Sequence record: LR745709
Origin: Escherichia phage T7
Strand: one strand, 5' to 3'
DNA: 40,210 nucleotides
Shown: piece by piece, positions 1 through 40,210 of the stretch
Layout of the letters: every line of letters starts with the position of its first letter
How positions within the stretch are numbered: position 1 is the stretch's first letter
Notes under the pieces: model-generated
Databases searched by the model: none
The model's input: the letters and a program-made list of their open reading frames with translations, nothing else
What the model was told of the DNA's origin: nothing
Made by a program: the position numbers and the translations under genes

Positions 1-21950: not shown

Positions 21951-22874
21951 ATGGCTGAATCTAATGCAGACGTATATGCATCTTTTGGCGTGAACTCCGC
22001 TGTGATGTCTGGTGGTTCCGTTGAGGAACATGAGCAGAACATGCTGGCTCTTGATGTTGCTGCCCGTGATGGCGATGATGCAATCGAGTTAGCGTCAGAC
22101 GAAGTGGAAACAGAACGTGACCTGTATGACAACTCTGACCCGTTCGGTCAAGAGGATGACGAAGGCCGCATTCAGGTTCGTATCGGTGATGGCTCTGAGC
22201 CGACCGATGTGGACACTGGAGAAGAAGGCGTTGAGGGCACCGAAGGTTCCGAAGAGTTTACCCCACTGGGCGAGACTCCAGAAGAACTGGTAGCTGCCTC
22301 TGAGCAACTTGGTGAGCACGAAGAGGGCTTCCAAGAGATGATTAACATTGCTGCTGAGCGTGGCATGAGTGTCGAGACCATTGAGGCTATCCAGCGTGAG
22401 TACGAGGAGAACGAAGAGTTGTCCGCCGAGTCCTACGCTAAGCTGGCTGAAATTGGCTACACGAAGGCTTTCATTGACTCGTATATCCGTGGTCAAGAAG
22501 CTCTGGTGGAGCAGTACGTAAACAGTGTCATTGAGTACGCTGGTGGTCGTGAACGTTTTGATGCACTGTATAACCACCTTGAGACGCACAACCCTGAGGC
22601 TGCACAGTCGCTGGATAATGCGTTGACCAATCGTGACTTAGCGACCGTTAAGGCTATCATCAACTTGGCTGGTGAGTCTCGCGCTAAGGCGTTCGGTCGT
22701 AAGCCAACTCGTAGTGTGACTAATCGTGCTATTCCGGCTAAACCTCAGGCTACCAAGCGTGAAGGCTTTGCGGACCGTAGCGAGATGATTAAAGCTATGA
22801 GTGACCCTCGGTATCGCACAGATGCCAACTATCGTCGTCAAGTCGAACAGAAAGTAATCGATTCGAACTTCTGA
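21951..22874 (+). CDS. 9: Gene 9, capsid assembly scaffolding protein (307 aa)
   Basis: Highly acidic MAESNADVYASFGVNSAVMSGGSVEEHEQNMLALD... Confidence 0.97.
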   Translation: MAESNADVYASFGVNSAVMSGGSVEEHEQNMLALDVAARDGDDAIELASDEVETERDLYDNSDPFGQEDDEGRIQVRIGDGSEPTDVDTGEEGVEGTEGSEEFTPLGETPEELVAASEQLGEHEEGFQEMINIAAERGMSVETIEAIQREYEENEELSAESYAKLAEIGYTKAFIDSYIRGQEALVEQYVNSVIEYAGGRERFDALYNHLETHNPEAAQSLDNALTNRDLATVKAIINLAGESRAKAFGRKPTRSVTNRAIPAKPQATKREGFADRSEMIKAMSDPRYRTDANYRRQVEQKVIDSNF

Positions 22875-22887
22875 TAGACTTCGAAAT

Positions 22888-22910
22888 TAATACGACTCAC
22901 TATAGGGAGA
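22888..22910 (+). promoter_or_regulatory. T7 promoter phi10 (class III) with gene 10 leader
   Basis: taatacgactcactatagggaga followed by ccacaacggtttccctctagaaataattttgtttaactttaagaaggagatatacatATG. This is the native gene 10 leader. Confidence 0.95.
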
Positions 22911-22967
22911 CCACAACGGTTTCCCTCTAGAAATAATTTTGTTTAACTTTAAGAAGGAGATATACAT

Positions 22968-24005
22968 ATGGCTAGCATGACTGGTGGACAGCAAATGGGT
23001 ACTAACCAAGGTAAAGGTGTAGTTGCTGCTGGAGATAAACTGGCGTTGTTCTTGAAGGTATTTGGCGGTGAAGTCCTGACTGCGTTCGCTCGTACCTCCG
23101 TGACCACTTCTCGCCACATGGTACGTTCCATCTCCAGCGGTAAATCCGCTCAGTTCCCTGTTCTGGGTCGCACTCAGGCAGCGTATCTGGCTCCGGGCGA
23201 GAACCTCGACGATAAACGTAAGGACATCAAACACACCGAGAAGGTAATCACCATTGACGGTCTCCTGACGGCTGACGTTCTGATTTATGATATTGAGGAC
23301 GCGATGAACCACTACGACGTTCGCTCTGAGTATACCTCTCAGTTGGGTGAATCTCTGGCGATGGCTGCGGATGGTGCGGTTCTGGCTGAGATTGCCGGTC
23401 TGTGTAACGTGGAAAGCAAATATAATGAGAACATCGAGGGCTTAGGTACTGCTACCGTAATTGAGACCACTCAGAACAAGGCCGCACTTACCGACCAAGT
23501 TGCGCTGGGTAAGGAGATTATTGCGGCTCTGACTAAGGCTCGTGCGGCTCTGACCAAGAACTATGTTCCGGCTGCTGACCGTGTGTTCTACTGTGACCCA
23601 GATAGCTACTCTGCGATTCTGGCAGCACTGATGCCGAACGCAGCAAACTACGCTGCTCTGATTGACCCTGAGAAGGGTTCTATCCGCAACGTTATGGGCT
23701 TTGAGGTTGTAGAAGTTCCGCACCTCACCGCTGGTGGTGCTGGTACCGCTCGTGAGGGCACTACTGGTCAGAAGCACGTCTTCCCTGCCAATAAAGGTGA
23801 GGGTAATGTCAAGGTTGCTAAGGACAACGTTATCGGCCTGTTCATGCACCGCTCTGCGGTAGGTACTGTTAAGCTGCGTGACTTGGCTCTGGAGCGCGCT
23901 CGCCGTGCTAACTTCCAAGCGGACCAGATTATCGCTAAGTACGCAATGGGCCACGGTGGTCTTCGCCCAGAAGCTGCTGGTGCAGTGGTTTTCAAAGTGG
24001 AGTAA
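22968..24005 (+). CDS. 10: Gene 10A, major capsid protein (345 aa)
   Basis: MASMTGGQQMGTNQGKGVVAAGDKLALFLKVFGGEVLTAF..., ending ...AVVFKVE. Confidence 0.99.
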   Translation: MASMTGGQQMGTNQGKGVVAAGDKLALFLKVFGGEVLTAFARTSVTTSRHMVRSISSGKSAQFPVLGRTQAAYLAPGENLDDKRKDIKHTEKVITIDGLLTADVLIYDIEDAMNHYDVRSEYTSQLGESLAMAADGAVLAEIAGLCNVESKYNENIEGLGTATVIETTQNKAALTDQVALGKEIIAALTKARAALTKNYVPAADRVFYCDPDSYSAILAALMPNAANYAALIDPEKGSIRNVMGFEVVEVPHLTAGGAGTAREGTTGQKHVFPANKGEGNVKVAKDNVIGLFMHRSAVGTVKLRDLALERARRANFQADQIIAKYAMGHGGLRPEAAGAVVFKVE

Positions 24006-24160
24006 TGCTGGGGGTGGCCTCAACGGTCGCTGCTAGTCCCGAAGAGGCGAGTGTTACTTCAACAGAAGAAACCTTAACGCCAGCACAGGAGGCCGCACGC
24101 ACCCGCGCTGCTAACAAAGCCCGAAAGGAAGCTGAGTTGGCTGCTGCCACCGCTGAGTAA
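22968..24160 (+). CDS. 10: Gene 10B, minor capsid protein by -1 ribosomal frameshift near the 10A stop
   Basis: Slippery G GTT TTC AAA (about 23986-23994) just before the 10A stop; the -1 frame stays open to TAA at 24158-24160. Confidence 0.6.
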
Positions 24161-24163
24161 TAA

Positions 24164-24211
24164 CTAGCATAACCCCTTGGGGCCTCTAAACGGGTCTTGA
24201 GGGGTTTTTTG
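24164..24211 (+). terminator. T7 RNAP terminator Tphi
   Basis: ctagcataaccccttggggcctctaaacgggtcttgaggggttttttg: GC hairpin plus U-tract. Confidence 0.95.
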
Positions 24212-24228
24212 CTGAAAGGAGGAACTAT

Positions 24229-24819
24229 ATGCGCTCATACGATATGAACGTTGAGACTGCCGCTGAGTTATCAGCTGTGAACGACATTCTGGCGTCTATC
24301 GGTGAACCTCCGGTATCAACGCTGGAAGGTGACGCTAACGCAGATGCAGCGAACGCTCGGCGTATTCTCAACAAGATTAACCGACAGATTCAATCTCGTG
24401 GATGGACGTTCAACATTGAGGAAGGCATAACGCTACTACCTGATGTTTACTCCAACCTGATTGTATACAGTGACGACTATTTATCCCTAATGTCTACTTC
24501 CGGTCAATCCATCTACGTTAACCGAGGTGGCTATGTGTATGACCGAACGAGTCAATCAGACCGCTTTGACTCTGGTATTACTGTGAACATTATTCGTCTC
24601 CGCGACTACGATGAGATGCCTGAGTGCTTCCGTTACTGGATTGTCACCAAGGCTTCCCGTCAGTTCAACAACCGATTCTTTGGGGCACCGGAAGTAGAGG
24701 GTGTACTCCAAGAAGAGGAAGATGAGGCTAGACGTCTCTGCATGGAGTATGAGATGGACTACGGTGGGTACAATATGCTGGATGGAGATGCGTTCACTTC
24801 TGGTCTACTGACTCGCTAA
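24229..24819 (+). CDS. 11: Gene 11, tail tubular protein A (gatekeeper, 196 aa)
   Basis: [37 protein letters not shown]... preceded by aaaggagga. Confidence 0.95.
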
Positions 24820-24842
24820 CATTAATAAATAAGGAGGCTCTA

Positions 24843-27227
24843 ATGGCACTCATTAGCCAATCAATCAAGAACTTGAAGGGTGGTATCAGCCAACAGCCTG
24901 ACATCCTTCGTTATCCAGACCAAGGGTCACGCCAAGTTAACGGTTGGTCTTCGGAGACCGAGGGCCTCCAAAAGCGTCCACCTCTTGTTTTCTTAAATAC
25001 ACTTGGAGACAACGGTGCGTTAGGTCAAGCTCCGTACATCCACCTGATTAACCGAGATGAGCACGAACAGTATTACGCTGTGTTCACTGGTAGCGGAATC
25101 CGAGTGTTCGACCTTTCTGGTAACGAGAAGCAAGTTAGGTATCCTAACGGTTCCAACTACATCAAGACCGCTAATCCACGTAACGACCTGCGAATGGTTA
25201 CTGTAGCAGACTATACGTTCATCGTTAACCGTAACGTTGTTGCACAGAAGAACACAAAGTCTGTCAACTTACCGAATTACAACCCTAATCAAGACGGATT
25301 GATTAACGTTCGTGGTGGTCAGTATGGTAGGGAACTAATTGTACACATTAACGGTAAAGACGTTGCGAAGTATAAGATACCAGATGGTAGTCAACCTGAA
25401 CACGTAAACAATACGGATGCCCAATGGTTAGCTGAAGAGTTAGCCAAGCAGATGCGCACTAACTTGTCTGATTGGACTGTAAATGTAGGGCAAGGGTTCA
25501 TCCATGTGACCGCACCTAGTGGTCAACAGATTGACTCCTTCACGACTAAAGATGGCTACGCAGACCAGTTGATTAACCCTGTGACCCACTACGCTCAGTC
25601 GTTCTCTAAGCTGCCACCTAATGCTCCTAACGGCTACATGGTGAAAATCGTAGGGGACGCCTCTAAGTCTGCCGACCAGTATTACGTTCGGTATGACGCT
25701 GAGCGGAAAGTTTGGACTGAGACTTTAGGTTGGAACACTGAGGACCAAGTTCTATGGGAAACCATGCCACACGCTCTTGTGCGAGCCGCTGACGGTAATT
25801 TCGACTTCAAGTGGCTTGAGTGGTCTCCTAAGTCTTGTGGTGACGTTGACACCAACCCTTGGCCTTCTTTTGTTGGTTCAAGTATTAACGATGTGTTCTT
25901 CTTCCGTAACCGCTTAGGATTCCTTAGTGGGGAGAACATCATATTGAGTCGTACAGCCAAATACTTCAACTTCTACCCTGCGTCCATTGCGAACCTTAGT
26001 GATGACGACCCTATAGACGTAGCTGTGAGTACCAACCGAATGGCAATCCTTAAGTACGCCGTTCCGTTCTCAGAAGAGTTACTCATCTGGTCCGATGAAG
26101 CACAATTCGTCCTGACTGCCTCGGGTACTCTCACATCTAAGTCGGTTGAGTTGAACCTAACGACCCAGTTTGACGTACAGGACCGAGCGAGACCTTTTGG
26201 GATTGGGCGTAATGTCTACTTTGCTAGTCCGAGGTCCAGCTTCACGTCCATCCACAGGTACTACGCTGTGCAGGATGTCAGTTCCGTTAAGAATGCTGAG
26301 GACATTACATCACACGTTCCTAACTACATCCCTAATGGTGTGTTCAGTATTTGCGGAAGTGGTACGGAAAACTTCTGTTCGGTACTATCTCACGGGGACC
26401 CTAGTAAAATCTTCATGTACAAATTCCTGTACCTGAACGAAGAGTTAAGGCAACAGTCGTGGTCTCATTGGGACTTTGGGGAAAACGTACAGGTTCTAGC
26501 TTGTCAGAGTATCAGCTCAGATATGTATGTGATTCTTCGCAATGAGTTCAATACGTTCCTAGCTAGAATCTCTTTCACTAAGAACGCCATTGACTTACAG
26601 GGAGAACCCTATCGTGCCTTTATGGACATGAAGATTCGATACACGATTCCTAGTGGAACATACAACGATGACACATTCACTACCTCTATTCATATTCCAA
26701 CAATTTATGGTGCAAACTTCGGGAGGGGCAAAATCACTGTATTGGAGCCTGATGGTAAGATAACCGTGTTTGAGCAACCTACGGCTGGGTGGAATAGCGA
26801 CCCTTGGCTGAGACTCAGCGGTAACTTGGAGGGACGCATGGTGTACATTGGGTTCAACATTAACTTCGTATATGAGTTCTCTAAGTTCCTCATCAAGCAG
26901 ACTGCCGACGACGGGTCTACCTCCACGGAAGACATTGGGCGCTTACAGTTACGCCGAGCGTGGGTTAACTACGAGAACTCTGGTACGTTTGACATTTATG
27001 TTGAGAACCAATCGTCTAACTGGAAGTACACAATGGCTGGTGCCCGATTAGGCTCTAACACTCTGAGGGCTGGGAGACTGAACTTAGGGACCGGACAATA
27101 TCGATTCCCTGTGGTTGGTAACGCCAAGTTCAACACTGTATACATCTTGTCAGATGAGACTACCCCTCTGAACATCATTGGGTGTGGCTGGGAAGGTAAC
27201 TACTTACGGAGAAGTTCCGGTATTTAA
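24843..27227 (+). CDS. 12: Gene 12, tail tubular protein B (nozzle, 794 aa)
   Basis: ORF MALISQSIKNLKGGISQQPDILRYPDQGSRQVNGW... preceded by taaggaggctc. Confidence 0.97.
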   Translation: MALISQSIKNLKGGISQQPDILRYPDQGSRQVNGWSSETEGLQKRPPLVFLNTLGDNGALGQAPYIHLINRDEHEQYYAVFTGSGIRVFDLSGNEKQVRYPNGSNYIKTANPRNDLRMVTVADYTFIVNRNVVAQKNTKSVNLPNYNPNQDGLINVRGGQYGRELIVHINGKDVAKYKIPDGSQPEHVNNTDAQWLAEELAKQMRTNLSDWTVNVGQGFIHVTAPSGQQIDSFTTKDGYADQLINPVTHYAQSFSKLPPNAPNGYMVKIVGDASKSADQYYVRYDAERKVWTETLGWNTEDQVLWETMPHALVRAADGNFDFKWLEWSPKSCGDVDTNPWPSFVGSSINDVFFFRNRLGFLSGENIILSRTAKYFNFYPASIANLSDDDPIDVAVSTNRMAILKYAVPFSEELLIWSDEAQFVLTASGTLTSKSVELNLTTQFDVQDRARPFGIGRNVYFASPRSSFTSIHRYYAVQDVSSVKNAEDITSHVPNYIPNGVFSICGSGTENFCSVLSHGDPSKIFMYKFLYLNEELRQQSWSHWDFGENVQVLACQSISSDMYVILRNEFNTFLARISFTKNAIDLQGEPYRAFMDMKIRYTIPSGTYNDDTFTTSIHIPTIYGANFGRGKITVLEPDGKITVFEQPTAGWNSDPWLRLSGNLEGRMVYIGFNINFVYEFSKFLIKQTADDGSTSTEDIGRLQLRRAWVNYENSGTFDIYVENQSSNWKYTMAGARLGSNTLRAGRLNLGTGQYRFPVVGNAKFNTVYILSDETTPLNIIGCGWEGNYLRRSSGI

Positions 27228-27257
27228 TTAAATATTCTCCCTGTGGTGGCTCGAAAT

Positions 27258-27280
27258 TAATACGACTCACTATAGGGAGA
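27258..27280 (+). promoter_or_regulatory. T7 promoter phi13 (class III)
   Basis: taatacgactcactatagggaga; +1 near 27275. Confidence 0.93.
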
Positions 27281-27307
27281 ACAATACGACTACGGGAGGG
27301 TTTTCTT

Positions 27308-27724
27308 ATGATGACTATAAGACCTACTAAAAGTACAGACTTTGAGGTATTCACTCCGGCTCACCATGACATTCTTGAAGCTAAGGCTGCTGGTATTGAG
27401 CCGAGTTTCCCTGATGCTTCCGAGTGTGTCACGTTGAGCCTCTATGGGTTCCCTCTAGCTATCGGTGGTAACTGCGGGGACCAGTGCTGGTTCGTTACGA
27501 GCGACCAAGTGTGGCGACTTAGTGGAAAGGCTAAGCGAAAGTTCCGTAAGTTAATCATGGAGTATCGCGATAAGATGCTTGAGAAGTATGATACTCTTTG
27601 GAATTACGTATGGGTAGGCAATACGTCCCACATTCGTTTCCTCAAGACTATCGGTGCGGTATTCCATGAAGAGTACACACGAGATGGTCAATTTCAGTTA
27701 TTTACAATCACGAAAGGAGGATAA
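27308..27724 (+). CDS. 13: Gene 13, internal virion / head assembly protein (138 aa)
   Basis: ORF MMTIRPTKSTDFEVFTPAHHDILEAKAAGIEPSFPD... Confidence 0.9.
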   Translation: MMTIRPTKSTDFEVFTPAHHDILEAKAAGIEPSFPDASECVTLSLYGFPLAIGGNCGDQCWFVTSDQVWRLSGKAKRKFRKLIMEYRDKMLEKYDTLWNYVWVGNTSHIRFLKTIGAVFHEEYTRDGQFQLFTITKGG

Positions 27725-27728
27725 CCAT

Positions 27729-28319
27729 ATGTGTTGGGCAGCCGCAATACCTATCGCTATATCTGGCGCTCAGGCTATCAGTGGTCAGAACGCTCAGGCC
27801 AAAATGATTGCCGCTCAGACCGCTGCTGGTCGTCGTCAAGCTATGGAAATCATGAGGCAGACGAACATCCAGAATGCTGACCTATCGTTGCAAGCTCGAA
27901 GTAAACTTGAGGAAGCGTCCGCCGAGTTGACCTCACAGAACATGCAGAAGGTCCAAGCTATTGGGTCTATCCGAGCGGCTATCGGAGAGAGTATGCTTGA
28001 AGGTTCCTCAATGGACCGCATTAAGCGAGTCACAGAAGGACAGTTCATTCGGGAAGCCAATATGGTAACTGAGAACTATCGCCGTGACTACCAAGCAATC
28101 TTCGCACAGCAACTTGGTGGTACTCAAAGTGCTGCAAGTCAGATTGACGAAATCTATAAGAGCGAACAGAAACAGAAGAGTAAGCTACAGATGGTTCTGG
28201 ACCCACTGGCTATCATGGGGTCTTCCGCTGCGAGTGCTTACGCATCCGGTGCGTTCGACTCTAAGTCCACAACTAAGGCACCTATTGTTGCCGCTAAAGG
28301 AACCAAGACGGGGAGGTAA
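27729..28319 (+). CDS. 14: Gene 14, internal virion core protein (196 aa)
   Basis: ATG at 27729 after cgaaaggagga. MCWAAAIPIAISGAQAISGQNAQAKMIAAQTAAGRRQ... Confidence 0.9.
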   Translation: MCWAAAIPIAISGAQAISGQNAQAKMIAAQTAAGRRQAMEIMRQTNIQNADLSLQARSKLEEASAELTSQNMQKVQAIGSIRAAIGESMLEGSSMDRIKRVTEGQFIREANMVTENYRRDYQAIFAQQLGGTQSAASQIDEIYKSEQKQKSKLQMVLDPLAIMGSSAASAYASGAFDSKSTTKAPIVAAKGTKTGR

Positions 28320-28325
28320 TGAGCT

Positions 28326-30569
28326 ATGAGTAAAATTGAATCTGCCCTTCAAGCGGCACAACCGGGACTCTCTCGGTTACGTGGTGGTGCTGGAGGTATG
28401 GGCTATCGTGCAGCAACCACTCAGGCCGAACAGCCAAGGTCAAGCCTATTGGACACCATTGGTCGGTTCGCTAAGGCTGGTGCCGATATGTATACCGCTA
28501 AGGAACAACGAGCACGAGACCTAGCTGATGAACGCTCTAACGAGATTATCCGTAAGCTGACCCCTGAGCAACGTCGAGAAGCTCTCAACAACGGGACCCT
28601 TCTGTATCAGGATGACCCATACGCTATGGAAGCACTCCGAGTCAAGACTGGTCGTAACGCTGCGTATCTTGTGGACGATGACGTTATGCAGAAGATAAAA
28701 GAGGGTGTCTTCCGTACTCGCGAAGAGATGGAAGAGTATCGCCATAGTCGCCTTCAAGAGGGCGCTAAGGTATACGCTGAGCAGTTCGGCATCGACCCTG
28801 AGGACGTTGATTATCAGCGTGGTTTCAACGGGGACATTACCGAGCGTAACATCTCGCTGTATGGTGCGCATGATAACTTCTTGAGCCAGCAAGCTCAGAA
28901 GGGCGCTATCATGAACAGCCGAGTGGAACTCAACGGTGTCCTTCAAGACCCTGATATGCTGCGTCGTCCAGACTCTGCTGACTTCTTTGAGAAGTATATC
29001 GACAACGGTCTGGTTACTGGCGCAATCCCATCTGATGCTCAAGCCACACAGCTTATAAGCCAAGCGTTCAGTGACGCTTCTAGCCGTGCTGGTGGTGCTG
29101 ACTTCCTGATGCGAGTCGGTGACAAGAAGGTAACACTTAACGGAGCCACTACGACTTACCGAGAGTTGATTGGTGAGGAACAGTGGAACGCTCTCATGGT
29201 CACAGCACAACGTTCTCAGTTTGAGACTGACGCGAAGCTGAACGAGCAGTATCGCTTGAAGATTAACTCTGCGCTGAACCAAGAGGACCCAAGGACAGCT
29301 TGGGAGATGCTTCAAGGTATCAAGGCTGAACTAGATAAGGTCCAACCTGATGAGCAGATGACACCACAACGTGAGTGGCTAATCTCCGCACAGGAACAAG
29401 TTCAGAATCAGATGAACGCATGGACGAAAGCTCAGGCCAAGGCTCTGGACGATTCCATGAAGTCAATGAACAAACTTGACGTAATCGACAAGCAATTCCA
29501 GAAGCGAATCAACGGTGAGTGGGTCTCAACGGATTTTAAGGATATGCCAGTCAACGAGAACACTGGTGAGTTCAAGCATAGCGATATGGTTAACTACGCC
29601 AATAAGAAGCTCGCTGAGATTGACAGTATGGACATTCCAGACGGTGCCAAGGATGCTATGAAGTTGAAGTACCTTCAAGCGGACTCTAAGGACGGAGCAT
29701 TCCGTACAGCCATCGGAACCATGGTCACTGACGCTGGTCAAGAGTGGTCTGCCGCTGTGATTAACGGTAAGTTACCAGAACGAACCCCAGCTATGGATGC
29801 TCTGCGCAGAATCCGCAATGCTGACCCTCAGTTGATTGCTGCGCTATACCCAGACCAAGCTGAGCTATTCCTGACGATGGACATGATGGACAAGCAGGGT
29901 ATTGACCCTCAGGTTATTCTTGATGCCGACCGACTGACTGTTAAGCGGTCCAAAGAGCAACGCTTTGAGGATGATAAAGCATTCGAGTCTGCACTGAATG
30001 CATCTAAGGCTCCTGAGATTGCCCGTATGCCAGCGTCACTGCGCGAATCTGCACGTAAGATTTATGACTCCGTTAAGTATCGCTCGGGGAACGAAAGCAT
30101 GGCTATGGAGCAGATGACCAAGTTCCTTAAGGAATCTACCTACACGTTCACTGGTGATGATGTTGACGGTGATACCGTTGGTGTGATTCCTAAGAATATG
30201 ATGCAGGTTAACTCTGACCCGAAATCATGGGAGCAAGGTCGGGATATTCTGGAGGAAGCACGTAAGGGAATCATTGCGAGCAACCCTTGGATAACCAATA
30301 AGCAACTGACCATGTATTCTCAAGGTGACTCCATTTACCTTATGGACACCACAGGTCAAGTCAGAGTCCGATACGACAAAGAGTTACTCTCGAAGGTCTG
30401 GAGTGAGAACCAGAAGAAACTCGAAGAGAAAGCTCGTGAGAAGGCTCTGGCTGATGTGAACAAGCGAGCACCTATAGTTGCCGCTACGAAGGCCCGTGAA
30501 GCTGCTGCTAAACGAGTCCGAGAGAAACGTAAACAGACTCCTAAGTTCATCTACGGACGTAAGGAGTAA
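28326..30569 (+). CDS. 15: Gene 15, internal virion core protein (747 aa)
   Basis: ORF MSKIESALQAAQPGLSRLRGGAGGMGYRAATTQAEQ... Confidence 0.97.
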   Translation: MSKIESALQAAQPGLSRLRGGAGGMGYRAATTQAEQPRSSLLDTIGRFAKAGADMYTAKEQRARDLADERSNEIIRKLTPEQRREALNNGTLLYQDDPYAMEALRVKTGRNAAYLVDDDVMQKIKEGVFRTREEMEEYRHSRLQEGAKVYAEQFGIDPEDVDYQRGFNGDITERNISLYGAHDNFLSQQAQKGAIMNSRVELNGVLQDPDMLRRPDSADFFEKYIDNGLVTGAIPSDAQATQLISQAFSDASSRAGGADFLMRVGDKKVTLNGATTTYRELIGEEQWNALMVTAQRSQFETDAKLNEQYRLKINSALNQEDPRTAWEMLQGIKAELDKVQPDEQMTPQREWLISAQEQVQNQMNAWTKAQAKALDDSMKSMNKLDVIDKQFQKRINGEWVSTDFKDMPVNENTGEFKHSDMVNYANKKLAEIDSMDIPDGAKDAMKLKYLQADSKDGAFRTAIGTMVTDAGQEWSAAVINGKLPERTPAMDALRRIRNADPQLIAALYPDQAELFLTMDMMDKQGIDPQVILDADRLTVKRSKEQRFEDDKAFESALNASKAPEIARMPASLRESARKIYDSVKYRSGNESMAMEQMTKFLKESTYTFTGDDVDGDTVGVIPKNMMQVNSDPKSWEQGRDILEEARKGIIASNPWITNKQLTMYSQGDSIYLMDTTGQVRVRYDKELLSKVWSENQKKLEEKAREKALADVNKRAPIVAATKAREAAAKRVREKRKQTPKFIYGRKE

Positions 30570-30595
30570 CTAAAGGCTACATAAGGAGGCCCTAA

Positions 30596-33500
30596 ATGGA
30601 TAAGTACGATAAGAACGTACCAAGTGATTATGATGGTCTGTTCCAAAAGGCTGCTGATGCCAACGGGGTCTCTTATGACCTTTTACGTAAAGTCGCTTGG
30701 ACAGAATCACGATTTGTGCCTACAGCAAAATCTAAGACTGGACCATTAGGCATGATGCAATTTACCAAGGCAACCGCTAAGGCCCTCGGTCTGCGAGTTA
30801 CCGATGGTCCAGACGACGACCGACTGAACCCTGAGTTAGCTATTAATGCTGCCGCTAAGCAACTTGCAGGTCTGGTAGGGAAGTTTGATGGCGATGAACT
30901 CAAAGCTGCCCTTGCGTACAACCAAGGCGAGGGACGCTTGGGTAATCCACAACTTGAGGCGTACTCTAAGGGAGACTTCGCATCAATCTCTGAGGAGGGA
31001 CGTAACTACATGCGTAACCTTCTGGATGTTGCTAAGTCACCTATGGCTGGACAGTTGGAAACTTTTGGTGGCATAACCCCAAAGGGTAAAGGCATTCCGG
31101 CTGAGGTAGGATTGGCTGGAATTGGTCACAAGCAGAAAGTAACACAGGAACTTCCTGAGTCCACAAGTTTTGACGTTAAGGGTATCGAACAGGAGGCTAC
31201 GGCGAAACCATTCGCCAAGGACTTTTGGGAGACCCACGGAGAAACACTTGACGAGTACAACAGTCGTTCAACCTTCTTCGGATTCAAAAATGCTGCCGAA
31301 GCTGAACTCTCCAACTCAGTCGCTGGGATGGCTTTCCGTGCTGGTCGTCTCGATAATGGTTTTGATGTGTTTAAAGACACCATTACGCCGACTCGCTGGA
31401 ACTCTCACATCTGGACTCCAGAGGAGTTAGAGAAGATTCGAACAGAGGTTAAGAACCCTGCGTACATCAACGTTGTAACTGGTGGTTCCCCTGAGAACCT
31501 CGATGACCTCATTAAATTGGCTAACGAGAACTTTGAGAATGACTCCCGCGCTGCCGAGGCTGGCCTAGGTGCCAAACTGAGTGCTGGTATTATTGGTGCT
31601 GGTGTGGACCCGCTTAGCTATGTTCCTATGGTCGGTGTCACTGGTAAGGGCTTTAAGTTAATCAATAAGGCTCTTGTAGTTGGTGCCGAAAGTGCTGCTC
31701 TGAACGTTGCATCCGAAGGTCTCCGTACCTCCGTAGCTGGTGGTGACGCAGACTATGCGGGTGCTGCCTTAGGTGGCTTTGTGTTTGGCGCAGGCATGTC
31801 TGCAATCAGTGACGCTGTAGCTGCTGGACTGAAACGCAGTAAACCAGAAGCTGAGTTCGACAATGAGTTCATCGGTCCTATGATGCGATTGGAAGCCCGT
31901 GAGACAGCACGAAACGCCAACTCTGCGGACCTCTCTCGGATGAACACTGAGAACATGAAGTTTGAAGGTGAACATAATGGTGTCCCTTATGAGGACTTAC
32001 CAACAGAGAGAGGTGCCGTGGTGTTACATGATGGCTCCGTTCTAAGTGCAAGCAACCCAATCAACCCTAAGACTCTAAAAGAGTTCTCCGAGGTTGACCC
32101 TGAGAAGGCTGCGCGAGGAATCAAACTGGCTGGGTTCACCGAGATTGGCTTGAAGACCTTGGGGTCTGACGATGCTGACATCCGTAGAGTGGCTATCGAC
32201 CTCGTTCGCTCTCCTACTGGTATGCAGTCTGGTGCCTCAGGTAAGTTCGGTGCAACAGCTTCTGACATCCATGAGAGACTTCATGGTACTGACCAGCGTA
32301 CTTATAATGACTTGTACAAAGCAATGTCTGACGCTATGAAAGACCCTGAGTTCTCTACTGGCGGCGCTAAGATGTCCCGTGAAGAAACTCGATACACTAT
32401 CTACCGTAGAGCGGCACTAGCTATTGAGCGTCCAGAACTACAGAAGGCACTCACTCCGTCTGAGAGAATCGTTATGGACATCATTAAGCGTCACTTTGAC
32501 ACCAAGCGTGAACTTATGGAAAACCCAGCAATATTCGGTAACACAAAGGCTGTGAGTATCTTCCCTGAGAGTCGCCACAAAGGTACTTACGTTCCTCACG
32601 TATATGACCGTCATGCCAAGGCGCTGATGATTCAACGCTACGGTGCCGAAGGTTTGCAGGAAGGGATTGCCCGCTCATGGATGAACAGCTACGTCTCCAG
32701 ACCTGAGGTCAAGGCCAGAGTCGATGAGATGCTTAAGGAATTACACGGGGTGAAGGAAGTAACACCAGAGATGGTAGAGAAGTACGCTATGGATAAGGCT
32801 TATGGTATCTCCCACTCAGACCAGTTCACCAACAGTTCCATAATAGAAGAGAACATTGAGGGCTTAGTAGGTATCGAGAATAACTCATTCCTTGAGGCAC
32901 GTAACTTGTTTGATTCGGACCTATCCATCACTATGCCAGACGGACAGCAATTCTCAGTGAATGACCTAAGGGACTTCGATATGTTCCGCATCATGCCAGC
33001 GTATGACCGCCGTGTCAATGGTGACATCGCCATCATGGGGTCTACTGGTAAAACCACTAAGGAACTTAAGGATGAGATTTTGGCTCTCAAAGCGAAAGCT
33101 GAGGGAGACGGTAAGAAGACTGGCGAGGTACATGCTTTAATGGATACCGTTAAGATTCTTACTGGTCGTGCTAGACGCAATCAGGACACTGTGTGGGAAA
33201 CCTCACTGCGTGCCATCAATGACCTAGGGTTCTTCGCTAAGAACGCCTACATGGGTGCTCAGAACATTACGGAGATTGCTGGGATGATTGTCACTGGTAA
33301 CGTTCGTGCTCTAGGGCATGGTATCCCAATTCTGCGTGATACACTCTACAAGTCTAAACCAGTTTCAGCTAAGGAACTCAAGGAACTCCATGCGTCTCTG
33401 TTCGGGAAGGAGGTGGACCAGTTGATTCGGCCTAAACGTGCTGACATTGTGCAGCGCCTAAGGGAAGCAACTGATACCGGACCTGCCGTGGCGAACATCG

Positions 33501-34552
33501 TAGGGACCTTGAAGTATTCAACACAGGAACTGGCTGCTCGCTCTCCGTGGACTAAGCTACTGAACGGAACCACTAACTACCTTCTGGATGCTGCGCGTCA
33601 AGGTATGCTTGGGGATGTTATTAGTGCCACCCTAACAGGTAAGACTACCCGCTGGGAGAAAGAAGGCTTCCTTCGTGGTGCCTCCGTAACTCCTGAGCAG
33701 ATGGCTGGCATCAAGTCTCTCATCAAGGAACATATGGTACGCGGTGAGGACGGGAAGTTTACCGTTAAGGACAAGCAAGCGTTCTCTATGGACCCACGGG
33801 CTATGGACTTATGGAGACTGGCTGACAAGGTAGCTGATGAGGCAATGCTGCGTCCACATAAGGTGTCCTTACAGGATTCCCATGCGTTCGGAGCACTAGG
33901 TAAGATGGTTATGCAGTTTAAGTCTTTCACTATCAAGTCCCTTAACTCTAAGTTCCTGCGAACCTTCTATGATGGATACAAGAACAACCGAGCGATTGAC
34001 GCTGCGCTGAGCATCATCACCTCTATGGGTCTCGCTGGTGGTTTCTATGCTATGGCTGCACACGTCAAAGCATACGCTCTGCCTAAGGAGAAACGTAAGG
34101 AGTACTTGGAGCGTGCACTGGACCCAACCATGATTGCCCACGCTGCGTTATCTCGTAGTTCTCAATTGGGTGCTCCTTTGGCTATGGTTGACCTAGTTGG
34201 TGGTGTTTTAGGGTTCGAGTCCTCCAAGATGGCTCGCTCTACGATTCTACCTAAGGACACCGTGAAGGAACGTGACCCAAACAAACCGTACACCTCTAGA
34301 GAGGTAATGGGCGCTATGGGTTCAAACCTTCTGGAACAGATGCCTTCGGCTGGCTTTGTGGCTAACGTAGGGGCTACCTTAATGAATGCTGCTGGCGTGG
34401 TCAACTCACCTAATAAAGCAACCGAGCAGGACTTCATGACTGGTCTTATGAACTCCACAAAAGAGTTAGTACCGAACGACCCATTGACTCAACAGCTTGT
34501 GTTGAAGATTTATGAGGCGAACGGTGTTAACTTGAGGGAGCGTAGGAAATAA
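30596..34552 (+). CDS. 16: Gene 16, internal virion core protein with N-terminal lytic transglycosylase domain (1318 aa)
   Basis: N-terminal SLT-like motif (...AWTESRFVPTAKSKTGPLGMMQFTKATAKALG...). Largest ORF in the window. Confidence 0.97.
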   Translation: MDKYDKNVPSDYDGLFQKAADANGVSYDLLRKVAWTESRFVPTAKSKTGPLGMMQFTKATAKALGLRVTDGPDDDRLNPELAINAAAKQLAGLVGKFDGDELKAALAYNQGEGRLGNPQLEAYSKGDFASISEEGRNYMRNLLDVAKSPMAGQLETFGGITPKGKGIPAEVGLAGIGHKQKVTQELPESTSFDVKGIEQEATAKPFAKDFWETHGETLDEYNSRSTFFGFKNAAEAELSNSVAGMAFRAGRLDNGFDVFKDTITPTRWNSHIWTPEELEKIRTEVKNPAYINVVTGGSPENLDDLIKLANENFENDSRAAEAGLGAKLSAGIIGAGVDPLSYVPMVGVTGKGFKLINKALVVGAESAALNVASEGLRTSVAGGDADYAGAALGGFVFGAGMSAISDAVAAGLKRSKPEAEFDNEFIGPMMRLEARETARNANSADLSRMNTENMKFEGEHNGVPYEDLPTERGAVVLHDGSVLSASNPINPKTLKEFSEVDPEKAARGIKLAGFTEIGLKTLGSDDADIRRVAIDLVRSPTGMQSGASGKFGATASDIHERLHGTDQRTYNDLYKAMSDAMKDPEFSTGGAKMSREETRYTIYRRAALAIERPELQKALTPSERIVMDIIKRHFDTKRELMENPAIFGNTKAVSIFPESRHKGTYVPHVYDRHAKALMIQRYGAEGLQEGIARSWMNSYVSRPEVKARVDEMLKELHGVKEVTPEMVEKYAMDKAYGISHSDQFTNSSIIEENIEGLVGIENNSFLEARNLFDSDLSITMPDGQQFSVNDLRDFDMFRIMPAYDRRVNGDIAIMGSTGKTTKELKDEILALKAKAEGDGKKTGEVHALMDTVKILTGRARRNQDTVWETSLRAINDLGFFAKNAYMGAQNITEIAGMIVTGNVRALGHGIPILRDTLYKSKPVSAKELKELHASLFGKEVDQLIRPKRADIVQRLREATDTGPAVANIVGTLKYSTQELAARSPWTKLLNGTTNYLLDAARQGMLGDVISATLTGKTTRWEKEGFLRGASVTPEQMAGIKSLIKEHMVRGEDGKFTVKDKQAFSMDPRAMDLWRLADKVADEAMLRPHKVSLQDSHAFGALGKMVMQFKSFTIKSLNSKFLRTFYDGYKNNRAIDAALSIITSMGLAGGFYAMAAHVKAYALPKEKRKEYLERALDPTMIAHAALSRSSQLGAPLAMVDLVGGVLGFESSKMARSTILPKDTVKERDPNKPYTSREVMGAMGSNLLEQMPSAGFVANVGATLMNAAGVVNSPNKATEQDFMTGLMNSTKELVPNDPLTQQLVLKIYEANGVNLRERRK

Positions 34553-34572
34553 TACGACTCACTATAGGGAGA
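34550..34572 (+). promoter_or_regulatory. T7 promoter phi17 (class III); also drives the inserted trxA
   Basis: taatacgactcactatagggaga; +1 near 34567. No other promoter lies between it and trxA. Confidence 0.93.
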
Positions 34573-34624
34573 GGCGAAATAATCTTCTCCCTGTAGTCTC
34601 TTAGATTTACTTTAAGGAGGTCAA

Positions 34625-36280
34625 ATGGCTAACGTAATTAAAACCGTTTTGACTTACCAGTTAGATGGCTCCAATCGTGATTTTAATATCCCGTTTGAGT
34701 ATCTAGCCCGTAAGTTCGTAGTGGTAACTCTTATTGGTGTAGACCGAAAGGTCCTTACGATTAATACAGACTATCGCTTTGCTACACGTACTACTATCTC
34801 TCTGACAAAGGCTTGGGGTCCAGCCGATGGCTACACGACCATCGAGTTACGTCGAGTAACCTCCACTACCGACCGATTGGTTGACTTTACGGATGGTTCA
34901 ATCCTCCGCGCGTATGACCTTCACGTCGCTCAGATTCAAACGATGCACGTAGCGGAAGAGGCCCGTGACCTCACTGCGGATACTATCGGTGTCAATAACG
35001 ATGGTCACTTGGATGCTCGTGGTCGTCGAATTGTGAACCTAGCGAACGCCGTGGATGACCGCGATGCTGTTCCGTTTGGTCAACTAAAGACCATGAACCA
35101 GAACTCATGGCAAGCACGTAATGAAGCCTTACAGTTCCGTAATGAGGCTGAGACTTTCAGAAACCAAGCGGAGGGCTTTAAGAACGAGTCCAGTACCAAC
35201 GCTACGAACACAAAGCAGTGGCGCGATGAGACCAAGGGTTTCCGAGACGAAGCCAAGCGGTTCAAGAATACGGCTGGTCAATACGCTACATCTGCTGGGA
35301 ACTCTGCTTCCGCTGCGCATCAATCTGAGGTAAACGCTGAGAACTCTGCCACAGCATCCGCTAACTCTGCTCATTTGGCAGAACAGCAAGCAGACCGTGC
35401 GGAACGTGAGGCAGACAAGCTGGAAAATTACAATGGATTGGCTGGTGCAATTGATAAGGTAGATGGAACCAATGTGTACTGGAAAGGAAATATTCACGCT
35501 AACGGGCGCCTTTACATGACCACAAACGGTTTTGACTGTGGCCAGTATCAACAGTTCTTTGGTGGTGTCACTAATCGTTACTCTGTCATGGAGTGGGGAG
35601 ATGAGAACGGATGGCTGATGTATGTTCAACGTAGAGAGTGGACAACAGCGATAGGCGGTAACATCCAGTTAGTAGTAAACGGACAGATCATCACCCAAGG
35701 TGGAGCCATGACCGGTCAGCTAAAATTGCAGAATGGGCATGTTCTTCAATTAGAGTCCGCATCCGACAAGGCGCACTATATTCTATCTAAAGATGGTAAC
35801 AGGAATAACTGGTACATTGGTAGAGGGTCAGATAACAACAATGACTGTACCTTCCACTCCTATGTACATGGTACGACCTTAACACTCAAGCAGGACTATG
35901 CAGTAGTTAACAAACACTTCCACGTAGGTCAGGCCGTTGTGGCCACTGATGGTAATATTCAAGGTACTAAGTGGGGAGGTAAATGGCTGGATGCTTACCT
36001 ACGTGACAGCTTCGTTGCGAAGAGCTCTGGTTGGACTGAGGTATGGCAAGGCTCTGCTGGTGGTGGTGTTTCAGTAAGCCTCTCACAGGATGTCCGCTGG
36101 AGAACTATCTGGATTCTAGCTAATAATGGCATGTGTTCTGTTCAGATTGGAGCTGATGCTACTTACTTCATGGTGGTTATGGGTGGTTGGTTGAAGTTCA
36201 CAATTTCCAACAACGGGAGAACTTTCCGTAACGACCAAGATCGAAATACAGTACCTAAGCAAATCTTAGTTCGAAACTAA
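34625..36280 (+). CDS. 17: Gene 17, tail fibre protein (551 aa): T7-type N-terminus and shaft with a divergent C-terminal receptor-binding tip
   Basis: MANVIKTVLTYQLDGSNRDFNIPFEYLARKF... through ...GGKWLDAYLRDSFVAKS is T7 gp17. From about residue 468 the sequence (SGWTEVWQGSAGGGVSVSLSQDVRWRTIWILANNGMCSVQIGADATYFMVVMGGWLKFTISNNGRTFRNDQDRNTVPKQILVRN) departs from the T7 tip as I recall it, and the gene is 2 codons shorter. Confidence 0.93.
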   Translation: MANVIKTVLTYQLDGSNRDFNIPFEYLARKFVVVTLIGVDRKVLTINTDYRFATRTTISLTKAWGPADGYTTIELRRVTSTTDRLVDFTDGSILRAYDLHVAQIQTMHVAEEARDLTADTIGVNNDGHLDARGRRIVNLANAVDDRDAVPFGQLKTMNQNSWQARNEALQFRNEAETFRNQAEGFKNESSTNATNTKQWRDETKGFRDEAKRFKNTAGQYATSAGNSASAAHQSEVNAENSATASANSAHLAEQQADRAEREADKLENYNGLAGAIDKVDGTNVYWKGNIHANGRLYMTTNGFDCGQYQQFFGGVTNRYSVMEWGDENGWLMYVQRREWTTAIGGNIQLVVNGQIITQGGAMTGQLKLQNGHVLQLESASDKAHYILSKDGNRNNWYIGRGSDNNNDCTFHSYVHGTTLTLKQDYAVVNKHFHVGQAVVATDGNIQGTKWGGKWLDAYLRDSFVAKSSGWTEVWQGSAGGGVSVSLSQDVRWRTIWILANNGMCSVQIGADATYFMVVMGGWLKFTISNNGRTFRNDQDRNTVPKQILVRN

Positions 36281-36385
36281 CTTCGGGGCGCGCGGCGTCT
36301 GTGACCACCTGATTCTTGAGTAGCGGGGCCGAAAGGCCCCGCCAAGGCAACCGACGGAACGGCCACACGATTAAGGAGGTAACCC
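36281..36385 (+). other. Inserted GC-rich linker with GNRA-capped hairpin and strong RBS, upstream of trxA
   Basis: Perfect 8-bp stem gcggggcc-gaaa-ggccccgc (36323-36342) with no U-tract, then ttaaggaggtaaccc-ATG. About 65-70% GC versus about 48% for the phage. Not part of the wild-type 17/17.5 intergenic region. Confidence 0.8.
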
Positions 36386-36718
36386 ATGAGCGATAAAATC
36401 ATTCACCTGACCGATGACTCTTTTGATACCGACGTGCTGAAAGCTGATGGTGCAATTCTGGTTGATTTCTGGGCAGAGTGGTGCGGCCCTTGCAAAATGA
36501 TCGCTCCAATCCTGGACGAAATTGCGGACGAATATCAGGGTAAGCTGACTGTGGCCAAACTGAACATTGACCAGAACCCTGGCACCGCACCGAAATACGG
36601 TATCCGTGGCATCCCAACTCTGCTGCTGTTCAAAAACGGTGAAGTGGCAGCAACCAAAGTAGGCGCTCTGTCTAAAGGCCAACTGAAAGAGTTCCTGGAC
36701 GCCAACCTGGCTTAATGA
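36386..36718 (+). CDS. trxA: Thioredoxin 1 (109 aa), identical in protein to E. coli TrxA, ending in tandem stops TAA TGA; inserted cargo gene
   Basis: [109 protein letters not shown], with the WCGPC active site. Sits between gene 17 and gene 17.5, where T7 has no gene. Confidence 0.97.
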
Positions 36719-36776
36719 TTGGTAAATCACAAGGAAAGACGTGTAGTCCACGGATGGACTCTCAAGGAGGTACAAG

Positions 36777-36980
36777 GTGCTATCATTAGACTTTAACAAC
36801 GAATTGATTAAGGCTGCTCCAATTGTTGGGACGGGTGTAGCAGATGTTAGTGCTCGACTGTTCTTTGGGTTAAGCCTTAACGAATGGTTCTACGTTGCTG
36901 CTATCGCCTACACAGTGGTTCAGATTGGTGCCAAGGTAGTCGATAAGATGATTGACTGGAAGAAAGCCAATAAGGAGTGA
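36777..36980 (+). CDS. 17.5: Gene 17.5, class II holin (67 aa), GTG start
   Basis: MLSLDFNNELIKAAPIVGTGVADVSARLFFGLSLNEWFYVAAIAYTVVQIGAKVVDKMIDWKKANKE, preceded by caaggaggtacaag. Confidence 0.9.
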   Translation: MLSLDFNNELIKAAPIVGTGVADVSARLFFGLSLNEWFYVAAIAYTVVQIGAKVVDKMIDWKKANKE

Positions 36981-36985
36981 TATGT

Positions 36986-37255
36986 ATGGAAAAGGATAAG
37001 AGCCTTATTACATTCTTAGAGATGTTGGACACTGCGATGGCTCAGCGTATGCTTGCGGACCTTTCGGACCATGAGCGTCGCTCTCCGCAACTCTATAATG
37101 CTATTAACAAACTGTTAGACCGCCACAAGTTCCAGATTGGTAAGTTGCAGCCGGATGTTCACATCTTAGGTGGCCTTGCTGGTGCTCTTGAAGAGTACAA
37201 AGAGAAAGTCGGTGATAACGGTCTTACGGATGATGATATTTACACATTACAGTGA
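36986..37255 (+). CDS. 18: Gene 18, terminase small subunit (89 aa)
   Basis: ATG at 36986 after taaggagtgatatgt. MEKDKSLITFLEMLDTAMAQRMLADLSDHERRSPQLYNAINKLLDRHKF... Confidence 0.88.
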   Translation: MEKDKSLITFLEMLDTAMAQRMLADLSDHERRSPQLYNAINKLLDRHKFQIGKLQPDVHILGGLAGALEEYKEKVGDNGLTDDDIYTLQ

Positions 37256-37257
37256 TA

Positions 37258-37300
37258 TACTCAAGGCCACTACAGATAGTGGTCTTTATGGATGTCATTG
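37258..37300 (+). promoter_or_regulatory. RNase III processing hairpin R18.5
   Basis: tatactcaaggccactacagatagtggtctttatgga, the same motif family as other T7 RNase III sites. Confidence 0.6.
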
Positions 37301-37349
37301 TCTATACGAGATGCTCCTACGTGAAATCTGAAAGTTAACGGGAGGCATT

Positions 37350-37781
37350 ATGCTAGAATTTTTACGTAAGCTAATCCCTTGGGTTCTCGCTGGGATGCTA
37401 TTCGGGTTAGGATGGCATCTAGGGTCAGACTCAATGGACGCTAAATGGAAACAGGAGGTACACAATGAGTACGTTAAGAGAGTTGAGGCTGCGAAGAGCA
37501 CTCAAAGAGCAATCGATGCGGTATCTGCTAAGTATCAAGAAGACCTTGCCGCGCTGGAAGGGAGCACTGATAGGATTATTTCTGATTTGCGTAGCGACAA
37601 TAAGCGGTTGCGCGTCAGAGTCAAAACTACCGGAACCTCCGATGGTCAGTGTGGATTCGAGCCTGATGGTCGAGCCGAACTTGACGACCGAGATGCTAAA
37701 CGTATTCTCGCAGTGACCCAGAAGGGTGACGCATGGATTCGTGCGTTACAGGATACTATTCGTGAACTGCAACGTAAGTAG
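37350..37781 (+). CDS. 18.5: Gene 18.5, Rz-like i-spanin (143 aa)
   Basis: N-terminal transmembrane segment (LIPWVLAGMLFGLGWHLG) then coiled-coil-like periplasmic domain. Contains the embedded gene 18.7. Confidence 0.88.
   Translation: MLEFLRKLIPWVLAGMLFGLGWHLGSDSMDAKWKQEVHNEYVKRVEAAKSTQRAIDAVSAKYQEDLAALEGSTDRIISDLRSDNKRLRVRVKTTGTSDGQCGFEPDGRAELDDRDAKRILAVTQKGDAWIRALQDTIRELQRK
37465..37716 (+). CDS. 18.7: Gene 18.7, Rz1-like o-spanin lipoprotein embedded in gene 18.5 (83 aa)
   Basis: +1-frame ORF wholly inside gene 18.5, with a lipobox-like LICVATISGC and Pro-rich mature part. Confidence 0.78.
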   Translation: MSTLRELRLRRALKEQSMRYLLSIKKTLPRWKGALIGLFLICVATISGCASESKLPEPPMVSVDSSLMVEPNLTTEMLNVFSQ

Positions 37782-37802
37782 GAAATCAAGTAAGGAGGCA
37801 AT

Positions 37803-39563
37803 GTGTCTACTCAATCCAATCGTAATGCGCTCGTAGTGGCGCAACTGAAAGGAGACTTCGTGGCGTTCCTATTCGTCTTATGGAAGGCGCTAAACCTACC
37901 GGTGCCCACTAAGTGTCAGATTGACATGGCTAAGGTGCTGGCGAATGGAGACAACAAGAAGTTCATCTTACAGGCTTTCCGTGGTATCGGTAAGTCGTTC
38001 ATCACATGTGCGTTCGTTGTGTGGTCCTTATGGAGAGACCCTCAGTTGAAGATACTTATCGTATCAGCCTCTAAGGAGCGTGCAGACGCTAACTCCATCT
38101 TTATTAAGAACATCATTGACCTGCTGCCATTCCTATCTGAGTTAAAGCCAAGACCCGGACAGCGTGACTCGGTAATCAGCTTTGATGTAGGCCCAGCCAA
38201 TCCTGACCACTCTCCTAGTGTGAAATCAGTAGGTATCACTGGTCAGTTAACTGGTAGCCGTGCTGACATTATCATTGCGGATGACGTTGAGATTCCGTCT
38301 AACAGCGCAACTATGGGTGCCCGTGAGAAGCTATGGACTCTGGTTCAGGAGTTCGCTGCGTTACTTAAACCGCTGCCTTCCTCTCGCGTTATCTACCTTG
38401 GTACACCTCAGACAGAGATGACTCTCTATAAGGAACTTGAGGATAACCGTGGGTACACAACCATTATCTGGCCTGCTCTGTACCCAAGGACACGTGAAGA
38501 GAACCTCTATTACTCACAGCGTCTTGCTCCTATGTTACGCGCTGAGTACGATGAGAACCCTGAGGCACTTGCTGGGACTCCAACAGACCCAGTGCGCTTT
38601 GACCGTGATGACCTGCGCGAGCGTGAGTTGGAATACGGTAAGGCTGGCTTTACGCTACAGTTCATGCTTAACCCTAACCTTAGTGATGCCGAGAAGTACC
38701 CGCTGAGGCTTCGTGACGCTATCGTAGCGGCCTTAGACTTAGAGAAGGCCCCAATGCATTACCAGTGGCTTCCGAACCGTCAGAACATCATTGAGGACCT
38801 TCCTAACGTTGGCCTTAAGGGTGATGACCTGCATACGTACCACGATTGTTCCAACAACTCAGGTCAGTACCAACAGAAGATTCTGGTCATTGACCCTAGT
38901 GGTCGCGGTAAGGACGAAACAGGTTACGCTGTGCTGTACACACTGAACGGTTACATCTACCTTATGGAAGCTGGAGGTTTCCGTGATGGCTACTCCGATA
39001 AGACCCTTGAGTTACTCGCTAAGAAGGCAAAGCAATGGGGAGTCCAGACGGTTGTCTACGAGAGTAACTTCGGTGACGGTATGTTCGGTAAGGTATTCAG
39101 TCCTATCCTTCTTAAACACCACAACTGTGCGATGGAAGAGATTCGTGCCCGTGGTATGAAAGAGATGCGTATTTGCGATACCCTTGAGCCAGTCATGCAG
39201 ACTCACCGCCTTGTAATTCGTGATGAGGTCATTAGGGCCGACTACCAGTCCGCTCGTGACGTAGACGGTAAGCATGACGTTAAGTACTCGTTGTTCTACC
39301 AGATGACCCGTATCACTCGTGAGAAAGGCGCTCTGGCTCATGATGACCGATTGGATGCCCTTGCGTTAGGCATTGAGTATCTCCGTGAGTCCATGCAGTT
39401 GGATTCCGTTAAGGTCGAGGGTGAAGTACTTGCTGACTTCCTTGAGGAACACATGATGCGTCCTACGGTTGCTGCTACGCATATCATTGAGATGTCTGTG
39501 GGAGGAGTTGATGTGTACTCTGAGGACGATGAGGGTTACGGTACGTCTTTCATTGAGTGGTGA
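37803..39563 (+). CDS. 19: Gene 19, terminase large subunit (DNA maturase B, 586 aa), GTG start
   Basis: Walker-A-like FRGIGKSF near the N-terminus, C-terminal nuclease-type region. Preceded by taaggaggcaat. Confidence 0.96.
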
Positions 39564-39644
39564 TTTATGCATTAGGACTGCATAGGGATGCACTATAGAC
39601 CACGGATGGTCAGTTCTTTAAGTTACTGAAAAGACACGATAAAT

Positions 39645-39667
39645 TAATACGACTCACTATAGGGAGA
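39645..39667 (+). promoter_or_regulatory. T7 promoter phiOR
   Basis: taatacgactcactatagggaga; +1 near 39662. Confidence 0.93.
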
Positions 39668-39821
39668 GGAGGGACGAAAGGTTACTATATAGATACTGAA
39701 TGAATACTTATAGAGTGCATAAAGTATGCATAATGGTGTACCTAGAGTGACCTCTAAGAATGGTGATTATATTGTATTAGTATCACCTTAACTTAAGGAC
39801 CAACATAAAGGGAGGAGACTC

Positions 39822-39971
39822 ATGTTCCGCTTATTGTTGAACCTACTGCGGCATAGAGTCACCTACCGATTTCTTGTGGTACTTTGTGCTGCCCTTGGGT
39901 ACGCATCTCTTACTGGAGACCTCAGTTCACTGGAGTCTGTCGTTTGCTCTATACTCACTTGTAGCGATTAG
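39822..39971 (+). CDS. 19.5: Gene 19.5, small hydrophobic protein (49 aa)
   Basis: ATG at 39822 after aaagggaggagactc. MFRLLLNLLRHRVTYRFLVVLCAALGYASLTGDLSSLESVVCSILTCSD. Confidence 0.7.
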   Translation: MFRLLLNLLRHRVTYRFLVVLCAALGYASLTGDLSSLESVVCSILTCSD

Positions 39972-40039
39972 GGTCTTCCTGACCGACTGATGGCTCACCG
40001 AGGGATTCAGCGGTATGATTGCATCACACCACTTCATCC

Positions 40040-40210
40040 CTATAGAGTCAAGTCCTAAGGTATACCCATAAAGAGCCTCTAATGGTCTATCCTAAGGTCT
40101 ATACCTAAAGATAGGCCATCCTATCAGTGTCACCTAAAGAGGGTCTTAGAGAGGGCCTATGGAGTTCCTATAGGGTCCTTTAAAATATACCATAAAAATC
40201 TGAGTGACTA
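40040..40210. repeat. Right-end short repeat array abutting the (absent) right terminal repeat
   Basis: Imperfect cctaa(a/g)g-type repeats (cctaaggtatacc, cctaaggtctatacctaaagatagg, cacctaaagaggg). Window ends ...aaaatctgagtgacta, where the right terminal repeat would start. Confidence 0.75.

Follow-up and report, generated by a model that had tools for sequence, protein, structure and literature searches.

The closest described system is phPM, a T7 derivative reported by Grigonyte et al. (2020, Viruses 12:193; PMC7077284) under project PRJEB35760, the project number being the only accession cited. According to Table S4 of that paper phPM carries residues 1-466 of gp17 joined to residues 485-569 of Yep-phi gp17, followed by trxA, and a single extra SNV is given for it in Table S6, 26041 A>G (I>M). 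The authors grew T7 on E. coli BW25113 ΔtrxA with a recombination plasmid and selected the progeny on ΔtrxA cells, on which growth of the trxA phages was reported (PMC7077284); T7 DNA polymerase gp5 depends on host thioredoxin as its processivity subunit (PMC7077284, PMC6962156). The sister constructs are LR745706 (T7 Δg17::trxA) and LR745707 and LR745708 (T7 gp17-Mtd fusions), which are non-infective unless the fibre is supplied in trans, the Yep-phi chimera being the only one of the authors' constructs that still infects E. coli (PMC7077284). A further relevant system is the diversity-generating retroelement (DGR) of Bordetella phage BPP-1, whose target requirements are a (GC)14 element, a 21-bp IMH and a GC stem of 8-10 bp with a GAAA loop (PMC3240598); a heterologous coding sequence directly upstream of these elements is sufficient in cis for mutagenic homing (Guo et al. 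2011, PMC3240598).

The window analysed here, the whole 40,210-nucleotide stretch of record LR745709, is almost certainly a laboratory-built T7 derivative corresponding to phPM; the construct is already known, having been published in 2020. The features that bear on this are, in order along the window:

26042, + strand: A>G in gp12 (tail tubular protein B), I400M; absent from the parent LR745710
34550-34572, + strand: class III promoter phi17 (TAATACGACTCACTATAGGGAGA), an exact consensus match; annotated as phi17 at 34566 of NC_001604
34625-36280, + strand: chimeric gene 17 encoding 551 aa before the stop; T7 gp17 supplies residues 1-466, the Yep-phi gp17 tip residues 467-551
34922, + strand: A>C, giving N100H in the N-terminal portion of the gp17 fibre; absent from the parental LR745710
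34976, + strand: A>G, gp17 T118A; differs from NC_001604, identical in LR745710
36023-36277, + strand: receptor-binding tip domain, gp17 residues 485-569 from Yep-phi, a phage of Yersinia pestis, with a TAA stop codon directly after it, at 36278-36280
36257, + strand: G>A, tip E545K (Yep-phi E563K); differs from natural Yep-phi and from the designed g-block
36281-36360, + strand: 80-bp segment of Bordetella phage BPP-1 (3' end of mtd VR1), matching NC_005357 at 79 of 80 nt
36284-36297, + strand: (GC)14 element, identical to BPP-1 VR1
36298-36318, + strand: 21-bp IMH element, identical to BPP-1 VR1
36320-36322, + strand: mtd stop codon TAG, in the BPP-1 segment
36323-36342, + strand: 8-bp GC stem with GAAA loop, identical to BPP-1 VR1
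36355, + strand: T>C changing the avd start from ATG to ACG, in the BPP-1 segment
36361-36385, + strand: synthetic linker whose Shine-Dalgarno sequence, AAGGAGG (36373-36379), ends 6 nt short of the trxA ATG
36386-36718, + strand: recoded E. coli trxA (ORF 36386-36715), 109 codons, double stop TAA TGA
36719-36980, + strand: native T7 sequence, 100% identical to T7 from 36286 onward, beginning right past where gene 17 formerly had its stop
36777-36980, + strand: gene 17.5 (holin), with its own ribosome-binding site within the resumed T7 sequence; gp17.5 identical to T7

By blastn against NC_001604, positions 1-36115 of the window match T7 1-36114 at 99.9% identity, with 37 differences of which all but five lie in the swapped tip beyond 36022, and positions 36718-40210 match T7 36285-39777 at 100%. 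Away from the tail-fibre locus the window departs from this reference at three positions only, 1897 (+A), 24158 (C>T) and 26042 (A>G); the changes at 1897 and 24158 also occur in LR745710, the authors' wild-type stock, against which the only substitutions outside the cassette are gp12 I400M and gp17 N100H. With gene 17 excluded, and from a list without the frameshift-joined products 0.6B, 5.5-5.7 and 10B, the translations of 55 T7 CDS are identical except for gp12 I400M, gp5 being among the unchanged proteins. The T7 RNA polymerase promoters, comprising six exact class III consensus sites and weaker class II sites, are all found at T7 positions +1. Collinearity, near-identity and the promoter set alike place the window within Escherichia phage T7 (Teseptimavirus T7). 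The original prediction of a genome collinear with T7 outside the tail-fibre locus, with its essential ORFs and the early anti-defence genes 0.3, 0.7 and 5.9 intact, was thus borne out, and the many differences scattered across the genome, which it had named as the mark of a divergent natural phage, are absent. Its statement that all the change lies in one place holds for the non-T7 DNA, confined to a single block at 36023-36717 within the phi17 transcription unit, but not for I400M and N100H, which fall outside the cassette.

The tip swap that had been predicted is confirmed. The first mismatch to T7 occurs at 36023, i.e., codon 467; 36020-36278 is 99.6% identical to gene 17 of Yep-phi (NC_023715 / HQ333270) and 259/261 nt match over 36020-36280. 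Residues 467-551 of the chimera equal Yep-phi 485-569 save for E545K, placing the junction at gp17 466/Yep-phi 485, and the tip matches the published Yep-phi g-block apart from machine-reading errors and position 36257; no phage record holds it at 100% identity. The tip protein is 52-53% identical to T7 tips; the chimeric gp17 aligns full-length to the T7 gp17 structures 7boz and 4a0t, with one single-residue gap in residues 467-551, so that the whole T7-family tip (a beta-sandwich, PDB 4A0T) is alignable. The chimeric fibre would be expected to keep the tail-attachment domain, shaft and pyramid domain of T7, with the exchange limited to the receptor-touching C-terminal beta-sandwich.

The trxA cassette, likewise predicted, is present and its product is identical to E. 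coli TrxA (WP_001280776), including the CGPC motif. At the DNA level it differs from the E. coli gene by 46 nt in 45 codons, all synonymous, and its nucleotide identity is 86.1% to each of 5,426 E. coli genomes; compared with trxA in LR745706, LR745707 and LR745708 it shows 0 differences. The published trxA g-block (Figure S7, PMC7077284) aligns to 36386-36809 except for three lost single bases, explicable by machine reading of the PDF. A natural trxA orthologue was rejected because the gene is equal to this synthetic fragment and to the trxA of the sister constructs. The linker in front of it has no match in T7, BPP-1 or E. coli.

These observations bear on whether the window could instead be a natural T7-like recombinant, which obtained a Yep-phi-like tip by phage recombination and captured a host thioredoxin gene. 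Tip domains are exchanged in nature among T7-like phages, according to PMC8043750, and an all-synonymous trxA could in principle be an enterobacterial orthologue, that of Salmonella being ~84% identical. However, the trxA DNA is that of a published synthetic fragment, which no E. coli genome approaches more closely than stated above, and between it and the tip lie 80 bp of an unrelated Bordetella phage with the avd start knocked out. The left junction lies inside a 5-nt stretch common to T7 and Yep-phi at codons 466-467, the right junction comes directly behind where the stop codon of the former gene 17 stood, a double stop closes trxA, and the rest of the genome is two bases from a laboratory stock. 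A natural origin is effectively refuted, and we return to the laboratory-built phPM.

With regard to expression, no further T7 promoter was found between phi17 and phiOR (39645); gene 17, trxA and 17.5-19 therefore form one late transcription unit, and the tip swap and trxA both lie within it, as had been proposed. A scan of 34400-37100 gave no more sigma-70-like or terminator-like sites than shuffled sequence did, with none in the cassette and no terminator-like site between phi17 and trxA, and following this result the idea that trxA has expression signals of its own beyond the ribosome-binding site was dropped. Having no promoter of its own, trxA would be carried on the phi17 transcript together with gene 17 and would be translated by means of the Shine-Dalgarno sequence in front of it.

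The original prediction of two foreign features at the locus was right as to the tip and trxA but not as to their number, as a third piece, the BPP-1 IMH/hairpin, lies between them. Its IMH is of the VR type and not the IMH* of the template repeat. Apart from the 80-bp segment and the (GC)14 inside it, the window has no BPP-1 matches. Since there is no template repeat, brt or avd, the non-T7 DNA is confined to the one block and the avd start reads ACG, this is a bare target signal and not a DGR, and diversification of the tip is impossible unless avd, brt and a matching engineered template are supplied in trans. No DGR use of this phage is described in the paper (PMC7077284). Although the 8-bp GC hairpin is genuine, the lack of a T run behind it led to its rejection as a terminator; the RNA fold of 36278-36400 gave overall no structure above shuffled controls (z = -0.46).

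What the window shares with phPM is the gp17 466/Yep-phi 485 fusion, the synthetic trxA directly downstream, the homology arm HR2 and gp12 I400M, position 26041 of Table S6 being 26042 of the window; the variants of its parental stock are those of LR745710. In view of these matches in junctions, trxA fragment and gp12, the prediction that this is an engineered T7 derivative of laboratory origin, and not a new natural system, can be accepted. Found in the window and not in the description of phPM are the 80-bp BPP-1 piece and the actual linker and ribosome-binding site, as well as N100H and E545K, which are missing from Table S6. The supplement lists the plasmid parts as "RBS (B0034), trxA", where the window instead has the AAGGAGG site and the BPP-1 segment, and the published Yep-phi g-block ends AAT TAA TAA joined straight to T7, unlike the end seen in the window; taken literally, therefore, the parts list does not describe the phage that was sequenced. 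The B0034 label is printed for all plasmids and LR745706-8 also lack B0034, and we thus treat this mismatch as loose documentation.

The window might instead be an in silico chimera assembled from reads of T7, a plasmid and other phages, with no real phage behind it. The sequence is a short-read SPAdes assembly and, by assembly convention, lacks the right terminal repeat; however, both junctions are in frame and as designed, the fusion ORF is uninterrupted, and plaques were PCR-screened and the phage propagated by the authors (PMC7077284). Such an artefact is vanishingly improbable beside a real phPM, which would have arisen from a plasmid bearing short T7 homology arms around the Yep-phi tip, the BPP-1 IMH/hairpin, and the ribosome-binding site with synthetic trxA, a double crossover having exchanged gene 17 codons 467-553 for the cassette.

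Two purposes had been suggested for pairing trxA with a new tip. The first, a selection marker during the fibre swap, agrees with the positive selection on E. coli ΔtrxA stated by the authors (PMC7077284): on a ΔtrxA host, replication would be restricted to phages making their own thioredoxin, and selection for trxA would enrich the tip swap because marker and swap are physically linked. The second, a self-supplied cofactor for a new host, is not the purpose they describe. It could be maintained that T7 was engineered mainly for a Yersinia host, with trxA as insurance should the new thioredoxin fail with gp5; the tip does derive from a Y. pestis phage, and reprogramming T7 host range by fibre swaps, Yersinia included, is an established aim (Ando et al., summarised in PMC8234382). 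Yet the authors name trxA as the marker and report infection for E. coli only (PMC7077284), and the same cassette is carried by the fibreless LR745706 and by the non-functional Mtd fusions, which fits a marker and not a new-host cofactor. A Yersinia-directed design is accordingly very unlikely, and the marker explanation is preferred.

Three substitutions, at 26042, 34922 and 36257, had been overlooked in the original prediction; all are non-synonymous and all are in tail genes. I400M is carried by no other phage record in the collection searched, and the exact 61-nt context of the change at 34922 occurs in 0 of 148 T7-like records. E545K aligns with T7 N546, two residues past V544, which PMC8043750 assigns to the exterior HI loop of the tip. 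A DGR origin for E545K was rejected, the change being G>A and template and reverse transcriptase both missing from the window. N100H and E545K either went uncounted in Table S6 as lying in the modified gene, or indicate that the window comes from another isolate or passage of this construct. T118A, shared with the wild-type stock, is a laboratory-stock variant unrelated to the engineering. That the spontaneous substitutions fall, three out of three, in the adsorption apparatus hints at what a Yep-phi-tipped T7 fibre needs on E. coli.

A tentative joint reading, to which we would give somewhat less than an even chance, is that the IMH/hairpin was placed deliberately behind the tip, creating a "DGR-ready" T7 whose tip could be diversified in vivo with BPP-1 Avd, Brt and a matching template in trans, and, separately, that I400M, N100H and E545K are compensatory and may let the Yersinia-phage tip work on E. 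coli. Neither the deliberate placement nor the compensatory role is stated in PMC7077284. That the deposited genome holds a DGR target signal missing from the paper may be of minor interest to phage engineers. For genome scanning the outcome is mainly a negative result: the pairing of a foreign tip with a bacterial thioredoxin reflects human design and not a natural host-jump strategy, and a construct of the phPM type should not be scored as a discovery.

The modular exchange of gp17 among T7-like phages is reportedly the subject of Ando et al. 2015, Yosef et al. 2017 and Yehl et al. 2019, works said to have used yeast-based genome assembly, plasmid packaging or loop mutagenesis. Closer to the window are LR745706, LR745707 and LR745708, which share its backbone, recoded trxA, right junction and gp17 1-466 breakpoint but bear BPP-1 Mtd domains or lack a fibre altogether, and have a different linker with the ribosome-binding site. 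The BPP-1 IMH/hairpin is also present in LR745707 and LR745708; there the IMH lies within the mtd reading frame, whereas in the window it lies past the stop of the Yep-phi tip. The DGR target cassettes of Guo et al. 2011 (PLoS Genet 7:e1002414) have the same layout, a foreign coding sequence immediately before the IMH/hairpin, but the window contains neither a template repeat nor avd or brt. The three gp17 exchange studies likewise exchange gp17, whole or C-terminal, with the aim of retaining virion assembly and altering receptor recognition; unlike them, the window is a tip-only swap made by plasmid recombination with trxA selection.

A comparison of the window with the T7 reference NC_001604 by blastn gave two collinear blocks in all: window 1–36115 corresponds to T7 1–36114, and window 36718–40210 matches T7 36285–39777 with 100% identity. 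The following differences were recorded.

Differences between the window and NC_001604
1897: extra A
24158: C>T
26042: A>G
34922: A>C
34976: A>G
36023 onward: dense mismatches

gp12 I400M was the only protein change among the 55 annotated T7 proteins compared, a set from which gene 17 was set aside and which excludes the joined frameshift products 0.6B, 5.5-5.7 and 10B; gp0.3, gp0.7, gp5 and gp5.9 were unchanged. The T7 promoters all lie at their map positions, with a perfect phi17 promoter at 34550–34572, and no T7 RNA polymerase promoter-like sites were found between phi17 and phiOR (39645). The original prediction, which placed all visible change at the tail-fibre locus of an otherwise collinear T7 genome, is correct as regards the backbone and the location of the changes, and the observation is confirmed. 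At the right end the sequence stops at T7 39777, so that the 160-bp right terminal repeat is missing from the window; a copy of the repeat is present at 1–160, and its absence on the right is an assembly convention seen likewise in 39,778-bp T7 records.

The changes at 1897, 24158 and 34976 (gp17 T118A) are also present in LR745710, the wild-type stock of Grigonyte et al. (2020; PMC7077284), and hence are laboratory-stock variants and not engineering. The extra A at 1897 falls in the 0.6B region, and the C>T at 24158 puts a stop in place of the final sense codon in the 10B frameshift product.

The foreign DNA occupies 36023–36717 and is made up of three pieces: a fibre tip, a segment of Bordetella phage BPP-1, and a linker with trxA. 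The swapped tip (gene 17 codons 467–551) consists of residues 485–569 of gp17 from Yersinia phage Yep-phi, bar one substitution, in a fusion ORF of 551 aa that runs without interruption. The fusion protein can be aligned over its full length to solved T7 gp17 structures, the swapped part being the C-terminal tip, which shares only 52–53% identity with T7 tips. Following the description of the gp17 domains (PMC8043750), the 466/467 breakpoint would retain the attachment, shaft and pyramid parts of T7 and exchange only the receptor-contacting beta-sandwich. Window 36272–36280 reads AAC TAA, followed by a segment of Bordetella phage BPP-1, whereas the printed Yep-phi g-block (Figure S7) of Grigonyte et al. 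(2020; PMC7077284) ends AAT TAA TAA with T7 sequence directly after; as the fragment ends differ from those in print, the version used to make the phage was evidently another, or a later, one.

The BPP-1 piece, which lies between the stop of the chimeric gene 17 and trxA, was unnoticed in the original prediction. It comprises 80 bp at 36281–36360, immediately behind the TAA stop, of which 79 are identical to BPP-1.

Parts of the BPP-1 segment (36281–36360)
(GC)14 and the 21-bp IMH, ending the mtd variable region
mtd stop codon
8-bp GC stem with a GAAA loop
first bases of avd, with ATG changed to ACG

This set of cis elements, placed just 3′ of a heterologous gene, suffices to direct the mutagenic homing of a diversity-generating retroelement (DGR) to that gene (Guo et al., 2011; PMC3240598); it is the cis signal by which a DGR is targeted to the sequence upstream. 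No template repeat, avd or brt was found in the window, and the signal is thus inert by itself. For phPM, the T7/Yep-phi hybrid phage of PMC7077284, no IMH, hairpin or DGR is mentioned in that paper, be it in the main text or in the supplement. Deliberate placing of the segment is plausible, though unproven, given that it begins three bases ahead of (GC)14, lies after a non-Mtd tip and has the avd start knocked out.

Downstream lies a 109-codon trxA ending TAA TGA, with AAGGAGG in a short linker six bases ahead of its start. It encodes E. coli TrxA without a single amino-acid change, whilst its DNA carries 46 differences from the E. coli gene, which are spread over 45 codons and are without exception synonymous; against each of 5,426 complete E. 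coli genomes the identity is 86.1%. Ahead of trxA, the linker with its ribosome-binding site (36361–36385; GGCCACACGATTAAGGAGGTAACCC) is unlike those of the sister constructs, in which the trxA leaders (L001 3680–3710, L002 3750–3782 and L005 1490–1513, labels for the stretches compared) are taken from the leader native to gene 17, GATTTACTTTAAGGAGGTCAA; the ‘B0034’ site in the plasmid table of the paper matches neither. That the phage is a natural recombinant is excluded by four features: a trxA of synthetic origin, a piece of Bordetella phage in which a start codon has been edited, a right junction at which T7 sequence restarts exactly past the old gene 17 stop position together with an engineered double stop, and a backbone only two bases from the laboratory stock. 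An assembly chimera is unlikely, as the junctions are in frame and as designed and plaque PCR was carried out by the authors (PMC7077284).

From its sequence, trxA carries its own ribosome-binding site and lacks a promoter of its own, and no terminator-like site was found between gene 17 and trxA, which places the gene in the phi17 late transcript. T7 DNA polymerase requires thioredoxin, and T7 consequently cannot propagate on ΔtrxA E. coli (PMC7077284, PMC6962156); gp5 is intact in the window. Selection would work through the physical linkage of the trxA marker to the tip swap. The authors do not describe the other purpose originally proposed, namely a move to a new host with a replication cofactor that the phage supplies itself, and the same cassette is found in fibre-less and non-functional constructs.

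In comparison with the parental stock and, for the tip, with its natural or designed form, the phage has three substitutions.

Substitutions private to the window, and their status in the SNV table of PMC7077284
26042: gp12 I400M, listed
34922: gp17 N100H, absent
36257: tip E545K, absent

All three are non-synonymous and confined to the adsorption-apparatus genes 12 and 17, which make up ~10% of the genome, and none was found in any other phage record searched. Tip E545K aligns to T7 N546, two residues beyond V544 of the exterior HI loop. T7 adapting to altered LPS gathers substitutions in gp11, gp12 and gp17 (PMC6962156), and some hosts favour positively charged replacements in exterior gp17 loops (PMC8043750). 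A reasonable reading is that the substitutions may be compensatory, adapting the hybrid fibre to E. coli; this remains a hint, as there are three events only, one possibly derived from synthetic DNA. Together with the undocumented DGR target signal, they offer small leads.

The best database matches of the window were the T7 records LR745706, LR745707 and LR745708, which come from Grigonyte et al. (2020; PMC7077284); their trxA has the same location and 0 differences from that of the window, and their gene 17 is annotated as gp17 1–466 fused to BPP-1 Mtd. The printed trxA g-block aligns to window 36386–36809 with three single-base dropouts and nothing else, which we attribute to machine-read PDF errors since real ones would break the reading frame. 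In that study recombinants were obtained by growing T7 on plasmid-bearing ΔtrxA cells and selected on ΔtrxA cells, at first with the wild-type fibre supplied in trans; every screened plaque of the listed mutants was recombinant, and the Yep-phi hybrid was alone in infecting E. coli without help (PMC7077284). phPM, built with plasmid pAG32, is the sole T7/Yep-phi hybrid in the paper, its layout being gp17 1–466 joined to Yep-phi gp17 485–569 and then trxA, with one extra SNV reported, 26041 A>G (I>M) (PMC7077284). The prediction of an engineered T7, in which trxA is the marker used to select for a linked tail-fibre tip swap, is supported by this agreement, and the construct is already known, having been published in 2020: the window and phPM share the trxA, the same breakpoint, the same tip and the same SNV (26042, gp12 I400M).

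Follow-up and report, generated by a model that had tools for sequence, protein, structure and literature searches.

Gene 17, which encodes the tail fibre protein gp17, is chimeric in the DNA analyzed here (the window, 40,210 nucleotides, sequence record LR745709): its attachment, shaft and pyramid domains are those of phage T7, and its tip is foreign. The window is almost certainly the genome of the engineered T7 derivative phPM, described by Grigonyte et al. 2020 (Viruses 12:193; PMC7077284; project PRJEB35760) in a study that used trxA for positive selection and reported eight tail-fibre mutants with one T7/Yep-phi fusion. That publication thus already covers the chimera, with its design and basic phenotype, and the protein is public.

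The 551-amino-acid open reading frame at 34625..36280 (+ strand) is gene 17. When it was compared by megablast with 50,697 phage records, T7 matched at 99.9% identity but over query bases 1 to 1398 or 1399 only, and within nucleotides 1-1398 there are two base differences from reference T7 (NC_001604), 34922 A>C and 34976 A>G. Over residues 1-466, therefore, the N-terminal attachment domain and shaft are homologous to those of T7, as in a T7-type (Studiervirinae) gp17 tail fibre. Sharp divergence of the DNA from T7 begins at nucleotide 1399 of the gene, window position 36023, which is in codon 467. An earlier note on this DNA had placed the departure of gp17 from T7 near residue 468, with 36026 as its start, and the first amino acid that differs is indeed residue 468, at exactly that nucleotide; the DNA junction itself, between 36022 and 36023, is 3 bases further upstream because Ser467 is common to T7 and Yep-phi. 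Judging from a structural model in which a short linker helix spans residues 455-463, the junction after Lys466 would be at the end of this helix, where the pyramid domain is linked to the tip.

A search for the donor and the exact junction, as the earlier note had proposed, identified gene 17 of Yersinia phage Yep-phi, described as a Y. pestis phage (PMC7077284), and the fusion point just given. With the last 264 bases of the gene as query, the phage collection yielded Yep-phi (HQ333270 / NC_023715) and YepMm at 99.6% identity, followed by Berlin (98.8%) and by a group of phages of Y. pestis (about 97%). The segment that starts with codon 467 agrees at 256 of 258 nucleotides with the final 85 codons and stop of Yep-phi gene 17, the two differences being 36257 G>A, which changes Glu to Lys at residue 545, and the substitution of TAA for TAG as stop codon. 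In comparison with the Yep-phi tail fibre protein (ADQ83192.1 / YP_009014859.1; Berlinvirus), the last 85 residues are identical except for this E to K change, and the first 484 have been swapped for T7 residues 1-466, and beyond the N-terminal attachment domain the two proteins are mostly dissimilar.

In a global alignment with the T7 tip 45 of 87 columns are identical (52%); the tip has 85 residues against 87 in T7, and the whole protein 551 amino acids against 553. The earlier note had estimated that about half of the tip positions differ and that the protein is 2 residues shorter, and both estimates agree with the measured values. The T7 tip sequence on which the note based this comparison equals the reference, and an error in it is therefore rejected. 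The codons AGA (2), CGA (2), CTA (1) and TTA (1) are all found in the tip segment, as had been stated. The reading attached to them, that of a natural homologue and not a designed sequence, is right for the donor segment, which is Yep-phi gene 17 in its own codons, but does not extend to the chimera, which is a designed construct. The features of the region are collected in Table 1.

Table 1. Features of the chimeric gene 17 region and the substitutions outside the design, in window coordinates
Feature	Position	Strand	Basis or remark
gp12 (tail tubular protein B) I400M	26042 A>G	+	SNV of Table S6
T7 gene 17 codons 1-466: attachment domain, shaft, pyramid domain, linker	34625..36022	+	T7-identical except N100H, T118A
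gp17 N100H, tail-attachment domain	34922 A>C	+	private to this phage
Yep-phi gene 17 codons 485-569, beta-sandwich tip (chimera residues 467-551)	36023..36277	+	99.6% to HQ333270; same limits in Table S4 row 8, PMC7077284
gp17 E545K (GAG to AAG), tip	36257 G>A	+	natural Yep-phi and g-block both GAG
Stop TAA, design change (natural Yep-phi stop is TAG)	36278..36280	+	base comparison and supplement primers
Verbatim Bordetella phage BPP-1 mtd 3' end and downstream sequence, 80 nt	36281..36360	+	sequence match
GC-only 14-mer	36284-36297	+	BPP-1 match; roles from PMC3240598
21-bp VR-type IMH, 5 mismatches to TR copy	36298-36318	+	BPP-1 match; roles from PMC3240598
8-bp GC stem with GAAA loop	36323-36342	+	BPP-1 match; roles from PMC3240598
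Synthetic spacer, 25 nt, with RBS AAGGAGG (36373-36379) for trxA	36361..36385	+	sequence read
trxA (E. coli thioredoxin), positive-selection marker, 109 codons	36386..36715	+	protein is E. coli TrxA
Second stop TGA after trxA	36716-36718	+	sequence
T7 resumes: homology arm HR2 (TTGGTAAATCAC...), then gene 17.5 (holin) at 36777-36980	36719..36980	+	100% to LR745710 from 36286; HR2 in supplement

The identification with phPM draws on several features of the published record. Row 8 of Table S4 (PMC7077284) gives for phPM a fusion of gp17 1-466 (nucleotides 1-1398) to Yep-phi gp17 485-569 (nucleotides 1455-1707), plasmid pAG32 and trxA behind, and the window contains precisely this fusion of gp17 nucleotides 1-1398 to Yep-phi nucleotides 1455-1707, with a synthetic trxA behind it and T7 resuming at HR2. 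A single SNV is listed for phPM in Table S6 of the same paper, 26041 A G I>M, and the window has A>G at 26042, giving gp12 I400M; the numbering of this assembly is that of V01146 plus one base, which explains the offset. The Yep-phi and trxA g-blocks of Figure S7 match the window except at 36257 and for single-base dropouts that arise from reading of the PDF. Outside the 695-nt cassette just two bases (26042 A>G and 34922 A>C) differ from the laboratory wild type LR745710. The exact 551-amino-acid protein is in public databases as CAA6799917.1 / A0A679KLY7, under the name T7 tail fiber protein, and its accession belongs to one block with the accessions of sister records; no contig encoding this exact protein is on record. 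Among the sister records, LR745706, LR745707 and LR745708 derive from T7 and share with the window the trxA gene and its location, the right-hand junction and the gp17(1-466) design; two are annotated 'chimaeric tail fibre created from fusion of T7 tail fibre (gp17 amino acids 1-466) and BPP1 tail fibre'. The T7 part, the marker and the IMH/hairpin block are common to the window and to LR745707/LR745708 (gp17(1-466)::BPP-1 Mtd plus trxA), but the latter carry a C-type-lectin Mtd domain, not a gp17-type tip, and are non-infective (PMC7077284). Of the 160-bp terminal repeat of T7 the window has one copy only (positions 1-160, compared with 39778-39937 of NC_001604), and the assembly of the laboratory wild type likewise has one; the single copy is a matter of assembly convention, with no deletion involved.

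According to the published design, homologous recombination with plasmid pAG32, through two T7 homology arms, swapped codons 467-553 and the stop codon for a cassette that has, in order, Yep-phi codons 485-569 with TAA, the BPP-1 IMH/hairpin, an RBS and recoded trxA. Growth of T7 depends on host thioredoxin (PMC7077284, citing earlier work), and a 10^10-fold reduction in plating on a trxA-deleted host was measured in the same paper; such a host therefore selects recombinants. At the DNA level the marker is 86% identical to the trxA of each of the 5374 matched E. coli genomes, its 46 differences being distributed over 45 of the 109 codons, nearly all of them at third positions and synonymous; the recoding marks the gene as synthetic. 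It is identical to the trxA of LR745706/07/08, and its leader differs from the leader in the sister constructs. The RBS named in the supplement is B0034 (AAAGAGGAGAAA), a motif that is absent from the cassette, where the actual site is AAGGAGG. At the right-hand junction T7 restarts at the base after the former gene 17 stop and is 100% identical from there to the end of the window.

The block between the tip and the marker comprises the last 43 nt of BPP-1 mtd and then the hairpin region; within it the start of the next BPP-1 gene (avd/bbp7) appears to read ACG and not ATG, the match over the last 7 nt being tentative. The 14-mer, the IMH and the hairpin together make up the whole cis signal that, as Guo et al. 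2011 (PMC3240598) showed, suffices for targeting of a heterologous gene by the BPP-1 retroelement. As in a DGR target, the IMH and the GAAA hairpin are at the 3' end (36284-36342): the 14-mer, the IMH (5 mismatches) and the GAAA stem are shared with the variable-region target of the BPP-1 DGR at native spacing, and in both cases a receptor-binding gene has them at its 3' end. The window has a single occurrence of the GC 14-mer. Table S3 (PMC7077284) contains Gibson primers linking the stop codon of the tip to the BPP-1 block, and primers dedicated to this join mean that the placement of the block was deliberate. The main text of PMC7077284 nowhere mentions IMH, hairpin or DGR, an intent of retroelement-driven diversification is not described in the paper, and a literature search for later papers on retroelement-targeted T7 fibres found none on this construct. 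The block has the look of a landing pad through which a retroelement could diversify the tip. On its own it is inert, because the window, which outside the cassette is 100% T7, has no cognate template repeat, reverse transcriptase or Avd. The single tip change at 36257, G>A, differs in this one sequence from the A-to-N signature of a DGR.

A less elaborate role for the block, as a transcription terminator or a stabilizer of the gene 17 message with no retroelement function, is unlikely, though a strong 8-bp GC stem immediately 3' of a stop codon would suit it. No T-run follows the hairpin and a terminator scan gave no sites, and on these grounds the hairpin is rejected as an intrinsic terminator; moreover, transcription of trxA has to cross it. 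A terminator would also have no use for the 14-bp and 21-bp IMH elements that this verbatim BPP-1 block contains. In the sister constructs it is the natural end of mtd, and in phPM it may have been carried over from a shared backbone despite the dedicated primers.

The sequenced genome is not exactly the design, since N100H is missing from Table S6 and E545K from the g-block. Set against phPM as published, the design is identical and the sequence additionally has gp17 N100H and E545K, and AAGGAGG instead of B0034 as RBS. The unplanned substitutions in 40 kb number three, all missense and all in gp12 or gp17, genes that constitute 10% of the genome (post-hoc probability about 0.001), and compensatory selection behind them is plausible. 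Natural records include no tip identical to that of the window, the best being 98.8% (one residue off), and none with Lys at the position of residue 545. The counterpart of this residue in T7 is N546, which immediately follows the HI loop; the change adds positive charge beside that loop and may be adaptive for binding of E. coli LPS. In the phage collection the C allele at 34922 is in no other record, the laboratory wild type LR745710 and the sister constructs included, and gp12 I400M is likewise in no other record of the collection.

The SNV sites are referred to in PMC7077284 as non-essential regions, yet gene 12 encodes a tail protein. SNVs of sister phages are also in gene 12 (24876) and in gene 7.3 (19560), and this distribution of SNVs across the phages is a hint that the adsorption apparatus was repeatedly under selection. 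The other difference from reference T7 in the 5' part of gene 17, 34976 A>G or T118A, is already present in the laboratory wild type LR745710 and in LR745707, while in LR745708 the residue is Thr as in the reference; this points either to a heterogeneous stock or to recombination of the LR745708 phage with the wild-type gene 17 of the helper plasmid.

The departures from the design could also be accounted for if the window came from a descendant or sibling of phPM, a passaged stock or a better-growing variant that gained N100H and E545K later, and the omission of the one from Table S6 and of the other from the g-block, together with the concentration of all three missense changes in a tenth of the genome, is what this would lead one to expect. 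It is nonetheless very improbable, as the deposited chimeric protein already has H100 and K545 and the changes are therefore in the deposited phage; SNV calling in the paper took wild-type T7 as its reference, with the result that a change inside the foreign tip was uncallable, though this leaves the omission of N100H unexplained. It is scarcely conceivable that the fibre is instead a natural mosaic, formed when a T7-like phage gained a Berlinvirus (Yep-phi-like) tip by recombination in the wild, although tail-fibre tips are known recombination modules and the donor segment retains natural codons and almost the exact sequence of a natural phage. The phage-only flanks that such an origin needs are replaced by a BPP-1 fragment and recoded E. 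coli trxA directly 3' of the tip with sharp designed borders, the remainder of the genome is 100% laboratory T7, and the 30 nt upstream of the junction are unrelated between Yep-phi and T7 and offer no similarity to support recombination. PMC7077284 itself gives the junction as well as the g-blocks, and the recoded trxA and the match to the published design already refute a natural origin.

With phPM as the preferred identification, the question of how the T7 fibre accommodates its foreign tip can be approached from the tip sequence. Comparison by phmmer with the solved T7 tip (NP_042005; 4A0T/4A0U) gave E = 1.6e-92 over residues 371-551, an alignment that spans the tip, and the homology to the solved structure (4A0T residues 465-553) includes the hydrophobic core. 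Huss et al. 2021 (PMC8043750), who subjected this T7 domain to deep mutational scanning, distinguished as intolerant 11 core, 5 salt-bridge and 4 glycine positions. The chimera keeps 19 of these 20 positions, in contrast to 26 of the 67 elsewhere in the tip (Fisher p = 4e-6): the core is intact (11/11), as are the critical glycines (4/4), and four of the five salt-bridge positions are retained, the sole altered position being R508, which is Gln. The suggestion that the conserved positions represent a structural framework is supported by these counts, and the retention of 19 of 20 framework positions would explain how a tip of 52% identity can fold on the T7 stalk. The fold family, as judged by sequence, is the same as that of the T7 gp17 tip, and the tips are 48% different, with a one-residue deletion at K498, absence of the C-terminal Glu and a strand E that is wholly different.

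The distribution of the substitutions between strands and loops was assessed with a single-sequence AlphaFold model of residues 371-551, the homologue search having returned one 80-amino-acid fragment. The mean pLDDT of the model is 37, too low for a usable 3D structure, and just its strand positions were used; its eight strands are consistent with every loop/strand label for named residues in PMC8043750. By this low-confidence assignment (pLDDT 37) 23 of 34 loop positions are kept relative to T7 and 18 of 45 strand positions, which goes against the proposal in the earlier note that substitutions cluster in loop-like stretches. On the same model strand assignment, the BC loop (GSAGGG) is fully retained (6/6), the DE loop (ANN) and FG loop (GGWL) each differ at one position (3/4 and 4/5 kept), the HI loop keeps 3/8 and strand E 0/6. 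The substitutions would thus appear, tentatively, to be mainly on strand faces and in one exterior loop (HI), with BC, DE and FG, three of the four exterior loops, probably nearly T7-identical. Among the host-specificity residues of Huss et al. (PMC8043750), G479, N501, D540 and V544 are kept; D520 is changed to Met and the Arg542 'hook' is shifted (S541R, R542N).

With the junction after Lys466, the fibre keeps the attachment domain, shaft and pyramid domain of T7 and presents the beta-sandwich tip of Yep-phi. Retention of the 11 core residues, the four glycines and four of the five salt bridges would permit the foreign tip to fold and trimerize on the T7 stalk, and the three of four host-facing loops that are predicted to be almost unchanged may account for adsorption to the LPS of E. 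coli K-12. Help in designing the fusions is credited by the authors of the construct to M. J. van Raaij, the solver of the T7 tip structure (PMC7077284). The hybrid plaques on a trxA-deleted E. coli BW25113, which is indirect evidence that its fibre trimerizes and binds the host receptor, and T7/Yep-phi is the only one among the fusions to infect E. coli; the published phenotype of the hybrid is limited to this retained ability to infect E. coli (PMC7077284). A joint reading, in which the hybrid functions on E. coli by virtue of E545K, N100H and I400M as compensatory adaptations and the IMH/hairpin was placed to make the tip a synthetic variable region, can be offered as a speculative possibility, and is more probably wrong than right.

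As the construct has been in print since 2020 with its design and basic phenotype, and its protein can be found in public databases, the discovery value is small. For phage engineers, a possible need for E545K, N100H and gp12 I400M in the hybrid could be of interest, as could any function in T7 of the putative retroelement landing pad. For the fibre itself, the meaning is that the T7 tail fibre accepts a tip of 52% identity when the exchange falls precisely on the boundary between linker and tip and the core residues are kept.

Follow-up and report, generated by a model that had tools for sequence, protein, structure and literature searches.

Between the stop codon of the tail-fibre gene 17 (TAA, 36278-36280) and the start codon of trxA, a genome deposited as Escherichia phage T7 (LR745709) carries a linker of 105 nt (36281-36385). 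Its G+C content is 64.8%, compared to 48.4% for the window, which here means the whole stretch of 40,210 nucleotides that was analysed. An earlier note had estimated 65-70% G+C for the linker, close to the measured value, and had described it as a foreign or synthetic junction that could not be traced to a source, with what looked like an RNA-stabilising or insulating hairpin. Where does this linker come from, and what is it doing between a tail-fibre gene and a marker gene? Here, we describe the linker as, very probably, a transplanted module for target recognition by a diversity-generating retroelement (DGR), joined to a synthetic ribosome-binding site (RBS) for a selection marker.

The window was compared to T7 (V01146) by BLAST. 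Positions 1-36022 are collinear with T7 apart from four substitutions and one 1-nt insertion, T7 36022-36284 is swapped for window 36023-36717, and positions 36718-40210 (+ strand) correspond to T7 36285-39777 (the 17/17.5 intergenic region and genes 17.5, 18, 18.5 and 19) with 100% identity over 3,493 nt. The right end of the assembly lacks the 160-bp right terminal repeat. Non-T7 DNA in the window is limited to a tail-fibre tip from Yersinia phage Yep-phi, the 105-nt linker and trxA, and the insert is an assembly from four sources: T7, Yep-phi, BPP-1, and synthetic RBS/trxA DNA.

These features match a published laboratory phage. In Table S4 of Grigonyte et al. (2020; PMC7077284), phPM is listed with gp17 residues 1-466 joined to Yep-phi gp17 residues 485-569 and with plasmid pAG32, and Table S6 gives it a single SNP, 26041 A>G. 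This diagnostic SNP is present in the window at 26042, and the window, carrying both the phPM design and the SNP, is therefore phPM. It was the sole chimaera to infect E. coli in that study, in which trxA served as the marker and selection was on a delta-trxA host (PMC7077284). Besides the reported change at 26042, the window differs from V01146 by three substitutions (24158, 34922 and 34976) and by one inserted A (1896), all presumably lab-strain differences.

The hybrid gene 17 (34625-36280, + strand, 551 aa) joins T7 gp17 residues 1-466 (to 36022) to the Yep-phi tip (36023-36280), which agrees with HQ333270 at 258/259 nt and shares 98.8% amino-acid identity. Comparison with native Yep-phi DNA and with the published g-block yields the same single tip difference, a G>A change at 36257 (+ strand; GAG>AAG, E545K), which is missing from the SNP table of PMC7077284. 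E545K alters the receptor-binding tip of the one chimaera that proved infective, and could be adaptive or spontaneous.

The Bordetella phage segment

The linker was matched by sensitive BLAST against 50,697 phage records. Matches with E ≤2e-29 were to Bordetella phages BPP-1, BMP-1, BIP-1 and vB_BbrP_003 and to two sibling T7 constructs only, and all other matches among these records were 19-23 nt long with E ≥1. Over window positions 35700-36800, no phage record reached a coverage of 80%. The first 80 nt (36281-36360, + strand) copy BPP-1 from the 3' end of the mtd variable repeat VR1 to the start of avd (bbp7), at 79/80 nt against AY029185 (L001:1501-1580), with the sole mismatch at 36355. 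The suspicion of foreign or synthetic DNA was thus correct, as 36281-36360 come from BPP-1 and 36361-36385 are synthetic; the source, held earlier to be beyond naming, can be named. BLASTN places the segment in BPP-1, where its natural neighbours are mtd and avd rather than trxA.

Alignment with BPP-1 divides the segment, all on the + strand, into a series of short elements. The last 3 nt of the VR1 variable part (36281-36283) precede the (GC)14 of the IMH (cggggcgcgcggcg, 36284-36297), delimited by comparing the ends of BPP-1 VR1 and the template repeat (TR) and defined in PMC3240598; this (GC)14 (CGGGGCGCGCGGCG) agrees at every base with the BPP-1 copies in VR1 and in TR, as in a DGR target. 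The 21-bp IMH element follows (tctgtgaccacctgattcttg, 36298-36318; definition in PMC3240598). Aligned with the 3' end of TR (tctgtgcccatcaccttcttg), it has the VR-type base at 5/5 discriminating positions and 5 mismatches to the TR IMH*, again as in a DGR target. Next come a 4-nt spacer, AGTA (36319-36322), of the same length as in wild-type BPP-1, and the hairpin or cruciform (36323-36342, assigned to neither strand), with arms at 36323-36330 and 36335-36342 and a GAAA loop at 36331-36334. The perfect 8-bp stem and GAAA loop reported earlier are exact (gcggggcc-gaaa-ggccccgc), all-GC in the stem and identical to BPP-1. A third cis-feature is thus present, a GC-rich 8-bp stem with a GRNA-type GAAA loop 4 nt past the IMH, where the published criteria are a GC-rich stem of 7-10 bp and a 4-nt GRNA loop on the sense strand (PMC3240598).

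The old mtd stop codon, TAG (36321-36323; mtd CDS end, L001:1543), is not reached by translation here, gene 17 having ended at 36278-36280. Downstream of the hairpin lie the mtd-avd intergenic bases caaggcaaccg (36343-36353) and the first 7 nt of avd (36354-36360; BPP-1 ...CAAGGCAACCGATGGAAC, bbp7/avd starting at L001:1574), in which the ATG has become ACG (36355). This change probably serves to remove a spurious start upstream of the trxA RBS. The arrangement of (GC)14, VR-type 21-bp element, 4-nt spacer, stem and GAAA loop is that of the wild-type BPP-1 VR1 3' boundary, base for base.

Natural relatives of the module show which of its parts are diagnostic. Twenty-one IMG/VR viral contigs (L127-L147) contain the IMH 28-mer without a mismatch, and the order of IMH and then stop codon is found in 21 viral contigs and one Thiobacillus genome. 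Of the 20 loci with enough downstream sequence, 17 have a hairpin after the IMH and stop, and most relatives then show an avd-like ATG (ATGGA...). Stems vary among them (GCGGGGCC, GGCGGC, GGCGCCC), but a GRNA loop (GAAA or GACA) is retained, which fits the published rule that structure, not sequence, is conserved. Two contigs (L139 and L146) have the 5' arm without the 3' arm and have thus lost the hairpin, and three (L133, L134 and L145) have other downstream sequence (AAGCGAGCGCGAGCGAGC) in which no inverted repeat was seen. The Thiobacillus locus (Thiobacillus sp. MAG JBKBRW010000002.1, L070:2150-2520, minus strand) is a natural BPP-1-like DGR target, with the same (GC)14, an IMH matching at 38/42 positions, no difference in the GCGGGGCC-GAAA hairpin and, further downstream, ATGGAACC as an avd-like start, so the BPP-1-type module exists beyond Bordetella phages. 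A scan with the 20-nt hairpin gave at least 120 matches in unrelated GC-rich genomes; among the matches listed, only the one in the same Thiobacillus genome also has the IMH. The hairpin alone is therefore uninformative, and it is the 42 nt of IMH before it that identify the module.

A DGR target after gene 17

In BPP-1, the Brt-Avd reverse transcriptase makes cDNA from TR RNA, with mutagenesis at adenines; this cDNA is integrated by its 3' end at (GC)14, and its 5' end is resolved by homology with upstream sequence. The five IMH/IMH* mismatches set the direction of information transfer (PMC3240598) and make it one-way, from TR to VR, while the hairpin/cruciform raises homing efficiency. Guo et al. 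(2011; PMC3240598) found that the IMH and a 24-bp stretch directly 3' of VR are needed for efficient mutagenic retrohoming, and mapped the function of the hairpin by mutagenesis: the stem acts as structure, with 8-10 GC-rich bp optimal, both the length of the 4-nt loop and its GAAA sequence are critical, and the hairpin influences the efficiency of cDNA integration and not its site, which lies within (GC)14. In the same study, an IMH and hairpin placed right after a heterologous gene were sufficient to target the DGR to that gene. The order of target gene, GC14, IMH and stem-loop is also functional in E. coli with plasmid-borne avd-TR-brt, and deletion of the stem-loop there severely impairs editing (PMC12875486). 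In the window, the hairpin together with the preceding 42 nt is the BPP-1 cruciform with its IMH, a DNA-level signal for cDNA retrohoming (PMC3240598, PMC12875486), and this takes the place of the RNA stabiliser or insulator proposed earlier.

By this rule, the gene 17 tip is apparently the intended 'VR-like' target upstream of the module. Its codons would act as a programmable variable region if avd, brt and a tip-matching TR were supplied from a plasmid, which seems to have been the intent. The Gibson primers for pAG_32 encode the junction of TTCGAAACTAA with CTTCGGGGCGCGCGGCG (supplement, PMC7077284); a junction written into primers was built on purpose. The fragment starts 3 nt before (GC)14, in a piece of mtd that codes for nothing in this phage, and ends at the disabled avd start. 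The paper does not mention the IMH, the hairpin or DGR targeting for this construct, its supplement has 0 occurrences of them, and in its main text 'diversity-generating' stands only within a reference title (PMC7077284); given this silence, it is from the construct that we infer the design intent. No paper on DGR targeting of T7 gp17 was found in the literature searched.

The arrangement follows that of the VR-KanS cassette (Guo et al., 2011) and the pTarget reporters (PMC12875486), in which the gene stands directly before the IMH and hairpin and avd-TR-brt are provided in trans. Unlike these, the target in the window sits on a lytic phage genome rather than on a plasmid or chromosome, keeps its own stop codon, and has no published donor TR. 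Unlike in BPP-1, the module is untranslated, following the stop codon of an unrelated T7/Yep-phi gp17, and the sequence upstream is not a C-type-lectin VR. Since the module stands after a stop codon, whereas the natural IMH is coding, a cognate TR would need to include that stop.

The rest of the BPP-1 system is absent from the window. There is no TR (no second copy of the tip, and collinearity with T7 outside 36023-36717), and neither brt nor avd is present, with 7 nt of avd left and its start codon destroyed. The module is consequently inert, or dormant, in this genome. Of the 65 adenines in the 259-nt tip, 0 are changed relative to native Yep-phi, the single change being at a G, which indicates that homing has not occurred. 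All 3 BPP-1-type cis-features are found, as against 0 of the 3 that would complete a DGR, namely a TR, an RT with Avd, and variation specific to adenines; the element is an engineered orphan DGR target module, not a DGR.

The fragment might instead be a passive cloning passenger from a shared mtd-trxA cassette, with neither an intended nor an actual function, a reading that we consider improbable. Two sibling constructs, the phAG_x phages LR745707 and LR745708, are T7 gp17(1-466)-Mtd fusions with trxA and have the same T7 backbone, the same recoded trxA and 73 nt of the BPP-1 IMH/hairpin; in both, mtd with its natural IMH and the hairpin stands before trxA, the IMH being the natural coding end of mtd. 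The published mtd g-block contains the hairpin, and PMC7077284 describes only tail-fibre fusions and marker selection. Against a passenger, the first base of the phPM fragment lies within the mtd reading frame, 3 nt ahead of (GC)14 and past the Yep-phi stop; a transplant of the IMH would begin at this point, which is no natural boundary of a cassette. Dedicated Gibson primers also carry the junction. Past the hairpin, phPM departs from the siblings in linker and RBS, with 7 more BPP-1 nt, the avd ATG>ACG change and another RBS, so this part was not simply inherited from the sibling cassettes. The primer names in the supplement, moreover, make the Yep-phi plasmid the backbone for the mtd construct, not the reverse. 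In LR745708 (L003:2500-2580), the DGR hairpin is also separated from the trxA RBS by a terminator-like stem and T-run (ctagcccgc...gcggctaggggtttttt), absent from the window. The sibling Mtd-fusion phages are non-infective, whereas the Yep-phi hybrid is infective (PMC7077284).

Hairpin, transcription and the trxA marker

The transplanted target module is followed by a synthetic ribosome-binding region (ggccacacgattaaggaggtaaccc, 36361-36385, + strand) without a match in BPP-1 or other phages, in E. coli genomes or in plasmids. As read earlier, it contains a full consensus Shine-Dalgarno sequence (TAAGGAGGT, 36372-36380), 5 nt 5' of the trxA ATG (36386). A search of PLSDB plasmids with the linker gave no match, so a natural plasmid or part source for 36361-36385 was not found. 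The plasmid table names the RBS 'B0034' (PMC7077284). The window has ggccacacgattaaggaggtaaccc where the siblings have tttaaggaggtcaa. The registry part B0034 is aaagaggagaaa, which is neither the RBS of the window nor that of the siblings.

The marker itself is a recoded E. coli trxA (36386-36715, + strand) that differs from the native gene at 46/330 nt, 43 of which are third positions of codons, and that encodes a protein identical to native TrxA. Each of the 5,426 E. coli genomes aligns only from the trxA ATG onward, with 86.1% identity, and the native 105 nt upstream of trxA are unrelated to the linker. A captured host trxA locus was rejected on these grounds. The earlier note had allowed that the linker might prove natural beside trxA; in E. 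coli the upstream sequence is unrelated, and the natural match is the mtd-avd region of a Bordetella phage. With a linker of this origin, the insert did not come from a host as a single captured piece.

Transcription of trxA comes from outside the linker. The nearest upstream promoter is the T7 late promoter phi17 (34550-34572, + strand; 23/23 of the T7 promoter consensus and equal to phi17 of V01146), a T7-promoter scan found none in the linker, and no sigma-70-like or terminator-like sites were called in it. Without an internal promoter, trxA is read from upstream late transcripts, which adds the promoters before phi17 to the phi17 read-through on which trxA had been said to depend. No T-run follows the hairpin, which is succeeded by CAAGGCAACC, and an intrinsic terminator, whether rho-independent or T7 class I, was ruled out by this and by the absence of a called terminator in the linker, in agreement with the earlier reading. 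Growth of the phage on the delta-trxA host and its need for genes 17.5-19 show that the hairpin neither terminates nor blocks expression.

Apart from the repeat at 36323-36342, the 40,210 bases hold no perfect hairpin with at least 8 bp of stem and a 3-8-nt loop. In 200 shuffles, an 8-bp stem made of G and C alone, with a 4-nt loop, arose 0 times, while 0.63 perfect hairpins of any composition with an 8-bp stem and 4-nt loop are expected per shuffle; the mere existence of the hairpin is therefore not significant, and its GC-only stem is. Predicted folding energies are -19.1 kcal/mol as RNA and, as DNA, -12.2 kcal/mol for the top strand (z -4.9) and -11.9 kcal/mol for the bottom strand (z -6.2). 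RNA folding thus upholds a stable hairpin, as the earlier note expected, and gives no such support to the linker as a whole, which folds no better than shuffles (z = -0.38).

An RNA-level part, that is, a 5' or 3' mRNA-stabilising hairpin or an insulator that tunes trxA, is a highly unlikely account of the same bases. The hairpin would form in the late transcript at the predicted RNA stability, lies 43 nt 5' of the trxA ATG, and leaves the Shine-Dalgarno sequence largely unpaired in the predicted fold; a side-effect on mRNA decay may also follow from it. Against this, a DNA element whose role in DGR homing has been mapped shares with it the exact sequence, loop and spacing as well as the 42 nt of upstream context, an Rfam scan of 36000-36900 (E≤1) found no family, and the fold of the whole linker is unexceptional. 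A stem of 8 bp is, in addition, too short for RNase III processing. The sibling LR745706 carries trxA without gene 17 (Table S4) and matches the window only from the RBS onward (36371); compared from the start of this match only, the marker was used there without the IMH-hairpin of the window. The hairpin is transcribed within late mRNA, where it is an RNA-level passenger only.

Practically negligible is a natural element, either an intrinsic terminator or a host fragment captured with trxA: the bare 20-nt hairpin does occur in at least 120 unrelated bacterial genomes, with a T-run after 39/120, but here the T-run is absent and no terminator is called, the phage is viable with essential genes 17.5-19 downstream, E. 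coli matches only the trxA ORF (86.1%), which is synonymously recoded, and a plasmid match is absent.

Meaning of the module

As a transplanted DGR target, the module might be of use with its machinery restored. BPP-1 avd, brt and a TR matching 36150-36318, provided in trans while the phage infects E. coli, could continuously diversify the receptor-binding tip of a T7-type fibre in vivo, provided that DGR homing works on the linear, rapidly replicating T7 genome. Given the position of the T7 origin, the replication fork moves rightward through this region. The target is co-directional with this fork, the orientation favoured in E. coli, where targets co-directional with replication are preferred (PMC12875486). 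That phPM is a latent 'DGR-ready' lytic phage, with E545K perhaps a first adaptive step on E. coli, is a tentative idea and rather unlikely. Gene 3 (about 10258-10707) encodes T7 endonuclease I, a junction-resolving enzyme, in a genome that also has the cruciform-capable repeat at 36323-36342; the viability of the phage shows that this inverted repeat is tolerated.

The module is known and man-made: a 2011 publication already described the element and how it is used, and the genome was constructed in the laboratory for a study that appeared in 2020. Mildly new is only the omission of the module from the text of the source paper. The biological importance of the module is small, and its value lies in annotation and provenance, as a genome deposited as "Escherichia phage T7" holds an undocumented Bordetella phage retroelement module that could be taken for natural variation of T7, or for a terminator or RNA element.

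Follow-up and report, generated by a model that had tools for sequence, protein, structure and literature searches.

The 40,210-nucleotide stretch of Escherichia phage T7 DNA analysed in this study (sequence record LR745709; hereafter the window) is almost certainly a laboratory-engineered T7 genome that matches the mutant phPM of Grigonyte et al. 2020 (Viruses 12:193, PMC7077284, PRJEB35760), with its trxA gene acting as a positive-selection marker; the identity of the deposit itself is something we infer from this match. The trxA gene of the window belongs to an already known, published laboratory construct and is not a natural discovery. It lies within a block of replaced DNA, and the structure of this block, the origin of its pieces, the recoding of trxA and the agreement with the published design can all be read directly from the alignments given below.

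The trxA reading frame (36386-36718, + strand) is intact. It runs from ATG to TAA at 36386-36715, comprising 109 codons for a protein of 109 amino acids, and a second stop codon, TGA, follows at 36716-36718. The WCGPC redox-active motif occupies residues 32-36 of the translation, and residues 5-105 match Pfam PF00085 (Thioredoxin) with 119.3 bits against a curated cut-off of 23.5. The protein of the window is identical at 109/109 positions to chain I of PDB entry 6n7w (molecule name TrxA/Thioredoxin), which we take to be a T7 replisome complex, and likewise at 109/109 positions to TrxA of an E. coli chromosome (WP_001280776). By every sequence criterion the predicted product is a thioredoxin. 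A Shine-Dalgarno motif, AAGGAGG, is located at 36373-36379, 6 nt upstream of the ATG, and the reference T7 genome V01146 has no gene at this site. The preliminary description of this DNA, made from its letters alone, had recognised a complete 109-residue WCGPC reading frame identical to E. coli TrxA, with a strong ribosome-binding site of its own and tandem stop codons, at a place that is geneless in wild-type T7, and the findings above bear it out on each of these points.

Although the protein is that of E. coli, the DNA is not. In each of 5426 complete E. coli genomes, trxA shares 86.1% of its bases with the trxA of the window. On comparison with the E. coli allele of NZ_CP042896, 46 differences were found, distributed over 45 of the 110 codons; third positions account for 43 of the 46, and none of the differences changes an amino acid. 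The synonymous swaps go in both directions (GAC<>GAT, ATC<>ATT) and include one serine swap of AGT>TCT. A Salmonella-type natural allele, which encodes the same protein, was considered as a source and is ruled out, its identity to the trxA of the window being just 275/327 (84%). The natural E. coli and Salmonella alleles are 93% alike (305/327), and at 39 sites the trxA of the window is unlike both. A natural auxiliary gene would be expected to show a diverged protein and a natural codon ancestry; here there are 0 amino-acid changes and 46 synonymous ones. Base for base, the same trxA DNA is found in the engineered records LR745706, LR745707 and LR745708. Judged by this codon pattern, the trxA of the window is to be regarded as a synthetic, recoded gene.

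Amongst 50,697 phage records, the only ones with an identical TrxA were these three T7 constructs and another three that derive from Salmonella, while the natural phage thioredoxins of the same collection reach at most about 53% identity to E. coli TrxA. The three Salmonella-derived records consist of two Salmonella whole-genome shotgun contigs and a 5.5-kb unannotated entry named 'Salmonella phage S.Kent 1-2-1'. They look like bacterial sequence filed with phages rather than examples of a phage-borne trxA.

The remainder of the window is T7. When aligned to V01146 with BLAST, window positions 1-36022 correspond to T7 1-36021, from which they depart by one extra base and four substitutions, and window positions 36718-40210 match T7 36285-39777 exactly. 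The sole structural change with respect to V01146 is that 695 bp (window 36023-36717) stand in place of 263 bp of T7 (36022-36284). Besides the addition of trxA, this exchange takes in the last 87 codons of T7 gene 17, together with the greater part of its stop codon. Between the new gene 17 stop and the native intergenic region lie 438 bp (36281-36718), and the gap between that stop and the trxA ATG is 105 bp, of which 80 bp are of Bordetella phage BPP-1 origin. A single clean insertion of about 438 bp had been predicted for an alignment with T7; the figure is right for 36281-36718, however, the change as a whole is a replacement and not a clean insertion, since the swap extends into the 3' end of gene 17 and a BPP-1 fragment from a diversity-generating retroelement (DGR) has been included. 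The prediction that the native 58-bp region ahead of gene 17.5 would be intact was confirmed, since 36719-36776 is identical to T7 36286-36343. Gene 17.5 itself (36777-36980, + strand), which encodes the type II holin (Pfam Phage_holin_2_2), is an unchanged reading frame, 100% identical to that of T7.

Outside the block, only two bases distinguish the window from LR745710, the wild-type record of the same authors. Three differences from V01146 are common to the window and LR745710, namely an extra A at 1896 (gene 0.6 region), a C>T change at 24158 near the end of gene 10B, and an A>G change at 34976 (gp17 T118A); these reflect either the background of the strain or corrections of the sequence published in 1983. 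T118 is retained in LR745708, as in V01146, which suggests a heterogeneous stock. The window ends at the equivalent of T7 39777 and the right 160-bp terminal direct repeat is absent, as it also is from LR745710 (39,778 bp). According to the paper, the genome was assembled from short reads with SPAdes (PMC7077284), and the missing repeat is a collapse of the short-read assembly, not a real deletion.

On its left side the block begins within the tail fibre gene. Gene 17 of the window (34625-36280, + strand) is a chimeric reading frame of 551 amino acids with a match to Pfam Phage_T7_tail, made up of residues 1-466 of T7 gp17 and residues 485-569 of gp17 from the Yersinia phage Yep-phi, and is the fusion given for phPM in Table S4. 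Identity to T7 stops at 36022, after gp17 codon 466. The 90-nt left homology arm HR1 of plasmid pAG32, taken from the supplement, aligns at 35933-36022 (+ strand), allowing for the noise of a machine-read PDF. From 36023 to 36280 (+ strand) follow the 85 codons of the Yep-phi tail fibre tip and a TAA stop; this segment is 99.6% identical to HQ333270/NC_023715 and starts at nucleotide 1453 (codon 485) of Yep-phi g17. Relative to Yep-phi, the stop has been changed from TGA to TAA (36279), and the tip carries one non-synonymous change, G>A at 36257, which replaces E by K at residue 545 of the chimeric gp17, seven residues from the C-terminus. The K variant was not found in the tips of deposited phages, where the best match is 84/85. 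This change could have been designed, could be a synthesis error or could be adaptive.

A further substitution lies in the T7-derived part of the gene, A>C at 34922 (+ strand; N100H), and is unlisted in the paper, including its Table S6. N100H is present neither in LR745710 nor in LR745707 and LR745708, nor in any of the 148 phage records that match this stretch. This substitution may have been adaptive in the sole functional chimera, or it may be a late variant. Taken together, N100H and the E>K change of the tip could be adaptive and could be what makes this chimera the only functional one.

The 80 bp that follow the tail fibre stop (36281-36360) are identical to Bordetella phage BPP-1 at 79/80 positions. 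They contain positions 97-134 of the variable region VR1 of mtd, the stop codon of that gene, the intergenic region between mtd and avd, and 7 nt from the beginning of avd. The VR1 part, which corresponds to the IMH (36281-36318, + strand), is identical at 38/38 positions; in it, (GC)14 spans 36284-36297 and is followed by the 21-bp element (36298-36318). Just downstream, at 36323-36342 (+ strand), is the DGR hairpin/cruciform with an 8-bp GC stem and a GAAA loop; it reads GCGGGGCC-GAAA-GGCCCCGC, is identical to that of BPP-1, keeps its native spacing from the IMH and appears as a stem-loop in both minimum-free-energy and centroid folds. The mtd stop codon TAG (36321-36323) shares the first base of the hairpin. 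The last part (36343-36360, + strand) comprises the intergenic region and the beginning of avd, in which the start codon ATG has been changed to ACG (36354-36356), the sole mismatch in the 80 bp. An Rfam scan of 35900-36900 returned nothing at E<=1.

The elements of the IMH, and the role of a hairpin with a GC stem of 8-10 bp and a GRNA loop just downstream of it, have been described by Guo et al. 2011 (PMC3240598), and both the IMH and the hairpin of a BPP-1-type DGR target are found in the window. When the 3.7-kb BPP-1 DGR locus was searched against the window with BLAST, no template repeat (TR), avd or Brt was found, and only the 80-bp target end was recovered; the match of the TR itself is to the same IMH region. 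With no cognate TR, Avd or Brt, the window can be said to contain a DGR recipient site at the most, but no DGR. A start at VR position 97 combined with a silenced avd start codon suggests design and not a cloning scar, and we consider it quite possible, though slightly less likely than not, that the segment is a deliberate, unpublished design feature. If it is deliberate, the infective T7 receptor-binding tip would be a ready recipient for DGR mutagenic homing, given Avd, Brt and a matching TR in trans, and targeted hypermutation of T7 host range would become possible. The consulted portions of Grigonyte et al. 2020 (PMC7077284) make no mention of the IMH/hairpin segment or of DGR use for this construct. 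A follow-up from collaborating laboratories (PMC8234382) employs trxA selection for T7/K1F chimeras with no mention of DGR, Mtd or Yep-phi, and this silence makes it uninformative on the reason for the IMH cassette.

Between the BPP-1 segment and trxA lies a synthetic spacer with the ribosome-binding site TTAAGGAGGTAACCC (36361-36385, + strand), which includes the Shine-Dalgarno motif mentioned above; no match for spacer and ribosome-binding site was found in a plasmid collection. The site at 36371-36385 reads TTAAGGAGGTAACCC, whereas BioBrick B0034, the element named in Table S2, is AAAGAGGAGAAA, and the B0034 sequence was not found within 36000-36800. In this respect the window departs from the description of phPM. 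However, LR745707 and LR745708 are likewise without B0034, so the wording of Table S2 looks loose and the difference does not point to another phage. The unlisted ribosome-binding site, the unlisted substitutions and the BPP-1 segment are items that the description leaves out, and none of them speaks against engineering.

The assignment to phPM is based on the agreement of several parts of the window with the published account. The study compares CRISPR with marker-based selection for T7 engineering, and the records LR745706-08 and LR745710 belong to it (PMC7077284); none of these four is the genome of the window. Its tail fibre mutants were obtained by recombination with plasmids bearing a chimeric g17 together with trxA, followed by delta-trxA selection, and Table S4 defines phPM as T7 gp17 1-466 :: Yep-phi gp17 485-569. 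Exactly these fusion boundaries are found in the window. As in phPM, the full trxA follows the tail fibre insert and is enclosed between HR1 (35933-36022) and the right homology arm HR2 (36719-36808, + strand), to which the HR2 of the supplement aligns and whose first 58 bp (36719-36776) are the native gene 17/17.5 intergenic region including the 17.5 ribosome-binding site. The printed primer(s) for the trxA/HR2 junction, ACGCCAACCTGGCTTAATGATTGGTAAATCAC..., align at 36699-36741. Additionally, Table S6 lists just one single-nucleotide variant for phPM, 26041 A>G (I>M), and the window carries this private variant at 26042 (+ strand) in gene 12, where it has G against A at T7 26041 and codon 400 reads ATG for ATA (gp12 I400M).

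The bacteriophage T7 DNA polymerase gp5 binds E. coli thioredoxin in a 1:1 complex as its processivity factor, and T7 cannot grow without trxA. Deprived of this subunit of its polymerase, wild-type T7 is left without progeny on delta-trxA cells; on E. coli BW25113 delta-trxA the paper reports a reduction of about 10^10-fold, with no progeny (PMC7077284). On the present reading, the cassette of pAG32, consisting of the Yep-phi tail fibre tip, the BPP-1 DGR target end, a synthetic ribosome-binding site and the recoded E. coli trxA, was recombined into T7 via the two 90-bp homology arms, and recombinants with trxA in cis supply thioredoxin themselves and form plaques on the delta-trxA host. That the phage-encoded TrxA serves as the processivity factor of gp5 during infection is taken from T7 biochemistry and from the plating data of the paper. 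For phAG_1 to phAG_7, which are the mutants of Table S5, the paper further reports that trxA recombinants made up 100% of the screened plaques, and it states that the T7/Yep-phi fusion was the only mutant of the study able to infect E. coli (PMC7077284). A selectable marker for growth on trxA-deficient hosts was one of the two purposes offered in the preliminary description, and it is the one that holds, as the window matches a published phage that was selected on BW25113 delta-trxA.

Expression of the marker would depend on the transcription of gene 17. The nearest T7 promoter upstream of trxA is the class III promoter phi17 (34550-34572, + strand), which shows the exact 23-nt consensus and is annotated as phi17 in V01146; a scan found no T7 promoter between phi17 and trxA, the insert included, and no sigma-70-like promoter was found between 36128 and trxA. 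The only sigma-70-like match nearby, at 36098-36127, was rejected as a trxA promoter, being internal to gene 17 and no stronger than the matches that shuffled sequence gives. No terminator-like site was found in a scan of the + strand from phi17 to gene 17.5. The BPP-1 hairpin was also considered as a transcription terminator and discarded, since it is without a T-run and was not called by the scan. From these scans, T7 RNA polymerase is likely to transcribe trxA along with gene 17, starting at phi17 and, by read-through, at promoters further upstream, and trxA is likely to be translated from its own AAGGAGG site. This is consistent with the earlier expectation that the gene lacks a promoter of its own and is transcribed late from phi17. 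In LR745708, a terminator-like hairpin with a T-run (…ctagcccgctcttatcgggcggctaggggtttttt…) is seen between the Mtd fusion and trxA (at about 2600-2680 of the segment examined); it is absent from the window and from LR745707. If this hairpin terminates T7 RNA polymerase, trxA expression would be lower in that phage.

Other explanations for a trxA gene in a T7 genome were weighed against engineering for selection. A T7-like phage might have captured trxA from its host in nature and kept it as an auxiliary gene that frees the phage from host thioredoxin. Thioredoxins are indeed encoded by natural phages, with 272 phage records carrying homologues of <60% identity, and the gene of the window is placed at an intergenic site with its neighbouring genes intact. 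However, a protein that has remained 100% identical to that of the host is difficult to reconcile with synonymous changes in 45/110 codons, and the DNA is farther from the E. coli and Salmonella genes than those two are from each other, with the 39 sites that resemble neither. Its flanks come from two unrelated phages, Yep-phi and BPP-1, joined at boundaries, arms and primers that are printed in a methods paper, and the identical trxA DNA recurs in three other engineered T7 records. Natural capture is effectively refuted, and the probability that we would leave to it is vanishingly small. We assign an equally minute probability to an assembly artefact, in which reads from host E. coli trxA would have been mis-joined into the phage contig. 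The short-read SPAdes assembly and the collapsed right terminal repeat could be cited in its favour, yet the junctions of the block are precise and match designed primers, the same arrangement was assembled independently in LR745707 and LR745708, and a trxA that is just 86% identical to any E. coli genome cannot be host contamination.

The possibility that trxA was added for host range accepts engineering and differs in its purpose. According to it, the gene would allow replication in hosts such as Yersinia, whose thioredoxin fails T7 gp5, and would act together with the Yersinia-phage tip. Since the same cassette exchanges the receptor-binding tip for that of a Yersinia pestis phage, its pairing with a guaranteed replication factor is conceivable. 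Against this, the purpose stated in the paper is selection on delta-trxA E. coli, and trxA is present in every mutant, including the g17 deletion (LR745706) and the non-infective Mtd fusions; the parts of it consulted describe plating on E. coli strains only, with no other species (PMC7077284). Nothing was found in support of the corresponding suggestion in the preliminary description, that of hosts with a thioredoxin unsuited to gp5, and we consider it very improbable, if marginally less so than capture or artefact. Selection on delta-trxA E. coli is the purpose that we retain for the gene.

For natural biology, the finding carries little weight: that a phage should bring along a host factor essential to it would be remarkable as a product of evolution, and here the gene was placed by people, as a device for selection that has been published. 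Its value is rather in curation. Engineered records can be recognised by a host-identical protein on recoded DNA, by patchwork flanks and by designed junctions, and they would otherwise be counted as gene capture. What is new with respect to the paper, namely the DGR target cassette, the two extra tail fibre substitutions and the non-B0034 ribosome-binding site, is minor and concerns a synthetic construct. The DGR target cassette behind a functional tail fibre tip, along with the two substitutions, could nevertheless interest those who engineer phage host range.

Amongst known systems, the closest is phPM, with which the window shares the fusion boundaries, the homology arms, the junction primers, the placement of trxA, the variant 26041 A>G, the LR745710 background and the missing right repeat. 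The published description gives B0034 and one variant, whereas the window has a different Shine-Dalgarno region, the extra N100H, the E>K change in the tip and the unmentioned 80-bp BPP-1 segment. LR745707 and LR745708, in which T7 gp17 is fused to BPP-1 Mtd, have the same trxA DNA in the same position ahead of the native 17.5 leader, and upstream of it lie the IMH and hairpin of BPP-1 with the sequence seen in the window. They differ from the window in carrying an Mtd domain instead of the Yep-phi tip and in having another spacer and ribosome-binding site (TTTAAGGAGGTCAA), and their BPP-1 segment ends before the avd start, while that of the window extends 7 nt into avd with ATG>ACG. The preliminary description named a reference genome already containing this reading frame at this position as a ground for refutation; wild-type T7 is without it, but these two engineered records do contain it, annotated as trxA. 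LR745706 has the identical recoded trxA DNA, but replacing gene 17.

In a wider sense, selection of T7 recombinants with trxA or cmk markers goes back to the host-factor screen of Qimron et al. 2006 and to Yosef et al. 2017, both cited in PMC7077284, and by this cited work trxA markers in T7 were established practice before the construct was made. The principle is the same, in that the phage is given a host gene which is essential to T7 and dispensable for E. coli, and the knockout host provides the selection; the window represents one specific use of it, combined with a tail fibre swap. Similarly, the order gene, IMH, hairpin seen in the window is that of the heterologous DGR target of Guo et al. 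2011 (PLoS Genet 7:e1002414). Position 97, where the BPP-1 piece begins, is also where the 3' TR segment (TR 97-134) of the donors engineered in that study has its boundary. Unlike that target, the one in the window is without a cognate template repeat, avd and brt. Finally, the natural phage thioredoxins, for example those of Burkholderia, Acinetobacter and Streptomyces phages, share with the product of the window the thioredoxin fold, a CGPC-type motif and a location in a phage genome. However, they come from unrelated phages and their identity to E. coli TrxA does not exceed about 53%, whereas the gene of the window is a synthetic copy encoding the host protein.
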